Both the position numbers and the translations under genes were made by a program. The notes under the pieces are model-generated. The model searched no databases and was not told where the DNA came from. It saw only the letters and a program-made list of their open reading frames with translations. DNA of 64,000 bases from an uncultured Candidatus Saccharibacteria bacterium (GTDB taxonomy: Bacteria; Patescibacteriota; Minisyncoccia; Phycocordibacterales; XYD1-FULL-46-19). This document shows, one piece after another, positions 1 through 64,000 of the stretch; position 1 is the first letter of the stretch; each line of letters begins with the position of its first letter. The stretch covers positions 142,305 through 206,304 of the forward strand of contig CAZXCI010000001.1 of NCBI GenBank assembly GCA_964639285.1, given 5' to 3'.

Positions 1-88
1 GCCAAATCCGGTGAAGATTAATAAAATCCCAATAATACCAAAAGCGACCGAGGCATAAATAAATGTGAGTGTAGCTATTCTCTGCATA
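1..88 (-). CDS. partial small membrane protein; N-terminal 29 aa (MQRIATLTFIYASVAFGIIGILLIF...), ORF runs off the window start
   Basis: ATG at 86-88 on the minus strand, hydrophobic translation with no stop before the window edge; follows ORF 97..285 in the same orientation. Confidence 0.25.
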
Positions 89-96
89 TAATTGTA

Positions 97-285
97 TTAA
101 CTAAAATAAATAAGGTAACCAATAAAGAGTGCTAAGATAATATACCAAGCTGTCCAACCTTTGGTGAGAGGCAGGTAACGTTTGAAAAACTTAATATTAT
201 TCCAATAATCTCGATTGCCACACCAAGCAATATAACCAGCAACTAAACTGTCGATTATTAGAAGCCAAAAAATAATTTGTAACAT
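97..285 (-). CDS. hypothetical small membrane protein (62 aa)
   Basis: ORF track; two predicted hydrophobic helices; no recognisable family. Confidence 0.3.
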   Translation of the reverse strand: MLQIIFWLLIIDSLVAGYIAWCGNRDYWNNIKFFKRYLPLTKGWTAWYIILALFIGYLIYFS

Positions 286-369
286 AATTAAAATATTCTG
301 ATTAAGCTAATAGGCCTCGACTCGTCTAATTGTAGCATAACTTGAGCAGAGTCCATCAATTGGGATAAA

Positions 370-405
370 AAGAAAACCGCCTCCAACGGTTTTCGTTGTG
401 GGCGG
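370..405 (-). terminator. putative intrinsic terminator downstream of ORF 409..603
   Basis: minus-strand GC hairpin TCCGCC...GGCGG followed by TTTTCTTTTTAT. Confidence 0.45.
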
Positions 406-408
406 ATT

Positions 409-603
409 TTACCCAAAGAAAAGATTTCGAAAGGTGCCATTAAGGGGGATAATTCTCCCTCCTATTTGGTGGCAATGTTCCCGGTCTTGGGGTTCTTTGT
501 CTGGGTTGGGGCAGAGCCCTTCCATTTTCAGACTCTCTTGGTTCTTGCTTAAAGAGGTCACCTTGAGACACTTTAAACAATCAGGTATGTTAGTGTTCAC
601 CAT
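409..603 (-). CDS. hypothetical small Cys/His-containing protein (64 aa)
   Basis: ORF preceded by a strong SD (AAGGAGGG about 8 nt upstream of ATG) and followed by a hairpin plus T-tract; has CxxC and HCH motifs. Confidence 0.45.
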   Translation of the reverse strand: MVNTNIPDCLKCLKVTSLSKNQESLKMEGLCPNPDKEPQDREHCHQIGGRIIPLNGTFRNLFFG

Positions 604-1410
604 TTTCTCTCCCTCCTTCTGGGGCTTAGGTTTTATTCTCTAAAAAAGAAAAACACTCTGTTTTCATTTCTACCATATTTGCCACCGGGAAACAACAAAG
701 ATAAGTAATTTTAAAATAAGGTTTGTTATAGAATAGGGCATATGAAGAAAGCCCTCATAATTTTAGTTGTATTTATTGTTTTGTTGTTTGTCCCACTAAT
801 TTCTCAAAAAGCTCCTGTTGTTTGTGTCAAAGCGCCGTGCCCAGAATATGTGGTCTTCCACATTTCGATTTTTGAGTATATTGCCTCTACGTATTTTAAT
901 TGACGAAGCTCTCACTTGTTCAAGAATGAAAGGATTGAATACAAATAGCAGCTCTGGAGGGGTTAGAGATCATCTTTCTACTCCCTAGAAATGGACATGA
1001 ACATTGCCGTCAGCCTTCTTTTAAAATCTTCATTGGGAGAAAGATGTTCAATAATGCCCTGACTTCTTCCGACCTCTTCATACCCTTTATTGTCTATCGG
1101 ATGATTTGAACCAGTTACATGGTTTAAGAATACCAGCATTGCTTCTTGTCTCTTATTTAATTTTGAGCCCTCCTTGTCTTCGGAAGGATTGATCCCTTCT
1201 AAGTTCATATTTATTCAAATTATTTTATCAGCAACATTAATAATAGGTTAATTATAGCAAAATATGAACAGAAAAAGAAGAAAGGCTGTCCGAACCTGGA
1301 TAGGGGAGAACGAAGGCCTTTATTTTTTGTTGTTGGGGTAAAAAGAAAATCCCGCACTTAGACATTTTAGCTAATTCGAAAGCTTTCTAAGGTTATGCTA
1401 AAATAGCTCT

Positions 1411-1896
1411 GTGATTAAAACCAATATTTATATTGACGGCAATAATTTATATCGTGGGGCCAAAGAGCTTGGGTTTGAGATTGATTATAAAAAATTTTAT
1501 GGTTGGCTTCGGCAAAAATATGGCTCAGATAATATTTATCTTTTTGTCGGCTTAGTCCCAACCAGAACCAAATTTTACGAACATCTCCAAGAATGTGGTT
1601 TCATTTTAATTTTCAAACAAACTGTTTCGGTTGGGGGAGTGGTCAAGGGGAATTGCGACGCCGAACTGGTGTTAAAAACTGTTTCTGATTTTTATACTAA
1701 AGCATTTGATAAATGCATTCTAGTTTCTGGTGACGGCGATTTTGGTTGCCTGGTAGAATTTTTAGACGATAACTCTGTTTTGGATCGAATCATTTCTCCT
1801 GATGAAAATAAATGTTCAATTTTACTAAGAAACAAAAATACCGAGATTACTTTTCTCAATGAACATTACCATAAGTTTTCTCGAAAATCGCCTTAA
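1411..1896 (+). CDS. NYN-domain (LabA/DUF88-like) PIN-fold putative ribonuclease, GTG start
   Basis: motifs IDGNNLY, NCDAELV and SGDGDF are typical of NYN/LabA-like domains. Confidence 0.65.
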   Translation: MIKTNIYIDGNNLYRGAKELGFEIDYKKFYGWLRQKYGSDNIYLFVGLVPTRTKFYEHLQECGFILIFKQTVSVGGVVKGNCDAELVLKTVSDFYTKAFDKCILVSGDGDFGCLVEFLDDNSVLDRIISPDENKCSILLRNKNTEITFLNEHYHKFSRKSP

Positions 1897-2087
1897 ACCC
1901 TAACCCTAAAAGAAAAAGCCCCCGATGCAGACGTATCTACATAAGGGTCTCTTTCATAGTTATACTAATATAGTATACTTTTTATACAAATTGTCAATTT
2001 GTTCTAATTGGGCTCCGATGCTTGTTTTTGTCGCTTAAGAGCGAAGAAGGAGAGAGAAAACTAGAACTTATATGTAATTGAAAAATT

Positions 2088-3104
2088 TTAATATTTGCGT
2101 TTCTTAAGTTCTTTCTTGGCTGTTTTCATAAACTTTCCAAAGTCACGATCTTTTTCTCTTTTTTCAAGTTTATTCATTTCAAAATATTCAGCTTCCTTTT
2201 TTAGACTAATATAATTAGAATAGTGAGCTTTGTTTAATCTGCCCAAATCTAGAGCCGCTAATACTGCGCACCCAGATTCTTGGACATGGGTACAATCTTT
2301 ATATCTACATCTCTCTGCTAAGCTGGCTATCTCATCAAAGAAGTAATTTATCCCAACAAGATTGCCAGTCATCCCAACTTCGCGCATTCCGGGGTTATCT
2401 ATCACAATTCCTCCATTTTCTAAAAAATACATCTCTCTTTTTGTTGTGACATGTCTACCTCTGGTAGAGTGGGCTGAGATGTCTTCGGTTCTCAAGATGT
2501 TCTTCCCAAGCAATCTATTAATCAACGATGATTTGCCAACGCCAGACGAGCCGAGGAAACAATAGGTCTGGTCTTTTAAAATATGTTTTTTAAGATCATT
2601 TAAATCATTATCATCTATGATACTCGTTAGGATAACCTCTGTATTTTTAAACCTATTTTTTATTTGAGACAGAATTAGATCTAATTCTTCTTGAGAAATT
2701 AAATCGATTTTATTTAACACAATGGCTGTCTCAACCCCCCCATCATTAGCAAGAGCAAAATATCTTTCAAATCGATTGAGATTGAAGTCTCGATCAACCG
2801 ATTCAACGACGAAGGCTTTATCGATATTTGTCGCGATAATCTGCGATTCATTTTTATTATTGCTTTTTCTTTTTAGCATTGTCCTTCTTGGTAAAACTTT
2901 CTGAATCACGGCATTTTCTTGATCAGCCATACTAATAGCCACCCAGTCACCGACAGCTGGATAGTCCTCTCTAGATAGAGACTCAAACATTTGCTTTCCT
3001 GTTATTTTAGCAAAATATTCTCCAGACAAATTTTTTACCTTATAGGCTCCTCTATATTCAGCGACCACTCGCGCCTTTGTTGTTTCATTATTTGTTCTAT
3101 TCAT
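2088..3104 (-). CDS. rsgA: ribosome small-subunit-dependent GTPase A (RsgA/YjeQ)
   Basis: circularly permuted GTPase order NKID (G4) - GSSGVGKSS (G1) - DNPG (G3); N-terminal OB region; C-terminal Zn finger CRYKDCTHVQESGC. Confidence 0.85.
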   Translation of the reverse strand: MNRTNNETTKARVVAEYRGAYKVKNLSGEYFAKITGKQMFESLSREDYPAVGDWVAISMADQENAVIQKVLPRRTMLKRKSNNKNESQIIATNIDKAFVVESVDRDFNLNRFERYFALANDGGVETAIVLNKIDLISQEELDLILSQIKNRFKNTEVILTSIIDDNDLNDLKKHILKDQTYCFLGSSGVGKSSLINRLLGKNILRTEDISAHSTRGRHVTTKREMYFLENGGIVIDNPGMREVGMTGNLVGINYFFDEIASLAERCRYKDCTHVQESGCAVLAALDLGRLNKAHYSNYISLKKEAEYFEMNKLEKREKDRDFGKFMKTAKKELKKRKY

Positions 3105-3185
3105 TCATGGTCAATATACCAAAAATTCCTCAGAGGTTCTACGTCATATTAAGGGTATACAAAAAAGTCATGGCTTTTTAGTGCA

Positions 3186-3388
3186 AAAAGAAAAGCACCA
3201 GTGAAGCAATTCTTCCATAAGCGAATGCTTATGAGTGGGCGGTGTGAACAAGGCCTTGGGCGACCAAAACTTGCTCATGGGCCATTCGCTCGCCACTACT
3301 AGGCCCCCACAACTGGTGCTTTGGCTAACTCTCGTGCTCTAGGCACAGGGCAGGGGTAGCCATGTCCCCACCCGACTGACACCCACAT
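3186..3388 (-). ncRNA. candidate structured non-coding RNA (GC-rich island, class unassigned)
   Basis: roughly 200-nt GC-rich block in AT-rich intergenic DNA. A perfect 10-bp helix (3194-3203 with 3312-3321) encloses a domain with nested perfect helices (gcgaatg/cattcgc, atgag/ctcat, GGGG-N9-CCCC). On the minus strand a TTGACT -35 box lies upstream and TTCTTTTT follows the closing helix. Strand is tentative. Confidence 0.35.
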
Positions 3389-3423
3389 TAGTTTTTATTT
3401 TTTAAAAAGTCAAACAGCAAACC

Positions 3424-3443
3424 CCCTACCAGCTGGTAGGGGG
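3424..3443 (-). terminator. intrinsic terminator of ORF 3454..3849
   Basis: perfect 8-bp stem CCCCTACC-AGCT-GGTAGGGG directly after the stop, followed on the minus strand by a T-rich run. Confidence 0.6.
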
Positions 3444-3453
3444 TAAAATCACA

Positions 3454-3849
3454 TCAAAAAATTCCGCATTCCGCTGCACACTGGCTCGAACAGTATGGGG
3501 AATAATTTCCGGAAAAAAATTGGCAATTGCATCTTGGACAGATTCCTCCCGTCGACGGCACCTCTCCTTTTTTGTGATGGGGTAAAAATCCAGAGAGAAC
3601 CTGAATTTCTACATCAATCTCCAGTGCCTCGTTTAAGGCCGAGGCAATCTTCGCGGCTTCTTCCCCGTCGGTATCACGGACAACGAGATAAGGTGAGTCT
3701 CGATGTTGTTCCGACATATCAAGGCAACAGAGATCTGGACTGAAAGTAATTACTCCCTCGTCTGCCTTTATCCCCAGATCAGTCACAATTTTCGAGATTT
3801 CACTACAGATACCAATTGAACTATGACCGACGATAACTATGTTGGGCAT
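3454..3849 (-). CDS. hypothetical protein with C-terminal zinc-ribbon (CPRCNC...C...CAAEC)
   Basis: ORF track; small alpha/beta-like N-terminal region plus a Cys cluster; own terminator. Confidence 0.5.
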   Translation of the reverse strand: MPNIVIVGHSSIGICSEISKIVTDLGIKADEGVITFSPDLCCLDMSEQHRDSPYLVVRDTDGEEAAKIASALNEALEIDVEIQVLSGFLPHHKKGEVPSTGGICPRCNCQFFSGNYSPYCSSQCAAECGIF

Positions 3850-4033
3850 AAAATCACCTCCTTTCTGAGGTTAAAAAGTCTAGTTCTCGATACAAAAAAC
3901 TTCCGTCTATATTTCTGACAGATTATATACAATTAATCAATAGTTGCTAGTATTTTGCTAGCGTTAGGCTCTGATGCCTGTCCTCTGTCGCTTTAGAGCG
4001 AAGGGGGGTGGAAGGAAGTTAGAACTTGTCTCT

Positions 4034-4555
4034 TTAACTTGAAAATTCAATAGCCAGGCCTTTGGCATAACGAAAACGGCCAAGAAATTTGATAAGGGAG
4101 AGAGCAATGTCATATTTTGTCCCTTCTGAATTCTTGCCAATTTCTAACTCGTCGATCTTTATACTGTGTTTGTCAGTCATAATGGATAATGTTCCAGAAC
4201 GTTCTTTTTCCACAATGGAGTTTAGAATCTTTTTCTCCTTGTCAGTTAGATGCATCTTGCTAACTAATTCGCTGTATTCGAAGACAGAGTTTTCATATTC
4301 TCCACGTTCAGTGACAAGATCTGCCACTTGATTCAAAGCTAAGCCTTGATCAAAAAGCTGTTTAATATTTTTGGCTAGTTCTTTAGCTTTCTGGTTGATT
4401 TCACCGCCAATTTCCTCGGCCGAAACACCAAGGGCTAAGAGGTAAGAAATTTGAAGGTCAGAACCGCTAATCTTGTTGGCAATGACAAAATCTCTTAGTT
4501 GAGCAATTGATTCTTGTCCGTTTTGGTGTTCTTCAAATCTAATTATTGATTCCAT
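4034..4555 (-). CDS. hypothetical acidic protein (173 aa), member of the cassette-like array
   Basis: ORF track; conserved promoter motif TTTTTGATATAATT upstream; conserved 3' flank element downstream. Confidence 0.5.
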   Translation of the reverse strand: MESIIRFEEHQNGQESIAQLRDFVIANKISGSDLQISYLLALGVSAEEIGGEINQKAKELAKNIKQLFDQGLALNQVADLVTERGEYENSVFEYSELVSKMHLTDKEKKILNSIVEKERSGTLSIMTDKHSIKIDELEIGKNSEGTKYDIALSLIKFLGRFRYAKGLAIEFSS

Positions 4556-4627
4556 TTTTTATTATTTTTAACTTATCAACTTTTGTAATAATTAAATTAT
4601 ATCAAAAATCTCTCAACGATTCTATGT

Positions 4628-4664
4628 CCCTGCCCGCATTGCTATGCAAAGCGTTGCAGGCGGG
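4628..4664. repeat. GC-rich hairpin element 'core A' (CCCTGCCCGC-N18-GCAGGCGGG), copy 1
   Basis: 37-nt sequence identical to 8028..8064, inserted into different flanking repeat backgrounds; related copy in reverse orientation at 44402..44428. Confidence 0.6.
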
Positions 4665-5116
4665 CTACGAGAGGTAGCCAAAAACACGTTGTAAAATAAA
4701 GAGAAAAAATAGGTTCCGATGAATAGAAAAAGTTTTTACTACTTTTGTGTAGAGATGATTTTACTATCATTAATTACTTCAATTGCTTTAAAATTAAACT
4801 GGTTATTATAAACCCAAACCCCGATAAGATAGAAGCAATATCATAAGATAAGATACTTCCATTATCAATGATATTTATTAACCCATTGAATATTAAAAGA
4901 CCGGCGATAATAAATAATAAAATAATGAATAGTTTGTTCATTTATATTTTATCTAAAACTTATATAATTATATTTTGCCACAATCTCTTAAAAAATTCGA
5001 GTGTCTTATTTGAAAGAGGGATACAAAATAACCCCCGCTTTAAGGGCTATTTTAGTCTGCTAGCAAAATGCTAGCAATGGCTCCGTTGGGTAGAGAGAGT
5101 TGGAACCTATTTTGTC

Positions 5117-5983
5117 TTATTCAGACGATAAAGTCGGGGTCGAGCCATTATCAAAAACGGTGATCTTTGTCGACTTGCTAATTATATCTGTAGGGCCAGT
5201 AATTCCTAGATCATTAAGTTTAAAGTCTTTGACCGTAATACTATTACCAATCAATGTCGCTCGAATAGTTCTATTTTTTGAACCGGCATCAACCTCAGCT
5301 CTAAGAGCAATATCTACCCATTTATCTTTGAAAAATCCAATGTAGAATTGTTTAAAATGAAAATCAATCCTGCCTGATTCTGAAATCATATCAGTATCTA
5401 ATATTGAGACCCCAGGCTGATCGTCAACAATCTCTATCTTAAAGTTGCGAAATAAATCGGGATCGTAATTTTCAACGTTAAAACTCAAAGTGTGAAGCAT
5501 AATATCCTGATGTGGCCTTAAACTGAAGTTTCCCAAAATGATATTGTTACCCGTTGGGGATATTTTAAAAGTTTGAGTCGGCTCCTGATTTGGACTTAGT
5601 CGTGTATCTACTATAACTAAATTGGTGGCGCTTTCATTTGAAGCGTCGACCGAACTTGTTTGAATCATTGGTTTCTGATCTAAAACTTTAGGAGTTGTTT
5701 CTTTTTTTTCAGCACTATTCTTCTTTTGAGAATAGGTCTCTGTTTGATCTATGTCTTGAGGTGTTTCTGTGGGATTCCTTAAATCTTGATCTATGGGTTC
5801 CTTAACCTTTGTCTGTTGACTTTTTGATCCTATCGCTGGGGTAGTAGAGGCAATAGGAAAAATTTTTCCTTTGAAGAAAAAACTTGAGAAGATATTCCAA
5901 GAAAGGGGATTCCACCAAGAGGCATTAGTTAAAAAGGGGATAGAAACAATTAATAAAAGGAAAATTATTGATATCTTTTTCAT
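5117..5983 (-). CDS. hypothetical secreted protein (288 aa, signal peptide)
   Basis: N-terminal MKKISIIFLLLIVSIPFLTNA signal-like segment; conserved promoter and 3' flank elements. Confidence 0.55.
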   Translation of the reverse strand: MKKISIIFLLLIVSIPFLTNASWWNPLSWNIFSSFFFKGKIFPIASTTPAIGSKSQQTKVKEPIDQDLRNPTETPQDIDQTETYSQKKNSAEKKETTPKVLDQKPMIQTSSVDASNESATNLVIVDTRLSPNQEPTQTFKISPTGNNIILGNFSLRPHQDIMLHTLSFNVENYDPDLFRNFKIEIVDDQPGVSILDTDMISESGRIDFHFKQFYIGFFKDKWVDIALRAEVDAGSKNRTIRATLIGNSITVKDFKLNDLGITGPTDIISKSTKITVFDNGSTPTLSSE

Positions 5984-6087
5984 ATCATTGAATTATATCA
6001 AAAGTCTTTAACCCTATCTAGGTGTCTGCTAGCAAAAAGCTAGCAATTGCTCCGTTGGGTGGAGGAAGTTAGAAATTCTTTGACGAC

Positions 6088-6609
6088 CTAATTACCCACA
6101 GAAACTTTTATCGTACTTGAGATCACGCACTCATGTGATTCATCGAACGGTGTGCTTAAAATTGGGGAACATTTGTCTGTATCCCAGACCTTAAAAAGCA
6201 AGGTGTAATCATATGGTTTAAGATAGGCATAGGTGTGACTGAAAGAAATAGGTTTTGATTGATCATAGAGAACAGAAAAAGGGCCCTCAATACCATCTTC
6301 GCCTTCACCTCCCCACTCGATCTGATATTTTAAATTTGCCCCAGTTGGTGCCGTGATATTTGCTGTCCACTTGCCAGTCTCACCAATTTTAAGTGAGGTG
6401 GGCCCAGAGATAGAATCTATTGATAATTGAACAACCTTTTCGTCAACAATAGTATTGTCATCATTTTCTTTTAGTGAATTATCAGAAGAACTGTCGACTA
6501 GTTCATTGGGTGTAGTAGATTTTTCGTCGCTGACCTTTTTAAATACAAAATAATAAACTCCGCCGACAATCAAAATCAAAGTAACAACTCCAATTAAATA
6601 TTTTTTCAT
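6088..6609 (-). CDS. hypothetical secreted or membrane-anchored protein (173 aa)
   Basis: N-terminal TM/signal segment; promoter GATTTTTGATATAATT upstream; 3' flank element downstream. Confidence 0.55.
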   Translation of the reverse strand: MKKYLIGVVTLILIVGGVYYFVFKKVSDEKSTTPNELVDSSSDNSLKENDDNTIVDEKVVQLSIDSISGPTSLKIGETGKWTANITAPTGANLKYQIEWGGEGEDGIEGPFSVLYDQSKPISFSHTYAYLKPYDYTLLFKVWDTDKCSPILSTPFDESHECVISSTIKVSVGN

Positions 6610-6892
6610 TTTAATTTTTACTATTTAATAATTGGCTTAATTATATCAAAAATCCTCTAGCGATTCTACATCCTATTCGGGGTCACCAAAAAACATATTG
6701 TAAAATAACAAGAAAAAATTGGCTCGCTTGGCAGTCTGCGTTTCGAACTTATGATTGGAGTATGGCCATAGGCGATCTTAAGACAACAACCAAGGAAATC
6801 AACTATTTATTGTCTTTAGTTTGATTATACTCTCGGTAGGGGTGGGGTACCCCCAGATATTTGGTTCCATGTTTTGTATATAAACAACAAAC

Positions 6893-6952
6893 CCGCCTCG
6901 CTCACACGACGACTTGGGTTTGTCGCGGTGTTCGCGGGCGGGGCTAGTCTAC
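6893..6952 (-). terminator. terminator-like GC hairpin repeat (paralogue of 8165..8217) overlapping the stop of ORF 6944..7231
   Basis: AAACCCGCC...GGCGGGGCT hairpin followed on the minus strand by TTTGTTGTTTAT; same element about 1.3 kb away. Confidence 0.5.
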
Positions 6953-7231
6953 GTCAGGGGATTTTGGCTGAGAGAACTCCTCAAAAAGACCGATCGCTAC
7001 AAAACACAAAAAGAGGAACGCGAACCCCAAGACGTAAGGCAAAGGGTCTGTCACCCCACTGAGGGGTAAGAGCATCCCTAAGAGAAAACCGACGAGAAGA
7101 TTCTCTTTGAGCCCCATCTCCCAGGGGTTCTTCGGCTGTTTCCTCTTTATGTAGCTCACCACAAGGCAAGCGATAAGAGAAAGAATAATGTAGCCAAGAG
7201 CGGACAAGAGGTGGACGAAGATAATGTTCAT
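6944..7231 (-). CDS. hypothetical small membrane protein (95 aa)
   Basis: ORF track; three hydrophobic segments; the last two codons and stop (V-D-stop) lie inside the repeated terminator element. Confidence 0.4.
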   Translation of the reverse strand: MNIIFVHLLSALGYIILSLIACLVVSYIKRKQPKNPWEMGLKENLLVGFLLGMLLPLSGVTDPLPYVLGFAFLFLCFVAIGLFEEFSQPKSPDVD

Positions 7232-7456
7232 TTGGTATATCCTTTTCTGTTGAGGAACGTTTCAATGTCTAATTTGATCATAGCACTTACAATGTACTTT
7301 GTCAATATCTTAAATTTAATTTTAAGTTCGGACGTTCTTTTCGGGGTACAAAAATAACTCTTGTTTTAAGGGCTTCAATTTGCACTTCTGCCTGCCGGCC
7401 TCAGTGTCTTCCTTGTCTCCACTCGTTGAGCTCCGATGGGCAGAGGAGGTCCGAAC

Positions 7457-7990
7457 TTATTTTTTATAAAAACTATTATCAGATGCCGTAATCTGTATCA
7501 ACGCATTTCGAAGTGATTCTTCGAGACTGACCTCTCTTAAGATTGCTCCCCCAGAATATGTCCCCCAAGTATCATTTGGAAGTTTTCCAAATTCTTCCTC
7601 AATTAAATGCATAACATCACAGTGCTCCATTTTAAGTTCGTTCATTTTCTGGAGAATATAATCGGGTACCTTTAAACCGCTTGAGTATCCATAGAATTCC
7701 TTTCCATTTTTATCAATTATGGCTGTCCAAGCTTCCTCGTAAATATGTCCATAACGCTCAATTAGGCCACTTTCAAGCCCAATAAAAAAGTCAGCACCAG
7801 GCTCAGTGTTCTTAGCACCTAACGCTCGATTTCTTGATCCGTCGTAGGTTTGTTTATCGTAAGGGGTATCTGGTACTTTTGAATCTGAAGGACAACCCTC
7901 AACAGACACTGGCCCAGTGAATAATTGACTCACGACTTTTTGAGTAATTAAAATTTTTCTATCACTGGTTGAACCAAGAATAATTCTCAT
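7457..7990 (-). CDS. yjjX: non-canonical purine NTP pyrophosphatase, YjjX/DUF84 family (inosine/xanthosine triphosphatase)
   Basis: VSVEGCPSDSKVPDTPY...GSRNRALGA...ADFFIGLESG matches the YjjX signature block (AVESGVPEQPFG...GARNRV...ADFWVAIEAG). Confidence 0.7.
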   Translation of the reverse strand: MRIILGSTSDRKILITQKVVSQLFTGPVSVEGCPSDSKVPDTPYDKQTYDGSRNRALGAKNTEPGADFFIGLESGLIERYGHIYEEAWTAIIDKNGKEFYGYSSGLKVPDYILQKMNELKMEHCDVMHLIEEEFGKLPNDTWGTYSGGAILREVSLEESLRNALIQITASDNSFYKK

Positions 7991-8027
7991 GGCGTAATTC
8001 TATCAAATTTCGAATTAAAGTTCGAAC

Positions 8028-8064
8028 GTCCCTGCCCGCATTGCTATGCAAAGCGTTGCAGGCG
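8028..8064. repeat. GC-rich hairpin element 'core A', copy 2
   Basis: identical 37-mer to 4628..4664. Confidence 0.6.
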
Positions 8065-8164
8065 GGTCTACTCGGGGTACAAAAACAACCCTTATTTTAA
8101 GGGCTATTTTCACGAGCTCCGATGGATACATAAAGTTCGAACCACACTTATCTTTTCATAAACA

Positions 8165-8217
8165 ACAAACCCGCCTCACAACTGACAGCGGGTTGCTGTG
8201 GTTGTGGGCGGGGCTAG
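8165..8217 (-). terminator. terminator-like GC hairpin repeat (paralogue of 6893..6952) overlapping the stop of ORF 8214..8525
   Basis: AAACCCGCC...GGGCGGGGCTAGTCGAC; supplies the V-D-stop end of the upstream ORF. Confidence 0.5.
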
Positions 8218-8525
8218 TCGACAAGCGACCAGTCGATTTTGGCGAAGATGTCTTTGGTATCATACTCGCCATTTCCGCACATCATCAGGAAGAACGGAAG
8301 GAGGCTGGTGAGTTTCTCGGGATCGGCTTCGACCGTCTGGATGAACAATGTGCGTGTCAGGCAGGTATAACTCCCGTCACTGGAACCGGTGTACTTGCCA
8401 CTTGGCACGTGCACAGCCCTAACGAGTTCACCCCTGATTTCCTCTCGGCGTTCTTTCGAACAAGTCGGCGAGGAAGCCTCGATAACGAGATTCTTGATTG
8501 TTTGCTGGGACAACTTGCTAGCCAT
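8214..8525 (-). CDS. hypothetical protein (103 aa), second gene of a GC-richer two-gene module
   Basis: ORF track; about 50 % GC versus about 36 % in the neighbouring cassette genes; start overlaps the end of 8518..8841 by 8 nt. Confidence 0.4.
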   Translation of the reverse strand: MASKLSQQTIKNLVIEASSPTCSKERREEIRGELVRAVHVPSGKYTGSSDGSYTCLTRTLFIQTVEADPEKLTSLLPFFLMMCGNGEYDTKDIFAKIDWSLVD

Positions 8526-8841
8526 GACACATTTCCTTCTTGTCGGTTAAGCCAAGAAAGCCCAGCAATTTCTCGCGCCGTCTCTCGTCTTTAGCCAACA
8601 GTTCACGATCGTACGAGATGATCTGACGACGATGGTCGTGACGATCTAGCTCGAACTCCGATCCGTAGTCAACGGCACTGTCGTGGATCGAATTGTTCAA
8701 CCTCTCGCCGTGTTCAATCTCTTTGGTAAGCGTGGCAATTTGCCGATCCAAGAAAGCAAGTTCTTTTTGCCACTTGGCTCTCCTCCGTTCCTTCCACCTC
8801 TCAATCCAAACACGAAGAAACCACATCTTTCTATCCTCCAT
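8518..8841 (-). CDS. hypothetical charged/coiled-coil protein (107 aa)
   Basis: ORF track; Arg/Glu-rich; overlapping arrangement with 8214..8525. Confidence 0.4.
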   Translation of the reverse strand: MEDRKMWFLRVWIERWKERRRAKWQKELAFLDRQIATLTKEIEHGERLNNSIHDSAVDYGSEFELDRHDHRRQIISYDRELLAKDERRREKLLGFLGLTDKKEMCHG

Positions 8842-8920
8842 GGGTTAGACTCCAGTTTTCAACACAAAAACACTCTATCTATAATGTTAGCATATATAGA
8901 TAAATATGTCAATACCTTGC

Positions 8921-8992
8921 TCCGCGGGTAGGACTCGAACCTACGACCAACCCGTTAACAGCGGGCCGCTCTACCAACTGAGCTACCGCGGA
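8921..8992 (-). tRNA. tRNA-Asn (anticodon GTT)
   Basis: cloverleaf from the reverse complement: acceptor UCCGCGG/CCGCGGA, D-arm GCUC..GAGC, anticodon stem-loop GCCCG-CUGUUAA-CGGGU (U33, GUU, A37), T-arm GUAGG-UUCGAGU-CCUAC; CCA not encoded. Confidence 0.9.
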
Positions 8993-9061
8993 ATCTATAA
9001 ATTCTAAATGAACACGGCCTTCCAATTGAGGCTCCTAAATTTTAACAAAAATAATACAAAA

Positions 9062-9075
9062 TGCAATATTGCATA
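9062..9075 (+). promoter_or_regulatory. perfect 14-bp palindrome ATGCAATATTGCAT overlapping the extended -10 (TGCATAAT) of the ECF sigma gene
   Basis: read directly from the sequence; operator-like position. Confidence 0.35.
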
Positions 9076-9095
9076 ATTTGTGATTAAATGATCCA

Positions 9096-9641
9096 ATGGA
9101 AAAAAAGGAAGAATTGACGATTGAGAGGATTGTCAAAGAGTATCTAGCAATAATTTACCGTTTTGCCTATCGCTTGACGGGGGACGAAGCTGACGCCAGG
9201 GACATTGCTCAGGAGGTAATGGTGAAGGTCTGGAAGAATTTAGATAGGTTCGACGAGAATCAGGGCTTCAAGCCCTGGCTCTTCAAAATTGCTCGAAATA
9301 CGGCTATTGATTGGCTTAGGCGACGCCGGCAAATTCCTTTTAGTCAACTAGCTTCTACTGACGAAGAGGGGAATCAAAAAGATTTTTCTGAAAATATTGC
9401 CGACTTGGAATTATTACCGGACGAGATTTTTGCTCAGTCGGAGGTTAAGGAAAAGTTCAAACAGGCTCTTGGGGCGGTCCCCTTAGCCGAGAGAGAAATT
9501 CTCGTTCTTCATTTAGAAGAGGGGTTAACTTTTGATGAAATCTCTAAGATCGTAAAACGGCCTCTTAACACGGTGAAGAGTATTTACCGGCGATCTCTCT
9601 TTAGGTTGAGGGCCCTCTTGGTTGAAATTGCACCAAAATAG
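9096..9641 (+). CDS. RNA polymerase sigma-70 factor, ECF subfamily
   Basis: region 2 (ARDIAQEVMVKVWKNLDRFD...FKPWLFKIARNTAIDWLRRRR) and region 4 HTH (LAEREILVLHLEEGLTFDEISKIV). Confidence 0.85.
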   Translation: MEKKEELTIERIVKEYLAIIYRFAYRLTGDEADARDIAQEVMVKVWKNLDRFDENQGFKPWLFKIARNTAIDWLRRRRQIPFSQLASTDEEGNQKDFSENIADLELLPDEIFAQSEVKEKFKQALGAVPLAEREILVLHLEEGLTFDEISKIVKRPLNTVKSIYRRSLFRLRALLVEIAPK

Positions 9642-9674
9642 CGCTAATCGGCGTATCTAAAAAATAAGAGGTTT

Positions 9675-10085
9675 ATGAGCAAGAATATCAAACAATTATT
9701 TGAAATTACCCAGATTTCCGCTCCCGGGGCTGATTTGGAAGCAAGGGTTTTTTCTCGTATCGAAAAAGAAAAAAAGTTCTTGGCTCGTCGTAGCCTCTTG
9801 ATTTTTACCTTGGCTGATGTCTTGTCGGGGGCTGGTTTGGTCTTGTCTTTTTCCTATTTATTCAAATTGTTGGCAACTTCTGGATTCTATCATTATGCCT
9901 CTTTGTTCTGGTCGGACTTGGGGACGGCGAGTCTTTATTGGCAGGAGCTACTCTTGTCATTGGTTGAATCATTGCCAATGTTGGGGGTCATCGCTTTCTT
10001 GATGGTTACGCTAGTTTTAATTTTTTCTTTAGCCAAAACTGTTTCAAATTTTAAATTATTTTATTATCAAGTTAATCCTGTTTAG
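9675..10085 (+). CDS. putative membrane anti-sigma factor (136 aa)
   Basis: located immediately downstream of the ECF sigma gene; cytoplasmic N-terminus then TM helices; no sequence signature. Confidence 0.4.
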   Translation: MSKNIKQLFEITQISAPGADLEARVFSRIEKEKKFLARRSLLIFTLADVLSGAGLVLSFSYLFKLLATSGFYHYASLFWSDLGTASLYWQELLLSLVESLPMLGVIAFLMVTLVLIFSLAKTVSNFKLFYYQVNPV

Positions 10086-10103
10086 CAGGACAAATAAATT
10101 ATT

Positions 10104-10604
10104 ATGAAATGCTTAAAAGATTTTGGTTGCTCTAAGAATGTTCGCTGGGTCATTGCAATTATCGCTGTTGTTATTGTCTTATTGGTTGTCTTTCAAGCGG
10201 GTCGTTTTGTTGGCTTCCGTCAGGCGATCTTCTCTGGTCACCTTGGCGATAATTATTATCGGGCCTTTGAGGGACCAAAGCGTGGCCCAATGGGGAAGAT
10301 GATTCCTCGGGGCTTCTGGTCTGATGATCTACCCAATGGTCACGGGGCGATTGGCAAAATTATTAAGATTACTTTACCGACGATCGTTGTTCTTGGCCCG
10401 GACGATGTGGAGAAGATTGTAAAGGTAGGTGACGAGACGCTTGTTCGTAGTTTTCGCGATACGATAAAAGTGGGGGACCTTAAAGTTGGGGATATGATCG
10501 TGACGATTGGTACGGCCGATGATTCGTCGCAAATTGTGGCAAAGTTAATTCGTCTCTTGCCTCCGTTACCAACTCCTCCAGCTTCAACTACACCTAAACA
10601 GTAA
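10104..10604 (+). CDS. membrane-anchored DUF5666-like exported protein
   Basis: N-terminal TM; repeated KVGD beta-strand motifs similar to ORF 14183..14593. Confidence 0.45.
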   Translation: MKCLKDFGCSKNVRWVIAIIAVVIVLLVVFQAGRFVGFRQAIFSGHLGDNYYRAFEGPKRGPMGKMIPRGFWSDDLPNGHGAIGKIIKITLPTIVVLGPDDVEKIVKVGDETLVRSFRDTIKVGDLKVGDMIVTIGTADDSSQIVAKLIRLLPPLPTPPASTTPKQ

Positions 10605-10610
10605 AATTAT

Positions 10611-12188
10611 ATGAAAAATTATGTTCTTAGACATAAGATCTTCAGTGCCATTGTTTTAATTGTTCTTTTGGGTGGTGGTTATTGGGCTTACGCTAAATTA
10701 ACAGATACCAGCGACGAAACAAAATATGTTATTAGCGCGGTGGAGAAAGGGACAATTGTAGCGACGATCTCTGGCACGGGTCAAGTCTCAGCCAAAAGCC
10801 AGATAGAACTTAAACCTAAGGCTTCAGGAGAAATTGTTTATCTTGGGGCGAAGACTGGTGACTATGTCAGTGCTGGTCAGCTTATCTTACAGATTGATTC
10901 TCGGGATGCTGAGATTGACTTGAAGAATGCTAAACTTACTTTGCAAAAGATGGTGGAAGGGGTGGGGAGCCTGGGTGGAACTAGTGGCCTAGCTAAGGAT
11001 TATGAGGAGGGGATGAATAATGTCGACGAAGCCTTCTCTGGCTTGTCCGAAATTATGGAGGGTCTAGATATTATTCTTAACGACTATAAAACTTCTCCTT
11101 ACAAAATGAATTTGCCGAACGATACGGCTCGCACCTACTATAACAAGGCCGTCAAAAGCTATTTTTTGGCCAAGCCGATTTACGAGAAGAATCTTGCTAG
11201 GTACCAAAGTCTTAGTCGTCCTTTAACTAATGATAGCGTCGCTTCGACCCTGAATGAGACCTACTCAATGCTTCAAGTTCTTAGTCAGATGATTAAGGAC
11301 TCGAATGTTTATCTTGCTTATACCTATGACAAGTCAAGAGAGGACGAATCTCGAAGTGTTATTATGGCTACCGACAAGGACAATGTTGCTACTTGGCTCA
11401 AGACCGTTAGCAACAATCTCTCGGCGATTGGAGTGAGTCGCGATACGATTAAAAATTCGGCTCTTAATATTGAGTCGCAGAGATTGACCTTACAGCAAAA
11501 GGAATATGCTTATCAAAACTATTTTCTCTACGCGCCATTTAGTGGTCTGGCTCAAATTGACATCACGAGGAATGACTCAGTTAGTAATGGATCAAGTATT
11601 GGGTCCCTTGTTTCTGTCAATAAGGTGGCGACAATTTCCCTTAATGAGGTTGATGTAACAAAAGTTAAAGTTGGGCAAAAGGCAACCCTAACTTTTGATG
11701 CGATTGAGAACCTGACTATCTCTGGTCTTGTTTGGTCGGTTGATCAGGTCGGGACAGTTTCTTCGGGTGTTGTGAATTATAATGTTAAAATTTCTTTTGA
11801 CACTCAGGATCCTCGAGTTTTGCCAGGGATGAGCGTCAACGCTTCGATTGCTACCAATGCTCGCCAAGATGTCTTGATCGTCCCCTCTGGAGCCGTGAAG
11901 ATCTCGGGAGATATTTCTTATGTCCAGATGTTAGATCAAAGTTTGCCGGTAACAGGCAATCAAGGGGTAGCCTCCACTTTAATTCCCGCCGAACAGGAAG
12001 TTGTTGTTGGGATCTCTGACGATACTTCAACGGAGATTATCTCAGGATTAAAGGAGGGGGATAAAATAATTACCAGGATAATTGCCCCAGGAGCAGTTAA
12101 AGCAGCTAGTGCCCCGAGCTTGTTTGGTAGTACCGGCGGGAGTCGCAGCAGTGTTAGGGGCGCATCTGTTGGTAGTCTTGGTCACTAA
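10611..12188 (+). CDS. efflux transporter periplasmic adaptor subunit (HlyD/MacA family)
   Basis: N-terminal TM, biotinyl/lipoyl-like hairpin (GTIVATISGTGQVSA...SGEIVYLGAKTGDYVSAGQLILQIDS), long coiled-coil insert, C-terminal beta-barrel. Confidence 0.75.
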   Translation: MKNYVLRHKIFSAIVLIVLLGGGYWAYAKLTDTSDETKYVISAVEKGTIVATISGTGQVSAKSQIELKPKASGEIVYLGAKTGDYVSAGQLILQIDSRDAEIDLKNAKLTLQKMVEGVGSLGGTSGLAKDYEEGMNNVDEAFSGLSEIMEGLDIILNDYKTSPYKMNLPNDTARTYYNKAVKSYFLAKPIYEKNLARYQSLSRPLTNDSVASTLNETYSMLQVLSQMIKDSNVYLAYTYDKSREDESRSVIMATDKDNVATWLKTVSNNLSAIGVSRDTIKNSALNIESQRLTLQQKEYAYQNYFLYAPFSGLAQIDITRNDSVSNGSSIGSLVSVNKVATISLNEVDVTKVKVGQKATLTFDAIENLTISGLVWSVDQVGTVSSGVVNYNVKISFDTQDPRVLPGMSVNASIATNARQDVLIVPSGAVKISGDISYVQMLDQSLPVTGNQGVASTLIPAEQEVVVGISDDTSTEIISGLKEGDKIITRIIAPGAVKAASAPSLFGSTGGSRSSVRGASVGSLGH

Positions 12189-12193
12189 GAAAA

Positions 12194-12904
12194 ATGATTG
12201 AAGTTAAGAATATTACTAAAACTTATTTTACCGGGGATATTGATTTCTCGGCCCTTCGTGGGGTTTCTTTTACCATTAATGATGGAGAATTCGTAGCGAT
12301 TATGGGTCCGTCTGGTTCCGGTAAATCTACCCTAATGCATATTATTGGGGCCCTTGACACTCCGACAGAAGGGGCTTATTTCCTCGACCAGCGAGATGTC
12401 TCTAAGATGTCGGGGGACGAGTTGGCCGATATTCGTCGTGATAAAATCGGTTTTGTCTTCCAATCTTTTAATCTCTTACCTCGAACCTCAGTTTTGCGTA
12501 ATGTTACGCTACCTCTCATATATGATCGAGTCCCTGAGCTTGAGAGGAATAAGCGAGCCGAAGAAGCGCTTGTGGCGGCCGGGATGGATCGAGGACATTT
12601 TCACCATTTGTCGAATCAGTTGTCGGGTGGTCAGATTCAGCGGGTGGCTATTGCTCGAGCTCTGGTCAATAACCCTTCCCTTATCTTAGCCGATGAACCG
12701 ACAGGCAATCTTGATTCTAAGACTGGAGAGATTGTTCTTGATACATTCCAAAGATTGAACGAAGAGCAAGGGAAAACGATCGTCCTCATCACTCATGAAC
12801 ATGATGTGGCTGAACATGCTGATCGGATTATTTTAATAAAAGATGGTCTTGTCGTCTCTGATAACAAGCAACACCAGAAGCGAAGAGCCGGTCTTCCTAA
12901 ATAA
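12194..12904 (+). CDS. ABC transporter ATP-binding protein, MacB/LolD-type
   Basis: Walker A GPSGSGKST, signature LSGGQIQRVAIARAL, Walker B ILADEPTGNLD. Confidence 0.9.
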   Translation: MIEVKNITKTYFTGDIDFSALRGVSFTINDGEFVAIMGPSGSGKSTLMHIIGALDTPTEGAYFLDQRDVSKMSGDELADIRRDKIGFVFQSFNLLPRTSVLRNVTLPLIYDRVPELERNKRAEEALVAAGMDRGHFHHLSNQLSGGQIQRVAIARALVNNPSLILADEPTGNLDSKTGEIVLDTFQRLNEEQGKTIVLITHEHDVAEHADRIILIKDGLVVSDNKQHQKRRAGLPK

Positions 12905-12910
12905 TAAAAT

Positions 12911-14137
12911 ATGCACATTGTTGATATTTTGCACGAAACATATTCTGCTCTGTCATCGAACAAAGTTCGAACAGGTTTAACGATGCTCGGTATTATTATT
13001 GGCATTGGTTCGGTGATCGCGATGTTGGCGATTGGTCAAGGGGCGCAGAATTCTATCAAATCAAGTATTCAATCGATTGGTTCGAACTTAATTATTGTCA
13101 TGCCTGGGGCTCAACGAGGGCCGGGGATGATGGTGAGTGCGGGTCGAGGTTCGGCCAAATCGCTGACAATGGAAGATTACCGGGCTATCTCTTCTCAAGT
13201 AGATTCTATCAATGGTGTTGCTCCAGAAGTTAGTGGCCGTTATCAGGTTGTGTTTAGGGGTCAAAATACTAATACTCAAGTGACGGGGACGGTTCCATCT
13301 TATCAGACCGTTCGTAACGTTCAGGTGGCGGAGGGGGCGTTTATTTCTGACCAAAATATTCAGAGTGGCGCTAAGGTAGCAGTGCTTGGGCCGATGACTC
13401 GAGATGATTTGTTTGGCCTTGAGGCCGGTAATGTTATTGGTCAGAAGATTCGGATAAAACAAGTTGAGTTCAAGATTATTGGCATTACTCTGGCCAAGGG
13501 CGGTTCAGGTATGGGAAGCCAAGATGACGTCATTTATATTCCTCTTACTACGGCACAGAGATATTTTTCTGGCGATCAGTATGTCTCAACTATTAGTATC
13601 GCTGCGACTGATTCTGAGTCAGCAACTCAAGTTCAAGAGGATATCACTAGTTTACTCTTGAGCCAACATCATATTAAAGACCCCACTCAAGCCGATTTTA
13701 GTACAATGAATCAGGCTGACATTGTCTCTACGGCGACAAGTATCACGAGCATCTTCACCATCCTTCTTGGTTCGGTTGCCGGGATCTCTCTGGTGGTGGG
13801 CGGAATTGGAATTATGAATATGATGCTCACAACTGTGACTGAGAGGACAAGAGAGATTGGTTTGCGTAAGGCGATTGGGGCGAAGCGTCGGGATATTAGC
13901 TTGCAGTTTTTAATTGAGTCTGTTGCCTTAACCTTTATCGGGGGCATTCTCGGCATAATTCTTGGTTGGCTGGTCTCTTTTGTTATAACTTATTTTGGCA
14001 TACTTCAAACCCAGGTTTCACTTTTTTCTGTCTTGCTAGCTTTTGGTGTCTCGACCACAATCGGTATCGTTTTTGGTTATTATCCGGCTCGGCGAGCAGC
14101 TAGTCTTAATCCAATTGAGGCCCTAAGGTATGAATAA
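12911..14137 (+). CDS. ABC transporter permease, MacB/FtsX family
   Basis: N-terminal TM, large periplasmic domain, C-terminal FtsX-type four-helix region. Confidence 0.85.
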   Translation: MHIVDILHETYSALSSNKVRTGLTMLGIIIGIGSVIAMLAIGQGAQNSIKSSIQSIGSNLIIVMPGAQRGPGMMVSAGRGSAKSLTMEDYRAISSQVDSINGVAPEVSGRYQVVFRGQNTNTQVTGTVPSYQTVRNVQVAEGAFISDQNIQSGAKVAVLGPMTRDDLFGLEAGNVIGQKIRIKQVEFKIIGITLAKGGSGMGSQDDVIYIPLTTAQRYFSGDQYVSTISIAATDSESATQVQEDITSLLLSQHHIKDPTQADFSTMNQADIVSTATSITSIFTILLGSVAGISLVVGGIGIMNMMLTTVTERTREIGLRKAIGAKRRDISLQFLIESVALTFIGGILGIILGWLVSFVITYFGILQTQVSLFSVLLAFGVSTTIGIVFGYYPARRAASLNPIEALRYE

Positions 14138-14182
14138 TTAAAAATTAGTGAGAAATTATTAATTAATAACAAATATTTAATT

Positions 14183-14593
14183 ATGAAAAATACAACAAAA
14201 ATTATCATCGGGGTGCTTATTATTGTCGCCCTAGCTTTCTACGGTGGCTTCAAGTATGGTCAGAGTCAGAAAAGTTTTCCCGGCGGAGGCCAGATGAGCC
14301 GTTTTAGTGGCGTTGGCATGGCGGGGCAAAGAGGGTCGAGGGCCGATGTCGGCGGTGGGGTGGTCGCGGGCGAGATTTTAAACAAGGATGCCACTAGCAT
14401 AACTCTTAAGTTGCGCGATGGTGGTTCAAGAATAGTTCTTGTTTCTGGTTCCACTGAGGTGCAAAAAATGACCAAAGGCACTCTGGAAGATTTAGTGGTA
14501 GGGAATTCAGTTTCTGTTAATGGTTCAACAAACTCTGACGGTAGCCTTAGTGCTAAATCTGTTCAATTGCGAACTTTTCCCTTGGCCCGTTAG
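14183..14593 (+). CDS. DUF5666-like exported protein (Gly-rich)
   Basis: N-terminal TM then a Gly-rich linker and beta-rich domain (KLRDGGSRIV...VGNSVSVNG...SAKSVQL). Confidence 0.5.
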   Translation: MKNTTKIIIGVLIIVALAFYGGFKYGQSQKSFPGGGQMSRFSGVGMAGQRGSRADVGGGVVAGEILNKDATSITLKLRDGGSRIVLVSGSTEVQKMTKGTLEDLVVGNSVSVNGSTNSDGSLSAKSVQLRTFPLAR

Positions 14594-14639
14594 CTCTCAA
14601 GTGACAAATCGTCTAATCTTATGCTAAGCTTCTTAGGAC

Positions 14640-15512
14640 ATGGTTAACAGAAATAATCATCTGGTTTTTGAGTGGATTGTTAGCATCGCTTTATTTATAG
14701 CTGTGATTGCAATTGGTGTTGGTGGTTATTTTTTCTGGCAACTCGATCTTAAGAATAAAGAGTTATTAGAATCTAAGAAAGATTTAGAAAATAAGCTAGC
14801 TATTTCGCAAAATAATTTAGCCACGACAACCAATGCTCTCCAGGAAGAACGGACGAGGAACGACGCTTTTGCTAATCAATTGAGTGGTCTGGCCACGACC
14901 GTGGGGACACTTGATAAGTTGAGTAAAACTGATCGCGAATTACTGAAGAAATATTCTAAGATCTATTTTCTTAGTGAAAATTATATTCCTTCTAATCTGG
15001 CGACAATTACTCCTCAATATCTATTTGATCCCGAGAAGTCTCTCTTGATCCATGCTAGTGTCTTGCCCAAGTTAGAGAGCCTGATTCGATCGGCGTCCTC
15101 AGTTGGCATTACTCTGCAAATTAACTCTGCCTACCGTTCTTTTGGAACTCAGGAGGCACTTAAATATAATTACTCAGTTACTTATGGAGCAGGGACGGCT
15201 AATAAATTTTCGGCCGATCAGGGTTATTCGGAGCATCAACTCGGGACAACCATTGATTTTGGGACCCCAAGTATCAAGGGAGATCTTTCGAAGTTTGGTA
15301 AAACTGACGCTTATAATTGGTTAACAAACAATGCCTATCGTTTTGGTTTCGTTCTGTCCTACCCCGAGGATAATGATTACTATCAATATGAACCTTGGCA
15401 TTGGCGCTATGTTGGGGTAGCCTTGGCAACAAAACTTCATTTTGACAAACTTCATTTCTACGATTTTCCCCAGAGGTTGATTGATCAGTTTTTGGTAAAC
15501 ATTTTCGATTAG
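14640..15512 (+). CDS. D-alanyl-D-alanine carboxypeptidase, peptidase M15B (VanY-like), membrane anchored
   Basis: LAS-family motifs SEHQLGTTIDF (SxHxxGxAxD) and EPWHWRY; N-terminal TM plus coiled coil. Confidence 0.75.
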   Translation: MVNRNNHLVFEWIVSIALFIAVIAIGVGGYFFWQLDLKNKELLESKKDLENKLAISQNNLATTTNALQEERTRNDAFANQLSGLATTVGTLDKLSKTDRELLKKYSKIYFLSENYIPSNLATITPQYLFDPEKSLLIHASVLPKLESLIRSASSVGITLQINSAYRSFGTQEALKYNYSVTYGAGTANKFSADQGYSEHQLGTTIDFGTPSIKGDLSKFGKTDAYNWLTNNAYRFGFVLSYPEDNDYYQYEPWHWRYVGVALATKLHFDKLHFYDFPQRLIDQFLVNIFD

Positions 15513-15518
15513 GCCGAC

Positions 15519-15527
15519 TGTGGATAA
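15519..15527 (-). promoter_or_regulatory. perfect DnaA box (TGTGGATAA, reverse complement TTATCCACA)
   Basis: exact 9-mer consensus; one of three in the window. Confidence 0.4.
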
Positions 15528-15533
15528 CTTTTC

Positions 15534-15561
15534 TTGTTTTTGATTGGGACGATGGTATAAT
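15534..15561 (+). promoter_or_regulatory. sigma-70-type promoter (TTGTTT, 16-nt spacer, TGgTATAAT extended -10)
   Basis: read from the sequence; drives the downstream structured transcript. Confidence 0.45.
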
Positions 15562-15567
15562 CTTAAT

Positions 15568-15682
15568 GAGGTTAAGGATATTGACGGTCGTACTGTAAGG
15601 GAAAACCAATCAATTGTAATAATATTGATATTTATCCTTAGCCTCACAGAGAACCGTACGTTTTGGACGTAGGGTTTTTTGT
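15568..15682 (+). ncRNA. candidate small RNA or leader RNA: 78-nt stem-loop plus intrinsic terminator
   Basis: a 13-bp stem (GAGGTTAAGGATA / TATCCTTAGCCTC with one G-U pair) begins at the predicted transcription start; terminator CCGTACGT-TTGG-ACGTAGGG + TTTTTTGTTT at 15654..15682; the downstream gene has its own TGcTATAAT promoter at 15688..15696. Confidence 0.4.
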
Positions 15683-15731
15683 TTCTATGCTATAATTATC
15701 TAAGCTATTATAAGTTTTAATTAAAATTATT

Positions 15732-16115
15732 ATGTCAGGATATATCGCAAACATTGAGGAGAAGACTCAAGCCAACGATTATTTTCGCGAAGTTCTCTTC
15801 ACCGCGCCTCATTCTCAATTAGTCGTCATGAGTATTGCTCCCGGTGAAGATATCGGTGAGGAAGTTCACGACAAAGTTGATCAATTCTTAAGAGTCGAAT
15901 CAGGCGAGGGGAAGGCGATTCTCGATGGTGAGGAGACCGCTCTCAGTGACGGCTTCTGCGTTGTCGTCCCCGCTGGCGCTCGTCATAATCTTATCAACAC
16001 TTCAGCGACCGAAGCGCTTAAGCTCTACACTATCTATTCTCCGGCCAATCATCCCGATGGCACCATTCACAAGACCAAAGCCGAGGCCCTCGCCGACGAA
16101 GACGATCACGTTTAA
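15732..16115 (+). CDS. cupin-domain protein
   Basis: small beta-barrel pattern (LVVMSIAPGEDIGEEVH...GFCVVVPAGARH) typical of cupin_2 proteins. Confidence 0.6.
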   Translation: MSGYIANIEEKTQANDYFREVLFTAPHSQLVVMSIAPGEDIGEEVHDKVDQFLRVESGEGKAILDGEETALSDGFCVVVPAGARHNLINTSATEALKLYTIYSPANHPDGTIHKTKAEALADEDDHV

Positions 16116-16127
16116 TTCTTATAATCT

Positions 16128-17732
16128 ATGAGCAAAAGTTGGTTTATCAAATATCCTTTTGTTGTGTTTCTTTTTGTCGTTTTCTTCTTCCCTCTCTTCT
16201 CCCAAGCTTCCTCTTTCATCTCTACTGGTCTTCCCTGTAATGTCGACATCATCCCCGATGACAGCAATCGTTCCACTCTCGTCTATTGTCCCATCTGTCG
16301 AGACGAAGGCACCACCAAACTTAAATTAAAATGGGAGATAAATGACAGAAGTTTTACCAAACCTTTCTGTCAGGTTTCTTGTTCAAAAAGCGACGGCAAA
16401 AGTTGTGGTCTTTGGCATAGTAAAAACAAAGAGGGGATACTCAGTTCTGTTAACACTGACACCAGACTCAAACCCACCGATACCGTTTATCTAAGCAATG
16501 ACCAGCTTCCTCGTACCAGTACTTATAAATATCGGGTCGTCTGTCTGAGCACAGATGGATGCCCTAGTGGAGGGTGTTTCTCTACCAGCGCCTTGATTAC
16601 GGTATCTCCGGATTGTAGAGTACCGTGTGAAGTGCCGTTTGAGACGATTGCCACTGAGTTAGATGGCGAAGAGTGGAGTCTCAGCCGTTTTTTTAGAATT
16701 ACGATAACAGAAAAAGATCTCGCTAGTTGGGCCAATGACAAAACGGATCAAGATTCGCCTCTTAATATTGGTTCTGGCAATCAAGATGAGATTATCTCTT
16801 ATCTGATACAAACTCAAAATGGCTCCTATTCTCCAAAGAGTTCTTTGGTCAAGAACAAAGAGACTGGGCCAACTTGTCCTGTCGGAAGAAGTGTCTACTT
16901 CAATTCAGAGATTCGATATTTAGACCATCTTGATTCAATATTTTTCTCTCAGAAACTTAAATCTTACGTTAATGATTATGGCTATCCGATACAATTAAAG
17001 GTCAGAAATAAGGACTGGGAAGTCTTTGCTTATGATGAATCTGAAAGTTTAGGTGAAGTGGCACATGCTGTTATTGTTATATTTATGGAGGATCTTACCG
17101 AAGACAATATGGAACCCTATTTTAATTTAAAAATTCTTGATCCGAATGTGCCTGAAGAAATTATCAGTCTCAAAAATTGTAAACCAGCTTATCTCTATAT
17201 CTCTTCGTCAGGGTATGAGACACATGAATTTGGGGGCTTTGGTTGCACTCCCGATAATGATTGGTATGGAGAAACGTTTTATGGAGAAGAAATTTTTGTC
17301 TATTCTAATACTTCATCTTGGGGTTCGGAGCCTAGCCTTACTTGGATTGACAAATACCATGAGTTCAAGACCAGTCTGTGTTATAGTGGGTCAGCTCAAT
17401 TTTATACAGACTTTTGCCAGAGGGGGAGACTGACTGATTGGTTAAAAAATAATTTAACTAAACTCCAAAATCCTAGTGATGGGGGAGGTAATTGTTACGC
17501 TTGGACCATGTTTATGCTAAAGGTCGCTTATTTTGGCGACTTTGTTGGTACTGACTACCATCCCAACGATGGTAAATATGTCGGGGTTGACTGCGATGCT
17601 AACCATTATCCCATTACTAAAAAAACCAGCTTTCTCCCCGCCACACCTTGGGCTCTCTTAAGGTCTGGCGAGGGGAAGGAGGGTTGGATGGCGAACATCC
17701 TTGGACCGTTGGAAAATTTTAAGTTTAGGTAG
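16128..17732 (+). CDS. Cys-rich secreted protein (534 aa), possible C-terminal papain-like thiol-peptidase fold
   Basis: N-terminal signal/TM; more than 20 Cys; GGGNCYAWTMFML motif followed by a downstream His (DCDANHYP). Confidence 0.55.
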   Translation: MSKSWFIKYPFVVFLFVVFFFPLFSQASSFISTGLPCNVDIIPDDSNRSTLVYCPICRDEGTTKLKLKWEINDRSFTKPFCQVSCSKSDGKSCGLWHSKNKEGILSSVNTDTRLKPTDTVYLSNDQLPRTSTYKYRVVCLSTDGCPSGGCFSTSALITVSPDCRVPCEVPFETIATELDGEEWSLSRFFRITITEKDLASWANDKTDQDSPLNIGSGNQDEIISYLIQTQNGSYSPKSSLVKNKETGPTCPVGRSVYFNSEIRYLDHLDSIFFSQKLKSYVNDYGYPIQLKVRNKDWEVFAYDESESLGEVAHAVIVIFMEDLTEDNMEPYFNLKILDPNVPEEIISLKNCKPAYLYISSSGYETHEFGGFGCTPDNDWYGETFYGEEIFVYSNTSSWGSEPSLTWIDKYHEFKTSLCYSGSAQFYTDFCQRGRLTDWLKNNLTKLQNPSDGGGNCYAWTMFMLKVAYFGDFVGTDYHPNDGKYVGVDCDANHYPITKKTSFLPATPWALLRSGEGKEGWMANILGPLENFKFR

Positions 17733-17921
17733 AAAGGGGAAAAGTCGGGTTTAGCTTTTGCTTTCTAGGGTGACTTATGTTATATTTGTGACGCTAGTGT
17801 TCTCCATCGCTTCCATCTTTTAGTAACTTAGTTGACCGGCGTTTGGTCCTAAGAGGCGAGATGACCAAGTGATCGTGAGCCACGGTCGTCAAGCCAATTA
17901 AATTTTAATCTAAGTACGTTA

Positions 17922-18191
17922 ATGAATAATAAGTTGTTTGTCGGTAGCTTGCCTTGGGCGCTTACTGATCAAGAGTTAGGCAATCATTTTGCCTCTGCTG
18001 GTCAAGTTCTCTCGGCTAAGATCATCATCGACAAGGCGTCTGGTCGCTCCAAGGGCTTCGGTTTTGTGGAGATGTCTACGCCGGAGGAAGCGCAAAACGC
18101 TATCTCTACCTTAAATGGTTCTGACCTTGGTGGTCGCTCAATCAGTGTTGATTTTGCTAAGCCAATGGAGCCTCGCGATAATCGCAACTAG
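17922..18191 (+). CDS. RNA-binding protein with RRM domain
   Basis: RNP-2 KLFVGSL and RNP-1 KGFGFVEM. Confidence 0.85.
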   Translation: MNNKLFVGSLPWALTDQELGNHFASAGQVLSAKIIIDKASGRSKGFGFVEMSTPEEAQNAISTLNGSDLGGRSISVDFAKPMEPRDNRN

Positions 18192-18207
18192 GTTCTCTTG
18201 AGAACAA

Positions 18208-18238
18208 AAAAGACCCGACGCCGGGCCTTTTTTGTTTT
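18208..18238 (+). terminator. putative intrinsic terminator after the RRM gene
   Basis: AAAAAAGACCCGACGCCGGGCC + TTTTTTGTTTTTG. Confidence 0.45.
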
Positions 18239-18277
18239 TGTTTGCCTTTTTGCCTTCAATCGTTATACTGTAATAAT

Positions 18278-18832
18278 ATGATAGAAGAAGAGAAAAATCT
18301 TGCCCGACGCTTGTTTATTGCCCTCCCAGTGGAAGGATCTCTGAGGAGTGATGCTCTCACTTGGCAGGCTGACCATGTCGCTTGGCCGGTATCTTGGCTC
18401 TCAGGGGAGAGTTTCCATATTACCGTTGTTGCTCCCTGGCTGGAGACTGATGTTGACTTGATTATTAGGAAATTAGATGAATTCGCTAGTAAACCTCGCA
18501 ACACTTTCTTCATTGATTTTAATAAGGTAGTTTTTGGTCCTAACCGTCAAACGCCTCGACTTGTCTGGGCTGAGGGTAACCCACCTCAATCTCTGCTCAA
18601 ACTTAAAGATGATATCGAGGTAACTCTCAATCGGCCTGACCCCCGTTTCTATCGTTTGCACTTAACTCTAGCTCGCTTCAAAGCGCCAGATTTTGGTCCA
18701 ACTTTGCCGAACCTCTATGACCGAGTAGATTGGGGCGGGGAGATTAAAGGTTTTACCTTGATCGAATCGACCATGACTCCCGACGGTCCCACTTATACCA
18801 AAATCAAAGATTTTTCTTTTGCCGGCTTATAA
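18278..18832 (+). CDS. thpR: RNA 2',3'-cyclic phosphodiesterase (2H phosphoesterase, LigT/ThpR)
   Basis: two H-x-T-x motifs (FHITVV and LHLTLA); the start is probably the internal Met (MIEEEK) rather than 18242. Confidence 0.7.
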   Translation: MIEEEKNLARRLFIALPVEGSLRSDALTWQADHVAWPVSWLSGESFHITVVAPWLETDVDLIIRKLDEFASKPRNTFFIDFNKVVFGPNRQTPRLVWAEGNPPQSLLKLKDDIEVTLNRPDPRFYRLHLTLARFKAPDFGPTLPNLYDRVDWGGEIKGFTLIESTMTPDGPTYTKIKDFSFAGL

Positions 18833-18839
18833 TTAACCT

Positions 18840-19511
18840 ATGACTCTCTATCTCATTGGTACACCAATTGGTAATTTGGGCGACATCACGCCAAGGGCGA
18901 TTGAGATGATGAAGGCGGTGCCGGTTTTGGCCGTGGAGAAATGGACTGACACGGTTAAATTACTAAAACATCTTGAAGTGGGAGAGAAGAAAATCCTAAA
19001 TTATGATGACAAGAATAGTCGAAGGATGACACCGAAGATTTTAGAGATGTTAAAGTCCGAAGATGTCGCCCTTGTTACTTCGGCCGGGATGCCGGGTGTC
19101 TCGGATCCGGGTGCTTACCTGGTGGAGCAAGCGCGGGAAGCGGGGAATGATATTGTCCCGATTCCTGGGCCGTCGGCACTCTCGACGGCGATTGCTGTCT
19201 CGGGCTTTGCTGGCTCATTTTGGTTTGTTGAATTTTTACCTCGAACGCGAGGCAAGATTGTAAAACTCTTGAAGCAGGCCGAAGAACTAGAGACTAATTT
19301 AGTTTGTTTCGAATCAACTCATCGAATTGAGAAAACTCTAAAATTGTTGGAAGAACTTTATCCGACTACTGAGATTTTCTTAGGCAAAGAGATGACCAAG
19401 AAATTCGAGCAATATCTGGTAGGGACAGCTGAAATTTTTCTTCGAAAGATGAAGGAAGATAAACACTTTACTAAGGGTGAATTTACTTTAATTATCCACT
19501 TTGGCAAATAA
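18840..19511 (+). CDS. rsmI: 16S rRNA (cytidine1402-2'-O)-methyltransferase RsmI
   Basis: tetrapyrrole-methylase fold signature LYLIGTPIGNLGDITPRA. Confidence 0.8.
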   Translation: MTLYLIGTPIGNLGDITPRAIEMMKAVPVLAVEKWTDTVKLLKHLEVGEKKILNYDDKNSRRMTPKILEMLKSEDVALVTSAGMPGVSDPGAYLVEQAREAGNDIVPIPGPSALSTAIAVSGFAGSFWFVEFLPRTRGKIVKLLKQAEELETNLVCFESTHRIEKTLKLLEELYPTTEIFLGKEMTKKFEQYLVGTAEIFLRKMKEDKHFTKGEFTLIIHFGK

Positions 19512-19538
19512 GAGTTAATTTGTTAAAATAAACCTATT

Positions 19539-19937
19539 ATGAAGAAAAAAGCATTAATTATTATCGCTGTTCTTATTCTCATTATTATTGTTGGGGGCGT
19601 TTATTATTGGACTATGCCTAAGACCAAGGGAGATGTTTCTTCGGCTGAGGTTGAAGCCGTGCTCTCTAAGCTTGGAGCTCACATGATCCTCCCGTCCGGG
19701 GAAGTTCCTCAGGTTGGCCGAATTGATGATCCCGTTGGTGCTGCTAAGGCTCAACCTTTTGTCTCGGGGTCGGTTGAGGGAGACCTTCTTATTATTTATG
19801 CTAAAGCGGCTAAAGCTATTGTCTACAGTCCAAGTCGAGATATAATTGTTAATGTTGGCCCGGTTTCTATGAACCCTGAGGCTTCTTCTGATCCGGCTGA
19901 AGTTTCGGCAACCTCGACAGAAGAGGGCTCCAACTAG
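19539..19937 (+). CDS. hypothetical membrane-anchored protein (132 aa)
   Basis: N-terminal TM; no family recognised. Confidence 0.45.
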   Translation: MKKKALIIIAVLILIIIVGGVYYWTMPKTKGDVSSAEVEAVLSKLGAHMILPSGEVPQVGRIDDPVGAAKAQPFVSGSVEGDLLIIYAKAAKAIVYSPSRDIIVNVGPVSMNPEASSDPAEVSATSTEEGSN

Positions 19938-19980
19938 AGGGGTCCCTTGCTAAGTTGTGGGTTGAGAAAAGCTTTGTTTT

Positions 19981-20667
19981 GTGTTAAAGTCTTCAAATAT
20001 GAAGCCTCGCTATTTGATTTTAATTCTCATCATTGTTTTCTTCGCTGAGTCCTTTTTGGTTGTGCCTGAAGTTTGGGGTCCAGGAAAGCGATTTTTGGCG
20101 GCGGTCTTGCCGGCCCTAATTGTGGATTATACAAATATCGACCGAAGAGCTGACCAGAAGGGGCCTCTCAATGTCAATCCTCTGCTAACAAAAGCGGCCG
20201 AGCTTAAGGCTCTCGATATGGCCACACGGTCTTATTTTTCCCACCAAGGTCCTAAGGGCGAGACCCCCTGGAGTTGGTTTGATAAAGTTGGCTATAAGTA
20301 TGTCTATGCCGGAGAAAACCTCGCCCTCAATTTTTATGAGTCAAGTGAGGTCAATCAGGCCTGGATGAATTCGCCGAAGCATCGGGAAAATATTTTGGAT
20401 AAAAATTTCACAGATATCGGGATCGGTATGGCCCTGGGCAAATTTGAGGGTCGGGATAGCGTTTTCATTGTTCAATTTTTTGGCAGTACCCAGGAGTCAT
20501 TAACGAAACAGGCAAAAATGTCTCAAACTTTACCTCGTTTCAAACATACCAGTCTTGTCTCGGCCGCGGTTGGTTTATCTGACGGCGTCTTAATTAAGTT
20601 GAGATCAATCTCTTTGCCAGTTATTCACTTTTTTGGTTACCCGACAATTAACGGTCAAATTATTTAA
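19981..20667 (+). CDS. CAP/SCP/PR-1 domain protein (YkwD-like), membrane anchored
   Basis: ALDMATRSYFSHQGPKGETPWSWF...GENLALNF...WMNSPKHRENIL pattern of the CAP superfamily. Confidence 0.7.
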   Translation: MLKSSNMKPRYLILILIIVFFAESFLVVPEVWGPGKRFLAAVLPALIVDYTNIDRRADQKGPLNVNPLLTKAAELKALDMATRSYFSHQGPKGETPWSWFDKVGYKYVYAGENLALNFYESSEVNQAWMNSPKHRENILDKNFTDIGIGMALGKFEGRDSVFIVQFFGSTQESLTKQAKMSQTLPRFKHTSLVSAAVGLSDGVLIKLRSISLPVIHFFGYPTINGQII

Positions 20668-20670
20668 GTT

Positions 20671-21744
20671 ATGCTTCTTCGTTTTGGTCGACGAGCGAGT
20701 AAGATTGGGGTTTATCTTTTTGCTTTCATCGGCTTCGTTTTAGTTGTTGGTTGGTTTGGGCTTCGCTTTGGTCTGACGAAGACGGCGGGTAGGGTCGATT
20801 TTAATGACCGTTATTTTAAAGATGTTGCTGAACAGATTCGTCTTGTCGATCTCTCGGCTCCTTCAGCTAAGACGATTTTTTCTAATAACTGTCAGTTACT
20901 GGTGATTAATCGCCTTAACGCTCCGTTAGGGAGGAGCCTTCTAAACGTTTATAATGCGAGTCGTTCTGAGAAAGTTTTGGCCAAAGCCCTCTTAGCTTCG
21001 GATATTTTTCTAAAAGATAATCCTGCCTACAAAAATGGGCTTAAGTCTTGCAACGAGTTCTCTAGTAGCCTGGGCGGGGGGTCTTCTTCTGATCACTCTT
21101 ATTCTTGGCTCTCGACACCCGATTGGCAAGTCTTGAGGGTGGCTATTGCCAAGGACAAAGATCACATCAATAAGGCGGCAAAGGTCTCGGGGATTAACCC
21201 GCGATTGATCGTAGGGGTGTTGGTAGGGGAACAATTACGTCTTTATAATTCTGAGAGAGAAGTTTATAAACAAATTTTTCAACCATTAAAAATTCTTGGG
21301 GTTCAGAGTCAATTCTCCTGGGGGGTGACGGGTCTTAAGGAAGAGACAGCGGTTCAGATTGAGGATAATTTACGGGACAGGAAGTCTCCTTTTTATCTTG
21401 GTCAAGAGAAAGAAAATCTTCTCGATTTTAACACTGACAACCCTTCATCTGAGCGCTTTATGAGACTAACTGATAGTCACAATCATTATTATTCCTACCT
21501 CTATACTGGACTTTACCTCAAGCAACTTATTACCGAATGGCAAAAAGCCGGTTATAATATAGAAAACCGCCCGGAGATTTTGGCCACTCTCTTTAATCTC
21601 GGTTTTGCTAAGTCGAACCCTAAGCCCGACCCTAAGGTTGGTGGCGCCGAAATTGAGATTGGAGGTGAAGTTTATAGTTTTGGGAGCCTGGCTTATCAGT
21701 TCTATTATTCGGGAGAGTTAATCGAAGAATTTAATTGGCAATAA
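20671..21744 (+). CDS. hypothetical membrane-anchored protein (357 aa)
   Basis: N-terminal TM; no family recognised. Confidence 0.45.
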   Translation: MLLRFGRRASKIGVYLFAFIGFVLVVGWFGLRFGLTKTAGRVDFNDRYFKDVAEQIRLVDLSAPSAKTIFSNNCQLLVINRLNAPLGRSLLNVYNASRSEKVLAKALLASDIFLKDNPAYKNGLKSCNEFSSSLGGGSSSDHSYSWLSTPDWQVLRVAIAKDKDHINKAAKVSGINPRLIVGVLVGEQLRLYNSEREVYKQIFQPLKILGVQSQFSWGVTGLKEETAVQIEDNLRDRKSPFYLGQEKENLLDFNTDNPSSERFMRLTDSHNHYYSYLYTGLYLKQLITEWQKAGYNIENRPEILATLFNLGFAKSNPKPDPKVGGAEIEIGGEVYSFGSLAYQFYYSGELIEEFNWQ

Positions 21745-21753
21745 AATAATAAT

Positions 21754-22263
21754 ATGGTTTTAACTCCTCATGCTGTCGTCGGTGCTGCTCTTGCTTCAGC
21801 CTTTGGGCTTGGTCCTGGGGGCGCTCTGGTTGCCGGTTTTGTCAGCCACTTCTTGTTGGATAGTCTTCCGCACTGGGATTACAAATTAAGTTCGGCAAAT
21901 ATCGACGAGGAGAATCCTTTTAATGACGATATCCCCATAAGTCGAAAATCTCTCCGCGATTGGGCGAAGATTGGTTTGGACTTGGCTCTTGGGCTAGGCC
22001 TTATCTTCCTCTTCTTTTCTCTGAACGGGCAAGGTGTCAGAGTTGTCAGTCTGTTGGCAGGGGCGCTAGGCGGTCTTTTGCCCGATGGATTGCAGATTCT
22101 CTTTATGAAATTACGTCGCGAACCACTAAAAACTTTTTTTCGTTTTCATCTTTTTATGCACTCACCTCGACGGATTAGAGACACTCTTTGGGGCCCTTTT
22201 TGGCAAGGGATAATTCTTCTGCTCGCACTTATACTCGGGAATTGGAGCTTCTTTATTTGGTAA
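21754..22263 (+). CDS. membrane-bound metal-dependent hydrolase-like protein (YdjM/DUF457-like)
   Basis: multi-TM protein with a SHFLLDSLPHWD motif. Confidence 0.45.
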   Translation: MVLTPHAVVGAALASAFGLGPGGALVAGFVSHFLLDSLPHWDYKLSSANIDEENPFNDDIPISRKSLRDWAKIGLDLALGLGLIFLFFSLNGQGVRVVSLLAGALGGLLPDGLQILFMKLRREPLKTFFRFHLFMHSPRRIRDTLWGPFWQGIILLLALILGNWSFFIW

Positions 22264-22825
22264 TAAAGGTATCTACTTTACCTATAAGACCAGTAGCGTC
22301 ACCTTCGATTCCGGTAACCTCACCTTCTAAGCCGGAGACTTCACCGGTAATACTAGTGACATTGCCGCGTATTCTAGATGTATCGCCAATTAGGTTTGTC
22401 ACGTTGCCAGAGATCTCAGTGACGTCACCTTGGATACTTGAGACATCGCCAATTAGGTCGCTAACATTTCCTTTGATCTTGCTAACATCACCACGGATAT
22501 TGGAGACATCACCACGGATATTGGAGATATCACCATAGAGTCCAGAAATGTCTCCGCTGACATTTGTTGTGTCTCCTGTGAGGTGGGTAACGTTGCCACG
22601 GATATTGGAGACATCACCACGGATATCACTGACTGTTCCAAAAATGCCACTAATGTTCCCGCTGATATGGCTTGGGTTGCCGATAATCTGGTGGAGAGTG
22701 ACATCGCCATAGATCTTAGATACGTCACCGCGGAGCTTGGAGAAATCTCCCCAGATAGCCTCGTGAACATTCTCGACATTATCGGTATTCTCTTTAATTT
22801 TTGGATTAACTCTTTGTAGGGCCAT
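22253..22825 (-). CDS. tandem heptapeptide-repeat protein (about 20 repeats of G-[DN]-[VIT]-[ST]-x-[IL]-x)
   Basis: translation shows consecutive GDVSNIR/GDVSKIK/GNVSDLI/GDVSSIQ... units; the DNA has the matching 21-bp periodicity. Confidence 0.6.
   Translation of the reverse strand: MALQRVNPKIKENTDNVENVHEAIWGDFSKLRGDVSKIYGDVTLHQIIGNPSHISGNISGIFGTVSDIRGDVSNIRGNVTHLTGDTTNVSGDISGLYGDISNIRGDVSNIRGDVSKIKGNVSDLIGDVSSIQGDVTEISGNVTNLIGDTSRIRGNVTSITGEVSGLEGEVTGIEGDATGLIGKVDTFITK
22290..22760. repeat. imperfect 21-bp tandem repeats (coding; encode the heptapeptide repeats)
   Basis: visible periodicity in the sequence, e.g. repeated GATATTGGAGACATCACCACG units. Confidence 0.6.
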
Positions 22826-22851
22826 GATTATAATGATATTATCTAGTAATT

Positions 22852-23625
22852 ATGACCATTATAGCATCAATTATCCTAGGAATAGTAGAGGGGGTGACTG
22901 AGTTCCTACCTATTTCATCCACCGGACACCTGACTTTAACAGTTGACCTTTTGGGTATTGCTCAGACGGAATTTGTGAAGAGTTTTGAAGTGATCATCCA
23001 GCTGGGGGCAATTTTGGCTGTTGTTGCTCTCTATTGGCAGAAACTTTTGACCAACACTGCTGTCCTTAAACGAGTTATCGTTGCCTTTTTGCCGACAGCG
23101 ATCTTGGGTTTGACCTTCTATAAAGTGATCAAGACTTATCTCTTGGGCAATAGCCTTGTTGTTCTTATCTCCTTGTTTGTTGGCGGTTTAATTTTGATTC
23201 TCTTTGAACTTTTCTACCAAGAGAAGGACGATGACAAAGTTGACCTCGAACAAATATCTTATCCACAGGCCATTGCCCTTGGCCTTTGTCAGTCAATAGC
23301 CATGATCCCCGGTGTTTCTCGTTCGGCGGCAACGATTGTTGGGGGCTTGGCTTTGAGGATTAGACGAGAGACTATTGTTGAATTTTCTTTTTTGTTGGCG
23401 GTACCGACCATGGCAGCGGCGACCGGTTTAGACATCCTTAAGAGCTCTTTTGGTTTTTCTGCGGGGGAGTGGGGCTTGCTGACTTTGGGCTTCTTTGTTT
23501 CTTTTCTTTCTGCTCTGTTGGCTATTAAATCATTCTTAAATTATGTCCGCCATCACGATTTTATTGCCTTTGGCCTCTACCGAATTGTTATTGCCCTCGT
23601 TTTTCTCTCTATTTTCTTTGTGTGA
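22852..23625 (+). CDS. uppP: undecaprenyl-diphosphatase
   Basis: N-terminal signature GVTEFLPISSTGHL and a multi-TM profile. Confidence 0.9.
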   Translation: MTIIASIILGIVEGVTEFLPISSTGHLTLTVDLLGIAQTEFVKSFEVIIQLGAILAVVALYWQKLLTNTAVLKRVIVAFLPTAILGLTFYKVIKTYLLGNSLVVLISLFVGGLILILFELFYQEKDDDKVDLEQISYPQAIALGLCQSIAMIPGVSRSAATIVGGLALRIRRETIVEFSFLLAVPTMAAATGLDILKSSFGFSAGEWGLLTLGFFVSFLSALLAIKSFLNYVRHHDFIAFGLYRIVIALVFLSIFFV

Positions 23626-23638
23626 TAGAATATAAACT

Positions 23639-24385
23639 ATGTATAAGATTGTCTTGCTTCGCCATGGTGAAAGTGTCTGGAATAAGGAAAATCGTTTTAC
23701 CGGCTGGGTTGATGTTGACCTTTCCGAATTAGGCGAAAAAGAGGCCCATGAGGCGGGGAAAATACTAAAAGAGAAGGGTTTTCGTTTTGACCTAGCCTTT
23801 TCCTCTTTTCTTAAAAGAGCAAATAAGACTCTTGATATCGTCTTGTTAGAGATGGGAGAGGAGGGGATAGAAATTAAAAAATCATGGAAATTGAATGAGC
23901 GACATTACGGCGCCCTGCAGGGTCTCAGTAAGTCAGAGACGGCGGCTAAGTATGGCGAAGAACAAGTACAAGCCTGGCGCCGGGGTTATGATGTCGCTAT
24001 CCCGCCACTCACTAAAGATGATGGAATGTATCCAGGTAGAGATCCGCTCTATGCTGACTTAAGTGAAGTCGAAATTCCTCGGTCAGAGAATTTGAAAGAT
24101 GTGGTTGCACGAGTTGTTCCATATTGGCAAGAAGAGATCTTGCCAGAGATAAAAAAGGGCCGACAAATTATTGTCTCAGCTTCGGGTAATAGTCTGCGCG
24201 CTTTAATAAAATATTTAGATAATATTTCTGACGAAGAGATTGTTGAATTAAATATTCCAACGGGAATTCCTTTGGTTTATGAGTTAGACGAGAATCTTGA
24301 GCCTACCAAGCATTATTTCCTCGCTGATGAAGCGATCCTTCAATCGGCCTTGTCCAAAGTCGCCAACCAAGGCAAAAAAAGCTGA
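23639..24385 (+). CDS. gpmA: 2,3-bisphosphoglycerate-dependent phosphoglycerate mutase
   Basis: [23 protein letters not shown] with the catalytic RHG motif. Confidence 0.9.
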
Positions 24386-24410
24386 TCCCTACAAAATTGT
24401 GGATTAAATA

Positions 24411-24445
24411 CTCAAAAACCCTTATTGTGCGATATCCAATCTCGC
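24411..24445. terminator. bidirectional terminator hairpin between convergent gpmA and eno
   Basis: CCCTTATTGTGCGA-TATCCAATC-TCGCACAAGGG; its first 20 nt (CAAAAACCCTTATTGTGCGA) recur at 44382..44401. Confidence 0.55.
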
Positions 24446-24469
24446 ACAAGGGAAAATGAGTTTAGAGGT

Positions 24470-25780
<1,311 letters not shown>

Positions 25781-25838
25781 TTAACTGATTTGCTGAATAA
25801 GAACAAATAAGCTACAATTAAGGGGTTAGAGTTCTAAA

Positions 25839-26702
25839 ATGCTTGATCTTGCTCACTTAATTTCAATTAGGGAAATTTTTGACCTTCTGTTTGTCGCTGG
25901 GGGAATTTATTTTATCCTCTTCTTTATTAAGCAATCACGGTCTTATGTCTTGGCTTACTCGGTTGGGACACTAACCTTCTTTGTTTTTTTAATTCAGTTT
26001 TTTAAACTAAATTTGGCCCAGCAACTTCTTCAGATTCTCGGACCTCTTATCTTGTTTATTTTTGTTGTTGTTTTTCAGCGAGAATTAAGGCAATTTTTTG
26101 ATTGGATTTTTGTTTCAACTCGTCGTCTTACTTTTACTAATCGGCATATTTTGTCTGAAGATTCCTCCTTTGTCATTACGAAGACAATTCAGGAGTTGGC
26201 CGAAAAAAAGATCGGAGCTCTAGTCGTCTTTCCTGGAGAACTTCCTCTCGAGGGAGTAGTGGAGGGGGGGTTTGTTCTCGATGGTCGGATTTCTGGGCCA
26301 CTTGTTCTTTCTCTCTTTGATCAATCTAGCCCCGGTCATGACGGAGCCATGATTATTGATAATAATCGGATTAAGAAATTTGGAGCACACCTACCTTTGG
26401 CAGAAAATTATTCTAGTTTTCAAAAAACAGGGACAAGACACCGAGCCGCAGCTGGAGTGACAGAGAAGTCAGACTCGTTGGCAGTTGTTGTCTCCGAAGA
26501 AAGAGGAGAAATTTCTATCGCTGAACATGGAAAATTAGAAAAAATCGTTGAGCTTCACGTCTTAGAAGACCGGATTAGCAAATTTATTAGTCAGACTAAG
26601 AAACAAGAATTAAGTTTTTTCTGGCAAGTGTTCTTAATTCAAAATTTAAGACTAAAGGTTTTGGCCCTAGTCTTAGCCGTTGTTCTTTGGCAGATTGTTT
26701 GA
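25839..26702 (+). CDS. cdaA: diadenylate cyclase (c-di-AMP synthase), membrane-anchored CdaA type
   Basis: three N-terminal TM helices plus a DAC domain with GALVV, DGAMII and GTRHRAA motifs. Confidence 0.8.
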   Translation: MLDLAHLISIREIFDLLFVAGGIYFILFFIKQSRSYVLAYSVGTLTFFVFLIQFFKLNLAQQLLQILGPLILFIFVVVFQRELRQFFDWIFVSTRRLTFTNRHILSEDSSFVITKTIQELAEKKIGALVVFPGELPLEGVVEGGFVLDGRISGPLVLSLFDQSSPGHDGAMIIDNNRIKKFGAHLPLAENYSSFQKTGTRHRAAAGVTEKSDSLAVVVSEERGEISIAEHGKLEKIVELHVLEDRISKFISQTKKQELSFFWQVFLIQNLRLKVLALVLAVVLWQIV

Positions 26703-26798
26703 ATCGTTCCTTAAGACCCATTTGGTAATTTGTTACATATGCTATAATAGAGTTATAAAAGGCTCTCATTATCAGCTTAGCTTTTAACTAAAACTATT

Positions 26799-27161
26799 AT
26801 GAGAACTACTATTAAAGGGACGGGAATCGAGCTAACTACGGCTCTGACAAATTATGTCGACGAGAAGTTCGCGATGCTTGATAAATTAGTTGCCAACTTT
26901 GGTGATGTCTTGGCCGTCGTAGAAATTGGCAAAGAGACCACTCATCACAAAACTGGCAATCTATTTTTTGCCGAAGTAAATTTAAATTTTGACGGTAATG
27001 TCTTACGTAATGTTGTTGAAGAAGCTGATCTTTATGCGGCGATCGATAAGGTCAAGGATGGCTTAGCTGAGGAATTGCGTCGTTACGAGAAGAAGAAAAA
27101 ATCGCTCTTTCTTCGTGGAGCTCGAGCGATTAAAGATATCTTTATTCGAGAAGGCAAATAA
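26799..27161 (+). CDS. hpf: ribosome hibernation promoting factor (HPF/RaiA, short form)
   Basis: IKGTGIELTTALTNYVDEKF matches the YfiA/HPF N-terminus. Confidence 0.8.
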   Translation: MRTTIKGTGIELTTALTNYVDEKFAMLDKLVANFGDVLAVVEIGKETTHHKTGNLFFAEVNLNFDGNVLRNVVEEADLYAAIDKVKDGLAEELRRYEKKKKSLFLRGARAIKDIFIREGK

Positions 27162-28016
27162 TTATCGATTGAAGCCATTTAAGAAAGCGCTCCAACTCAT
27201 CTCGCGACGGCCAGCCGGAGTCACTTTGTCGTAAACAAGCTTGTTGTTCTCTAAGTGAGCTTCTTTAATTATAACGCGGATCTTTCCTTCTGGTCCGGGG
27301 TAATCTAAATAAGTGCCTGGCCAAGGATTAAGAGCGAGGATCTTTCGAGAGTTTGATAGGGGTAGATCTTGTAGGCCAAGTTGTCCATCTTCTTTAATAA
27401 ATTTCTTGGTATAAGTAGCTTGGTCATGATCTTGTTCTTTAGGAACGATCTTTTTATCAAGATAATCGGGAATGACTTGAGCGAGAAGCTCTGCTCCTAA
27501 GACAGCCAATTTATCACGTAGATTTTCGAAGTTGTATTTGTCTTTTAATTCAATTTTTTTCTCGGCGATGATCGGACCATGGTCCATCTCGGCATCGACA
27601 AGCATAATGGCGACACCCGTTTCTTCATCACCATTCAGAATGGCGGTCTCCAGGGGTGATGGTCCGCGATATTTAGGAAGAAGGGACGGATGTATGTTGA
27701 GGGTACCATGGGTAGGGATATCTAAAATGGCTTGAGGGATAATTTTGCCATAAGAGGCAACAATAAAAAGCTGGTAGCTTTTAGCTTCTAGCTTTTTAGG
27801 GTCAAAAGTTTTGAGTGAAACTGGTTGAATTATTTTGACGTCATTTTCTTCGGCCCAAATCTTAGTTGGTGGGGGAGTCAGTATCATTTTTCGGCCTTGG
27901 GGTTTATCAGGAACAGTAATAACAAGAGAGGGAATAAGACCACGATTCTTTAAAGTTTCTAGAACTTTGACGCTGAATTGGTCGGTGCCCAAAAAGGCAA
28001 AATTAAGTCTAGTCAT
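27162..28016 (-). CDS. fmt: methionyl-tRNA formyltransferase
   Basis: GTLNIHPSLLPKYRGPSPLETAILNGDEETGVAIM. Confidence 0.9.
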   Translation of the reverse strand: MTRLNFAFLGTDQFSVKVLETLKNRGLIPSLVITVPDKPQGRKMILTPPPTKIWAEENDVKIIQPVSLKTFDPKKLEAKSYQLFIVASYGKIIPQAILDIPTHGTLNIHPSLLPKYRGPSPLETAILNGDEETGVAIMLVDAEMDHGPIIAEKKIELKDKYNFENLRDKLAVLGAELLAQVIPDYLDKKIVPKEQDHDQATYTKKFIKEDGQLGLQDLPLSNSRKILALNPWPGTYLDYPGPEGKIRVIIKEAHLENNKLVYDKVTPAGRREMSWSAFLNGFNR

Positions 28017-28524
28017 GATCTTTCTCTGGCGGGGCGTATTCTTTTACCCCCTTAGCTTTTTCGGTAAAAAGAATGCCCTCTAGGTGGTCAACTTCGTGTT
28101 GGAAGATTTGGGCCAAGAGGCCAGAACCTGAACGAGTAAATTTCTTTCCTTGCTCATCGTAAGCTGAGATTGTAGCCTTAGTCGATCTCTTCACTTGACC
28201 GAAGAGCCAACGCACCGAGAGACAACCCTCTTCCATTTCTTCTTTTGCTTTTGACAGGCTAGTAATAACCGGATTGATAAAAATTAAGTCTGGCTTAATG
28301 GCTGTCTCGCCTTCTTGGTTAAAGATCTTTCCTGAGACGACAAAAATTCTAAGGGGTAGATTAATTTGGGGAGCAGCGAGAGCGACCCCGTCGTCTTCCT
28401 TAGCCAGGGCCTTGCTCATATCAGCTAGAATCTCCTTAAGTTTCGCGGTACCAAAAAGTTCCTTCCCTACCTCCTTGGCGGGTTCATGCAAGACGGGGCT
28501 TTCTTTTTGAACAATCTTGACCAT
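28009..28524 (-). CDS. def: peptide deformylase
   Basis: motifs GLAAPQI, EGCLS and QHEVDHLEG. Confidence 0.9.
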   Translation of the reverse strand: MVKIVQKESPVLHEPAKEVGKELFGTAKLKEILADMSKALAKEDDGVALAAPQINLPLRIFVVSGKIFNQEGETAIKPDLIFINPVITSLSKAKEEMEEGCLSVRWLFGQVKRSTKATISAYDEQGKKFTRSGSGLLAQIFQHEVDHLEGILFTEKAKGVKEYAPPEKDHD

Positions 28525-28560
28525 AATTTAATAACTCTAATTTACAACATTTTTTTCTTT

Positions 28561-30480
28561 TTACAAAACGCTTTCGGGGTCGACGCGGATGATGAAGGTT
28601 GGCGGGAGGTTTCTTAGAAGGGCGAGGAGTTTTTTGTTTGGCCAAGAGGCGGTAGGAAGTTTGATTAAGATGTTTAGAATCGGCAATCCGCTAACGTTTT
28701 TCCCTAACGAGGGATAACTGATTGGTTGCCATTCGGCCAGAGATTCTTCTAGTTGGGCCATGTCTTTCTTTATCTCGTCTTTTTTTCCTTCGCGCGAAAT
28801 TTTAATTAGAACTTTGAAGGGTGGGTAGCCGAGTTCTCGGCGTTCATCTATCTCGTCACGATAGAAATCAAGCAAATTTCCGGAGAGAACATAGGCAAAA
28901 ACTTTTTCTTCGGGATTTCGCGTCTGGATAAAGAGGCGTTTGCTGGCGAGAAGACGAAGACGGAGAAGTTCGCTGAATAATTTTTCTCCTAGGCGGTAGT
29001 CGGGCTTAGCGAAGAGGTGGTCGAGGCCAACCATAGCAATGTTTTCAATTTTATCACCAAGATAATTTAGGGCCATTTCAGTACCGATGAGAACCGAACC
29101 GGGCGAATTATAGAAAAGATCAACGACCTCTCGGGCTTTTCGGCTTGTTTTGGCCACATCGCTGTCGAGGCGAAAAGTTTTTATTTTTGGCAAATTATTT
29201 TTTATTTCTTCCTCAACTTTTTCTGTTCCTAAGCCGAGAAGGACGAGACGATTACCCTTGCAGTTGGGGCAACGGTCCTCAATCTCAATAACCTGTCCAC
29301 ATTTGTGACACAAGAAGAGGGGGGCGCGGTGGATGGCGAGGGCGGAGTGACAAACGTCGCAAGACATGACAAGTCCGCAATCGTTGCAGATTGTGATGGG
29401 GTTTAGCCCCCTTTGGCCGGCGAGAATAAAAAATCTTTCATTATCGTCATTGGCATTTTCAATTTGGGCGAGAAGCCGTTCGCCGAGAGAATTAAGAACG
29501 TCGCCCTCATCTTTTTTGTTCTTTTTTATTAAGGGCCAGAGAATTTGTTTGATATCTGAATAGACCCGATATTTGATAGCGTTGGCCGGGAGAATCTCAC
29601 CTCGGCCGAGTCGATAGATTGTCTCACTGCGAAGAGCGATGTCGCCGAAGATTAGTCGAATTTTTTTCTGTTCGGCTAATTTCTCAGCAAAGAAGCGCCA
29701 ATCAACGTGTGGTCGAGCAAAATTTTTATAATGGCTAGAATTTTCTTTTTCGAAAATTAGGGTGGTGATATCGGCTCGAGGCAAAGATAAGAAAAGAGGA
29801 GTAGCAATGATTAAAATTGGATGAGTCGTGCCCAGTGTCTTTTTCCAGAGGAGGAGAATTTGGTTTTTTGTCAATCCGCCGTGCAGAGTCACAACGTATT
29901 GTTCGATTCCTTTAGAAATCAAAGCCGAGACTCGCTCAATGTCAGCTAGTGTTGGGAGACAAAGAAAGACAGATTGTTTTTTCGCAAAACTTTCTCGGAT
30001 TAAGCTTTTATAGAAAGAGAGGCGTTCTTCGTCTGGCTCCTGGATAGCCATGATCTCGGGCGAAATCTTTTCTCGTGGATCTTTCCATTTTGATAACTTG
30101 AGATCAGGTAATTTTTCGAGAATTATTTGCGGGACAAGCGACTTGATCACCTGGCCCGTGAAGACAGCGTAATATTCTGCTGTTAAATTTGCGGCCTTAA
30201 TAAATTCGGGGGAGAAATAACCATCTTTTTTTACTCGATTTATTTTGCGCCAGCCAAAATCAGTTTTTTTTATTTGAGTCTTAAGATCTTTGACTGCCTT
30301 CTCGGCAACAACTAATCCGTCAATTGTTTTGTTTTTAATAGGGACAGAGACAAGAGAACCCAAGGAGACCTCTTGAGCGGTAAAATAAGAGAGAGATTCT
30401 CGCCAAATACCTTTGCTGAGGGGGACAACGCTAACAATCTTCATTGTTGGCAGTATATCGATTTTGAGAGATATCCACAA
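28561..30480 (-). CDS. priA: primosomal protein N' (PriA) homologue lacking Walker A and DExH motifs
   Basis: N-terminal 3'-DNA-binding region, central PriA Cys-rich Zn-binding region (CNDCG...CDVC...CHKCG...CPNC), and a helicase core alignable to PriA (VVTLHGGL...ILIIATPLFLSLP...) but with PDEER in place of GSGKT and FEKEN in place of DEEH. Confidence 0.75.
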   Translation of the reverse strand: MWISLKIDILPTMKIVSVVPLSKGIWRESLSYFTAQEVSLGSLVSVPIKNKTIDGLVVAEKAVKDLKTQIKKTDFGWRKINRVKKDGYFSPEFIKAANLTAEYYAVFTGQVIKSLVPQIILEKLPDLKLSKWKDPREKISPEIMAIQEPDEERLSFYKSLIRESFAKKQSVFLCLPTLADIERVSALISKGIEQYVVTLHGGLTKNQILLLWKKTLGTTHPILIIATPLFLSLPRADITTLIFEKENSSHYKNFARPHVDWRFFAEKLAEQKKIRLIFGDIALRSETIYRLGRGEILPANAIKYRVYSDIKQILWPLIKKNKKDEGDVLNSLGERLLAQIENANDDNERFFILAGQRGLNPITICNDCGLVMSCDVCHSALAIHRAPLFLCHKCGQVIEIEDRCPNCKGNRLVLLGLGTEKVEEEIKNNLPKIKTFRLDSDVAKTSRKAREVVDLFYNSPGSVLIGTEMALNYLGDKIENIAMVGLDHLFAKPDYRLGEKLFSELLRLRLLASKRLFIQTRNPEEKVFAYVLSGNLLDFYRDEIDERRELGYPPFKVLIKISREGKKDEIKKDMAQLEESLAEWQPISYPSLGKNVSGLPILNILIKLPTASWPNKKLLALLRNLPPTFIIRVDPESVL

Positions 30481-30528
30481 CCAGGGAAATTCTTCCTCTT
30501 TTTAAGTTTAGGTTGTATAATAAAAGGG

Positions 30529-31173
30529 ATGAAAGGAATTGCCTGGCTAATCACTGGCCTGATGCTCGCTCTTTTGCTAGTGAGCGGTGTTAGTGTTGGC
30601 TCACGGCTTTCTTTGTCTAACTATTTTCCTCTAACTCAAGACTTAAAATCCATTGGGCAGATTTCCCATCAAACTTTGATCCGAGCTAATCAAGGCTTTA
30701 AGGCGCAAAAGACCTTTCTTAATAATTCGGCTACGGTTGTTACCACTTGGGATCTTGTCTTTGGTTGGATTTCTCCAGTTATTGATTGGTTAGGTGATCT
30801 TTGGTTCAACATTGTCGAAGCCTGGCGGCGCTTTCTGGGCCTTTCTTCTAACGAACCTGAGCTTGCCGAGATTACTCCGGCGATGAGAGAACAATTGAAG
30901 CGAGAGCTGCTGGCAGAATTAGAAAGTCAGGGGCTCCTCGATTTTTCATCTTCGGCCGAGAATGTTTCTGGGATAAAGTATGGTGTGACAGTTGTTCCTT
31001 CAACGGGCTCGACAACAAGCGATGAGTTACTTAAGAAAAACTTAAACCAAATGTTCGCTGATCAGGTTCGCTTAAGGTTTGACCGGGACGGCTTGACGGG
31101 AGTCGTTACTCCAATCTTCAGAGACGGGAGCGAAGGGAGTGATTATATTTTTGTTTTAAGTCCTATACCCTAA
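30529..31173 (+). CDS. hypothetical exported or membrane-anchored protein
   Basis: the internal Met with an MKGIAWLITGLMLALLLVSG signal/TM is chosen; the longer ORF (30373) overlaps the priA start on the other strand. Confidence 0.45.
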   Translation: MKGIAWLITGLMLALLLVSGVSVGSRLSLSNYFPLTQDLKSIGQISHQTLIRANQGFKAQKTFLNNSATVVTTWDLVFGWISPVIDWLGDLWFNIVEAWRRFLGLSSNEPELAEITPAMREQLKRELLAELESQGLLDFSSSAENVSGIKYGVTVVPSTGSTTSDELLKKNLNQMFADQVRLRFDRDGLTGVVTPIFRDGSEGSDYIFVLSPIP

Positions 31174-31175
31174 AA

Positions 31176-33125
31176 ATGAAAAAATTCCTTATTTCTTCTA
31201 TATCTGTCCTTATTGTTTTTTTTGTCGCGAGTAATGTGTTGGCTTATGTGGCGGCAAGTCCTAATTATAAATTAGAGAAAGACAGTATTAATTTTGGGGG
31301 GACAGACTCCTCAGCCTCAACGATCTTTAAAAATAATAGCACCTTAGGGGAAATTATTTCTGGTATTACTAATGGTACGAATTATAACGCGAGCTCAGGC
31401 TATCGTTATATGAATCCTGATCAATCGACCGTTACCACTACTTCGGGTTGTAAGGATCCAGCGGCCAATAATTACGATAGCAGTTTTGACGTCGCAGACA
31501 ATACGCAATGCACCTATGATGTCACCTCTTGTATTGATTGTGGTGTTTTTGGGTGCAAAGATCCCAATGCTCTAAACTATAATCCTAATGTCACTAGCGT
31601 TGATAACAGCACTTGCACTTACGCCTCGTCAGGGGTTCGGGGTTGTACGAACCCCAAGGCTTCTAATTATGACTCACTCGCGACAATTAATGATGGTTCT
31701 TGTCTCTTTGGTGGTGGGCCAGGACCCTCGGACATTTTAGGCTGTACTGATCCGAAAGCTCAGAACTATAACCGTCTGGCTGACAAAGATGATGGGAGCT
31801 GCAATTATAGTCCATTTTATTCTACTTCGACCGAAGAGATTCTTGAACCAATCTCTGGCGGATGGGATTTTCTTTTTATTCAACCGCAAGAAAAGGTCAA
31901 GACTTTTGATTCGCGGATGAGGGTAAGGATTATTGGATCGAAGAACTTAACCATCCTTTTTAACCCCAATCTGGCCACTACGTCTCTAAAGACGATTGGA
32001 GTTACTCTAACTGATCCAGAGGATAGGACGAAGACTTTTTCTTTTCTGATGCACCGCAGTAGTGATAGGTCGGCTTATGAGGCAATTATTGGCCCACTTC
32101 TTCGTCCGGGGACTTATCCAATAGATTTTTATATTGTGAGTTATTATGATCAGATGGTGAAGCATATCAGGGGAAATCTGATTGTTTCGGGTCCTCTAGA
32201 TATCTGGGCTGTTTCCAAACAAGTTGTCCCCATTGCGGCGGCAACTGGGCTGGCCGTAGGATTTGGTTCGCCTCTTTATAACCTATTCCTTCTCCTTTTC
32301 CGTTTCTTGGCTTATTTCTTCGGTAAAAGAAAAGAAGAGAATCCCTGGGGGACAGTTTATGATTCTGAGACAAAACGTCCATTGGACCCGGTTTATTTGA
32401 CAGTAAATCAGGCCGGCTCCCCGGGAGGAGAAGTGGCAACGGCTATTACTGATATCGATGGACGTTTCAGTTTCTTTTTGCCGGCTGGGACTTATACGAT
32501 TAAGGCGGGGAAGACTCATTATCGCTTCCCCTCAGAGAGATTGGCAGGAAAAAGTTCTGACGAAATTTACGATCATCTTTATTTTGGTGGAGACCTGACG
32601 ACTAGTGGGCAGGAGATAATCAATATTAACATTCCTCTAGATCCGATTGATTTTGATTGGAATGAATTTGCTAAGACAAAGAAAAACTTTTTTGAATTTT
32701 ATAAACGAAAAGCTCTTTGGCTTAATCGTCTTTATGAAGTCATTTTCTTTCTTGGTTTTGCTTTGTCTGCCTACGCTCTCGTTATCTTCCCGTCTTGGTG
32801 GAATATTATAGTTTTGGCTCTTTACTTTGTTGTTCTCGCTCTTAATCATTTCTTGCATAACTATCATAAGCCCCTCCGGGTTGAACGAAATGGTGAACCC
32901 CTACCTTTCTCTATTGTTCGGATTTATCTGCCTGACCTTCATCAGCAGATTAAATATGCCGTGGCTGATAAACTAGGACGCTTCTATCTCTTGGTCCGGC
33001 CGGGAGTCTATTATTACACCGTGGAGGAGAAACAACCGGATGGTTCATACCTTAAAGTTTTCCAATCAGATCCAATTAATTTACCCAAAGGTGTTTTGAC
33101 TAAGGATATAATCCTTTCTTCCTAA
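31176..33125 (+). CDS. large surface protein: signal peptide, four tandem Cys-containing modules (GC[KT]DP.A.NY[DN]-N8-11-[DN].SC), carboxypeptidase-regulatory-like domain, C-terminal TM helices
   Basis: the repeat modules are visible in the translation (CKDPAANNYDS..., CKDPNALNYNP..., CTNPKASNYDS..., CTDPKAQNYNR...). Confidence 0.55.
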   Translation: MKKFLISSISVLIVFFVASNVLAYVAASPNYKLEKDSINFGGTDSSASTIFKNNSTLGEIISGITNGTNYNASSGYRYMNPDQSTVTTTSGCKDPAANNYDSSFDVADNTQCTYDVTSCIDCGVFGCKDPNALNYNPNVTSVDNSTCTYASSGVRGCTNPKASNYDSLATINDGSCLFGGGPGPSDILGCTDPKAQNYNRLADKDDGSCNYSPFYSTSTEEILEPISGGWDFLFIQPQEKVKTFDSRMRVRIIGSKNLTILFNPNLATTSLKTIGVTLTDPEDRTKTFSFLMHRSSDRSAYEAIIGPLLRPGTYPIDFYIVSYYDQMVKHIRGNLIVSGPLDIWAVSKQVVPIAAATGLAVGFGSPLYNLFLLLFRFLAYFFGKRKEENPWGTVYDSETKRPLDPVYLTVNQAGSPGGEVATAITDIDGRFSFFLPAGTYTIKAGKTHYRFPSERLAGKSSDEIYDHLYFGGDLTTSGQEIININIPLDPIDFDWNEFAKTKKNFFEFYKRKALWLNRLYEVIFFLGFALSAYALVIFPSWWNIIVLALYFVVLALNHFLHNYHKPLRVERNGEPLPFSIVRIYLPDLHQQIKYAVADKLGRFYLLVRPGVYYYTVEEKQPDGSYLKVFQSDPINLPKGVLTKDIILSS

Positions 33126-33186
33126 GGGTTTGCTTTAAATAGCTGAGACAGGTAGAATTGCCTTATAAAACTTATAAGGGTCATTT

Positions 33187-34200
33187 ATGGCTATTTTAAC
33201 GACAAAATTAGGGATTGATTTGGGTACAGCTAATACGCTGGTCTATGTTCCTGGCAAGGGGATTGTCCTTAACGAGCCCTCAGTAGTAGCTGTTAACCAG
33301 AATGATAATCGTGTGGTGGCGGTTGGCTCAGAAGCTAAAGACATGGTTGGCAAAGCGCCGGATAGTATTATGGTCTACAAACCAATGAAGGATGGGGTTA
33401 TTGCTGATTATCGAATTACCGAAGCCATGCTTCGTTATTATATTTCTAAGGCCCTTGGCCGTTTTAATCTTTTCAAACCAGATATTATGGTTTCGGTACC
33501 AGCCGGAGTCACTTCAACAGAGAGACGGGCAGTGATTGAAGCAACGATGCGTGCTGGAGCCAAGAATGCTTATGTGGTCAAAGAGCCTATTCTTGCTGCC
33601 ATCGGAGCCGGTATCCCTATTTACGAAGCGCATGGTCACATGGTGGTGGATATTGGTGGCGGAACGATCGATGTCGCTGTCATCTCTCTTGGCGGAATTG
33701 TTTCTTCTACTTCAGTCAAGCATGCAGGCAACAAAACAGATCAAGCGATTGCTGATTATATTAAGAAGACCTTCAATCTTGCTATTGGTGACAAGACCGC
33801 CGAAGAGGTTAAAATGTCAATTGGTTCGGCCATACCAGTCGAGGAGGAATTATCCTATATTATTAAAGGCCGAGATTTTTTGACTGGATTGCCTCGTTCG
33901 GCTGAGATCAGGACCAACGAAATTGTTCGAGCGATTGACAACGAGCTGAAGGAGATTGTTCGAGCGATTAAAGTTGTCTTTCAAGAAACTCCACCTGAGT
34001 TATCGGCTGATGTTATTGATCAGGGGATTACCTTAACGGGTGGTTCTTCTCAACTTCGCAACTTGGCCGAGCTTGTTTTTCGTAAGACGGGAGTGAAGGC
34101 TTATGTAGCTGACGATCCTCTTTATTGTGTTGCTAAGGGTACGGGTATTGCCCTCGAACATCTTGATGTCTACAAAAAAAGCATCATCTCTAAACGCTAA
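33187..34200 (+). CDS. mreB: rod shape-determining protein MreB (paralogue 1)
   Basis: actin-fold signatures GIDLGTANTLVYV and DIGGGTIDVAVIS. Confidence 0.9.
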   Translation: MAILTTKLGIDLGTANTLVYVPGKGIVLNEPSVVAVNQNDNRVVAVGSEAKDMVGKAPDSIMVYKPMKDGVIADYRITEAMLRYYISKALGRFNLFKPDIMVSVPAGVTSTERRAVIEATMRAGAKNAYVVKEPILAAIGAGIPIYEAHGHMVVDIGGGTIDVAVISLGGIVSSTSVKHAGNKTDQAIADYIKKTFNLAIGDKTAEEVKMSIGSAIPVEEELSYIIKGRDFLTGLPRSAEIRTNEIVRAIDNELKEIVRAIKVVFQETPPELSADVIDQGITLTGGSSQLRNLAELVFRKTGVKAYVADDPLYCVAKGTGIALEHLDVYKKSIISKR

Positions 34201-34894
34201 AGCAAGCAAAAGTTTCTTTTCTCATCAAGCTTCTCTGCTTGTTGGAGACAGAAATTATTGGAAAAATTTTTTGATAGAAAAGTTAAGGGATTTTCTTCGA
34301 GTTGAAAATTTAAATAGCTCACCTGACGTCTCATGGCAGAGCTATGAATCTTTTGGGATTAAAGATAGTCATAACTTGATTGAGAAAGAAGTCCAAAAAT
34401 CTTTCACTGGCCAAGGTCGATTTTTTATATTAGAGATTTCTTCTATTACACCTGAGGCACAGAATGCTTTGCTCAAAACTTTTGAAGAGCCAATGGCTGA
34501 TACCCACCTCTTCTTAATTGTCCGCACGGCCGAGATTTTGTTGCCAACCTTGCTCTCGCGTTTGGTTGTCTTCAATCAAGCGGACGAAGTTGGACTTCGG
34601 GCTCACTTGAAGTCCAACTTCGGGGGCGCCACCAAATTTCTCAAACTCGACTTGCCTGACCGTCTTGATTTCATCCAAAAAGAGTTTCTTAAGGATAGGG
34701 ACGTAAAGAAGAGTGAAATAATCAATTTTGTCTCTAACTTAGAGAAAACCTTTCGCTCGCAAATCAAGATGAAGGAAATAACTAAAGACGAAGAAATTGC
34801 TCTCCATGAACTAGAGAAATGCCAACGTTATCTCCAGAACCCTCGCTCCTCCAACCGACTTATTCTCGAACACTTAGCCTTGATATTACCTTAG
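34166..34894 (+). CDS. holB: DNA polymerase III delta'-like clamp-loader subunit (short, no P-loop)
   Basis: EAQNALLKTFEEP...HLFLIVRTAEILLPTLLSRL matches the delta'/tau sensor region; the start is an internal Met that overlaps the mreB end. Confidence 0.5.
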   Translation: MSTKKASSLNAKASKSFFSHQASLLVGDRNYWKNFLIEKLRDFLRVENLNSSPDVSWQSYESFGIKDSHNLIEKEVQKSFTGQGRFFILEISSITPEAQNALLKTFEEPMADTHLFLIVRTAEILLPTLLSRLVVFNQADEVGLRAHLKSNFGGATKFLKLDLPDRLDFIQKEFLKDRDVKKSEIINFVSNLEKTFRSQIKMKEITKDEEIALHELEKCQRYLQNPRSSNRLILEHLALILP

Positions 34895-34946
34895 GTTAAG
34901 AATTTTGGTGTTTGGTTTTTTGGGAGAGATGCGATAAAATATAATT

Positions 34947-35495
34947 ATGTATAATTTTTCATCATTTAAAACAAAATTAGGGGAAGTGGAAGAGTGGCTC
35001 GGGCGAGAATATTTAGGGGTTAGGACGGGGAAAGCTTCTCCTGCTGTCTTAGACAATGTCATGGTAGATTCTTATGGCTCCAAGACTCCACTTAAGCATG
35101 TAGCGGCCATTGGGACTGAAGATGCGCGAACTATTCGTGTAACTCCTTGGGACAAGAGCCAACTAAATGCTATCCAGACGGCTATTGACGTGGCGAATCT
35201 CGGACTTTCTGTTTCGCCGGACGAGACGGGATTAAGGGTGATTTTCCCTGTTTTGACCGAAGAGCGACGCAAAATGCTGATTAAAATAATGGGGGAGAAG
35301 CTTGAAGATGCTCGCATCTCGGTGCGCAAAGAGCGAGAAAAAATCTGGGCCGATATCCAGGCCGAAGAGAAGGCCGGGAAGCTTAGCGAGGACGAGAAAT
35401 TCAAGGCCAAAGATGAATTACAAAAATTGATCGATGAAGCCAACAAAAAGCTAGAAGATTTGTCGAAACGTAAAGAAACCGAAATAATGTCGTAA
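34947..35495 (+). CDS. frr: ribosome recycling factor
   Basis: full-length match to the RRF pattern (ASPAVLDNVMVDSYGSKTPL...). Confidence 0.9.
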   Translation: MYNFSSFKTKLGEVEEWLGREYLGVRTGKASPAVLDNVMVDSYGSKTPLKHVAAIGTEDARTIRVTPWDKSQLNAIQTAIDVANLGLSVSPDETGLRVIFPVLTEERRKMLIKIMGEKLEDARISVRKEREKIWADIQAEEKAGKLSEDEKFKAKDELQKLIDEANKKLEDLSKRKETEIMS

Positions 35496-35497
35496 TC

Positions 35498-35581
35498 ATT
35501 AATCAGCTCATACTTCTAAAAAGTCCTCGGATCTCCTCACTCCGTTCGGCCAGACATTTTTATAAGAATGAGCTGATTAAT
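35498..35581. repeat. composite element: perfect 14-bp inverted repeat (ATTAATCAGCTCAT / ATGAGCTGATTAAT) enclosing 'core B' (AAAGTCCTCGGATCTCCTCACTCCGTTCGGCCAGACATTT)
   Basis: core B recurs at 55647..55686 and 55724..55745 and partially at 45651..45663, there with different flanks. Confidence 0.6.
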
Positions 35582-35592
35582 TAAATAATAAA

Positions 35593-36702
35593 ATGACCAT
35601 AATTCTTTTCATTGTTGTTCTTGCTATCTTAATCCTCACTCATGAGCTTGGGCATTTTTTGACGGCGAAGTGGGCGAAAATTCGAGTTGATGAATTTGGC
35701 CTTGGTCTCCCACCCAAAATTTGGGGGATTAAGTGGGGGGAGACTGTCTATTCTATCAATTGGTTGCCTCTCGGAGGCTTTGTCAAAATTTTTGGTGAGG
35801 ATCCCAATGAAGAAAATATTAGTGGACCCGATAGTGCTCGTTCTTTTGTTAATCGGCCGAAGTGGGTCCAGGCTGTCGTTTTGGTGGCTGGCGTTACTCT
35901 TAATTTTGTCCTGGCCTGGGTTCTAATCTCCATTAATCTTGGGATTGGGATGCCGGCTGGTCTTGAGGATTTGCCGCGTGGGCTTCAGGTGAGAAATGAA
36001 TCACTCTCCATCGTTAATGTCTTAAGAGAATCTCCAGCCTCTGAAGCGGGCCTTCAGGTTGGAGACAAATTGATTTCTTTTTCTTCGGGAGAAGAAAAGA
36101 TTATTGATCTCTCTGTTGAGTCGGTCCATAATTTTACCAAGAAATTTCCTGATCAACCGATCAAGGTTGAATATGTTCGCTCAGACTCTAGCTCGGGACA
36201 GAATTCTGTTGCCACGGTTATTCCTAAGTTGGGGGTAACGGGGAACGAAGCCGCGATTGGTATTGCCACACAGAAGATTGGGATTGTATCGGCCTCTTGG
36301 TGGCAGACTCCTTTCTATGGTCTTTTCTTTTCTTATCATCTGACAATTAACACATTGCTTGCTTTTGGTGATTTCTTCTCCAACATCTTTTCTTCGGGGC
36401 GAGAGGCGCTGGGAGCAATTGCTGGACCGATTGGTATTTATAGTTTGATTGATGACGCGAGCCGTCTTGGTTTTGTCTATATTCTAAATTTTGTAGCTTT
36501 AATCTCTATCAACTTGGCGATTCTCAACCTCCTCCCTTTCCCAGCTCTCGATGGTGGTCGGCTACTCTTCGTCATTATTGAAGCTGTTATTCGTCGACCA
36601 ATCAATCCCAAAGTGGCCAGTGCTCTCAACTTGATTGGCTTTGTCCTCCTGATTCTGCTTATGTTCATCATCGCCGTGAGCGATATCTTCAAACTATTAT
36701 AA
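35593..36702 (+). CDS. rseP: RIP zinc metalloprotease RseP (site-2 protease, M50)
   Basis: HELGHF (HExxH) in the first TM, PDZ domain, C-terminal LDGG motif. Confidence 0.85.
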   Translation: MTIILFIVVLAILILTHELGHFLTAKWAKIRVDEFGLGLPPKIWGIKWGETVYSINWLPLGGFVKIFGEDPNEENISGPDSARSFVNRPKWVQAVVLVAGVTLNFVLAWVLISINLGIGMPAGLEDLPRGLQVRNESLSIVNVLRESPASEAGLQVGDKLISFSSGEEKIIDLSVESVHNFTKKFPDQPIKVEYVRSDSSSGQNSVATVIPKLGVTGNEAAIGIATQKIGIVSASWWQTPFYGLFFSYHLTINTLLAFGDFFSNIFSSGREALGAIAGPIGIYSLIDDASRLGFVYILNFVALISINLAILNLLPFPALDGGRLLFVIIEAVIRRPINPKVASALNLIGFVLLILLMFIIAVSDIFKLL

Positions 36703-36845
36703 AATAAGGCTTAATGGAGGTCTCGCCTCCATGGCTAAGATATGTAGAAGGACCGTCCTTGGTAGGAAGGTAAAATGTGTTGTAATAATATTCTTATGAT
36801 TTTAGACTTTTTGACCCTAGGGGGGTTTTGCGTTAAGATAGGGGC

Positions 36846-38096
36846 ATGAGACAGTCTCAATTATTTACCAAAACTCGTAAGGAAGATCCGAAGGACGAAG
36901 TAGCCAAGAATGCCAAATTGTTGATTCGAGCTGGTTTTATTAATAAAGAAATGGCAGGAGTTTATTCTTATTTGCCACTTGGCTTAAGGGCTTTAGAGAA
37001 GGTAAAGAATATCATCCGAGAAGAAATGAACGAAGTTGGCGGAGTCGAAGTCCAAATGACAACGCTCCAAAATTCTGAACTCTATGAGAAAACAAATCGT
37101 TGGGATGATGAAGTCGTAGATAATTGGTTCAAAACTGAATTAAAGTCTGGTGGCAAAATTGGTTTGGGTTTGACCCACGAAGAGGCAATTACGGCCATGC
37201 TTGCGGGTCAAGTTAGTTCATATAAAGATTTGCCGGTGGCGGTGTATCAAATCCAGAAAAAGTTTCGTAATGAAATTAGGGCCAAGAGTGGTATCATGCG
37301 TGGTCGTGAGTTCATGATGAAGGATCTCTATTCTTTCCACGCTAACGAAGAAGATCTTAACGATTTTTACGACAAAGTTAAGGGCGCCTATGAACGAATT
37401 TTTGAGCGCGTTGGTTTAGCTGACACGACCTACTTCACTTTTGCTAGTGGGGGAATTTTTAGCAAATATAGCCACGAATTTCAGACTTTGTCTGAAGCTG
37501 GAGAAGACACAATTTATGTTTGTGAGGAGAAAAAGTTTGCTATCAACAAAGAAGTCTTAGACGAAGAAATATTGTCTGAATTTGGTATTTCTCAAGATGA
37601 CCTCGTTGAGAAAAGGGCAATTGAAACAGGTAATATCTTCAAACTTGGGACAAGATATTCTGAACCTCTGGGGTTAAAATTTGTCGATGAGAACGGCGAA
37701 TCGAAGCCGGTAATTGCCGCTAGTTATGGTCTTGGCGTTGATCGTCTATTGGGCACTATTGCTGAGGTTTTTGCTGATGATCGTGGCCTGATTTGGCCCA
37801 AGAGCGTAGCGCCTTATCTTGTCCACTTGGTTTGGATTCCGGGCGAAGGTTCTGTCTCGAGGGAGCTGGCGGATAAGCTTTATGATAGTTTAACTGAGGC
37901 GGGGGTTGAAGTCCTCTATGATGACCGCGTGGCTTCAGCCGGAGAAAAATTTGCCGAAGCGGATTTATTGGGCTTACCTTATCGGGTGATTGTTTCAGAT
38001 AAGACTTTGGTCGAGGGCCGATTTGAATTGAAAGAACGCGCGACAGGGAAAATTTGTTTTGTTTGCGAAGAAGAATTATTCGATTTACTAAAATAA
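36846..38096 (+). CDS. proS: proline--tRNA ligase
   Basis: class II aaRS motifs and a ProRS-type N-terminus (LPLGLRALEKV). Confidence 0.9.
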   Translation: MRQSQLFTKTRKEDPKDEVAKNAKLLIRAGFINKEMAGVYSYLPLGLRALEKVKNIIREEMNEVGGVEVQMTTLQNSELYEKTNRWDDEVVDNWFKTELKSGGKIGLGLTHEEAITAMLAGQVSSYKDLPVAVYQIQKKFRNEIRAKSGIMRGREFMMKDLYSFHANEEDLNDFYDKVKGAYERIFERVGLADTTYFTFASGGIFSKYSHEFQTLSEAGEDTIYVCEEKKFAINKEVLDEEILSEFGISQDDLVEKRAIETGNIFKLGTRYSEPLGLKFVDENGESKPVIAASYGLGVDRLLGTIAEVFADDRGLIWPKSVAPYLVHLVWIPGEGSVSRELADKLYDSLTEAGVEVLYDDRVASAGEKFAEADLLGLPYRVIVSDKTLVEGRFELKERATGKICFVCEEELFDLLK

Positions 38097-38097
38097 T

Positions 38098-39150
38098 ATG
38101 TGGCGGAATATCCCAAAATTTTTTTCCAGTGCCATCGGGGTTGATTTGGGTACTTCCAACACTCTTATTTATGTTAAGGGTAATGGGATAGTCATCGTTG
38201 AACCTTCAATTGTTGCGATTAATCAGAAAACGGGTCGTGTCGTGGCTGTGGGCGAGGATGCTAGCCAGATGATCGGCCGAACGCCCGCTCATATCCAGGC
38301 GATTCGCCCGCTGGTTAACGGCGTTATTTCTAATTTCGAAATGGCCGAGGAGATGCTCTCTTATTTTCTTAAGAAAGCGGCGAACCTTAGTGGTAACAAT
38401 TTTTTTCGACCTCAAGTTGTCGTTGGGGTTCCCTCGAGTATTACCAATGTGGAAAGACGGGCCGTGCGGGATGCCTTGATCAATGCTGGAGCGAGAGAGG
38501 TTCACGTTATCGAGGAGCCAATGGCGGCGGCGATCGGCATTAATATGCCAGTTTATGATCCGGTGGGGAATATGATTGTCGACATCGGTGGCGGAACGAC
38601 AGATATTGCGGTGATTTCTCTTGGAGGTGTTGTTCGTTCTAAGAGTTTGCATGTTGCCGGCGAGCGATTTAACCAAGACATTATTAATTATGTTCGTGAT
38701 GAGTTTAAGATTCTTCTGGGCGAAAGGACGGCCGAAGAAGTTAAGGTTGCGATTGGCTCGGCCCTGCGTCAAGATTCGGGGAACGAAACTTTGGTTCGTG
38801 GTCGGGATCTTGTTACTGGTCTTCCTCGTGAAGTGGCCATTACTGATTCAGACATTCGAGAAGCAATTTTCAATTCCCTAGCTATTTTTGTTGATGCGGT
38901 TAAAGAGGTCCTTGAATCAACTCCGCCTGAAGTTGTCTCTGATATTATGCGCCGGGGATTGGTTTTAACGGGAGGAAGCGCCACTTTGCGTGGATTGCGA
39001 GAATTGCTTGAGAAAGAATTGGAGATTCCTATTCACTTGGCTGAGGATCCCTTGATGGCCGTCGTGCGAGGGACGGGGGTTGTCTTAGATGATCTCGACC
39101 AGTACCGTGATATTTTAATTGATAATGAAGATGAATTACCCCCACGTTAG
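38098..39150 (+). CDS. mreB: rod shape-determining protein MreB (paralogue 2, upstream of mreCD)
   Basis: GVDLGTSNTLIYV and DIGGGTTDIAVIS. Confidence 0.85.
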   Translation: MWRNIPKFFSSAIGVDLGTSNTLIYVKGNGIVIVEPSIVAINQKTGRVVAVGEDASQMIGRTPAHIQAIRPLVNGVISNFEMAEEMLSYFLKKAANLSGNNFFRPQVVVGVPSSITNVERRAVRDALINAGAREVHVIEEPMAAAIGINMPVYDPVGNMIVDIGGGTTDIAVISLGGVVRSKSLHVAGERFNQDIINYVRDEFKILLGERTAEEVKVAIGSALRQDSGNETLVRGRDLVTGLPREVAITDSDIREAIFNSLAIFVDAVKEVLESTPPEVVSDIMRRGLVLTGGSATLRGLRELLEKELEIPIHLAEDPLMAVVRGTGVVLDDLDQYRDILIDNEDELPPR

Positions 39151-39957
39151 ATGTTGGACTATCATAATCGCAAAAACAAAAAATTTTGGTGGCCCATTGG
39201 TCTAACTGTTTTAGTTATTATTCTCGTTTCTGTCCTTGGGAGTTTTGCCCGGGATTTATTGTCAGGTCCTGTTATCTTTTTTACCAAACCATTATGGCAA
39301 GGGAGCGATAATTTGGGGACCTTTCTCTCAGTTCAGGCCTCTGGCTTAGGGCAGACGCGTCAAGCTCTTCTCTTTGAAAACAAAAATTTGCGTGAAGAAG
39401 TTAACAAATTTAAAAATTTACTCTTAGCAAAGAAAAATGTTGAGGCCGACAATAATAAGCTAAGAGCGATCCTTGGTCGAGCTGGAGAGACAGAGAAGCC
39501 ACTCGTCGCTCGGGTTATCTTCTTGCCCAACTTCGTTCCTTATAACAATCTGCTTCTTGATATTGGGCAGAAGAATTGCACCCGTCCTTTCAAGGTGGGG
39601 GATCTCGTGGTGGCCGATGGAGTTGTCTTGGTGGGGAAAATTGTTAGTATTGATGATGAATATTCAAAGGTCAAACTTTTGTCGGCCGAGACAAAATTGG
39701 CAGTGATTATTGGAGATAAAAATGTCCCTGGCCTAGCGGTCGGTTCTGGTGCAGGGAACTTCACGATTAGTTTGCCTAAAGATACACCAATTTTTGTTGG
39801 TGACCGAGTGAGAGTGCCGCTTTTAAATAATTATTTGATCGGTTTGGTAGGACACATTGAGAAGGTGGCGAGTCGTCCGACGCAGACAGTCTTGGTTCGA
39901 ACCCCTGTCAATCTTTTTCAATTAAAATGGTTAGAAATTTATGACGCAAAGATTTAG
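39151..39957 (+). CDS. mreC: rod shape-determining protein MreC
   Basis: N-terminal TM, coiled coil, beta-domain (GDLVVADGVVLVGKIVSID); position between mreB and mrdA. Confidence 0.7.
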   Translation: MLDYHNRKNKKFWWPIGLTVLVIILVSVLGSFARDLLSGPVIFFTKPLWQGSDNLGTFLSVQASGLGQTRQALLFENKNLREEVNKFKNLLLAKKNVEADNNKLRAILGRAGETEKPLVARVIFLPNFVPYNNLLLDIGQKNCTRPFKVGDLVVADGVVLVGKIVSIDDEYSKVKLLSAETKLAVIIGDKNVPGLAVGSGAGNFTISLPKDTPIFVGDRVRVPLLNNYLIGLVGHIEKVASRPTQTVLVRTPVNLFQLKWLEIYDAKI

Positions 39958-40183
39958 CCTGACTCTCTTAGTCCTTCTTTCCTCTGTCTTGTTACCTTGG
40001 TGGTTTAATGTTTTTGTCTTACTTTTTTTGATCTTTCTCTTTTCCTGGTATTATGAAGCGGGAGTGTTAGTTTTTGTTTTCGAGTTAATTTATGGTTCAG
40101 GCCATTTTTGGCTAACGATCATAGTTATCACTCTTATACCTTTGATAGAATGGCTTAAAAAGAGGTTATATGTTTTTTCCTAG
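39941..40183 (+). CDS. mreD: putative MreD (short, 80 aa, polytopic)
   Basis: called by position and hydrophobicity only. Confidence 0.35.
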   Translation: MTQRFSLTLLVLLSSVLLPWWFNVFVLLFLIFLFSWYYEAGVLVFVFELIYGSGHFWLTIIVITLIPLIEWLKKRLYVFS

Positions 40184-41852
40184 ATTCAAAAAAAGATGGC
40201 GTTATAACGATCTCTCCCCAGACGAAATTTTTGTTGATGCCAGTAATTTGCCTTCTTATAACGAGCAACAATTTGAGGGTCGAATCGAGAGACCGATCAA
40301 TCGCCAGACTTTTGTCGGTGTAGCCTTTTTTTGTTTTGCGATTGCTTTGATTTTTGTTGTCAGAATCTTTTTTCTTCAGGTTATTAATGGAGCAGATTAT
40401 GCTGAGCGAAGCCGTAGTAATAGTTTGAGTTTTACTCCTATCTTTGCCGAACGAGGAAATATTTATGACCGAACAGGGCAAGAGCTGGCCTGGACGGATA
40501 AGTCTCGTGTTTACTTGGCCGAAGAAGGGTTGGGCCATGTTCTCGGTTATGTCAGTTATCCTAATGAAAAAGAAATGGCCACGGGAAAATATGACCCTAA
40601 AGAATACTTAGGGCGCGCTGGAATTGAAAAAGTTAATAATGACGATCTGCTTGGGGGCCGAGGAGTTCAGATTATCGAAGTGGATGCGAAAGGACAAAAA
40701 TTATCGGATCATATTGTGAAGAAGCCTTTGCCAGGCAAAGAGTTAAGACTTTCTATTGACCACCGAGTTCAAAATCAATTTTATCTAGCCATCAAGCAAT
40801 TGGCCTTAGATCGAGGTTTTTCTGGTGGGAGTGGTGCGATTATGGATGTCGAGACCGGAGAAGTTCTTGCTCTTGTTAGTTATCCCGATTTTGATTCGAA
40901 TATTCTCTCGGACGGTAAAGATGTGGAAACTATTAACAAATATTTTTCTGACAAACAAAATACGATGCTCAATCGAGCCGTTGGTGGGCTCTATACTCCA
41001 GGTTCAATTTTTAAACCTTTTGTTGCTCTTGGAGCTCTCGCCGAGAAGACAGTCGATCCACTAAAATCTTTTGTGACCAACGGCGAACTTGTTATCCCCA
41101 ATCCTTATGATAAAACCAAGAAAACTGTTTTTAAAGACTGGAAAAATAATGGAGTAGTAGATATGCGGCGAGCTATTGCTGTATCTTCGAATGTCTATTT
41201 TTATATCATTGGTGGTGGCTTTGGTGAGCAGAAAGGTTTGGGGATAGACAATATTGGAAGATACGCCAAGCTTTTTGGTTTAAGCCAGGAGACGGGAATT
41301 GGTTTGCCGGGCGAAGAAGAGGGGGTTATTCCTAGCCCTGCTTGGAAGGCTGAGACCTTCGGTGGGGAACCTTGGCGACTAGGGGATACTTATCATACCT
41401 CCATTGGCCAGTATGGTGTCTTGGTTACGCCAATTCAAATGGTCCGAGCTTATGCGGCTATTGCTAATAAGGGTAGATTAATTCAACCAACACTCCTTTC
41501 TATTAAGCCAGAGCAAGCAGTAATTCAAGCTTCTGTTCCTATTGGTGCCGATAATTTCAAAATTATTCATGAAGGGATGAGACGGGTTGTTTTAGAGGGG
41601 ACAGCTCAGGGTCTAAATATGCCAAATGTTGAAATTGCCGCTAAGACGGGGACGGCCGAATTGGGGGTAACCAAGGAAAAAGTTAATTCTTGGGCCGTCG
41701 GTTTTTGGCCTTATAATTCACCACGTTTTGTCTTCGCTGTTGCTATGGAGAAGGGATCAAGAGCCAATTTGTTTGGCGGTGTCTATGCCATGCGCCAACT
41801 CTTCGACTGGATGACAATCAATACCCCAGAATATCTATTGCCCAAAGTTTGA
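40170..41852 (+). CDS. mrdA: penicillin-binding protein 2 (elongasome transpeptidase)
   Basis: SxxK (GSIFKP), SxN (SSN), KTG (KTGTAE). Confidence 0.85.
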   Translation: MFFPRFKKRWRYNDLSPDEIFVDASNLPSYNEQQFEGRIERPINRQTFVGVAFFCFAIALIFVVRIFFLQVINGADYAERSRSNSLSFTPIFAERGNIYDRTGQELAWTDKSRVYLAEEGLGHVLGYVSYPNEKEMATGKYDPKEYLGRAGIEKVNNDDLLGGRGVQIIEVDAKGQKLSDHIVKKPLPGKELRLSIDHRVQNQFYLAIKQLALDRGFSGGSGAIMDVETGEVLALVSYPDFDSNILSDGKDVETINKYFSDKQNTMLNRAVGGLYTPGSIFKPFVALGALAEKTVDPLKSFVTNGELVIPNPYDKTKKTVFKDWKNNGVVDMRRAIAVSSNVYFYIIGGGFGEQKGLGIDNIGRYAKLFGLSQETGIGLPGEEEGVIPSPAWKAETFGGEPWRLGDTYHTSIGQYGVLVTPIQMVRAYAAIANKGRLIQPTLLSIKPEQAVIQASVPIGADNFKIIHEGMRRVVLEGTAQGLNMPNVEIAAKTGTAELGVTKEKVNSWAVGFWPYNSPRFVFAVAMEKGSRANLFGGVYAMRQLFDWMTINTPEYLLPKV

Positions 41853-41886
41853 TTATCCGCTTCAGGTCTGCTATAATCTCTCCGAC

Positions 41887-42351
41887 ATGGTAGTTGCTAA
41901 TCATTATCTCAGCCAGAAAAAATATGAAGAGCTCAAGCAAGAGCTTGTTTATCTCAAGACTGAGGAACGCAAGAAAATTGCCGAGAGTTTGGAGTATGCC
42001 AAATCTCTGGGGGATCTTTCTGAAAACGCCGAATATCACGAAGCTCGTGATAAACAGGCTGATGTCGAAGACCGAATTCTTGAACTTGAGGAGATCCTGA
42101 AGGAGACTCAGATTATCTCGGCTCATCACTCTAATACTGTTGAGGTTGGGACAACTGTCTCGACCAAACGAGACGACGGACGAAAAGAGGATTTTGAGAT
42201 CGTCGGACCAGAAGAGGCTGATCTACCGACAGGCAGGATCTCCCATGAGTCTCCCTTGGGCGCGGCACTTCTTGGACATAAAAAAGGTGATACAATAACA
42301 GTATCAACTCCACGAGGAGAAATTAACTACAAAATCATCGAGATTAAATAA
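41887..42351 (+). CDS. greA: transcription elongation factor GreA
   Basis: LGDLSENAEYHEARDKQ signature. Confidence 0.9.
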   Translation: MVVANHYLSQKKYEELKQELVYLKTEERKKIAESLEYAKSLGDLSENAEYHEARDKQADVEDRILELEEILKETQIISAHHSNTVEVGTTVSTKRDDGRKEDFEIVGPEEADLPTGRISHESPLGAALLGHKKGDTITVSTPRGEINYKIIEIK

Positions 42352-43830
42352 ATGGCATCTTTAGAAGAATTAAGGAGAGAACGAATAAAGAAGCTTGAAG
42401 CCCTTAAATCAGCTGGTTATAATCCTTATCCAGCTCAGACCGAAATTAATATTAGCTTAGAGAAAGTTCTCCAAGACTTCGACGAGATTGTCGATGGGAA
42501 AGAAGTTACTCTTGGTGGCCGAATCATGGCTCTTCGACGTCAGGGCGGGCTTATTTTCATCGATTTGGTTGAAGGAGCCAATCGCTTACAAGGGTTACTT
42601 AAAGAAGATGAGCTCAAAGCCCAGTTTGACTTATTTGTGGAGACGGTGGATATCGGCGATTTTGTCCAAATTACCGGGAAGCTGATGATTACTAAGAGGG
42701 GGGAGAAGACCATCCAAGCTCTTGGTTGGAAGATTTTGTCTAAAAGCCTTCGTCCTTTGCCTGACCAATGGTCGGGCCTGCAAGATACCGAAGAACGTTT
42801 GCGCAAACGCTATCTCGACATTCTTCTAAATGAAGAAGTTCGAGCGATGGTGGTGAAGAAGGGAGAATTTTGGCAAGCCGTTCGCAATTTCTTATTAAAC
42901 CATAATTTTGTTGAAGTTGAGACTCCAATTTTAGAAAATACGGCGGGTGGGGCTGATGCCAAACCGTTTGTTACCCATCACAATGCTCTTGATCTTGATG
43001 TTTTTCTTCGTATCTCAACCGGAGAGCTCTGGCAGAAGAAATTAATGGTGGCTGGTTTTGATCGAACTTTTGAAATTGGTCGTCAATTCCGAAATGAGGG
43101 TATGGATGCTGAGCATCTCCAAGATTATACTCAGATGGAATTCTATATGGCTTATGCTGACTATGAGAAAGGGATGCAATTGGTAGAGGAGCTCTACAAG
43201 CATGTGGCCCAAAAAGTTTTTGGCACCCTCCAGTTCACAATTGGCGAGTTTGAGGTTGATTTGAGCAAAGACTGGGAAAGGTATGATTTTTGCGAGACGG
43301 TTGAGAAGATGACCGGAGTCAATGTCCTTGAGGCTAGTTTGCCTGAGATTGAAGCCAAATTAAAAGAGTTGGGGGTTGATTATGACAAAAAAGGTTTCAA
43401 TATTACTCGTGGTATTGATAATCTTTGGAAGTATTGTCGCAAGCAGATTGCTGGTCCGGGTTTTCTTGTTGGGACGCCAATTGATATTTCTCCTTTAGCT
43501 AAACGTGATGAAAAGAATCCACGTTTAGCCCAACGTTTCCAACCCATTATTGCTGGCTCTGAACTTGGCAATGGTTATAGTGAGCTCAATGACCCTCTTG
43601 ATCAGCTCACTCGTTTTAACGAACAAGCTAAATTGCGTGAGGCCGGTGATGAAGAGGCTCAGATGAAGGATGAAGAATTTGTCGAGGCACTCGAGTATGG
43701 CATGCCACCAACTTGTGGTTTCGGTATGAGCGAACGCGTCTTTGCTTTCCTTGCCAACAAATCAATGCGCGAGGCCCAAATTTTCCCACTGATGCGACCC
43801 CTCCGCCCCTCCCCATCAGACCTCAAGTGA
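42352..43830 (+). CDS. lysS: lysine--tRNA ligase (class II)
   Basis: OB anticodon-binding domain plus class II motifs. Confidence 0.95.
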   Translation: MASLEELRRERIKKLEALKSAGYNPYPAQTEINISLEKVLQDFDEIVDGKEVTLGGRIMALRRQGGLIFIDLVEGANRLQGLLKEDELKAQFDLFVETVDIGDFVQITGKLMITKRGEKTIQALGWKILSKSLRPLPDQWSGLQDTEERLRKRYLDILLNEEVRAMVVKKGEFWQAVRNFLLNHNFVEVETPILENTAGGADAKPFVTHHNALDLDVFLRISTGELWQKKLMVAGFDRTFEIGRQFRNEGMDAEHLQDYTQMEFYMAYADYEKGMQLVEELYKHVAQKVFGTLQFTIGEFEVDLSKDWERYDFCETVEKMTGVNVLEASLPEIEAKLKELGVDYDKKGFNITRGIDNLWKYCRKQIAGPGFLVGTPIDISPLAKRDEKNPRLAQRFQPIIAGSELGNGYSELNDPLDQLTRFNEQAKLREAGDEEAQMKDEEFVEALEYGMPPTCGFGMSERVFAFLANKSMREAQIFPLMRPLRPSPSDLK

Positions 43831-43847
43831 GCCCGAGGTCTGATGGG
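43812..43847 (+). terminator. 13-bp perfect hairpin (CCCATCAGACCTC-N10-GAGGTCTGATGGG) spanning the lysS stop codon
   Basis: read from the sequence; the loop plus stem 21-mer CCTCAAGTGAGCCCGAGGTCT recurs at 62089..62109. Confidence 0.5.
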
Positions 43848-43856
43848 CCAAGAAAT

Positions 43857-44375
43857 ATGGAAAATCACGAAAATTTAAATAGAGCTATTGTTTCTGACGG
43901 GCATTTTCTTTTTGCCGGGAATGATTGGCGTTGCGCTATTGGTCCCGGAGGAGTCAAGACAGACAAAAAAGAAGGAGACGGAGCGACTCCGGCGGGATCC
44001 TTCCATATCCTTAAATTATTTTACCGAGCTGATAAAGGGGGAAAGCCAGAAACGGCAATCCCGGCCGAGAAGATTAGCCTTGATGACGGTTGGTGTGACG
44101 AACCTGGTGACCCTAACTATAATCAGTTAGTTAAGTTGCCTTATGATAAAAGTCACGAGGATCTCTGGCGACCCGATGACGACCTCTATGATCTTATTGG
44201 TGTTCTTGATTATAATTATCCAGAGGCTGAACCGGGCAAGGGTAGTTGTGTCTTCCTCCATGTCGCTCGCGAAACCTATTCGCCGACAGGTGGTTGTATT
44301 GCCATGTCTAAAGAAGATCTTCTCGCCTTCCTTAAACTTGCTACTCCTGAGACTGTTATTGAAGTAAAACCCTAA
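43857..44375 (+). CDS. L,D-transpeptidase catalytic-domain (YkuD-like) protein, no obvious signal peptide
   Basis: FLHVARETYSPTGGCIAM resembles the H...S.GC active-site motif; the start is taken at the internal Met after lysS. Confidence 0.5.
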   Translation: MENHENLNRAIVSDGHFLFAGNDWRCAIGPGGVKTDKKEGDGATPAGSFHILKLFYRADKGGKPETAIPAEKISLDDGWCDEPGDPNYNQLVKLPYDKSHEDLWRPDDDLYDLIGVLDYNYPEAEPGKGSCVFLHVARETYSPTGGCIAMSKEDLLAFLKLATPETVIEVKP

Positions 44376-44401
44376 AAAACCCTTATTGTGCGAGACCCGC
44401 C

Positions 44402-44428
44402 TGCCTAGGCATTTCGGGCAGGTTGGAT
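44402..44428. repeat. 'core A'-related hairpin element (reverse orientation, shorter loop) inserted into a terminator-like inverted repeat
   Basis: CCCGCCTGC-N11-GGGCAGG has the same termini as the reverse complement of core A; flanks TGTGCGA / TTGGATATCGCACA are halves of the hairpin seen intact at 24411..24445. Confidence 0.55.
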
Positions 44429-44460
44429 ATCGCACATTTTATGCTATAATGTAAAGACTT

Positions 44461-45540
44461 ATGAAAAAAGTCTTATTTTTATTGTTTATATTGCTTAGTC
44501 CGGCTATTTTGGAGGCTAAGACCTTAGAATTTTCGGCTTGGGTGCCATATTGGAAGAAGACGGCGGCGGTAGCTGAAACTCAAGTTAATCTTACAAAATT
44601 ATCAACCATCATGCCCTTCGCTTATGAGGTTAAGTCTGATGGAACGATTTGGGATCCGATGAAAATTACCAAAGAACCTTGGTCAGCGATGATTGCCTCG
44701 GCTCGCGCTAATAAGGTGAAGATTTTACCATCTATTTTGTGGATTGATGGTGAGGCGATGGAGAAGGTTCTTGGGACGAAGAAGTCTCGCGATGCTCATG
44801 TTAAGCAAATTGTCGATTTGGTTAGAGGTAATAATTTCGATGGTATTGATATTGATTATGAGGGGAAAAAAGTTGAGAGTTTTCGTACTTTCTCCGCTTT
44901 TATCAGTAGTCTCTCTATTGCTTTGCACAAAGATCCTGGCCAGACAGGTAAGAAAATCTTATCTTGTACTATCGAACCACGTCTTCCTCCGACTTCGCGC
45001 TTTCTTAAGATCCCGGAGATAATTATGTATGCCAATGATTATGTTAGGATCAATAAATATTGCGATGAAATAAGAATCATGGCCTACGACCAGATGACTG
45101 TTGATGTCCTCTTAAATAAAAGTAAGAGGTCACTGGGCCATTATATCCCTGTGGCGGACATTGATTTTGTGAAGAAGGTCATCACTTATGCTAGTTACCA
45201 AATTTCACCCGCCAAGATTATTCTTGGAGTGGCCAATTATGGTTATGCATACCAGGTGATAGACAAAGGAACTTTTTATGATTATAAAAAATTAAGAGCT
45301 TTAAGTTATAAAACCTTTATGGACTTAGCTAAGAGCACTGGTTCAATTCCCGTGCGCGGAGCCTCAGGTGAGTTAAATTTTGTCTACCAGAAAGAGGGGG
45401 AGACTCGTTTTGCCACTCTATCTGACTCGGTGGCGATTGCCTCGAAAGTAGAATTAGCTAAGACCCTTGGCCTCAAAGGTGTGGCCCTTTTCAAAGTAGA
45501 TGGTGAAAGTGATCCAAATTTGTGGGAGGTTTTGAAGTAA
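44461..45540 (+). CDS. glycoside hydrolase family 18 (chitinase-like) secreted protein
   Basis: signal peptide; catalytic DGIDIDYE (DxxDxDxE) motif. Confidence 0.75.
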   Translation: MKKVLFLLFILLSPAILEAKTLEFSAWVPYWKKTAAVAETQVNLTKLSTIMPFAYEVKSDGTIWDPMKITKEPWSAMIASARANKVKILPSILWIDGEAMEKVLGTKKSRDAHVKQIVDLVRGNNFDGIDIDYEGKKVESFRTFSAFISSLSIALHKDPGQTGKKILSCTIEPRLPPTSRFLKIPEIIMYANDYVRINKYCDEIRIMAYDQMTVDVLLNKSKRSLGHYIPVADIDFVKKVITYASYQISPAKIILGVANYGYAYQVIDKGTFYDYKKLRALSYKTFMDLAKSTGSIPVRGASGELNFVYQKEGETRFATLSDSVAIASKVELAKTLGLKGVALFKVDGESDPNLWEVLK

Positions 45541-45588
45541 CTAAATGTTAGTTATCCGATGGCTAAAATTTAGCGAACATTAATAGAA

Positions 45589-45619
45589 CCCCCCGTTTTG
45601 CCGAAGGCAAAACGGGGGG
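45589..45619 (+). terminator. intrinsic terminator after the GH18 gene
   Basis: 13-14-bp perfect stem CCCCCCGTTTTGCC-GAA-GGCAAAACGGGGGG + TTTAT. Confidence 0.7.
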
Positions 45620-45667
45620 TTTATGTTATGGTCATTCGACCATTGCTCCGCTCACTCCGTTCGCGGG

Positions 45668-45676
45668 TTATCCACA
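45668..45676 (+). promoter_or_regulatory. perfect DnaA box TTATCCACA upstream of mraZ
   Basis: exact consensus 9-mer; preceded by the core-B-like 13-mer CTCACTCCGTTCG. Confidence 0.4.
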
Positions 45677-45737
45677 GTTTTGGGTGGGTGGGGGTTGTTG
45701 TGAAGTGGTGCAAAGTGGGATAAAATGGGAAGTAATG

Positions 45738-46169
45738 TTAATTGGGGAATTTAGACATACCATTGATGATAAAAAACGCATCTCCATGCCTGCCTCTTTT
45801 CGGCGTGAAGTTGGCAAGAAAATGGTAATTACTAAAGGCCTCGATGCTTGTCTCTTCGCTTATACTATCGATGGTTGGAAGAAAGTCTCGGCCGAAATCG
45901 ACAAATTGCCCATGACCCAAAGTGCCGCCCGCAGTTTCTCCCGCTTCATCTTGGGGAGCGCCTTCGAAGTGGAGCTTGATTCTATGGGCCGAGTGCTGAT
46001 CCCTGATCATCTCAAAGACTTCGCTGACCTCAAGAGTCGAGTGGTGGTGGTGGGCTTAAATGACCGCATCGAAATTTGGGAGGAGAAGAAGTGGAAGGAG
46101 AATATCGATAAGGTAGAGAAGCAGGCTGACGTGCTGGCCGAGCGTCTCAGTGAGATAGGAATGTTTTAG
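45738..46169 (+). CDS. mraZ: division/cell-wall cluster transcriptional regulator MraZ
   Basis: MLIGEFRHTIDDKKRISMP N-terminus and the duplicated MraZ domain. Confidence 0.85.
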   Translation, partial: LIGEFRHTIDDKKRISMPASFRREVGKKMVITKGLDACLFAYTIDGWKKVSAEIDKLPMTQSAARSFSRFILGSAFEVELDSMGRVLIPDHLKDFADLKSRVVVVGLNDRIEIWEEKKWKENIDKVEKQADVLAERLSEIGMF

Positions 46170-46170
46170 T

Positions 46171-47061
46171 ATGCACGAACCAGTTCTTTTACAACCAACA
46201 ATTGAGTTACTGGATATTAAGGAGGGTGAGACTGTTGTCGACGCCACCTTGGGCCTGGCTGGTCACGCGCGAGAGGTTGCTAAGCGTTTAGGTTCGGATG
46301 GGACACTGATTGGCTTTGATGCTGATGCGGGCCTGCTCGCTAAGGCGGAGAAAAATCTCCAAGACATTAAGAGCCGAAAGATTTTTATAAATACCAATTT
46401 TCGCAATATTAAGTCGGCACTAGATAAGGAGGGGATAGAGACGGTGGACAAAGCCTTGTTTGATCTCGGGTTGAATTCAGAACATTTTGACACTTCAGGA
46501 AGAGGTTTCAGTTTCCAGAAAGATGAGCTGTTGTTGATGACGCTTAATTCTAACCCTAGCGACGAAACTCTGACAGCGCGGGAGATAGTGAATACCTGGG
46601 CCGAGGAGAGTCTAGCTGACATCATCTATGGCTACGGTGAGGAGAGGTCTTCGCGACGAATTGCTCATGCGATTGTCGAAGCGAGAAAAATTAAGCCAAT
46701 CGAGACAACTTTTGATCTGGTCGAGGTTATCAAGGGGGCAATGCCTAAGAATAGACTATATGGGAAGATTCATTTTGCCACCAAAACTTTTCAAGCTCTA
46801 AGAATTACCGTTAATGATGAGATCGGTGCCCTAAAGGAGGGGTTAGCCGGTACCTGGCAAAAATTAAGCCGTGGGGGGAGGGTGGCTGCCATTTCCTTCC
46901 ACAGCTTAGAGGCCAGAGTTGTCAAGAATTTTTTTAAAGAAAAAGTCAGCCAAGGTGAGGGTCGTTTAGTTATCAAAAAGGCATTGGCTCCAGATCGCGC
47001 CGAAGAAATGTCTAATCCTCGTTCGCGGAGTGCTCAATTGCGGGTAATCGAAAAAATATAA
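46171..47061 (+). CDS. rsmH: 16S rRNA (cytosine1402-N4)-methyltransferase RsmH (MraW)
   Basis: HEPVLLQ N-terminus, SAM-binding DATLGLAGH. Confidence 0.9.
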   Translation: MHEPVLLQPTIELLDIKEGETVVDATLGLAGHAREVAKRLGSDGTLIGFDADAGLLAKAEKNLQDIKSRKIFINTNFRNIKSALDKEGIETVDKALFDLGLNSEHFDTSGRGFSFQKDELLLMTLNSNPSDETLTAREIVNTWAEESLADIIYGYGEERSSRRIAHAIVEARKIKPIETTFDLVEVIKGAMPKNRLYGKIHFATKTFQALRITVNDEIGALKEGLAGTWQKLSRGGRVAAISFHSLEARVVKNFFKEKVSQGEGRLVIKKALAPDRAEEMSNPRSRSAQLRVIEKI

Positions 47062-47345
47062 TGTTGGGAAGAAAATTAAAATTGATAATTATCGTCATGA
47101 TCCTCGTCTTAGCCGGGACCTATGTCTATTTGGTTAAGAGCTCCGTTTTCTCGGTGGCTGAACGAAACGATAATGAGGAAAAAATTTCTCAACTTGAAGC
47201 AGACGTCTCAACCTTAGAAGCAGACTATATGACACGGTCTAATAATGTTACACTAGAGTTGGCCCGATCACTTGGTTTTCTTGACGCTACCGGTAAGGCC
47301 GGCTTCGCGCTTAAGAATCGCCCGGTGGGAATGGCTAATAATTAG
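47061..47345 (+). CDS. ftsL: cell division protein FtsL-like (TM plus coiled coil)
   Basis: position between rsmH and ftsI; single TM followed by a heptad-like region. Confidence 0.5.
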   Translation: MLGRKLKLIIIVMILVLAGTYVYLVKSSVFSVAERNDNEEKISQLEADVSTLEADYMTRSNNVTLELARSLGFLDATGKAGFALKNRPVGMANN

Positions 47346-49063
47346 TGATGAAGACAAGTGTTTCGAGAATTAGGTTTTTGGGCTTGGCCACTTTCGCGGT
47401 GGCTATTTTGTTTGTCATTCGACTTTTTTTTATTCAGGTAGTGCAAGCTGATTACTATTCTGGCTTGGCTGATCGTCAATATCTCCGGCCAAGTGTTGGA
47501 GCCTTCGACCGGGGGAGCATCTTTGCGTTGAAGCGAGACGGGACAATTTTTTCTCTGGCTGGTTTGCGGACAGCCTATATCGTGGCGATTGCCCCTAAAC
47601 AATTAATTGCCAACGGCGTCAAAGCCGAAGAGCTCTACGAGAAATTAAACAAGATTGTGCCAGTTGATAAAGAATCCTTCATGAAGTCGATGGCTAAGGC
47701 AGAAGACCCTTATGAAGAAGTGGCGACAAAAGTTGACCAAGCGACAGCTGACAAGATTAAACAGCTTAACATTAAGGGCGTTAATTTATATAAGCAAAAG
47801 CTCCGATCTTATCCCTTAGGTTCGACGGCCGCTCATGCTATTGGTTTGCTTGGTTATAAGGGTGATGACCTGGCCGGACGTTATGGCCTAGAGCGTTCTT
47901 ATGATGAAATTTTGTCACGCAAAGGAGAGACCACTTTTGCCAATTTTTTTGTGGAGCTTTTCTCGGGTTTAGGGAAAAGCTTGACGAATGATAAAGATAA
48001 TAATCAGGGCGACATTACTACTACCATTGAACCAATTACTCAAAAATTATTGGAAAAAGAATTATCAACGGTTAAGGAGAGATGGCAGGCCGATAGTGCG
48101 GGAGGGATTATCCTTGACCCTAAGACTGGTGAAATTTTTGCGTTGTCGGCCTTCCCCAATTTTGATCCCGGACAGAAACAAACTGATCTTGCTGTTCTAT
48201 CTAATCCTTTGGTTGAAAAAGTTTATGAGATGGGCTCGATTGTCAAACCTTTAACCATGGCGGCGGCCCTAGATGCCGGTGTGGTGACGGAGACAACAAC
48301 TTATGAGGACAAGGGTTGTATAACTTTGAACAAAAAAGAAATTTGTAATTATGATGGTAAGGCTCGCGGAGTGGTGCCGATGCAAGAAATTCTCAGTCAA
48401 TCTCTAAACTTAGGAGCAACCTTTGTTCAGCAGAAATTGGGGCCAGAGCGCTTCCGTGATTACTTTACTGCTTTTGGCCTAGGAGAGCCGACGGGGATAG
48501 ATCTACCGAGCGAAGGTTCGGGTTTGATTAAAAACTTGAAGAGCTCTTATCCGGTAGACTTGGCCAATATCTCCTTCGGGCAGGGGATTGCGATGACCCC
48601 GATTGAGATGACGCGAGCCTTATGCGTGCTTGGTAATGGTGGCTATCTCATTGAGCCTCACTTGGTGAAGAAGATTGATTATCAGAACAAATTATCACGG
48701 GTGATTGAACCTAAGATCGGAGCCCAGGTTATTAAGAAAGAAACAAGCGAGCGTATCACTCGAATGTTAGTGGCGGTGGTTGACAAGAAACTAGCTAATG
48801 GCAAAGCTAAGATGGAGAACTACTCGATTGCCGCTAAGACAGGTACAGCCCAGATTTCTAATCCGGCGACGGGCAAGTATTATCCTGACCGCTACCTTCA
48901 TTCCTTCTTCGGCTATTTCCCGGCTTATGAACCACGTTTTCTCGTTTTCATGTATATAGTGTATCCTAAGGGAGTGCGCTATTCCTCCGAGACCTTGACT
49001 GAGCCCTTTATCAATATTTCCCGATCTTTGTTAAACTATTATCAAGTCCCACCAGATAGATAA
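47345..49063 (+). CDS. ftsI: penicillin-binding protein (FtsI/PBP3-type transpeptidase)
   Basis: SxxK (GSIVKP), SxN (SQSLN), KTG (KTGTAQ). Confidence 0.85.
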   Translation: MMKTSVSRIRFLGLATFAVAILFVIRLFFIQVVQADYYSGLADRQYLRPSVGAFDRGSIFALKRDGTIFSLAGLRTAYIVAIAPKQLIANGVKAEELYEKLNKIVPVDKESFMKSMAKAEDPYEEVATKVDQATADKIKQLNIKGVNLYKQKLRSYPLGSTAAHAIGLLGYKGDDLAGRYGLERSYDEILSRKGETTFANFFVELFSGLGKSLTNDKDNNQGDITTTIEPITQKLLEKELSTVKERWQADSAGGIILDPKTGEIFALSAFPNFDPGQKQTDLAVLSNPLVEKVYEMGSIVKPLTMAAALDAGVVTETTTYEDKGCITLNKKEICNYDGKARGVVPMQEILSQSLNLGATFVQQKLGPERFRDYFTAFGLGEPTGIDLPSEGSGLIKNLKSSYPVDLANISFGQGIAMTPIEMTRALCVLGNGGYLIEPHLVKKIDYQNKLSRVIEPKIGAQVIKKETSERITRMLVAVVDKKLANGKAKMENYSIAAKTGTAQISNPATGKYYPDRYLHSFFGYFPAYEPRFLVFMYIVYPKGVRYSSETLTEPFINISRSLLNYYQVPPDR

Positions 49064-49066
49064 AAC

Positions 49067-50371
49067 ATGAAAAGAGTTATCAAATTAATCATCTCCACCA
49101 TTCTCCAATTTGAGGCGCGTTTGGTCCTTAAGAAATATAAGCCTAAGATTATCGGGATTACTGGTAGTGTGGGGAAGACCTCGACCAAAGATGCCATTGC
49201 CTCTGTCCTCGGCAAGAGCTTGTCGGTGCGAGCGAGTGAGAAGAGTTACAACAGTGAGGATTTTGGCATTGCCTTGACAGTTCTTGGTTGTCATTCGGCT
49301 TGGAATGACCTCTTTGGTTGGGTGGAGATTATGATTTATGGTTTGGTCTTAATAATTTTCAAAAGAGATTATCCGGCTTGGCTAGTGCTTGAAGTGGGAT
49401 TAGAATATCCGGGCGAAATAAAAAAAATTCTTAAGTGGGTTAAATTTGATTTGGCGGTTATTACTCTTCTGCCCGATGTCCCGGTACACGTGGAATTTTT
49501 CAAAGATAAAGAAGAGGTCATTAATGAGAAAATGCTTCTAGCTAAGTCGGTACCGGCTAGTGGTCAGGTTTTCTTAAATGCTGATGATCCTAATTCTTTA
49601 AAATTTTTATCCGAAATTAAAGCCGAGGTCTCGACGCTTGGTTTTTCTTCCCAAGCCGATTATCAAGCTCTTGCTCCGGCAATTACTTATCGACTTGAGG
49701 GCGAAAACTCTGTCCCGACCGGTTTAACCTTTGAGCTCAAGCGTAATGAAAAGAATTTGGTTGTTCAGGTCGGAGGGGTTGTCGGTGAACACCAAATTTA
49801 TCCTGTTCTCACGGCTCTGGCTGTGGGAGATAAGCTTGGCCTCAAGATGATAGAGATGATTTCTTCTCTTAGCGAATATCAGCCACCAGCCGGGCGCTTA
49901 AGATTGATCACGGGGATTAAAGAAACAATGATTCTTGATGACACCTATAACGCTTCGCCTTCAGCTGTCTCAGCTGGTCTCGTCACCCTTGGTAACTTTG
50001 TGGTGACGGGACGGAAGATTGCTGTTCTTGGTGATATGCTCCAATTGGGCAAATATACTGTCGAGGCGCATAAAGCAATTGGCTATCAAGCTAAAGAGAT
50101 CTGTGACCTGGTGGTAACGGTTGGTTTGCGTTCAAAATTTATCGAAGAAGCCTTGCGGGAGAAAAAATTTGGCGAACGCAAGATGAAACATTTTGCTGAT
50201 TCGGTAGAAGCGGGGGAATATGTGCAGAAGATCATGAAAGCTGGAGATCTTATCTTTGTTAAGGGTTCGCAGGGGATGCGAATGGAGAAAGTAGTAGAAG
50301 AGATAATGGCCGAGCCAGACAAGAAAGAAAAACTCTTGGTGCGCCAGGAACGCGAGTGGCAGAAGTGTTAG
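49067..50371 (+). CDS. murF: UDP-N-acetylmuramoyl-tripeptide--D-alanyl-D-alanine ligase
   Basis: Mur-ligase P-loop GITGSVGKTSTKD and the central/C-terminal Mur ligase domains. Confidence 0.85.
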   Translation: MKRVIKLIISTILQFEARLVLKKYKPKIIGITGSVGKTSTKDAIASVLGKSLSVRASEKSYNSEDFGIALTVLGCHSAWNDLFGWVEIMIYGLVLIIFKRDYPAWLVLEVGLEYPGEIKKILKWVKFDLAVITLLPDVPVHVEFFKDKEEVINEKMLLAKSVPASGQVFLNADDPNSLKFLSEIKAEVSTLGFSSQADYQALAPAITYRLEGENSVPTGLTFELKRNEKNLVVQVGGVVGEHQIYPVLTALAVGDKLGLKMIEMISSLSEYQPPAGRLRLITGIKETMILDDTYNASPSAVSAGLVTLGNFVVTGRKIAVLGDMLQLGKYTVEAHKAIGYQAKEICDLVVTVGLRSKFIEEALREKKFGERKMKHFADSVEAGEYVQKIMKAGDLIFVKGSQGMRMEKVVEEIMAEPDKKEKLLVRQEREWQKC

Positions 50372-50410
50372 TCTCTCGAATTAAATTTTCATAAAAACAT
50401 TTAGCCCCCG

Positions 50411-50443
50411 GAACGATAAATCGTTCCGGGGGCTGGGCACAAG
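50411..50443 (+). terminator. intrinsic terminator-like hairpin after murF
   Basis: 12-bp perfect stem GCCCCCGGAACG-ATAAAT-CGTTCCGGGGGC. Confidence 0.6.
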
Positions 50444-50644
50444 GCCACTTATTAGGAGAATGCCTGTATTTTAGGGTTTTGGAATCTGTTTGCCATCTTA
50501 GCATAACCAAAATTGTTTGTCAAACCTAGAGAGCCTTATCTTAGCTAAGTTTAGCTGAGGTTACCTGTTGCTCGGAAAAGGCTTAGATGTTACTATATTT
50601 TAGTCGAGTTTAATGAATTTGGTTTATCCCCAATAAATTTTATT

Positions 50645-50719
50645 GGCCCTATCGTCTAACGGTTAGGACATCGCCTTCTCAAGGCGGTAATCAGGGTTCG
50701 ATTCCCTGTAGGGTCACCA
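50645..50719 (+). tRNA. tRNA-Glu (anticodon CTC), CCA encoded
   Basis: acceptor GGCCCUA/UAGGGUC, anticodon stem-loop UCGCC-UUCUCAA-GGCGG, T-arm CAGGG-UUCGAUU-CCCUG, 3' ACCA. Confidence 0.85.
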
Positions 50720-51318
50720 TGTTCACCACTGCGCAAGTTATCGCTTTGCTCCAGACTTATGGTTATTTGTTAATTTTCCCAATTGCTTTCGTCGAGGGGC
50801 CAATTATTGCCATCCTTTGTGGTTGGTTCTCGGCCTTAGGGATCCTCAATATTGTTGTTGCTTATGTCCTTCTCATTGTGGGCAACTTGGCAGGGGATGC
50901 TTTTTATTATTCTATTGGTTATTGGGGTGGGCCCCCTCTGATCAAAAAATGGGGGCATTGGTTAAGGCTTGATCTCGATAAGACGATGAAACTAAAGGGC
51001 CACTTTGATAATCACGGCGGTAAGATCCTTTTGTGGGCTAAGCTGGCACCAGACATGACGACAACTTTTATTTTAGCTGGAGCTGGTTTGGCTAAATATA
51101 ATTTTAAACTCTTTTTTCGCTACGGCTTGATGGTCGAGATACCGAAGACGGCTATTCTACTGACTATTGGTTATTTTGTCGGTGATGCTTATCAGAAGAT
51201 TGTGGTCTATCTCGATTACGTTGGAGCGGCCACTTCTATTCTCTTAGCTTCTGTAATTGCTTTTGGACTTTTTTATTATTGGCAAAAGAACAAGAAAAAA
51301 AATAACAGATGCATATAG
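50719..51318 (+). CDS. DedA/SNARE-associated family membrane protein
   Basis: polytopic; VEGPIIAILCGWF...GNLAGD pattern. Confidence 0.55.
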   Translation: MFTTAQVIALLQTYGYLLIFPIAFVEGPIIAILCGWFSALGILNIVVAYVLLIVGNLAGDAFYYSIGYWGGPPLIKKWGHWLRLDLDKTMKLKGHFDNHGGKILLWAKLAPDMTTTFILAGAGLAKYNFKLFFRYGLMVEIPKTAILLTIGYFVGDAYQKIVVYLDYVGAATSILLASVIAFGLFYYWQKNKKKNNRCI

Positions 51319-52514
51319 CTATTTTTTCTGATACTTTCTATCCCAATCTGGGCGGGCTTGAGGATTCTACGGCCATTCTGGCTAAAACGTTAGGTGAAGA
51401 AGGGCACCAGGTGCATCTTTGTGTCCCAAATTTCTCAGAACAAGACTTCTCTCGTCGAGGGCTACCTTTTGAGGAGATCGACCTTGGGCCCAATGTTAAG
51501 ATTTCGCGTCTTTTTGCTCTACCTCTTCCAAAGTGGCTTTTGAGTGCGCGCTTGGCGATACCAACTTTGACCGGCTATCGTCTCTTGAAGAGGGATCGGC
51601 CAGATATCATCCATACCCAAACAATTTTTAGTCTTGGCCTCGAGGCCCTCTGGGCAAGCTCTCTCCTTAAGATTCCCCTAGTCGGCACTAACCACAGTAT
51701 CATCTCAGAGTTTGGGGCTTATTTTCCTTTTGCCAAAAAAGCTTTTGTTAAATTTTTTGTCTGGTATGAAATTTGGTATTACAACCACTGCACTCTTTTC
51801 TCTGTTCCTTCTCAAGTTGCTCTCCTGGTGATGCAGAAAAATGGGATCAAGCGCGAAGGAATCTTTATTTCTAATATTATTGATACTAACAACTTTCGGC
51901 CTCAAATGTCTATTGATAAGGATAAATTGAAGGGAGAGTTTGGTTTGGCTTCTCACCCCGTTGTCTCTTTTGCCGGACGCTTTGCCATTGAGAAAAAAGT
52001 TGATATTCTCCTGCGAGCGATTCTCCTTGTCCGAGGACAGATCCCTAGAGTTGTCTTGGCTTTAGCGGGCTTTGGATCAGAACGAGACAATTGGGAGAAA
52101 TTGATTCGGGACCTTGGTTTGCAAGATAATGTGAAGTTTGTCGGTGCTCTCGATAAACCACAATTAGTCAAACTCTTCCAAGCTTCAGACGCTTTTGCTA
52201 TCGCTAGCTCGATTGAATCACAAGGGATGGTTGCTCTCCAGGCCATGGCCTGTGGTTTGCCGGTTGTTGGCGTCAATGGCCGGGCCTTGCCCGAATATGT
52301 GAATGAAGAGAATGGTTTCATCGTCCCGGTTGATGATTATCATCAGATGGCCGAAGCCTTGGTAAGGTTATTAAATAATCCGGCCCGTTCGCGTGAGCTT
52401 GGACAAGCGGGGAGAGAGAAAGTTCAGAAATATTCTAAACAAAATATCATCAAAGAATGGACAGCTCTTTATCAACAAGCGATCTCTAATTTCTCGGCGG
52501 GGGAAAATAAATAA
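51309..52514 (+). CDS. glycosyltransferase family 4 (GT-B)
   Basis: MHIAIFSDTFYPNLGGLE N-terminus; C-terminal E-x7-E region (GLPVVGVNGRALPEYV). Confidence 0.75.
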   Translation: MHIAIFSDTFYPNLGGLEDSTAILAKTLGEEGHQVHLCVPNFSEQDFSRRGLPFEEIDLGPNVKISRLFALPLPKWLLSARLAIPTLTGYRLLKRDRPDIIHTQTIFSLGLEALWASSLLKIPLVGTNHSIISEFGAYFPFAKKAFVKFFVWYEIWYYNHCTLFSVPSQVALLVMQKNGIKREGIFISNIIDTNNFRPQMSIDKDKLKGEFGLASHPVVSFAGRFAIEKKVDILLRAILLVRGQIPRVVLALAGFGSERDNWEKLIRDLGLQDNVKFVGALDKPQLVKLFQASDAFAIASSIESQGMVALQAMACGLPVVGVNGRALPEYVNEENGFIVPVDDYHQMAEALVRLLNNPARSRELGQAGREKVQKYSKQNIIKEWTALYQQAISNFSAGENK

Positions 52515-52515
52515 G

Positions 52516-53256
52516 ATGAAACTTAGCATCGTTATTCCCGCTTATAATGAGGAAAAAGGTTTAGCTATTTGTTTGCAAAAAATAGTGGATCAAGTCTTGA
52601 CTTCAGAGCGGGAAATTGAAATTATCTTGGTAAATAATGCGAGCACTGACAAGACGGGAGAAATTGCCCGGTCTTTTGATAAAGTTAAAGTTGTTGATGA
52701 AGAAAAAAAGGGACTAGTTAGAGCCCGTCAGGCCGGCTTCCTCGCTTCAACCGGCGATCTGATCGCCAACGTTGATGCTGACAGCATTATTCCTGATGGT
52801 TGGATTGAGAAGATTTTTATTGAGTTTGAGAAAAACCCTAACCTCGTCGCTCTCTCTGGCCCTTATTTTTACTATGACTTACCTCAATGGTTTAATCTCG
52901 CTTCTAAAATTTATTATTTTTTTGGTTTGGTTTTCACTTATCTTAATCTCAATTCTGCTCGCCATGGGGCGATGCTCCAAGGGGGGAATTTTATCTTGCG
53001 TCGGACGGCCTTAGAAAAGATTGGTGGTTATCGTTTCGAAAAGTTTGATTTCTATGGCGAAGAAACAGATGTGGCCATGCGAATTTGCGAAGTTGGTAAA
53101 ATTAAATTTACTTTTGCTCTCCCAATGGTCACCTCTGGTCGGCGGATGTCTGAGGAGGGGATTTTGCGAGTAGCTTGTCGCTACGCTGTAAACTTCTTCT
53201 GGACTATCTTCTTCAATCGGCCATATACTAAGCAAAACGCGGATATCAGGAAATAA
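52516..53256 (+). CDS. glycosyltransferase family 2
   Basis: MKLSIVIPAYNEE...DADS (DxD) pattern; start taken at the internal Met. Confidence 0.75.
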   Translation: MKLSIVIPAYNEEKGLAICLQKIVDQVLTSEREIEIILVNNASTDKTGEIARSFDKVKVVDEEKKGLVRARQAGFLASTGDLIANVDADSIIPDGWIEKIFIEFEKNPNLVALSGPYFYYDLPQWFNLASKIYYFFGLVFTYLNLNSARHGAMLQGGNFILRRTALEKIGGYRFEKFDFYGEETDVAMRICEVGKIKFTFALPMVTSGRRMSEEGILRVACRYAVNFFWTIFFNRPYTKQNADIRK

Positions 53257-53261
53257 AAGAC

Positions 53262-53284
53262 CCCACCTTTTTAGGGGTGGGGGG
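53262..53284 (+). terminator. terminator-like hairpin after the GT2 gene
   Basis: ACCCCACC-TTTTTA-GGGGTGGGG. Confidence 0.5.
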
Positions 53285-53330
53285 AGATAAAGACGGGTGG
53301 ATCCCAAGAGTTGTAGCTATGAACTACCAT

Positions 53331-53372
53331 GGCGACAGGGGAAGGGGAGGGGAGGAAGTGGGGGGGGAAACC
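53331..53372 (+). repeat. G-tract block with G-quadruplex potential (GGGGAAGGGGAGGGGAGGAAGTGGGGGGGG)
   Basis: four or more G-runs of at least 4 within 42 nt in an intergenic region. Confidence 0.5.
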
Positions 53373-53502
53373 TGCCACCAAGATAACAGCTCCATAACCC
53401 TTGAGTCCACCACAAAAAAATGAAAAAAACGATTTATTAGGTCTGACCCTATGCTACCAGATTTGAATTTTTTGTCAAGGGGTTGGGGGGAAGTTTGTCT
53501 TT

Positions 53503-53511
53503 TGCTATAAT
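53503..53511 (+). promoter_or_regulatory. extended -10 box TGcTATAAT, 7 nt upstream of the rmuC ATG (leaderless-type)
   Basis: read from the sequence. Confidence 0.4.
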
Positions 53512-53518
53512 AAGCGCA

Positions 53519-54580
53519 ATGAACACTATTGTTTTTGTTATTATCCCGTTGGTTGGGGGCTTTGTTCTGGCCCTCTTCGCTTTCAAATTTTTGGTTTCTA
53601 AAAAGGAGGAGGGGAAGGGGGATAATGGGGCGATGATGCTTCTTCAAAATCAGATTGAGAATCTCACCAAGGCTCTCGATAACCGCTTACATGAGTCAAC
53701 CAAACTTTCAAGTGAGAATGCTCGGGCCCAATTCAACGAATTTTCGCGCTTGTCGCGTGAGGTGACGGAGAAACTAGTACGTCTTGAAGAGACCAACAAA
53801 CAGGTCGTCAATTTTACTGATCAACTCCAATCACTACAAGATATTCTCAAGAATCCTAAGCAGAGAGGAATTGTGGGCGAATATTACCTCGAGACTTTGC
53901 TTAAGAATATTATGCCACCGGGTTCGTATCAGATGCAATATTCCTTTCCTGATGGCACAATTGTGGATGCTGTCGTCTTTGTAAAAGACAAAATAATCCC
54001 GATTGATTCTAAGTTCTCGCTCGAGAATTATAATCGAATTGTGGGAGAGAGGAATGAGGCCGAGAAAGAAAAATACGAGAAAATTTTTATAAATGACCTG
54101 AAAAACCGCATTACTGAGACGGCCAAATATGTTCAGCCTGATAAGGGGACGATGGAGTTTGCCTTCATGTTTATCCCCCACGAAGCTATTTATTATGATT
54201 TGCTAATTAATAAAATTGGGGCTCTTCAGGATGAAAATACCGAGAATTTGATTCAACGGGCCGCCTCCAAATATCACGTAATTATCGTTTCTCCGACATC
54301 TTTCTTGGCCTATCTCCAGACCGTCCTCCAGGGCCTCAAAGCCCTCCAGATCGAAGAATCGGCTAAGGAGATACGTAAGCGGGTGGAGGAGCTAGGCAAG
54401 CATATTGGGGCCTATGAGGGCTATATGGCTGATTTGGGCAAGACTCTCGGCACCAGTGTTAATAAGTATAATTTAGCTTATAAAGAGCTTAAGAAGGTAG
54501 ACAAGGATGTTCTTAGGGTTACAGGCTCTTCGGCCGGCTTTGAGCCTCAGGCTATAGAGAAGCCCAACTTGGAGGACTAG
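53519..54580 (+). CDS. rmuC: DNA recombination protein RmuC
   Basis: N-terminal TM, long coiled coil, C-terminal RmuC nuclease-like region (EFAFMFIPHEAIYYDL). Confidence 0.8.
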   Translation: MNTIVFVIIPLVGGFVLALFAFKFLVSKKEEGKGDNGAMMLLQNQIENLTKALDNRLHESTKLSSENARAQFNEFSRLSREVTEKLVRLEETNKQVVNFTDQLQSLQDILKNPKQRGIVGEYYLETLLKNIMPPGSYQMQYSFPDGTIVDAVVFVKDKIIPIDSKFSLENYNRIVGERNEAEKEKYEKIFINDLKNRITETAKYVQPDKGTMEFAFMFIPHEAIYYDLLINKIGALQDENTENLIQRAASKYHVIIVSPTSFLAYLQTVLQGLKALQIEESAKEIRKRVEELGKHIGAYEGYMADLGKTLGTSVNKYNLAYKELKKVDKDVLRVTGSSAGFEPQAIEKPNLED

Positions 54581-54629
54581 GGCAAGGAGGCCTTGATTTC
54601 CTTAATCTTTTGTGTATAATATTAGGGTT

Positions 54630-54941
54630 ATGTTTGCTATTATCGAAACAGGAGGAAAGCAGTACAAGGTCGCCGCTGGTGACTCTTTAAAGGTGGAAAA
54701 ACTGGCTGAAGCGAAGGAAAAAGGGGAGGTTGTTTTCGACAAAGTTCTCATGATCGCCGATGGCGACAAGGTCAAGGTTGGCACCCCTTATCTTGAGGGA
54801 GCGACGGTTACCGCCAAGTTTGAATTAGAGGGCCGAGCTAGGAAAATCACTATTATCAAGTACAAGGCTAAGTCCAATTACCGCGTCAAACAGGGTCATC
54901 GCCAAACTTTTACTAAAGTCAAAATTGAAAAAATCGCCTAA
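54630..54941 (+). CDS. rplU: 50S ribosomal protein L21
   Basis: [18 protein letters not shown]. Confidence 0.9.
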
Positions 54942-54973
54942 GGGGCGATTTTTTCAATCTGCCTGGTGGAGTT

Positions 54974-55612
54974 TTAGCTACGGTTTTTGAGGGCATTTTT
55001 GATAGTCTCGGGGTCAGCGTACTCGAGCTCGCTCCCCGTGGAAAGACCTCGGCCAAGAAGAGAAATCTTGAGGCCTGCCCCAGATGGAGTCGGGGGATTA
55101 GTTACGTTGCGTAATTTATTGATCAACCAGTCAGTGGTATGGTCACCTTCGGTAGTGGCCGAGAGAGCAATGATTACTTCTTTTAGTCCGTCTTCTTTCT
55201 GCCGTCTTTTTAGTTCCTTTAAGAGGGGAAAAAAACGAATATGGTTCTCTGGTTCGGGGTCAAGAATAGGGACATTGCCACCAAGGACAAAATAATAGCC
55301 GTTATAAATCTTGGCCCTCTCGATGGCATCGAGATCAATATCTTTCTCGACAATAAGAAGACTTGATTTGTCTCGTTGTTCATCAGCACAAATTTTGCAT
55401 TTATCAGTCTGAAGTGGATAACCATTACTGAAGAAGCGACCACAGGAGAGGCATTGCTTAATATCTTTCTTAATATTTTGAACCTTCTCCCCCAGCTGAT
55501 TGAGATAATTTTGATCAGTTGATAATAAATAATAGACAAAACGTCGGGCTTGGCGAGGACCGATACCGGGGAATTTTTTAAACAAATCAGTTAGTGAATT
55601 TATTGTTTCCAT
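54974..55612 (-). CDS. recR: recombination protein RecR
   Basis: HhH (LFKKFPGIGPRQARR), C4 zinc finger (CLSCGRF...CKIC), Toprim; start taken at METINSL. Confidence 0.9.
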   Translation of the reverse strand: METINSLTDLFKKFPGIGPRQARRFVYYLLSTDQNYLNQLGEKVQNIKKDIKQCLSCGRFFSNGYPLQTDKCKICADEQRDKSSLLIVEKDIDLDAIERAKIYNGYYFVLGGNVPILDPEPENHIRFFPLLKELKRRQKEDGLKEVIIALSATTEGDHTTDWLINKLRNVTNPPTPSGAGLKISLLGRGLSTGSELEYADPETIKNALKNRS

Positions 55613-55623
55613 TTTTGCCTTCG

Positions 55624-55710
55624 GGGCAAGAAATGTTGTTTTTAAAAAGTCCTCGGATCTCCTCACTTTGTTCGGCCAGACATTTTAAAAAAACAACATT
55701 TCTTGCCCCT
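55624..55710. repeat. composite element: perfect 21-bp inverted repeat (GGGGCAAGAAATGTTGTTTTT / AAAAACAACATTTCTTGCCCC) enclosing core B copy 2; partial third copy at 55724..55745 abutting the dnaB stop
   Basis: read from the sequence. Confidence 0.6.
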
Positions 55711-55751
55711 TCGTTAAATTTTAAAGTCCTCGGATCTCCTCACTTCTATTT

Positions 55752-57107
55752 TTAAAAACTGCCAAAATCTCCCTTTTCAATATCTGAAAAACTGGTGCGG
55801 GCGGAGTCGAAATAAAGTTCGGCTTTCCCGGTTGGGCCGTTGCGGTGTTTCTCAATGAGAATCTCGGTAATACTCTTCTTCTCATTAGTATCTTCATCTT
55901 TCTCTCGATGGATGAAGAGGACGACGTCGGCGTCCTGCTCAATCGAACCAGAGTCGCGGAGGTCCGAGAGACGGGGTCGACCGCCACGTTGCTCGACGGC
56001 GCGGTTGAGCTGGGAGAGAGCAAGAACGGGGACATCAATCTCGCGGGCCAGAGCCTTAAGTGAACGAGAGACTTCGGTGATTTGCTGGACGAGGGAGTCT
56101 GTCTCCTTGCGGGGGACCATGAGTTGTAAGTAGTCGACAATGATTAAGCCTAGTCCGTGTTCGGTCTTAAGTTTGCGGGCCTCCGACTTCATACGCAAAA
56201 TATTGTTTGATGGTTCATCGTCAATGAAGATGGGAGCTTGAGCAAGGGAGTCCATCGCATCACGTAAACGAGCGAAGTCCTCGTCGGCGCGGACAGCGCC
56301 AGTGCGCAATTTCCACGAATCGACAAAACTCTCGGCGGCGAGCAGGCGGTCGGTTAATTGTTGGGTGCTCATTTCGAGAGAAAAGATACAGGTGGGAACT
56401 TTGTTGCGACAAGCGGCATGACGGGCAATATCTAGAGCCAAAGAAGTTTTACCCATCGATGGTCGAGCGGCCAAGATAATGAGGTCAGACTTTTGTAACC
56501 CGGCCAATTTGCTATCAATATCACGGAAGCCGGTGGAGACACCGCGAAGAGAGCCGTCAGTCTTGCTTAAGTGGTCGAAGCGTTCCCAAGCTTCAGAGAG
56601 AGCCTCTTTGATGTTAGTAACTTTCTTGTTGGCATAGGATCCAAGATTAAAAATAATTTTTTGGGCGCGGTCTAAGATATCGGTGACATCTTCGTGTTCA
56701 CGATAACCCAGTTCGGAGATCTGATCGGCTGAACTAATGAGTCCGCGGAGAGCTGCCTTCTTGTGAACTAATTCGGCGTAGTGCCTGATATTAGAAGCAG
56801 AGGGAACTTTGTTAGCCAGTTCGGCAATATAACTAGAGCCGCCCACACTCTCTAATTGCCCTAGATCCTTAAGCTTAGATGAAACCGAGACAAGGTCTAC
56901 TGGTTGACCGACATCTGAGAGGTCGAGCATGGCATGATAAATCTTCTGATTACGGGTGGAGTAAAAATCTTCAGGTTTTAAGAAATCAGCAATCTCGCCC
57001 AGGACCTTGGGGCTAATCATAATTGATCCGAGCAGAGCTTGCTCGGCATCACCGTCATTGGGGGGGATTCTCAATTTTGTGTTAGTAAAAGCCGGCTTGG
57101 TAGGCAT
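55752..57107 (-). CDS. dnaB: replicative DNA helicase DnaB
   Basis: N-terminal domain (LGSIMISPKVLGEI), Walker A ARPSMGKTSLALDIA, RecA-like motifs. Confidence 0.9.
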   Translation of the reverse strand: MPTKPAFTNTKLRIPPNDGDAEQALLGSIMISPKVLGEIADFLKPEDFYSTRNQKIYHAMLDLSDVGQPVDLVSVSSKLKDLGQLESVGGSSYIAELANKVPSASNIRHYAELVHKKAALRGLISSADQISELGYREHEDVTDILDRAQKIIFNLGSYANKKVTNIKEALSEAWERFDHLSKTDGSLRGVSTGFRDIDSKLAGLQKSDLIILAARPSMGKTSLALDIARHAACRNKVPTCIFSLEMSTQQLTDRLLAAESFVDSWKLRTGAVRADEDFARLRDAMDSLAQAPIFIDDEPSNNILRMKSEARKLKTEHGLGLIIVDYLQLMVPRKETDSLVQQITEVSRSLKALAREIDVPVLALSQLNRAVEQRGGRPRLSDLRDSGSIEQDADVVLFIHREKDEDTNEKKSITEILIEKHRNGPTGKAELYFDSARTSFSDIEKGDFGSF

Positions 57108-57204
57108 GCTCTTATTCTACCATAGGGCGAAACTTAAAAGAAAAGCCCCAAAATCGCATAATTACCAGCAATTTGGGGACAAAAAGTGTACAAGCTGTTT
57201 CCAT

Positions 57205-58464
57205 TTAGGCTAATTTAAGCCCCAAAACTTGGTCGAATTTGCTGATGAGGTCGAGCTTTTGGGCGGGGGAGAGATCTTTGGCTGAGAGTACAGATTGAAG
57301 TGAGGCGAGGGCGGAGGCGGTGTTGAGAGAGGAGATTTTTGTGGTGAAGTTGGAGAGAAAAATTTCTTGAGCTTCCCGAGGAGAGACCTCGGCCTGCCCG
57401 CAATGCTTTGTAACGCAAGGCAGGCGGGGCTCACTAGAGGACTCACCTCCGGAAGCTTGGGCTTCGTCGGCAATTTGGGCAATTTTCTTCTTCAAATTAT
57501 CATAACCCTTCTGGGCGGCTTCGAGGGACTCCCAAGTAAAATTAACTTTTTGTTTGTAATTTGTCTGGAGGAGAAGGTAACGGTAGGCGAGGGGATTGTA
57601 GCCCTTTTTCTCTAAATCTTCTAAGGTAAAAATATTGCCTAAAGATTTGCTCATCTTTTTGTTGTCGACAAGGATGTGCTCGGAGTGGAGCCAAGTCTCG
57701 ACAAATTTGTGACCAGTGAGCGCCTCACTCTGAGCAATCTCGTTGGTATGGTGGGGGAAAATTAAATCGACACCACCGGTATGGATATCGGTCACCTCGC
57801 CTTTGAAGGCGATCTCGTTGATCGCCGAGCACTCAATATGCCAACCGGGCCGGCCTTCGCCTAAGACGGGATGGGGCCAGAAGATGTTGGCGTCACCTAC
57901 TTCGTGCGCCTTCCAAAGAGCAAAATCGCTCAAATTATCTTTCTCATACTCGTCTACCTTAACCCGCGCCCCAATCTTCTTCCCCTCTAAGAATTTCTCC
58001 CCAACTAGTTCACCATAATGGCCAAAGTCTTGTTGGTATTTCTCGATGTTGAAGTAGGTGCTCCCGTCCTCAGCCTTATAAGCATAGCCTTTATCAATTA
58101 GTTTAACGATGAAGTTTTGAATTTGGGGAATAACGTCGCTAACCTTAAGAAGTTCTATCTCAGAAACAGAGACATTTAATTTTTCTAAATCTTGGAGAAA
58201 TATCTTAGTGTATCTCTCTGTATATTTTTTTAAATCCTCCGTCCCAGTTTCTTGGCCAAATTCTTCGATAGTGTTACGAATAGTTTTGTCGTCAATGTCG
58301 GTGATGTTCATTGCCCATTTAGGGCTTCGTCCTTCAAATTTTTTGGACCGAAAGACAAGATCGGCGAAAACGTAAGATCGCAGATTGCCAATATGGGCCA
58401 TATTATAAACGGTTGGCCCGCAGGTGTATAAGTTGAGAGCAGATTTTTGGGGGTTTAGATCCAT
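57205..58464 (-). CDS. cysS: cysteine--tRNA ligase
   Basis: HIGN and KMSKS motifs; N-terminal CGPTVY. Confidence 0.9.
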   Translation of the reverse strand: MDLNPQKSALNLYTCGPTVYNMAHIGNLRSYVFADLVFRSKKFEGRSPKWAMNITDIDDKTIRNTIEEFGQETGTEDLKKYTERYTKIFLQDLEKLNVSVSEIELLKVSDVIPQIQNFIVKLIDKGYAYKAEDGSTYFNIEKYQQDFGHYGELVGEKFLEGKKIGARVKVDEYEKDNLSDFALWKAHEVGDANIFWPHPVLGEGRPGWHIECSAINEIAFKGEVTDIHTGGVDLIFPHHTNEIAQSEALTGHKFVETWLHSEHILVDNKKMSKSLGNIFTLEDLEKKGYNPLAYRYLLLQTNYKQKVNFTWESLEAAQKGYDNLKKKIAQIADEAQASGGESSSEPRLPCVTKHCGQAEVSPREAQEIFLSNFTTKISSLNTASALASLQSVLSAKDLSPAQKLDLISKFDQVLGLKLA

Positions 58465-59441
58465 TTTTTCGCTTTAGCAATGACCGTCATCACGATACCA
58501 GTAATGGCCATTAAAGCTACCGCGATATAGAAGCCGTCGGGGGATTTAATAATCGGCATGTTGACATCGGATCCACTCATGCCGAAGATTGTGCCGATTA
58601 GGGCTACTGGCAAGAAGATGGCCGTGACGGTTGTTAAGGCCATCATGGTGTTATTAGTCTTGATAGAGAGGAGAGATTCATTGGTTGAACGAAGTTCGGA
58701 GAAGTTCTCTCTATTACTATCGACGATATTAGAAATCTTCTCGTACTCCCCAGTAATTGATTGGAGATAATAATTAAATTTTTCTCCATAGAATTCTTTG
58801 GCCGAAACAGACAGAGACTCGAGGATCTCTCGATGAAATTTGAGAGACCACTTGAAGTCGAGAAGACAGCGATTAAGACCAGAAAGGGATTTGATCATCT
58901 CAGCTTCTTGGCCGGAAAAAATTTTCTGCTCTGCTCGTTTGAGGCTAGTGTTTATACTATTTAAACCAGTTTCTAGTGATTGATAGAGTTGACGCAGGAT
59001 GTAATAGAAGAGGTGTCCGGCGTGGATATTCTTATCCTTTCTGTTATTGATAAGGCTGGAGCTAGCCTCAAGGATATTTGCAAATTCTTCTAATGGAGGA
59101 ATGTTCTCATAATGGGCGGTGATAAGAAAATCTTTGCCCAGAATAAAATCTACCTCATAGGTGTCGTCGTTGTGCAAATCTTCACCATAATGAGGCTGGC
59201 AGACTTTATCAATAGGGAAGTGGAGGATCAGGTAAATATAATCATCATAGACATCAACCTTAGCCCGGACACTGGGGTTACGTAACTCTTCGCGGACAAG
59301 GGGGTGGATATTATTTTCCTCGCCAAGCTTCGTAACTTCTTCTTTGGTCGGGGCGATGAGGCTAATCCAGGTGATATTCTGATACTTTAATTGTTTGATC
59401 ATTATTGGGTCAATTATAGCTTTTTCGCTGTTTGACCACAA
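58455..59441 (-). CDS. corA: CorA-family magnesium/cobalt transporter
   Basis: cytoplasmic domain plus two C-terminal TM helices with an FGMSGSDVNMP (GMN-like) motif. Confidence 0.75.
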   Translation of the reverse strand: MWSNSEKAIIDPIMIKQLKYQNITWISLIAPTKEEVTKLGEENNIHPLVREELRNPSVRAKVDVYDDYIYLILHFPIDKVCQPHYGEDLHNDDTYEVDFILGKDFLITAHYENIPPLEEFANILEASSSLINNRKDKNIHAGHLFYYILRQLYQSLETGLNSINTSLKRAEQKIFSGQEAEMIKSLSGLNRCLLDFKWSLKFHREILESLSVSAKEFYGEKFNYYLQSITGEYEKISNIVDSNRENFSELRSTNESLLSIKTNNTMMALTTVTAIFLPVALIGTIFGMSGSDVNMPIIKSPDGFYIAVALMAITGIVMTVIAKAKKWI

Positions 59442-59468
59442 GGGGATAGTTTGCGATAATAGAGGGTA

Positions 59469-60713
59469 ATGGTTAATCGCCCACCTGCCAAATTTGTTGT
59501 TTGGCTTATTATATTTGTTACTTTGGTCGTCACCTTTAATCTTGGCAGTTATTGGGGTGAATCCAAATCTCTTAGCCAGAGGATGGCGACAAATATCGTT
59601 GGGCAGGAAACGGGCGAACCAGAAGGAGTTGACTTTTCTCCTTTTTGGAAAGCTTGGAATCTAATCAACGAAAGATATATCGTTGATAATGGCAATAGTC
59701 GCAGTACGACAACTAAAGTTGTAACTAACCAAGATAAAGTTTGGGGGGCGGTCGGTGGTTTGGCTGATTCTCTTGGAGACCCTTACTCTGTTTTCTTGCC
59801 ACCAGAAAAGAAGAAACGTTTTGAAGAAGATATCCAAGGTAATTTTAGTGGCGTGGGAATGGAGGTGGGGATTAAAGATGAAACTCTCACGGTGATCTCT
59901 CCTTTGCCTAATTCACCAGCTCAAAGGGCTGGAGTTAAGGCTGGCGATAAGATTATTAAGATTGATGAGACAATTACGATGGGACTCTCAGCTGACGAAG
60001 GAGTTAATCTCATTCGGGGGGATCAAGGGACGACCGTTCGCTTGACTTTGGTTCGAGGGCAAGGAGAACAATTCGAAATTTCGATCGTTCGCGATGTGAT
60101 AAATATCCCAGTGATTGAGACAAAGAAATTAGAAGGCAATATTTTTGAAATTCGACTCTTCAGTTTCTCGGCAACTTCACCTAACCTGTTCCGTGATGCT
60201 TTGCGTCAATTTGTTGAATCGGGCTCAGACAAATTAATTATCGATTTGCGGGGTAACCCGGGTGGTTTCCTTGATGCGTCTGTTAGCATGGCGAGCTGGT
60301 TCTTGCCAGCGGGGAAGCCAGTGGTCATTGAGAAGCATGGCGGGAAGACTGAGGATAAAATTTATCGCAGCCAGGGTTATGATATCTTTTCTGACAATCT
60401 TAAGATGGTAATTCTGATTGATCGTGGAAGTGCCTCAGCCTCAGAGATTCTCGCTGGAGCTCTGTCTGAATATGGTAAAGCGATTTTAGTAGGGGAGAAG
60501 ACCTTCGGCAAGGGTTCGGTCCAAGAACTTATACCGGTGACGAGCGATAGCTCTCTCAAGCTGACAATTGCTAAGTGGTATACGCCGAAGGGCCATTCAA
60601 TCTCAAACAATGGCCTGGTTCCCGATATTCTTGTATCGGTAACTGAAGATGATATTAAAAATTTGCATGATCCTCAATTGGCCAAAGCTATTGAAATTTT
60701 GAAGAATAAATAA
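59469..60713 (+). CDS. ctpA: carboxyl-terminal processing protease (S41, Ctp/Prc-like) with PDZ domain
   Basis: PDZ (GVKAGDKIIKID) and the S41 catalytic region DLRGNPGGFLD. Confidence 0.85.
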   Translation: MVNRPPAKFVVWLIIFVTLVVTFNLGSYWGESKSLSQRMATNIVGQETGEPEGVDFSPFWKAWNLINERYIVDNGNSRSTTTKVVTNQDKVWGAVGGLADSLGDPYSVFLPPEKKKRFEEDIQGNFSGVGMEVGIKDETLTVISPLPNSPAQRAGVKAGDKIIKIDETITMGLSADEGVNLIRGDQGTTVRLTLVRGQGEQFEISIVRDVINIPVIETKKLEGNIFEIRLFSFSATSPNLFRDALRQFVESGSDKLIIDLRGNPGGFLDASVSMASWFLPAGKPVVIEKHGGKTEDKIYRSQGYDIFSDNLKMVILIDRGSASASEILAGALSEYGKAILVGEKTFGKGSVQELIPVTSDSSLKLTIAKWYTPKGHSISNNGLVPDILVSVTEDDIKNLHDPQLAKAIEILKNK

Positions 60714-60741
60714 ATTATTAAACTAATAAATTTCTAACAGA

Positions 60742-61182
60742 ATGAAAATAATCTTACTCCAAGATGTTGCCAAAGTGGGACGCAAAAATGAGATCAAAGA
60801 GGTTAATGATGGCTTTGCCCGCAATTTCTTGTTAGGGCAGGGGAGAGCGATCATGGCCACTCCGGCTAATGTCGCTCGGATTGAGGGTCTCAAGCAGGGT
60901 AAGGTGGCCGAACAGGGTAAGGTTGTCTCTTCGGCTCAACAACTATTCGAAACTTTGGGTGATAAGGCAGTAGAGATTAAAGCGAAGGCGAGTCCGGAGG
61001 GGCATCTCTTTGCCGCTCTGCATGCCAAAGATATAATTGCTGAAGTTAAAAAACAGTACGACCTAGATCTGGCTGAACATATTATCGACTTACCTAAACC
61101 GATCAAACAATTGGGTGAACACAAAATCGCCCTTCGATTGGGCGATCGCGACGTGCCTCTTAAGATTTCTCTAACGTCTTAG
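60742..61182 (+). CDS. rplI: 50S ribosomal protein L9
   Basis: [21 protein letters not shown]. Confidence 0.9.
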
Positions 61183-61466
61183 TGAGACTCAACAGGGTAA
61201 ACTTCTACTGTTGACTTAGTCAACACCGTACCGTCGAAGCCAAGCTTACGTTTGGTGCCGAATTTTACTATACCATCAATACGAGAAGAGATGGTGTGGT
61301 CTTTGCCGAGAAGGGTATTCTTGCCGGGCATGATCTTAGTGCCTCGTTGGCGAACGATAATACTCCCTGGCTTGGCCGTCTGGCCGTCAGCAAGCTTTGT
61401 CCCGAGATATTTTGGTTGGGAATCACGTAGGTTTTTTGCAGTACCCCCTGCTTTTCTATGTGCCAT
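61179..61466 (-). CDS. rpmA: 50S ribosomal protein L27
   Basis: [12 protein letters not shown]...[11 protein letters not shown]. Confidence 0.9.
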
Positions 61467-61485
61467 ATTGGTATAATATTAACTG

Positions 61486-61675
61486 TATGAGTATAAAGGA
61501 TTTAATTGAAAAAGGCAAGGTTTATCCGTCCTTGGTGCGGGTTTATGAGAAGGAATTATTTGTGGCCCTGCTTGTTGTCCTGGTGGCCCTTCTGGCTTTC
61601 GGTCTGGGACGCTTGTCGCGTCTTGAGGCAGACAAACAGCCTATCCAAATAGAAAATGCCGTCCCAGTAACTTAG
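61486..61675 (+). CDS. hypothetical small membrane protein (63 aa)
   Basis: internal Met of ORF 61397..61675 (the longer form overlaps rpmA on the other strand); one TM. Confidence 0.3.
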
Positions 61676-61702
61676 GGACGGCATAAAAGTGTTAAGAGCT
61701 TA

Positions 61703-61868
61703 TTAGTTGTTTTGCCTGGAGAGAACGGCTTTCAGAGTTTCCCCTCCGCAGGTCATCCATCCTCGGGGCTTATTTTCTTTTTTTTTCTTCCTGAGTTTTT
61801 CTTTGGCAATTTCAGCAAGGCTCTTTTGGGGGACGGGGGAGTCTTTCCTCTTCTTCTTTCTCGACATC
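61703..61868 (-). CDS. candidate small, highly basic protein (55 aa: MSRKKKRKDSPVPQKSLAEIAKEKLRKKKKENKPRGWMTCGGETLKAVLSRQNN); not in the supplied ORF track
   Basis: my own translation of the minus strand; the plus-strand ORFs here are low-complexity Phe-rich. Confidence 0.25.
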
Positions 61869-62011
61869 TTTTTTTCTTCCTTTTTTTAGGAACAACACAT
61901 CCTGAACCATCCATAGTTCAGGGTCAAAATATCCAAAAATAAGTATATCGCAAAATAAGACGAATTGTCAAATTTGTAAAGGATATTTCGGGGGAGGGCT
62001 TTTGATCCCTC

Positions 62012-62020
62012 TGTGGATAA
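62012..62020 (-). promoter_or_regulatory. perfect DnaA box (TGTGGATAA)
   Basis: exact 9-mer; the third copy in the window. Confidence 0.35.
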
Positions 62021-62239
62021 CTATTAGGTATGTCGCACAACATAGATTTTGCGACATGGTGCTCCTAGGGAAACCCGCCGAGGTGAGTCCTCAAGTGAGC
62101 CCGAGGTCTCTCCCCGGCACTTCCCCACTACTGGCAAAAAAATTCTCTGAATTAATTTAATTAAAAATATTTCCCGCTCACTTCTCCGTCAACCCATCAC
62201 TAAATTTCTAACTAATAAATTACCAATTAATCCAAAAAC

Positions 62240-62283
62240 TCGTCTAATGCCAGATGGCACTAAACGAGTTTTTGGATTTTTTT
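62240..62283. terminator. 12-bp perfect hairpin terminator (CCAAAAACTCGT-N20-ACGAGTTTTTGG) downstream of the SLT gene
   Basis: read from the sequence; T-run on the plus side, A/T-rich on the minus side. Confidence 0.65.
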
Positions 62284-62310
62284 AGATTTGGTTTAGATAG
62301 GCCTAAATGA

Positions 62311-62763
62311 TTAGGCGGTCTCTTTGCCCCAACAGGGCTTGCTCCAGTTCCAGTGCCGATTACCCTCTTTTTTCATCAACCACATGGCATATTCGATATT
62401 GCCTTCAGTGGTGTGAATGTCGAGGCTTAAGGCCTGGCTTTGGCTCAAGTGCCATTTCTTGTTGATTTGGAAGACTCCAACATCAGCGGGATTCTGCTTC
62501 CCGTGGAGGACGTCGCCATCCTCATTGTATTGTCTAAGGTTGCTTTCGCAATTAGCAATACGGAGGGCGGTGTCGGTATGGATTCCATACTCAACACTTT
62601 TGTTGATAATCTGATCATAGACCTTGGCACTAACAGTGCTTTCTGGTCGTTTGACCGAATAAGTTTGAACCACTTGAGGTTTCTCAAACTGATCGGTGAT
62701 TATCGGGTTAAGAGCTAAGGCTGGTCCAGAAGTTGAACCGGCCGTAATAATGAGGCTTGCCAA
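62311..62763 (-). CDS. lytic-transglycosylase-like (SLT-domain, Rpf-like) secreted protein
   Basis: signal peptide; ALRIANCESNLRQYN...GKQNPADVGVFQINKKWH resembles the SLT E-S...Q...GxxQ core. Confidence 0.6.
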   Translation of the reverse strand: MASLIITAGSTSGPALALNPIITDQFEKPQVVQTYSVKRPESTVSAKVYDQIINKSVEYGIHTDTALRIANCESNLRQYNEDGDVLHGKQNPADVGVFQINKKWHLSQSQALSLDIHTTEGNIEYAMWLMKKEGNRHWNWSKPCWGKETA

Positions 62764-62999
62764 GCCTATTTGTAGGGTTTGTAAAATAAGTCAATTTAAA
62801 AACTACCTATCGCTTTTGGGCCAACAACAGCCTAGCGGTAAATAGTCACATAAAGCACCTTTTTTTCTTAATTTCGACGGTGCTTGTCTGACGACAAGCG
62901 AATCCTACTAAACTTAAACTCTCGTGTACTTCTTACTCTTGACAATAGTAGGATCTATGTAGTCTAGCATAAGAGGGATAATAAGTCAAGCAAAAACTC

Positions 63000-63018
63000 C
63001 GCTAAAAGCGGAGTAGAT
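63000..63018 (-). terminator. terminator hairpin (ACTCCGCTAAAAGCGGAGT) downstream of ORF 63061..63306
   Basis: followed on the minus strand by TTTTTG. Confidence 0.5.
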
Positions 63019-63060
63019 TAATAAAAAACCTATATTTTGCAACGTATTTTTGATGAATAG

Positions 63061-63306
63061 CTATTTGTCAAAAAGGGAGCTTGCCTTGTCCCAAATGGGA
63101 CCAATCGCCCCAGAGAGGTATTGTTGGTATAAAGCGGAGAGCCAATCCCAAGCCTTGAGGATCATTTGCCAAACGTAGCTAAAATTGGCCCGGCCGGTCT
63201 CGGACTCGGCAATTTTTTGGATATTAATGCCCAAGTAACTAAGAATTATGATTACTGCGATAATTAAAATTATTAATTTTATGATACCAGCTTGATTTGT
63301 TTTCAT
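63061..63306 (-). CDS. hypothetical small membrane protein (81 aa)
   Basis: start taken at the internal Met preceding the TM helix; the longer ORF overlaps the M23 gene. Confidence 0.35.
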   Translation of the reverse strand: MKTNQAGIIKLIILIIAVIIILSYLGINIQKIAESETGRANFSYVWQMILKAWDWLSALYQQYLSGAIGPIWDKASSLFDK

Positions 63307-63352
63307 AAGTTTTATATTTATAAAGTTAATTATAACAAATAATCCGTAAGCA

Positions 63353-64000
63353 TCATAGATAATTGAGTGGATTAAGGTAGGCGTTGTAAGAAGCAATTGG
63401 TAAGGTGTAGGTACCACAGCCCGCTACCTTGCTCTTGAGGGAGCTAATCTTAACTCCGCCTGAAGCATAGAGGCCAAAGTGGAGGTGGGGGCCGGTCGAG
63501 TAGCCTGTATTTCCTGAGAGGGCGATTGTTTCCCCCCTCGTTACTCGTTGATTGGCATCGACCTTGATTACTGAGAGATGGGCATATAAGGTGGAGAGAC
63601 CATTGTCGTGTTTAATCAATATCCATTTGCCTAAGGAGGCACCTTGGCAAGTTTTGTCAGTGTCTCCTGCCCCAACAACGGTGCCGTTTTCAGCTGAGTA
63701 GACTTGGGTCCCAAGATTAGCTGCTAAATCTATACCATTGTGCCCTTTGCCACTATAGACAGATTGATGGCTCTGGGCAAAAGCTGTGTTGCCGAAGCCT
63801 TGGGTAATGGTATGTTTCAAGAGGGGCCAACCAATGGTACCTGTCCCAGTGCTTGGCAATTTGCTTGGATCAAGGGCGTATTTTAGTTCAGCTTCGGCCT
63901 TGGCAATCTCAGCTTCGACCTCTTGCCTCTTCTTTTTTCTGTCGGCCAGGAGTTCTTGGTAGGCTGACTCCTTACTCTTAGTTTTGGTCAGTAGAGTATC
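63353..64000 (-). CDS. M23 family peptidase (LytM-like) with N-terminal coiled coil; partial, continues beyond the window end
   Basis: HNGIDLAANLGTQVYSAENGTVV and GNTGYSTGPHLHF (HxGxD and HxH motifs); the frame stays open upstream to coordinate 64000. Confidence 0.8.
   Translation of the reverse strand, partial: DTLLTKTKSKESAYQELLADRKKKRQEVEAEIAKAEAELKYALDPSKLPSTGTGTIGWPLLKHTITQGFGNTAFAQSHQSVYSGKGHNGIDLAANLGTQVYSAENGTVVGAGDTDKTCQGASLGKWILIKHDNGLSTLYAHLSVIKVDANQRVTRGETIALSGNTGYSTGPHLHFGLYASGGVKISSLKSKVAGCGTYTLPIASYNAYLNPLNYL

Follow-up and report, generated by a model that had tools for sequence, protein, structure and literature searches.

The heptad gene and its neighbourhood

The window (the whole stretch of 64,000 nucleotides that was analysed) contains an open reading frame with an ATG start that encodes a protein of 190 amino acids consisting largely of heptapeptides. 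We refer to it as the heptad gene and list its parts and borders in Table 1. Its strand is opposite to that of both flanking genes. The convergent gene on one side (21754-22263) encodes a 169-aa membrane protein, and on the other side lies bacA/uppP (22852-23625), assigned through Pfam BacA. The spacer towards bacA/uppP has a high AT content, and both of its strands carry TATAAT-like hexamers; the stretch 22806-22834 resembles a promoter for the + strand, and inspection of the sequence upstream of the heptad gene ATG revealed no obvious Shine-Dalgarno sequence.

An earlier note on this DNA had placed the gene beside a CAP-domain protein and a YdjM-like hydrolase. Pfam confirmed the CAP-domain gene (19981-20667, E=3e-15), but not the label YdjM-like for the gene at 21754-22263, which the Pfam YdjM model scored at 12.9 bits (E=0.08) where the cut-off is 29. 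CAP, BacA, GpmA and enolase are the Pfam families among the neighbours, and no Pfam family was assigned to the flanking 357-aa and 169-aa proteins. A relative of the heptad protein, P0006, is likewise encoded tail to tail with its neighbour, a true YdjM gene. We considered a functional link to a YdjM hydrolase and dropped it, as the 169-aa membrane protein showed no significant similarity to the YdjM neighbour of P0006 (E=0.31) and barely touches the YdjM model. PADLOC gave no defence-system match for the heptad protein or six of its relatives.

Table 1. Positions in the window of the heptad gene, its parts and its borders
Feature	Position	Strand	Basis
Whole heptad ORF; stop codon 22253-22255	22253..22825	-	ORF list; 8 gap-free orthologues
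3'-end overlap of 11 nt between heptad gene and convergent membrane-protein gene (+ strand)	22253..22263		ORF list
Divergent intergenic spacer, 26 bp, heptad gene to bacA/uppP	22826..22851		Sequence
N-terminal head, aa 1-25 (MALQRVNPKIKENTDNVENVHEAIW)	22751..22825	-	Alignments; helical in both AlphaFold2 runs
Heptads 1-2 (GDFSKLR, GDVSKIY), aa 26-39	22709..22750	-	Helical in both AlphaFold2 runs
9-residue unit GDVTLHQII, aa 40-48	22682..22708	-	Conserved; sole register break (+2 residues)
Heptads 3-22, aa 49-188, 20 unbroken units from GNPSHIS to GKVDTFI	22262..22681	-	Aligns in register with 8qox_B, 4lin, 1avy, 2wpr
Sole near-perfect 21-bp DNA repeat, 2.4 copies, 96%, encoding GDISNIR-GDVSNIR-GDV	22485..22535		Tandem Repeats Finder

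A genome scan with the profile of a two-sequence alignment located orthologous loci, and eight distinct orthologues of 189-192 aa, 57-83% identical to the heptad protein, were found in Paceibacterota and CPR bacteria related to them. The exact protein of the window is not present in the gene-position collection. The earlier note had named absence or frameshift of the frame in close relatives as the observation that would speak against it; the frame is intact in all eight. None has an internal indel, and each has the same number of units and retains the 9-residue unit. The gene order Eno-GpmA-UppP, heptad gene, membrane protein-unk357-CAP is retained in six loci. The 11-nt 3' overlap recurs in locus L005 (6563-6573), the arrangement is retained in L012-L014, and in L006 homologues of the neighbour genes of the window are clustered 4 kb from the heptad gene. 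Comparison with the L005 orthologue gave pN=0.11 and pS=0.75, and the heptad protein is conserved more than the adjacent enolase (82 vs 59% identity in L005, 71 vs 52% in L015). We conclude that the heptad ORF is a true chromosomal gene in Paceibacterota (Minisyncoccota, CPR) that has been inherited vertically under strong constraint, with its period, residue pattern and length conserved.

Repeat architecture and sequence matches

The heptad protein has a 25-aa non-repeat head followed by 23 Gly-initial units, 22 of which are heptads and one of which has nine residues. The unit consensus is G-[DN]-[VI]-[ST]-x-[IL]-x, with Gly at position 1 in 23/23, mostly V/I at position 3 and I/L/V at position 6. 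Self-identity at lag 7 is 0.38, compared with 0.08 in shuffled sequences (z=15.4), so that the near-perfect heptapeptide array of the earlier description is borne out; at lags 5 and 6 identity is lower than random. Beyond lag 7 it falls steadily (0.33 at lag 14, 0.31 at lag 21 and 0.29 at lag 28), which means that the protein has no 14- or 21-residue super-period. The last unit, GKVDTFI, is degenerate. The protein is acidic (net charge about -9), and inspection of its sequence showed no hydrophobic N-terminal signal peptide and no transmembrane segment; its N-terminus, MALQRVNPKIKENTD, has neither a hydrophobic signal nor a Cys, and no lipobox is visible. H21 and W25 of the head are invariant in the alignments, and the d-position rhythm already begins there (I10, V17, I24), with polar residues (N7, T14, H21) at a positions. 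The 9-residue unit is kept at the same place in every orthologue as GD[VI][TDY][LI][HY][QR]I[ITNS]. AlphaFold2 confidence drops around it (pLDDT <50 at aa 44-49 from the single sequence and at aa 40-51 with an alignment), and we regard the unit as a candidate hinge or beta-layer-type discontinuity.

There is no dedicated Pfam or NCBIfam model for the heptad protein. Both databases gave only cross-matches to generic coiled-coil models, and with the period of seven this agrees with the previous view of the array as neither a pentapeptide nor a hexapeptide repeat nor a named family. Wherever Pfam, PHROG or the PDB gave a significant match, it was to a coiled coil that aligned in register, with position a occupied by V/I and d by I/L. 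In Pfam these were DUF1664, LPP, Baculo_PEP_C and FlaC; in the PDB 8qox_B (2.9e-7), 4lin (gp26, 1.7e-5), 1avy (fibritin, 1.8e-3) and 2wpr (a TAA stalk, 0.01); and among PHROGs phrog_19577 (3e-13) and the tail needle phrog_1219. The profile of capped relatives matches gp26, the SlaB-like stalk, cavin HR1, fibritin and Lpp. DUF1664 (PF07889) scored 36.0 bits against a cut-off of 34.6, its best stretch covering only profile positions 88-121 of 124, and P0006 has no DUF1664 match; on these scores we treat it as a probable coiled-coil cross-match rather than as membership.

Pentapeptide, Hexapep, Hep_Hag and Bactofilin had no Pfam match to the heptad protein even at E<=10, and no solved solenoid was matched in PDB searches by the protein or by the profile of its relatives. 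RTX/HemolysinCabind was likewise without a Pfam match, the units having seven residues and a single leading Gly as opposed to the nonapeptide GGxGxDxUx. A literature search found nothing relevant on a heptapeptide solenoid, a glycine-per-heptad coiled coil or DUF7891. A paper on a 'novel heptapeptide repeat' in rhizobial PlyA/PlyB reportedly concerns parallel beta-helix glycanases.

Coiled-coil and beta-solenoid readings of the array

The explanation that we favour, at a probability of roughly one half, is a fixed-length, probably trimeric coiled-coil rod acting as a scaffold or spacer. Individual chains would be long alpha-helices that run parallel and wind, probably in threes, into a rod with heptads of the Lpp/fibritin type. 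The core would be made up of position 3 (a, V/I) and position 6 (d, I/L), the D/N of position 2 (g) would pair with the R/K that the neighbouring helix has at position 7 (e), S/T would occupy b, and the invariant Gly would face outward at f. Such a rod would consist of a shorter segment of ~5 nm (residues 8-42) and a longer one of ~21 nm (residues 49-189), calculated at 0.148 nm per residue, with the conserved 9-residue unit joining them as a fixed hinge or beta-layer-like break. We infer three chains because a and d carry beta-branched residues and every PDB match is a trimer; Harbury and colleagues are said to have found in 1993 that beta-branched residues at both positions favour trimers. 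A cytoplasmic location would go with this picture. Charge coupling is weak and seen at helical spacings only (i+5, OR 1.41, p=0.04; i+3, OR 1.98, p=0.007); no coupling is seen at i-2, and at i+12 the association is weakly inverse (OR 0.72, p=0.05).

The in-register likeness to solved trimeric coiled coils is seen, for example, in the C-terminal coiled-coil segment of T4 fibritin (1AVY/1AA0), whose two consecutive Gly heptads 'GNISSLQ GDVQALQ' fall in register with 'GNVSDLI GDVSSIQ' of the heptad protein. These fibritin heptads lie, as we take it, within the alpha-helical coiled coil of the solved trimer. The alignment spans 39 coiled-coil residues and pairs 'KGNISSLQGDVQALQ' of fibritin with 'KGNVSDLIGDVSSIQ' of the heptad protein. 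A coiled coil with one glycine per heptad had been entertained in the earlier note and rated below a beta structure; it turns out to have the better evidence, in the solved trimers that align in register and in the pairing of fibritin 'GNISSLQGDVQALQ' with 'GNVSDLIGDVSSIQ' of the heptad protein. Fibritin differs in being a segmented phage fibre that ends in the foldon beta-hairpin domain and has only occasional Gly, whereas the heptad protein is chromosomal, carries Gly in all of its units and ends ...GLIGKVDTFITK with no foldon-like sequence.

Braun's lipoprotein Lpp (Lpp-56, 1EQ7, PF04728) is a parallel trimer with the same x-D-V-x-x-L-x pattern, in which g is occupied by Asp, a by Val and d by Leu/Met (Lpp sequence verified). 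The heptad protein scored 25.4 bits with the Pfam model, under the cut-off of 29.1, and its long-array relatives exceed it (49.9 bits; range 46-50). Unlike the heptad protein with its 23 Gly-containing units, Lpp has about 7 heptads, no f glycine, a signal peptide with a lipobox and a Lys at its C-terminus through which it is attached to murein. The P22 tail needle gp26 (4LIN, 2POH) and the SlaB-like S-layer stalk (8QOX chain B), the best PDB matches, align in register over ~100 residues and share S/T/N-rich heptads, I/V at a, L at d and an occasional Gly at the position equal to that of the heptad protein; they are extracellular or virion fibres with extra domains or a membrane anchor. The strongest family-level match is phrog_19577 of SPO1-like Bacillus phages ('minor head protein', SPG24 gp284), which has ~18 heptads of the form [ST]-D-[VIM]-[ST]-x-L-K and thus the same D-V-S-x-L pattern. 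Unlike the heptad protein, this virion component, whose gene adjoins baseplate and tail genes, has S/T/K/E rather than Gly at f and a C-terminal globular domain. In alpha/beta coiled coils a two-residue insertion makes a heptad a nonad, forming a beta-layer in the trimeric coiled coil (Hartmann et al. 2016, eLife, PMC4786415). The heptad protein has exactly one conserved 9-residue unit; beyond this length, V-T-L-H-Q-I-I-G-N as a beta-layer is a lead only.

Structure prediction gave divided results. From the single sequence, AlphaFold2 predicted helices at residues 8-42 and 51-189 (pLDDT 84, and 94-98 across aa 90-190) in two of five models, the other three being poor. With a 54-sequence alignment the pLDDT was 60, the only helix lay at aa 17-39 and the repeats were extended, the V-S and I-x positions within aa 54-97 forming beta-bridges. 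Fold searches of both models against the PDB and BFVD returned no significant match, bearing in mind that a single long helix matches anything and that the alignment-based model is too poor; its top non-significant matches include the pentapeptide-repeat helices of NleL and SV2A.

Several features count against an ordinary helix. Among 741 family units Gly stands at position 1 in 728 (98.2%), which a solvent-exposed f position does not explain. In a set of 1116 family units, position 5 is rich in turn-type residues (G 29%, N 21%, D 9%). The composition, with 1-2 Gly per heptad, is not helix-compatible even though Pro is about ten-fold depleted in family arrays (0.41%): the heptad protein has a mean helix propensity of 0.60 kcal/mol per residue, whereas Lpp, gp26, the SlaB-like stalk and fibritin have values of 0.40-0.50, and it is clearly poorer than gp26 and the stalk (0.44-0.45). 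The low-confidence, non-helical prediction from the alignment and the three poor single-sequence models would also speak against a helix, as do the prolines and 8-residue units inside the array of P0006, a more distant relative, and the alternation of D and N at position 2 from one unit to the next (z=-5.4 at lag 1, z=+4.3 at lag 2). About 3% of family units have eight residues.

The same features are the case for a heptapeptide beta-solenoid or beta-roll, which we consider a possible but doubtful alternative. Each 7-residue unit would form one side of a coil, with the G-D/N pair and the G/N/D-rich position 5 (59%) as turns, V and I/L pointing inward and Asp/Asn and Ser/Thr forming ladders, either in a monomer with 2-3 units per coil or in an intertwined triple beta-helix. 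We know of no description so far of a beta-solenoid fold class with 7-residue sides. The near-invariant Gly, D/N at position 2, S/T at position 4 (88% of family units), the poor helix propensity, the loss of helix and the beta-bridges in the alignment-based model and its non-significant pentapeptide-repeat matches all fit such a fold. So do the distinct N- and C-terminal 'caps' of relatives, their tolerance of prolines and 8-residue units, and the Cys found at position 3 of every unit in some of them. The D/N alternation could reflect a two-unit structural period; it alone stands out in the unit-lag statistics from which we sought a coil size, and it is confounded by block duplication.

Against a solenoid stands the lack of any match to a Pfam solenoid family or solved solenoid, even at E<=10, together with the low pLDDT and missing structural neighbours of the alignment-based model, as self-contained solenoids are usually predicted with confidence. 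Position 3 of family units is V/I/A/C/L (V 61%) and position 6 is I/L/V (I 44%, L 44%), and this strict 3/4 hydrophobic spacing, which is that of a coiled coil, does not suit the in/out alternation of a beta-strand. Overall identity is without a 14- or 21-residue super-period, and the rare substitutes for Gly (T, S, E, D, N) are not limited to residues that tolerate a left-handed turn. Some family members have only 5-6 units between caps, which is enough for a coiled coil and very little for a solenoid, in which they would form just 2-3 coils. Pentapeptide-repeat (Rfr) and hexapeptide (LbetaH) solenoids and the 7-residue beta-roll repeats of the YadA head (Hep_Hag) and of the ryegrass ice-binding protein (LpIBP) do resemble the heptad protein in their short tandem repeats, small or turn residue with D/N, one or two inward aliphatics and end caps, and the YadA head and LpIBP share a heptad, G-x-x-[SN]-x-[AV]-x, that bears a superficial likeness to G-D-V-S-x-I-x. 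Rfr/LbetaH solenoids differ in their period of 5 or 6. Hep_Hag, in which non-equivalent heptads alternate to give beta-roll coils of 14 residues, differs in that its model is not matched, identity in the heptad protein being lower at lag 14 than at lag 7 and the D/N alternation being confined to position 2. Hydrophobic spacing in these comparators is 2. The beta-solenoid or beta-roll that the earlier note preferred thus gained no positive support from family, solved-structure or significant fold matches.

A third reading takes the protein for a contingency or variable surface protein, in which 21-bp repeats drive slipped-strand or recombinational copy-number change and yield length-polymorphic variants; we think this very improbable. 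Tandem Repeats Finder did detect two short arrays in the gene, at 22299-22345 (76%) and the near-perfect one of Table 1, and envelope-related genes lie close by. The 21-bp repeats that had been described are otherwise diverged: the units have a mean pairwise identity of 51%, so that the periodicity is maintained at the protein level, and even the units of the near-perfect repeat differ from one another in orthologues. The predicted proneness to repeat-number variation is already contradicted at the species level, as judged by sequence comparison, by the equal unit counts of orthologues down to 57% identity and by the retention in every unit of its own identity across species. The purifying selection on the gene and the absence from the sequence of a visible signal peptide or membrane anchor also tell against a variable surface protein. 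Conservation of unit number and of the identity of individual units points instead to a scaffold or spacer of fixed length that offers specific binding surfaces.

Least probable of all is a repeat-containing RiPP precursor, prompted by a match to NCBIfam RiPP_TigB (NF047709), or a chance ORF arising from repeats opposite real genes, which also open frames of 116, 108 and 78 aa on the other strand: the TigB score of 30.2 bits is far under the cut-off of 70, TigB repeats are hexapeptides as against a period of seven, no radical-SAM or other maturase domain was found by Pfam in ten neighbouring ORFs, and the 190-aa frame is the one conserved across the eight relatives with pN << pS.

The wider family and its significance

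The heptad protein belongs to a large unnamed family. At E<=1e-10 its size is 563 clusters at most, and unrelated glycine-containing coiled coils are counted in this figure. The family includes small capped proteins encoded in phage early regions. We considered DNA mimicry for these phage relatives and set it aside, because several (e.g. P0029) are not acidic on inspection of their sequences.

Should the coiled-coil rod be the right reading, the heptad protein would be a naturally occurring three-stranded coiled coil of great regularity, each heptad having an invariant Gly and often a second one. It would then offer a test case for what a glycine at f does, whether for rod-to-rod packing, flexibility or conditional folding. 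Should the beta reading hold, the array would represent a new solenoid class. More speculatively, and with a probability that we would set low, the array may form sides of seven residues in a beta-solenoid or triple beta-helix, the first of its kind, or the chain may switch from helix to beta structure and back; this would define a new repeat-fold family spread over CPR, other bacteria, archaea and phage early regions, the capped phage forms being host-takeover or mimicry proteins.

Pfam currently absorbs the family only through spurious matches to DUF1664, LPP and Baculo_PEP_C, and a dedicated model would tidy its annotation. Its capped members in phages are candidates for early-gene functions. 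The heptad gene itself is among the best-conserved genes of its neighbourhood in Paceibacterota, bacteria whose cell architecture is almost unknown.

The heptad gene and its conserved array

The heptad gene, on the minus strand of the window, is a true gene. The exact protein was absent from the large sequence collections searched, and orthologues were found by pattern scans in a Candidatus Paceibacterota MAG (L005, 82% identity), a MAG labelled Saccharibacteria (L006, 57%) and metagenome contigs (L010-L015, 71-83%); in the current taxonomy, Paceibacterota is phylum Minisyncoccota. All eight distinct orthologues (8/8) are 189-192 aa long and align without internal gaps, and the comparison with L005 gave a pN of 0.11 against a saturated pS of 0.75. 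Together with the gene order kept around the gene, these data rule out a spurious ORF. In every comparison made, the heptad protein was more conserved than enolase or UppP.

The protein consists of a 25-residue head (MALQRVNPKIKENTDNVENVHEAIW) followed by 23 successive units, Gly first in every one: 22 heptads and a single 9-residue unit (GDVTLHQII, aa 40-48). The eight orthologues share the 22 heptads and the identically placed 9-residue unit, and single units keep their own identity across species (e.g. GNVTHLT, GDVSGLY, GNVSDLIGDVSSIQ and GLEGEVTGIEGDATGL). This equal unit count contradicts the repeat-number instability suggested in the earlier note. The heptapeptide array described there is real at the protein level, with a residue identity at lag 7 of 0.38 versus 0.08 in shuffles (z=15.4). 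Identity declines smoothly over lags 14, 21 and 28, which shows the heptads to be equivalent to one another, with no super-period of 14 or 21 residues. The 21-bp DNA repeats, by contrast, are mostly diverged (mean pairwise identity 51%), and Tandem Repeats Finder reported just two short arrays.

Coordinates of the heptad gene, its surroundings and two related genes (window positions unless a locus is named)
Feature	Position	Strand	Remarks
Heptad-repeat gene	22253-22825	-	real ORF, 190 aa
Tandem Repeats Finder arrays	22299-22345; 22485-22535		
Convergent 3'-end overlap with membrane-protein gene	22253-22263		11 nt; arrangement conserved in relatives
Divergent spacer to bacA/uppP	22826-22851		26 bp, AT-rich; Shine-Dalgarno not visible
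357-aa protein	20671-21744		
MreB paralogues	33187-34200; 38098-39150		both full-length, 4 kb apart
RseP-like M50 protease	35593-36702		
PBP transpeptidases	40170-41852; 47345-49063		
Mur ligase	49067-50371		
Capped member of podovirus MW202691	L003:5941-6342		CDS UOF80481
P0168	L016:1837-3489		one 550-aa ORF

Sub-families distinguished by their ends

An exhaustive phmmer search returned 3886 clusters at E<=1e-3, of which 563 reach E<=1e-10; in them the true G-[DN]-V-[ST]-x-[IL]-x family is mixed with unrelated coiled coils that contain glycine, such as GEVNAVK arrays. In a unit profile built from 1116 units of 101 proteins, position 1 is Gly because units were defined that way; measured separately, this Gly is retained in 728/741 internal units. 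The other positions are D 59%, N 18%, E 7% (position 2), V 61% (3), S 53%, T 35% (4), G 29%, N 21%, D 9% (5) and I 44%, L 44%, V 10% (6), followed by a variable position 7 (R 18%, S 14%, K 10%). Units are spaced by seven residues in 837 cases versus eight residues in 28.

The sub-families differ in their ends, and none of Pfam, NCBIfam and PADLOC offers a dedicated model for any member checked. The head NT.NV..[VL]H..[IV]WGDF of the query type recurs in P0006, P0127, P0096, P0011 and P0168. In P0168 this head and ~14 heptads are joined, through an internal signal-like hydrophobic stretch, to a Secretin_N/Secretin domain, either as a true fusion or as two genes, heptad and secretin, that have been run together. 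In P0096 (377 aa), inspection by eye suggests that a DnaJ-like CxxCxGxG zinc-finger cluster comes after the head and array, with an S/T-rich linker and C-terminal hydrophobic segments behind it; Pfam at E<=1e-4 gave a coiled-coil cross-hit only. If the by-eye reading is true, the array can be membrane-tethered. A second type carries the N-terminal motif KELINAENL.GD.S.IWGDAK.

The capped type comprises many proteins of 105-150 aa, in which an aromatic, hairpin-like N-cap (LYYYKDGKKV.G.H) and a C-cap (GNLD.CELT.EER..GV.I.DLI) enclose 5-12 heptads. It is located in phage-like contigs amid small early/DNA-metabolism genes, outside tail modules. On L007, L008 and L009, which carry P0017, P0023 and P0047, capped proteins of this size lie amid many small ORFs of unknown function, with HNH, SNF2 helicase, DNA methylase, resolvase and metallophosphatase genes nearby; an early or accessory phage role is suggested for them. 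The complete podovirus genome encodes a capped member of 13 units, all of which have Cys at position 3 (GDCSSLR); its gene is placed among those for early functions and DNA metabolism (SSB, for instance), not among tail genes.

Coiled coil or beta structure

We put at about one half the probability that the query forms a coiled-coil rod of parallel chains, probably three. Conserved hydrophobic residues fall at positions 3 and 6, with a/d spacing, and all significant resemblances of the query are to coiled coils, aligned in register. They include Pfam DUF1664 (36 bits, barely over threshold), Baculo_PEP_C, LPP, FlaC and P10, and the PDB entries of a SlaB-like S-layer stalk (8qox_B, 2.9e-7), the P22 tail needle gp26 (1.7e-5), T4 fibritin (1.8e-3) and a TAA stalk. 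The capped-family profile recovers gp26, the SlaB-like stalk, cavin HR1, fibritin and Lpp; PHROGs gave a SPO1-like phage virion protein at 3e-13 and tail needles at 3e-7, and long-array relatives exceed the Pfam LPP threshold. Three sequence comparisons are instructive. In the last coiled-coil segment of fibritin, 'GNISSLQGDVQALQ' aligns to 'GNVSDLIGDVSSIQ' of the query. The heptads of Lpp-56, checked on sequence, read x-D-V-x-x-L-x, and a protein of phage SPG24 has ~18 heptads [ST]-D-V-S-x-L-K, the query's motif minus the glycine.

AlphaFold2 without an alignment predicted two helices, 8-42 and 51-189, with the break exactly at the 9-residue unit and a pLDDT of 94-98 across the distal 100 residues. 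Proline is depleted about ten-fold in family arrays. An acidic position 2 is weakly coupled to a basic residue at i+5, the g-e' pair (OR 1.41, p=0.04), and at i+3 (OR 1.98, p=0.007); coupling to i-2 is absent and that to i+12 weakly inverse (OR 0.72, p=0.05). Two observations point to a trimer: the residues at both a and d are beta-branched, and every structural match is trimeric.

A new heptapeptide beta-solenoid or triple beta-helix, akin to the fold favoured in the earlier note, is in our view less likely. Several features speak against an ordinary helix. An exposed f position offers no reason for 98% Gly at position 1, G, N and D dominate position 5, and helix propensity averages 0.60 kcal/mol per residue versus 0.40-0.50 for the solved coiled coils Lpp, gp26, SlaB-like stalk and fibritin. 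The array of the more distant relative P0006 contains several prolines and 8-residue units. From one unit to the next, position 2 tends to switch between D and N (lag 1 z=-5.4, lag 2 z=+4.3; 101 proteins, 1116 units), which could reflect a structural two-unit period or a two-unit block duplication. AlphaFold2 with a 54-sequence alignment drew the repeats as an extended chain with scattered beta-bridges and helix at aa 17-39 only (pLDDT 60), a weak result because the alignment is gappy (748 columns). Fold searches with the AlphaFold2 models returned nothing informative.

As a coiled coil, the rod would comprise a ~5 nm and a ~21 nm segment joined by a conserved discontinuity, the 2-residue insertion of the 9-residue unit. 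In trimeric coiled coils, nonads with such insertions form beta-layers (PMC4786415).

Genomic setting and possible role

In six loci, enolase, GpmA and the divergent BacA/UppP gene lie on one side of the heptad gene; the opposite side carries the genes of a membrane protein of 169 aa, an unknown protein of 357 aa and a CAP-domain protein. The CAP-domain neighbour had been named correctly before; the YdjM-like label given to the convergent membrane protein is not demonstrable (E=0.08). In L006, the UppP, membrane-protein and CAP homologues are grouped together 4 kb from the heptad gene, so we infer no functional coupling to them. The 357-aa protein has an N-terminal hydrophobic segment, is syntenic and conserved in five relatives (51-59% identity), and has no Pfam family, with a faint DUF1402 match at most. 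At large, the window is an ordinary stretch of chromosome with many genes for wall and shape, a dense set for a CPR genome (two MreB, two PBPs, Mur ligase and RseP-like protease).

Function, partners and location of the heptad protein are matters of inference; as no hydrophobic signal peptide or membrane segment is visible in its sequence, the cytoplasm would be the simplest location. A heptad rod protein is of an already known kind. The variant is marked by the invariant Gly per heptad, the defined caps, the wide phage and CPR spread and the exceptional conservation in Paceibacterota; we found no description of it in Pfam, NCBIfam or the searchable literature. The family, so far without a surprising mechanism, is well-defined, unnamed and structurally ambiguous. 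Under coiled-coil and beta readings alike, both the number of units and the variable positions within each are strictly conserved, which argues for a putative scaffold or spacer of fixed length that offers specific surfaces for interaction.

Follow-up and report, generated by a model that had tools for sequence, protein, structure and literature searches.

A dispersed palindromic element with a conserved hairpin tip in Patescibacteria: a probable RPE/MITE-like insertion element

RPE are palindromic elements of ~100-150 bp that are non-coding by themselves and reside between genes as well as in frame within housekeeping genes (PMC10969869). In addition, Correia elements have been reported to invert (PMC10969869). 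Here, we describe a family of hairpins, named core B after its conserved part, which was delineated in a window of 64 kb, i.e. the whole stretch of DNA that was analysed, and followed into other genomes. The family represents a variant kind beside the RPE and is a member neither of these nor of the MITEs or REPs, the RPE being its closest analogue. Like the RPE, core-B hairpins are palindromic dispersed repeats present in multiple copies (84-125 bp in length across the copies examined), they frequently reside in frame in unrelated intact genes (16 copies in 8 gene families), and they populate bacteria with small genomes, with no transposase known for either. In contrast, RPE families encode a conserved peptide in a fixed frame, whereas core B is read in five frames and in both orientations; the tip of core B is conserved while its arms diverge fast and the core flips; and a near-identical core B is common to class-level lineages. 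The hosts differ likewise, being Rickettsiales for the RPE and Patescibacteria for core B, and no relation in sequence was found, the comparison with RPE-1 to RPE-10 being one of descriptions.

The REP/REPIN-RAYT systems resemble core B in their imperfect palindromes with conserved bulges and mismatches, recognisable as folded single-stranded DNA as proposed here for core B, and in their dispersed distribution in tandem or inverted pairs; REPs lack a target-site duplication, and no clear one was seen for core B. However, REPs are extragenic, 20-40 nt long and species-specific, whereas most core-B copies are intragenic. Moreover, REPs begin with a conserved tetranucleotide of the GTAG type at the 5′ end and are served by a cognate RAYT gene; no such tetranucleotide was found for core B and no RAYT gene among the window ORFs scanned, and the conserved parts of REPINs are the ends and not the tip. 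A Pfam scan of the 30 window ORFs between 1.4 and 26.7 kb yielded no transposase, including those of the Y1 type, and no other mobilising candidate; of the remaining window, a part shows synteny with annotated relatives. Correia (CREE/NEMIS), ERIC and other MITEs are, as core B, small non-autonomous long-hairpin repeats found between co-transcribed genes in both orientations. In contrast to the conserved terminal inverted repeats of MITEs, the termini are the least conserved part of core-B elements (mean pairwise arm identity of ~0.48 between copies, with a near-identical core), no clear counterpart to the defined target-site duplications of MITEs (TA for Correia) was seen, and the scanned window ORFs contained no parent IS. 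By way of analogy only, the flip/flop hairpins of parvovirus/AAV likewise present an asymmetric tip in either orientation between the same palindromic arms, but these are telomeres of linear viral genomes that arise via hairpin-primed replication, whereas core-B hairpins are chromosomal and internal. Intrinsic (Rho-independent) terminators differ by their G+C-rich stem, short loop and T-run from the A/T-rich core-B stems, which lack a T-tract. Likenesses to the K-turn, attC, SRP RNA and T-loop were dropped since their defining geometry or sequences did not fit.

In the window, the 40-mer AAAGTCCTCGGATCTCCTCACTYYGTTCGGCCAGACATTT occurs twice on the + strand, at positions 35520-35559 and 55646-55685, with 0 occurrences expected in shuffles. 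The initial annotation had thus correctly recognised a 40-nt core at two loci, albeit with coordinates shifted by 1 nt. The first 18 nt of the 40-mer, GTCCTCGGATCTCCTCAC, are found three times (0.02 expected), the third occurrence at 55726-55743 being part of a 23-nt direct repeat (55723-55745). This third, partial copy, previously described as directly abutting the dnaB stop codon (55752-55754), is real and stops 6 nt from it. The perfect 14-bp inverted repeat reported around copy 1 (35498-35511/35568-35581) is exact and forms the outer tract of a full arm of 25 nt. The perfect 21-bp tract of copy 2 is present within arms of 26 nt, though at 55623-55643/55689-55709 and not at 55624-55644/55690-55710. 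Between the arms of either copy there are only 34-35 nt, and the core itself is an imperfect hairpin that prolongs the stem by GTC/GAC, GG/CC, CC/GG and AC/GT pairs, leaving a CTCxA internal loop, an ATCT bulge and a TCxTC loop unpaired. Therefore, it does not constitute a big open loop, in contrast to the notion that the cores are placed in the loops of palindromes. Copies 1 and 2 resemble each other little in their outer arms, and neither is thus a recent copy of the other. When the window was scanned with the covariance model R1, which was built from 26 copies, the matches comprised the two full copies and the truncated copy only.

All core-B copies of the window are intergenic (Table 1). 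The segment harboring copy 1 provides a new frr stop codon (TAA) and the spacer ahead of the rseP ATG, whereas copy 2 and the truncated copy are located between dnaB and recR, where the core of copy 2 runs antisense to the dnaB-recR transcript. As noted before, the orientation is hence unrelated to the direction of transcription, copy 1 being in sense, which points to the DNA level. The ribosome-binding region of recR lies just outside the left end of the hairpin (~55613-55622), where the - strand reads GAAGGCAAAA-ATG. The best-matching database proteins for the window genes stem from Candidatus Paceibacterota MAGs.

Table 1. Location of core-B elements and adjoining genes in the 64-kb window, and host genes of in-frame copies in other loci.
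Feature	Position or locus	Strand	Evidence or remark
frr	34947-35495	+	
Copy 1, whole inserted segment, frr stop to rseP start codon	35493-35592	+	relatives with empty site
Copy 1, left arm	35498-35522	.	92% complementary to 35557-35581
Copy 1, core GTCCTCGGATCTCCTCAC-TCC-GTTCGGCCAGAC	35523-35555	+	covariance model, 75.3 bits; 26-copy pair counts
Copy 1, conserved bulged purine (A)	35556		
Copy 1, right arm	35557-35581	.	inverted repeat
rseP	35593-36702	+	
recR, true start (ATG)	55612	-	
Copy 2, TTC of TTCxTTC mismatch loop, hairpin base	55620-55622	.	partner 55710-55712; other strand GAAxGAA
Copy 2, left arm	55623-55648	.	92% complementary to 55684-55709; 21 bp perfect
Copy 2, core	55649-55681	+	covariance model, 72.1 bits; orthologous copy in L036 ~93% identical
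Copy 2, right arm	55684-55709	.	inverted repeat
Copy 2, second TTC of TTCxTTC loop	55710-55712	.	
Truncated third copy, short arm remnant TTAAATTTTAAA and 5′ core half	55714-55745	+	weak model match, 20.6 bits
dnaB	55752-57107	-	
In frame in UvrB	L001, L002 (1179-1243), L003, L010		one common loop between E(V)RP and GQIxDF
In frame in UvrC	L002 (6483-6560), L023, L013 (two copies)		
In frame in TruB	L004, L026		identical position
In frame in PheT	L016, L020		identical position
In frame in PheS	L016 (4657-4712)		
In frame in LeuRS	L012		
In frame in Tgt	L005		
In frame in TsaD	L022		

Comparison with relatives reveals that the element is an insertion, since close relatives differ in its presence or absence. 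At the frr|rseP junction, the site is empty in L031, L032 and L033 (Frr 88%, 86% and 80% identical, respectively), where frr and rseP either share 4 nt or are separated by 1 nt (ATGTCGTGACC). It is filled in L030 (Frr 89% identical), with the TAATC left junction as in the window and a TAAATAA...ATGACC right junction. Correspondingly, the dnaB|recR site is empty in L037 (spacer of 1 nt) and in L035 (spacer of 16 nt, AAAGTGAGGCTAAAAA), filled by an orthologous element in L036, and occupied by an entirely different long hairpin in L034. At neither junction do the empty sites contain a hairpin; thus, the whole hairpin is the inserted unit. The repeated, inserted cassette inferred by the initial annotation is hereby supported. 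The proposed insertion into pre-existing terminator hairpins is contradicted by junctions that overlap, abut or are separated by 1 or 16 nt, and none of the empty terminator hairpins anticipated in orthologous regions was encountered at frr|rseP or dnaB|recR. In line with this, a terminator scan detected nothing terminator-like at copy 1 and, near copy 2, one small sub-hairpin at the base that occurs at the frequency seen in shuffles; no T-tract follows the A/T-rich stems of either window copy. The alternative raised beforehand, an ordinary fixed regulatory hairpin whose arms are conserved together with the core, holds insofar as the arms do belong to the element, but the presence/absence polymorphism is at odds with a fixed hairpin. 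A comparison of empty and filled sites showed no clear target-site duplication.

The filled frr|rseP site of L030 was retrieved via Frr homology and not by a core match, and it therefore represents unbiased evidence that the core stays constant while the stem drifts with compensation: 35 of 37 core positions are identical to the window, whereas the arms are largely rewritten, yet still paired. The better conservation of the core at this orthologous locus suggests an ongoing constraint, either by function or by gene conversion. Inert, purely selfish DNA would not predict this contrast between core and arms.

The truncated copy at dnaB|recR is more degraded in the orthologous L036. Its GTGAGG, which it has in common with the core, coincides with the native recR Shine-Dalgarno sequence AAAGTGAGG of the empty site in L035, and the copy starts exactly at the place that this sequence would occupy. 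Tandem pairs are known in L021 and in the UvrC gene of L013, and the truncated copy is probably either the remnant of a second tandem copy or a junction made via GTGAGG microhomology.

The initial annotation had called for a census beyond the window, and core B was indeed found elsewhere. An exact scan for the 18-mer in a genome collection with one genome per species returned 20 loci, 16 of which are CPR-type or unclassified MAGs with a full core; the taxa include Saccharibacteria, Paceibacteria/Paceibacterota, Nomurabacteria, Adlerbacteria and Minisyncoccia. The other four (L007, L008, L009 and L014) are high-GC contigs without the 3′ core half. In all full-core loci, the 18-mer is followed by 3-31 variable bases and G(Y)TCGGCCAGAC, and both halves possess complementary flanking arms. 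A metagenome scan with a gapped pattern added eight further loci, four of them duplicates, and a relaxed pattern together with R1 uncovered diverged copies beside exact ones (L013 7046-7096, L021 739-771, L016 4657-4712 and L002 1179-1243). In total, ~30 copies were obtained over the CPR loci examined (Saccharibacteria, Paceibacteria and other Patescibacteria), while no core match was present in the viral contigs, annotated phages and plasmids searched. The family is dispersed and specific to CPR bacteria. Its copy number looks low, with 2-3 copies in the 64-kb window and 0 in 20 kb from each of three relatives. Rfam 15 assigned no family to the element at the gathering threshold, at which only two tRNAs pass in the window; at E<=10, only generic long-hairpin (miRNA-precursor) matches were returned, far below threshold and equal on both strands. 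Literature searches, among them one with the exact sequence, brought up no account of elements of this kind in CPR.

Alignment of the copies allowed us to define the architecture of the element. Read from outside in on the + strand, as the core was found, an optional outer helix of 2-5 bp is followed by a conserved TTCxTTC mismatch loop, which is present at the stem base in approximately two thirds of the copies with 2-5 bp of pairing outside, then by an A/T-rich stem of 20-26 bp that evolves fast yet remains complementary, and by a bulged purine. The core reads GTC-CTC-GG-ATCT-CC-(TC)-AC ... GT-(TC)-GG-CC-A-GAC and encloses a variable tip of 3-31 nt. The TTC was considered as a target-site duplication and rejected, because pairing continues beyond the TTC loops, which places the TTC inside the palindrome. 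In the 26-copy alignment, all 15 modelled arm pairs vary on both sides, standard pairs fill 79.7% of the cells as compared to 60.1% in shuffles, and the arm covariation score of 0.41 (0.11 in shuffles) was reached by none of 500 shuffles. Sliding the register by one column halved the signal. In addition, the TC/TC loop of the core is replaced by Watson-Crick pairs in some copies (TC/GA in L001 and L005, TT/AA in L021b), and this part of the core is therefore helical as well.

Of the two strands, the one more likely to fold is the minus strand with respect to the finding, reading GUCUGGCCGAAC...GUGAGGAGAUCCGAGGAC, since on this strand both conserved symmetric loops become purine-purine (GAxGA and GAAxGAA) and the GUCU/GGAC pairing gains a G-U (or G-T) pair. 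Likewise, the minus strand folds ~10 kcal/mol better in most copies. Two weak checks of the folded strand gave 16 versus 10 G-T wobbles in the arms between the strands and a more stable minus strand in 8 of 12 apical inserts.

The arms had been regarded as unrelated between loci. Over ~26 copies anchored at the core, however, they follow a degenerate consensus (TTC|GCAGAAAA...TTTTCAAAAG|GTCC), and the arms of window copy 2 and of L036 are 93-96% identical. Similarly, arms are 85-86% identical between the orthologous UvrC genes of L002 and L023. Relatedness is further seen between different host genes: the copies in TruB (L004) and LeuRS (L012) have left arms that are 81% identical and identical apical inserts of 30 nt, and the apical insert TTTTCACCTTCGGCAAAA marks a subfamily found in UvrB (L003), TruB (L004), LeuRS (L012) and UvrC (L013). 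When copies in different host genes have such derived features in common, this bears the signature of copying from locus to locus. A derivation of the arms from the target was rejected, as both arms are extra in comparison to empty UvrB loops and empty gene junctions. As judged from these alignments, the arms are the fast-diverging parts of one homologous element and not target-derived.

The orthologous loci L019 and L021, whose flanks match at nearly every aligned position, provide information on the orientation of the core. L021 contains two perfect hairpins in tandem with cores in opposite orientations, whereas the single element of L019 consists of the left arm of the first and the right arm of the second L021 hairpin. 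Its core is identical to the second core of L021, but inverted beside the same right arm. To get from one state to the other, by whichever path, the core has to be inverted between its arms and a deletion has to occur between the two cores. At the level of aligned nucleotides, these loci demonstrate that the core can invert between its arms, and such an inversion explains why either orientation is met at orthologous UvrB, TruB, PheT and UvrC positions.

The 16 copies within long ORFs (Table 1) all keep the frame open, 10 of them in sense and 6 in antisense orientation with respect to the host gene. Reading frames of the core give VLGSPH, SSDLLT or PRISS and, in antisense, EEIRG; a fifth frame, RSED (antisense), was seen at the peptide level only, in database UvrB proteins, and the sixth, which contains a stop (G TGA GG), was never seen. 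Given five frames in both orientations, it is the nucleotide sequence that is conserved and not a peptide. Judging only by their open frames, the intragenic copies would most simply be translated as loop insertions, and the intact reading frames show that copies are tolerated in frame inside essential genes. An intron or translational bypass is unlikely because all 16 intragenic frames are open, the stop-containing frame is unused, and intergenic copies split no gene: those that appear intergenic lie between separate genes, each of them complete (dnaN and the gene downstream of it, adk|map, argS|ileS). We also surveyed the UvrB site in 120 CPR homologues that were not chosen by the core. The 109 distinct loops comprised 83 short, empty ones, approximately nine with core-B-like peptides, some of which have decayed cores, and 17 with other inserts, including GC-rich ones. 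Thus, the UvrB loop is either a recurrent landing place or a permissive loop. UvrB database entries of 370-470 aa were considered as well; the one case checked (L038) contains frameshifts in the N-terminal half and no element.

Taken together, we favor the interpretation that core B makes up the conserved apical module within an RPE/MITE-like palindromic insertion element of ~85-125 bp, which is dispersed and specific to Patescibacteria; to this interpretation we assign a probability of roughly 0.6. Copies would arise by copy-and-paste into insertion-tolerant sites, where only insertions that leave genes readable survive, and translation would turn intragenic copies into neutral loop insertions of the host protein. 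A single strand of DNA in its folded state is probably the working form of the element, and the bulged tip of this strand may be recognised by a putative trans-acting protein, in analogy to REP/REPIN with RAYT or to IS200/IS605 ends with the TnpA Y1 HUH transposase. The complementarity of the stem could be kept either because the hairpin is needed for the recognition step or because the arms are copied mutually by template switching. At their junctions, frr|rseP and dnaB|recR, the window copies would then be passengers, and copy 2, at its base, may have re-created the ribosome-binding region of recR. Some observations speak against this interpretation: no target-site duplication could be delimited, the 30 window ORFs scanned yielded no mobilising candidate, the copy number looks low, and the two window copies differ in their outer arms.

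The genomes of CPR/Patescibacteria are tiny and densely packed, and unexplained insertions are a noted feature of their proteins. The element would offer a concrete nucleotide-level source for some of these, namely in UvrB, UvrC, aminoacyl-tRNA synthetases and tRNA-modification enzymes, and gene callers, alignments and structure prediction can be led astray by copies of this kind. With model R1, the elements can be masked or annotated in CPR MAGs. Moreover, the 33-nt tip is near-constant across class-level lineages while the stems are rewritten yet paired, which argues that something recognises the tip; identification of its partner could bring to light a new activity in mobilisation or DNA metabolism in bacteria not yet grown alone. 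In a more far-reaching version, which we put forward tentatively and consider doubtful as a whole, the hairpins would form an undescribed class across the whole Patescibacteria radiation, whose invariant bulged tip, which flips, would be acted upon by a conserved machinery that is specific for single strands and serves mobilisation, priming or repair; the hairpins would spread to the junctions of genes and, in frame, to loops on the surface of essential enzymes. If true, the class would be a general source of lineage-specific insertions in CPR proteins, alongside sister families such as 'core A', and a rare mobile element whose conserved part is the loop and not the ends.

Alternatively, core B could be a functional DNA element of the host that spread because it is useful, the core being a binding or loading site for a CPR-conserved protein, either as duplex or as an extruded or lagging-strand hairpin, comparable to parS sites, DNA-uptake sequences, plasmid single-strand origins or primosome assembly sites. 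The near-identity of the core over very distant CPR classes and its retention in L030 beside rewritten arms are what such a site would display, and its orientation is independent of transcription. Likewise, the conserved non-Watson-Crick ATCT bulge, CTCxA loop and TTCxTTC loop resemble recognition features, and many of the host genes function in repair or replication (uvrB, uvrC, dnaB/recR, downstream of dnaN). A useful site is, however, difficult to reconcile with close relatives that lack copies at the same positions, with the low, irregular density, and with cores that have decayed in some lineages (the UvrB copy of L002, the PheS copy of L016, P0001). In addition, other hairpin families occupy the same sites (dnaB/recR in L034, the GC-rich UvrB inserts), which fits better with colonisation of permissive sites. 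We therefore regard a functional DNA site as unlikely, but retain it at appreciable weight, because the preservation of the core both at orthologous loci and across deep lineages is unlike plain junk DNA.

A cis-acting RNA hairpin useful to the host, be it an mRNA stabiliser, an RNase III/E processing site or a translation-coupling module, seems to us distinctly improbable. Correia and ERIC elements are known RNase III/E substrates (PMC10969869), which lends this possibility some appeal, as do the covarying stems and the position of both window copies between co-transcribed genes. Moreover, the base of copy 2 supplies the Shine-Dalgarno region of recR (GAAGG), and the minus strand of the core holds a strong Shine-Dalgarno-like GAGGAGAUCC. 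Yet the core, which is asymmetric, occurs in either orientation with respect to the mRNA, within genes as well as in the window, where the two copies are opposite, and it flips between orthologous loci. Many copies are located in coding sequences, where a stem of 25 bp is a burden and not a signal, there is no terminator signature, and copies are absent in relatives.

There is very little to recommend a family of independently transcribed small structured RNA genes, although a covarying stem with conserved internal loops and a variable tip is the architecture of a structured RNA and the better folding of the minus strand would agree with one. In one version, the tip would mimic the 16S rRNA 3′ tail/anti-Shine-Dalgarno sequence; the plus-strand core matches this tail at 9 of 11 positions (GGAUCUCCUCAC versus GGAUCACCUCCU), with a rough chance probability of ~0.03. 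Against such genes, a promoter scan gave no signal above shuffled expectation and neither did the terminator signals, no Rfam family was assigned, most copies are inside ORFs of essential genes in random orientation and context, and the presence/absence polymorphism is not in favor of an RNA gene either. Hardly tenable, finally, is a 40-nt mobile core that enters the loops of pre-existing unrelated terminator palindromes or selects flanking dyad symmetry, since, despite the little sequence shared by the outer arms of the two window copies, empty sites are hairpin-free with overlapping genes, the arms, which conform to one family consensus, accompany the core into coding sequences, and terminator features are lacking.

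One further resemblance to the core had been reported upstream of mraZ, where a 13-mer, CTCACTCCGTTCG, is fused to a DnaA box. The 13-mer is present at 45651-45663, but its relation to the element is coincidental. The orthologous mraZ leader of L031 reads GCTCGCTACGCTCGC with the same DnaA box and no element, and the covariance model has no match at the 13-mer, which is therefore treated as a chance resemblance. The adjacent TTATCCACA is one of four perfect DnaA boxes in the window, as compared to 0.45 expected, and is unrelated to the element.

A GC-rich palindrome of the core A type, a repeat type separate from the core B hairpin tip, lies within cysS on the minus strand of the window. Comparison of the encoded CysRS with that of the relative L035 revealed that the palindrome (CCTGCCCGCAATGC...GCAAGGCAGGCGGG) corresponds to 12 additional amino acids, inserted in frame as the peptide RLPCVTKHCGQA, in a segment that varies among relatives. 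The core A-type palindrome is a second in-frame hairpin-insert family in this genome. Kin of this palindrome were found within a cluster of small ORFs, for which a Pfam search yielded no match. The ORFs are separated by repeated intergenic modules, which include these kin, two identical GC-rich palindromes of 39 nucleotides, in addition to several direct-repeat families with a length of 29 to 58 nucleotides.

Moreover, the UvrB loop following the E(V)RP motif, where core B copies also lie, contains unrelated GC-rich inserts in five CPR homologues (P0007, P0019, P0063, P0113, and P0119), with peptides including SPPLRGGVGGG...PSLKKEG and EGVGVGVEGG, which suggests additional hairpin-insert families. 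At the dnaB/recR junction, which holds core B in the window, we observed in the relative L034 a different long hairpin of approximately 115 nucleotides, with the arms ...ATGCGAATGCTACGAATA... and ...TATTCGTAGCATTCG... and an A-rich loop of 30 nucleotides.

The isoleucyl-tRNA synthetase of L018 (1155 amino acids) harbors an inserted histidine-phosphatase domain (His_Phos_1) at residues 500-679. On the 168-kb contig of L038, the N-terminal half of UvrB is split by frameshifts into four ORFs; this breakage could represent an assembly error or a pseudogene, and its cause may be common to many of the UvrB database entries of 370-470 amino acids.

Four perfect DnaA boxes (TTATCCACA) were observed in the 64 kb as compared to 0.45 expected, and the box 5′ of mraZ is also kept in the relative L031. 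The region upstream of mraZ comprises a perfect GC-rich hairpin, ACCCCCCGTTTTGCC GAA GGCAAAACGGGGGGT, followed by the palindrome TGGTCATTCGACCA and TGGG repeats. For a LigT/2′-5′ RNA ligase-like phosphoesterase encoded in the window no connection to the hairpins was found. In addition, a coiled-coil-like ORF on the minus strand contains a degenerate repeat run with a periodicity of 21 nucleotides.

Positions of the features in the window and in loci from other genomes
Feature	Sequence	Position
Small-ORF cluster	Window	4581-8222
Identical 39-nt palindromes	Window	4626-4664, 8028-8066
LigT/2′-5′ RNA ligase-like phosphoesterase	Window	18242-18832
Coiled-coil-like ORF	Window	22253-22825
Degenerate repeat run	Window	22301-22758
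DnaA boxes	Window	15519-15527, 23259-23267, 45668-45676, 62012-62020
mraZ upstream hairpin, palindrome and repeats	Window	45588-45620, 45683-45700
cysS	Window	57205-58464
Core A-type palindrome in cysS	Window	57390-57428
Hairpin at dnaB/recR	L034	9882-10000
Isoleucyl-tRNA synthetase	L018	3907-7374
Split UvrB	L038	2243-4287
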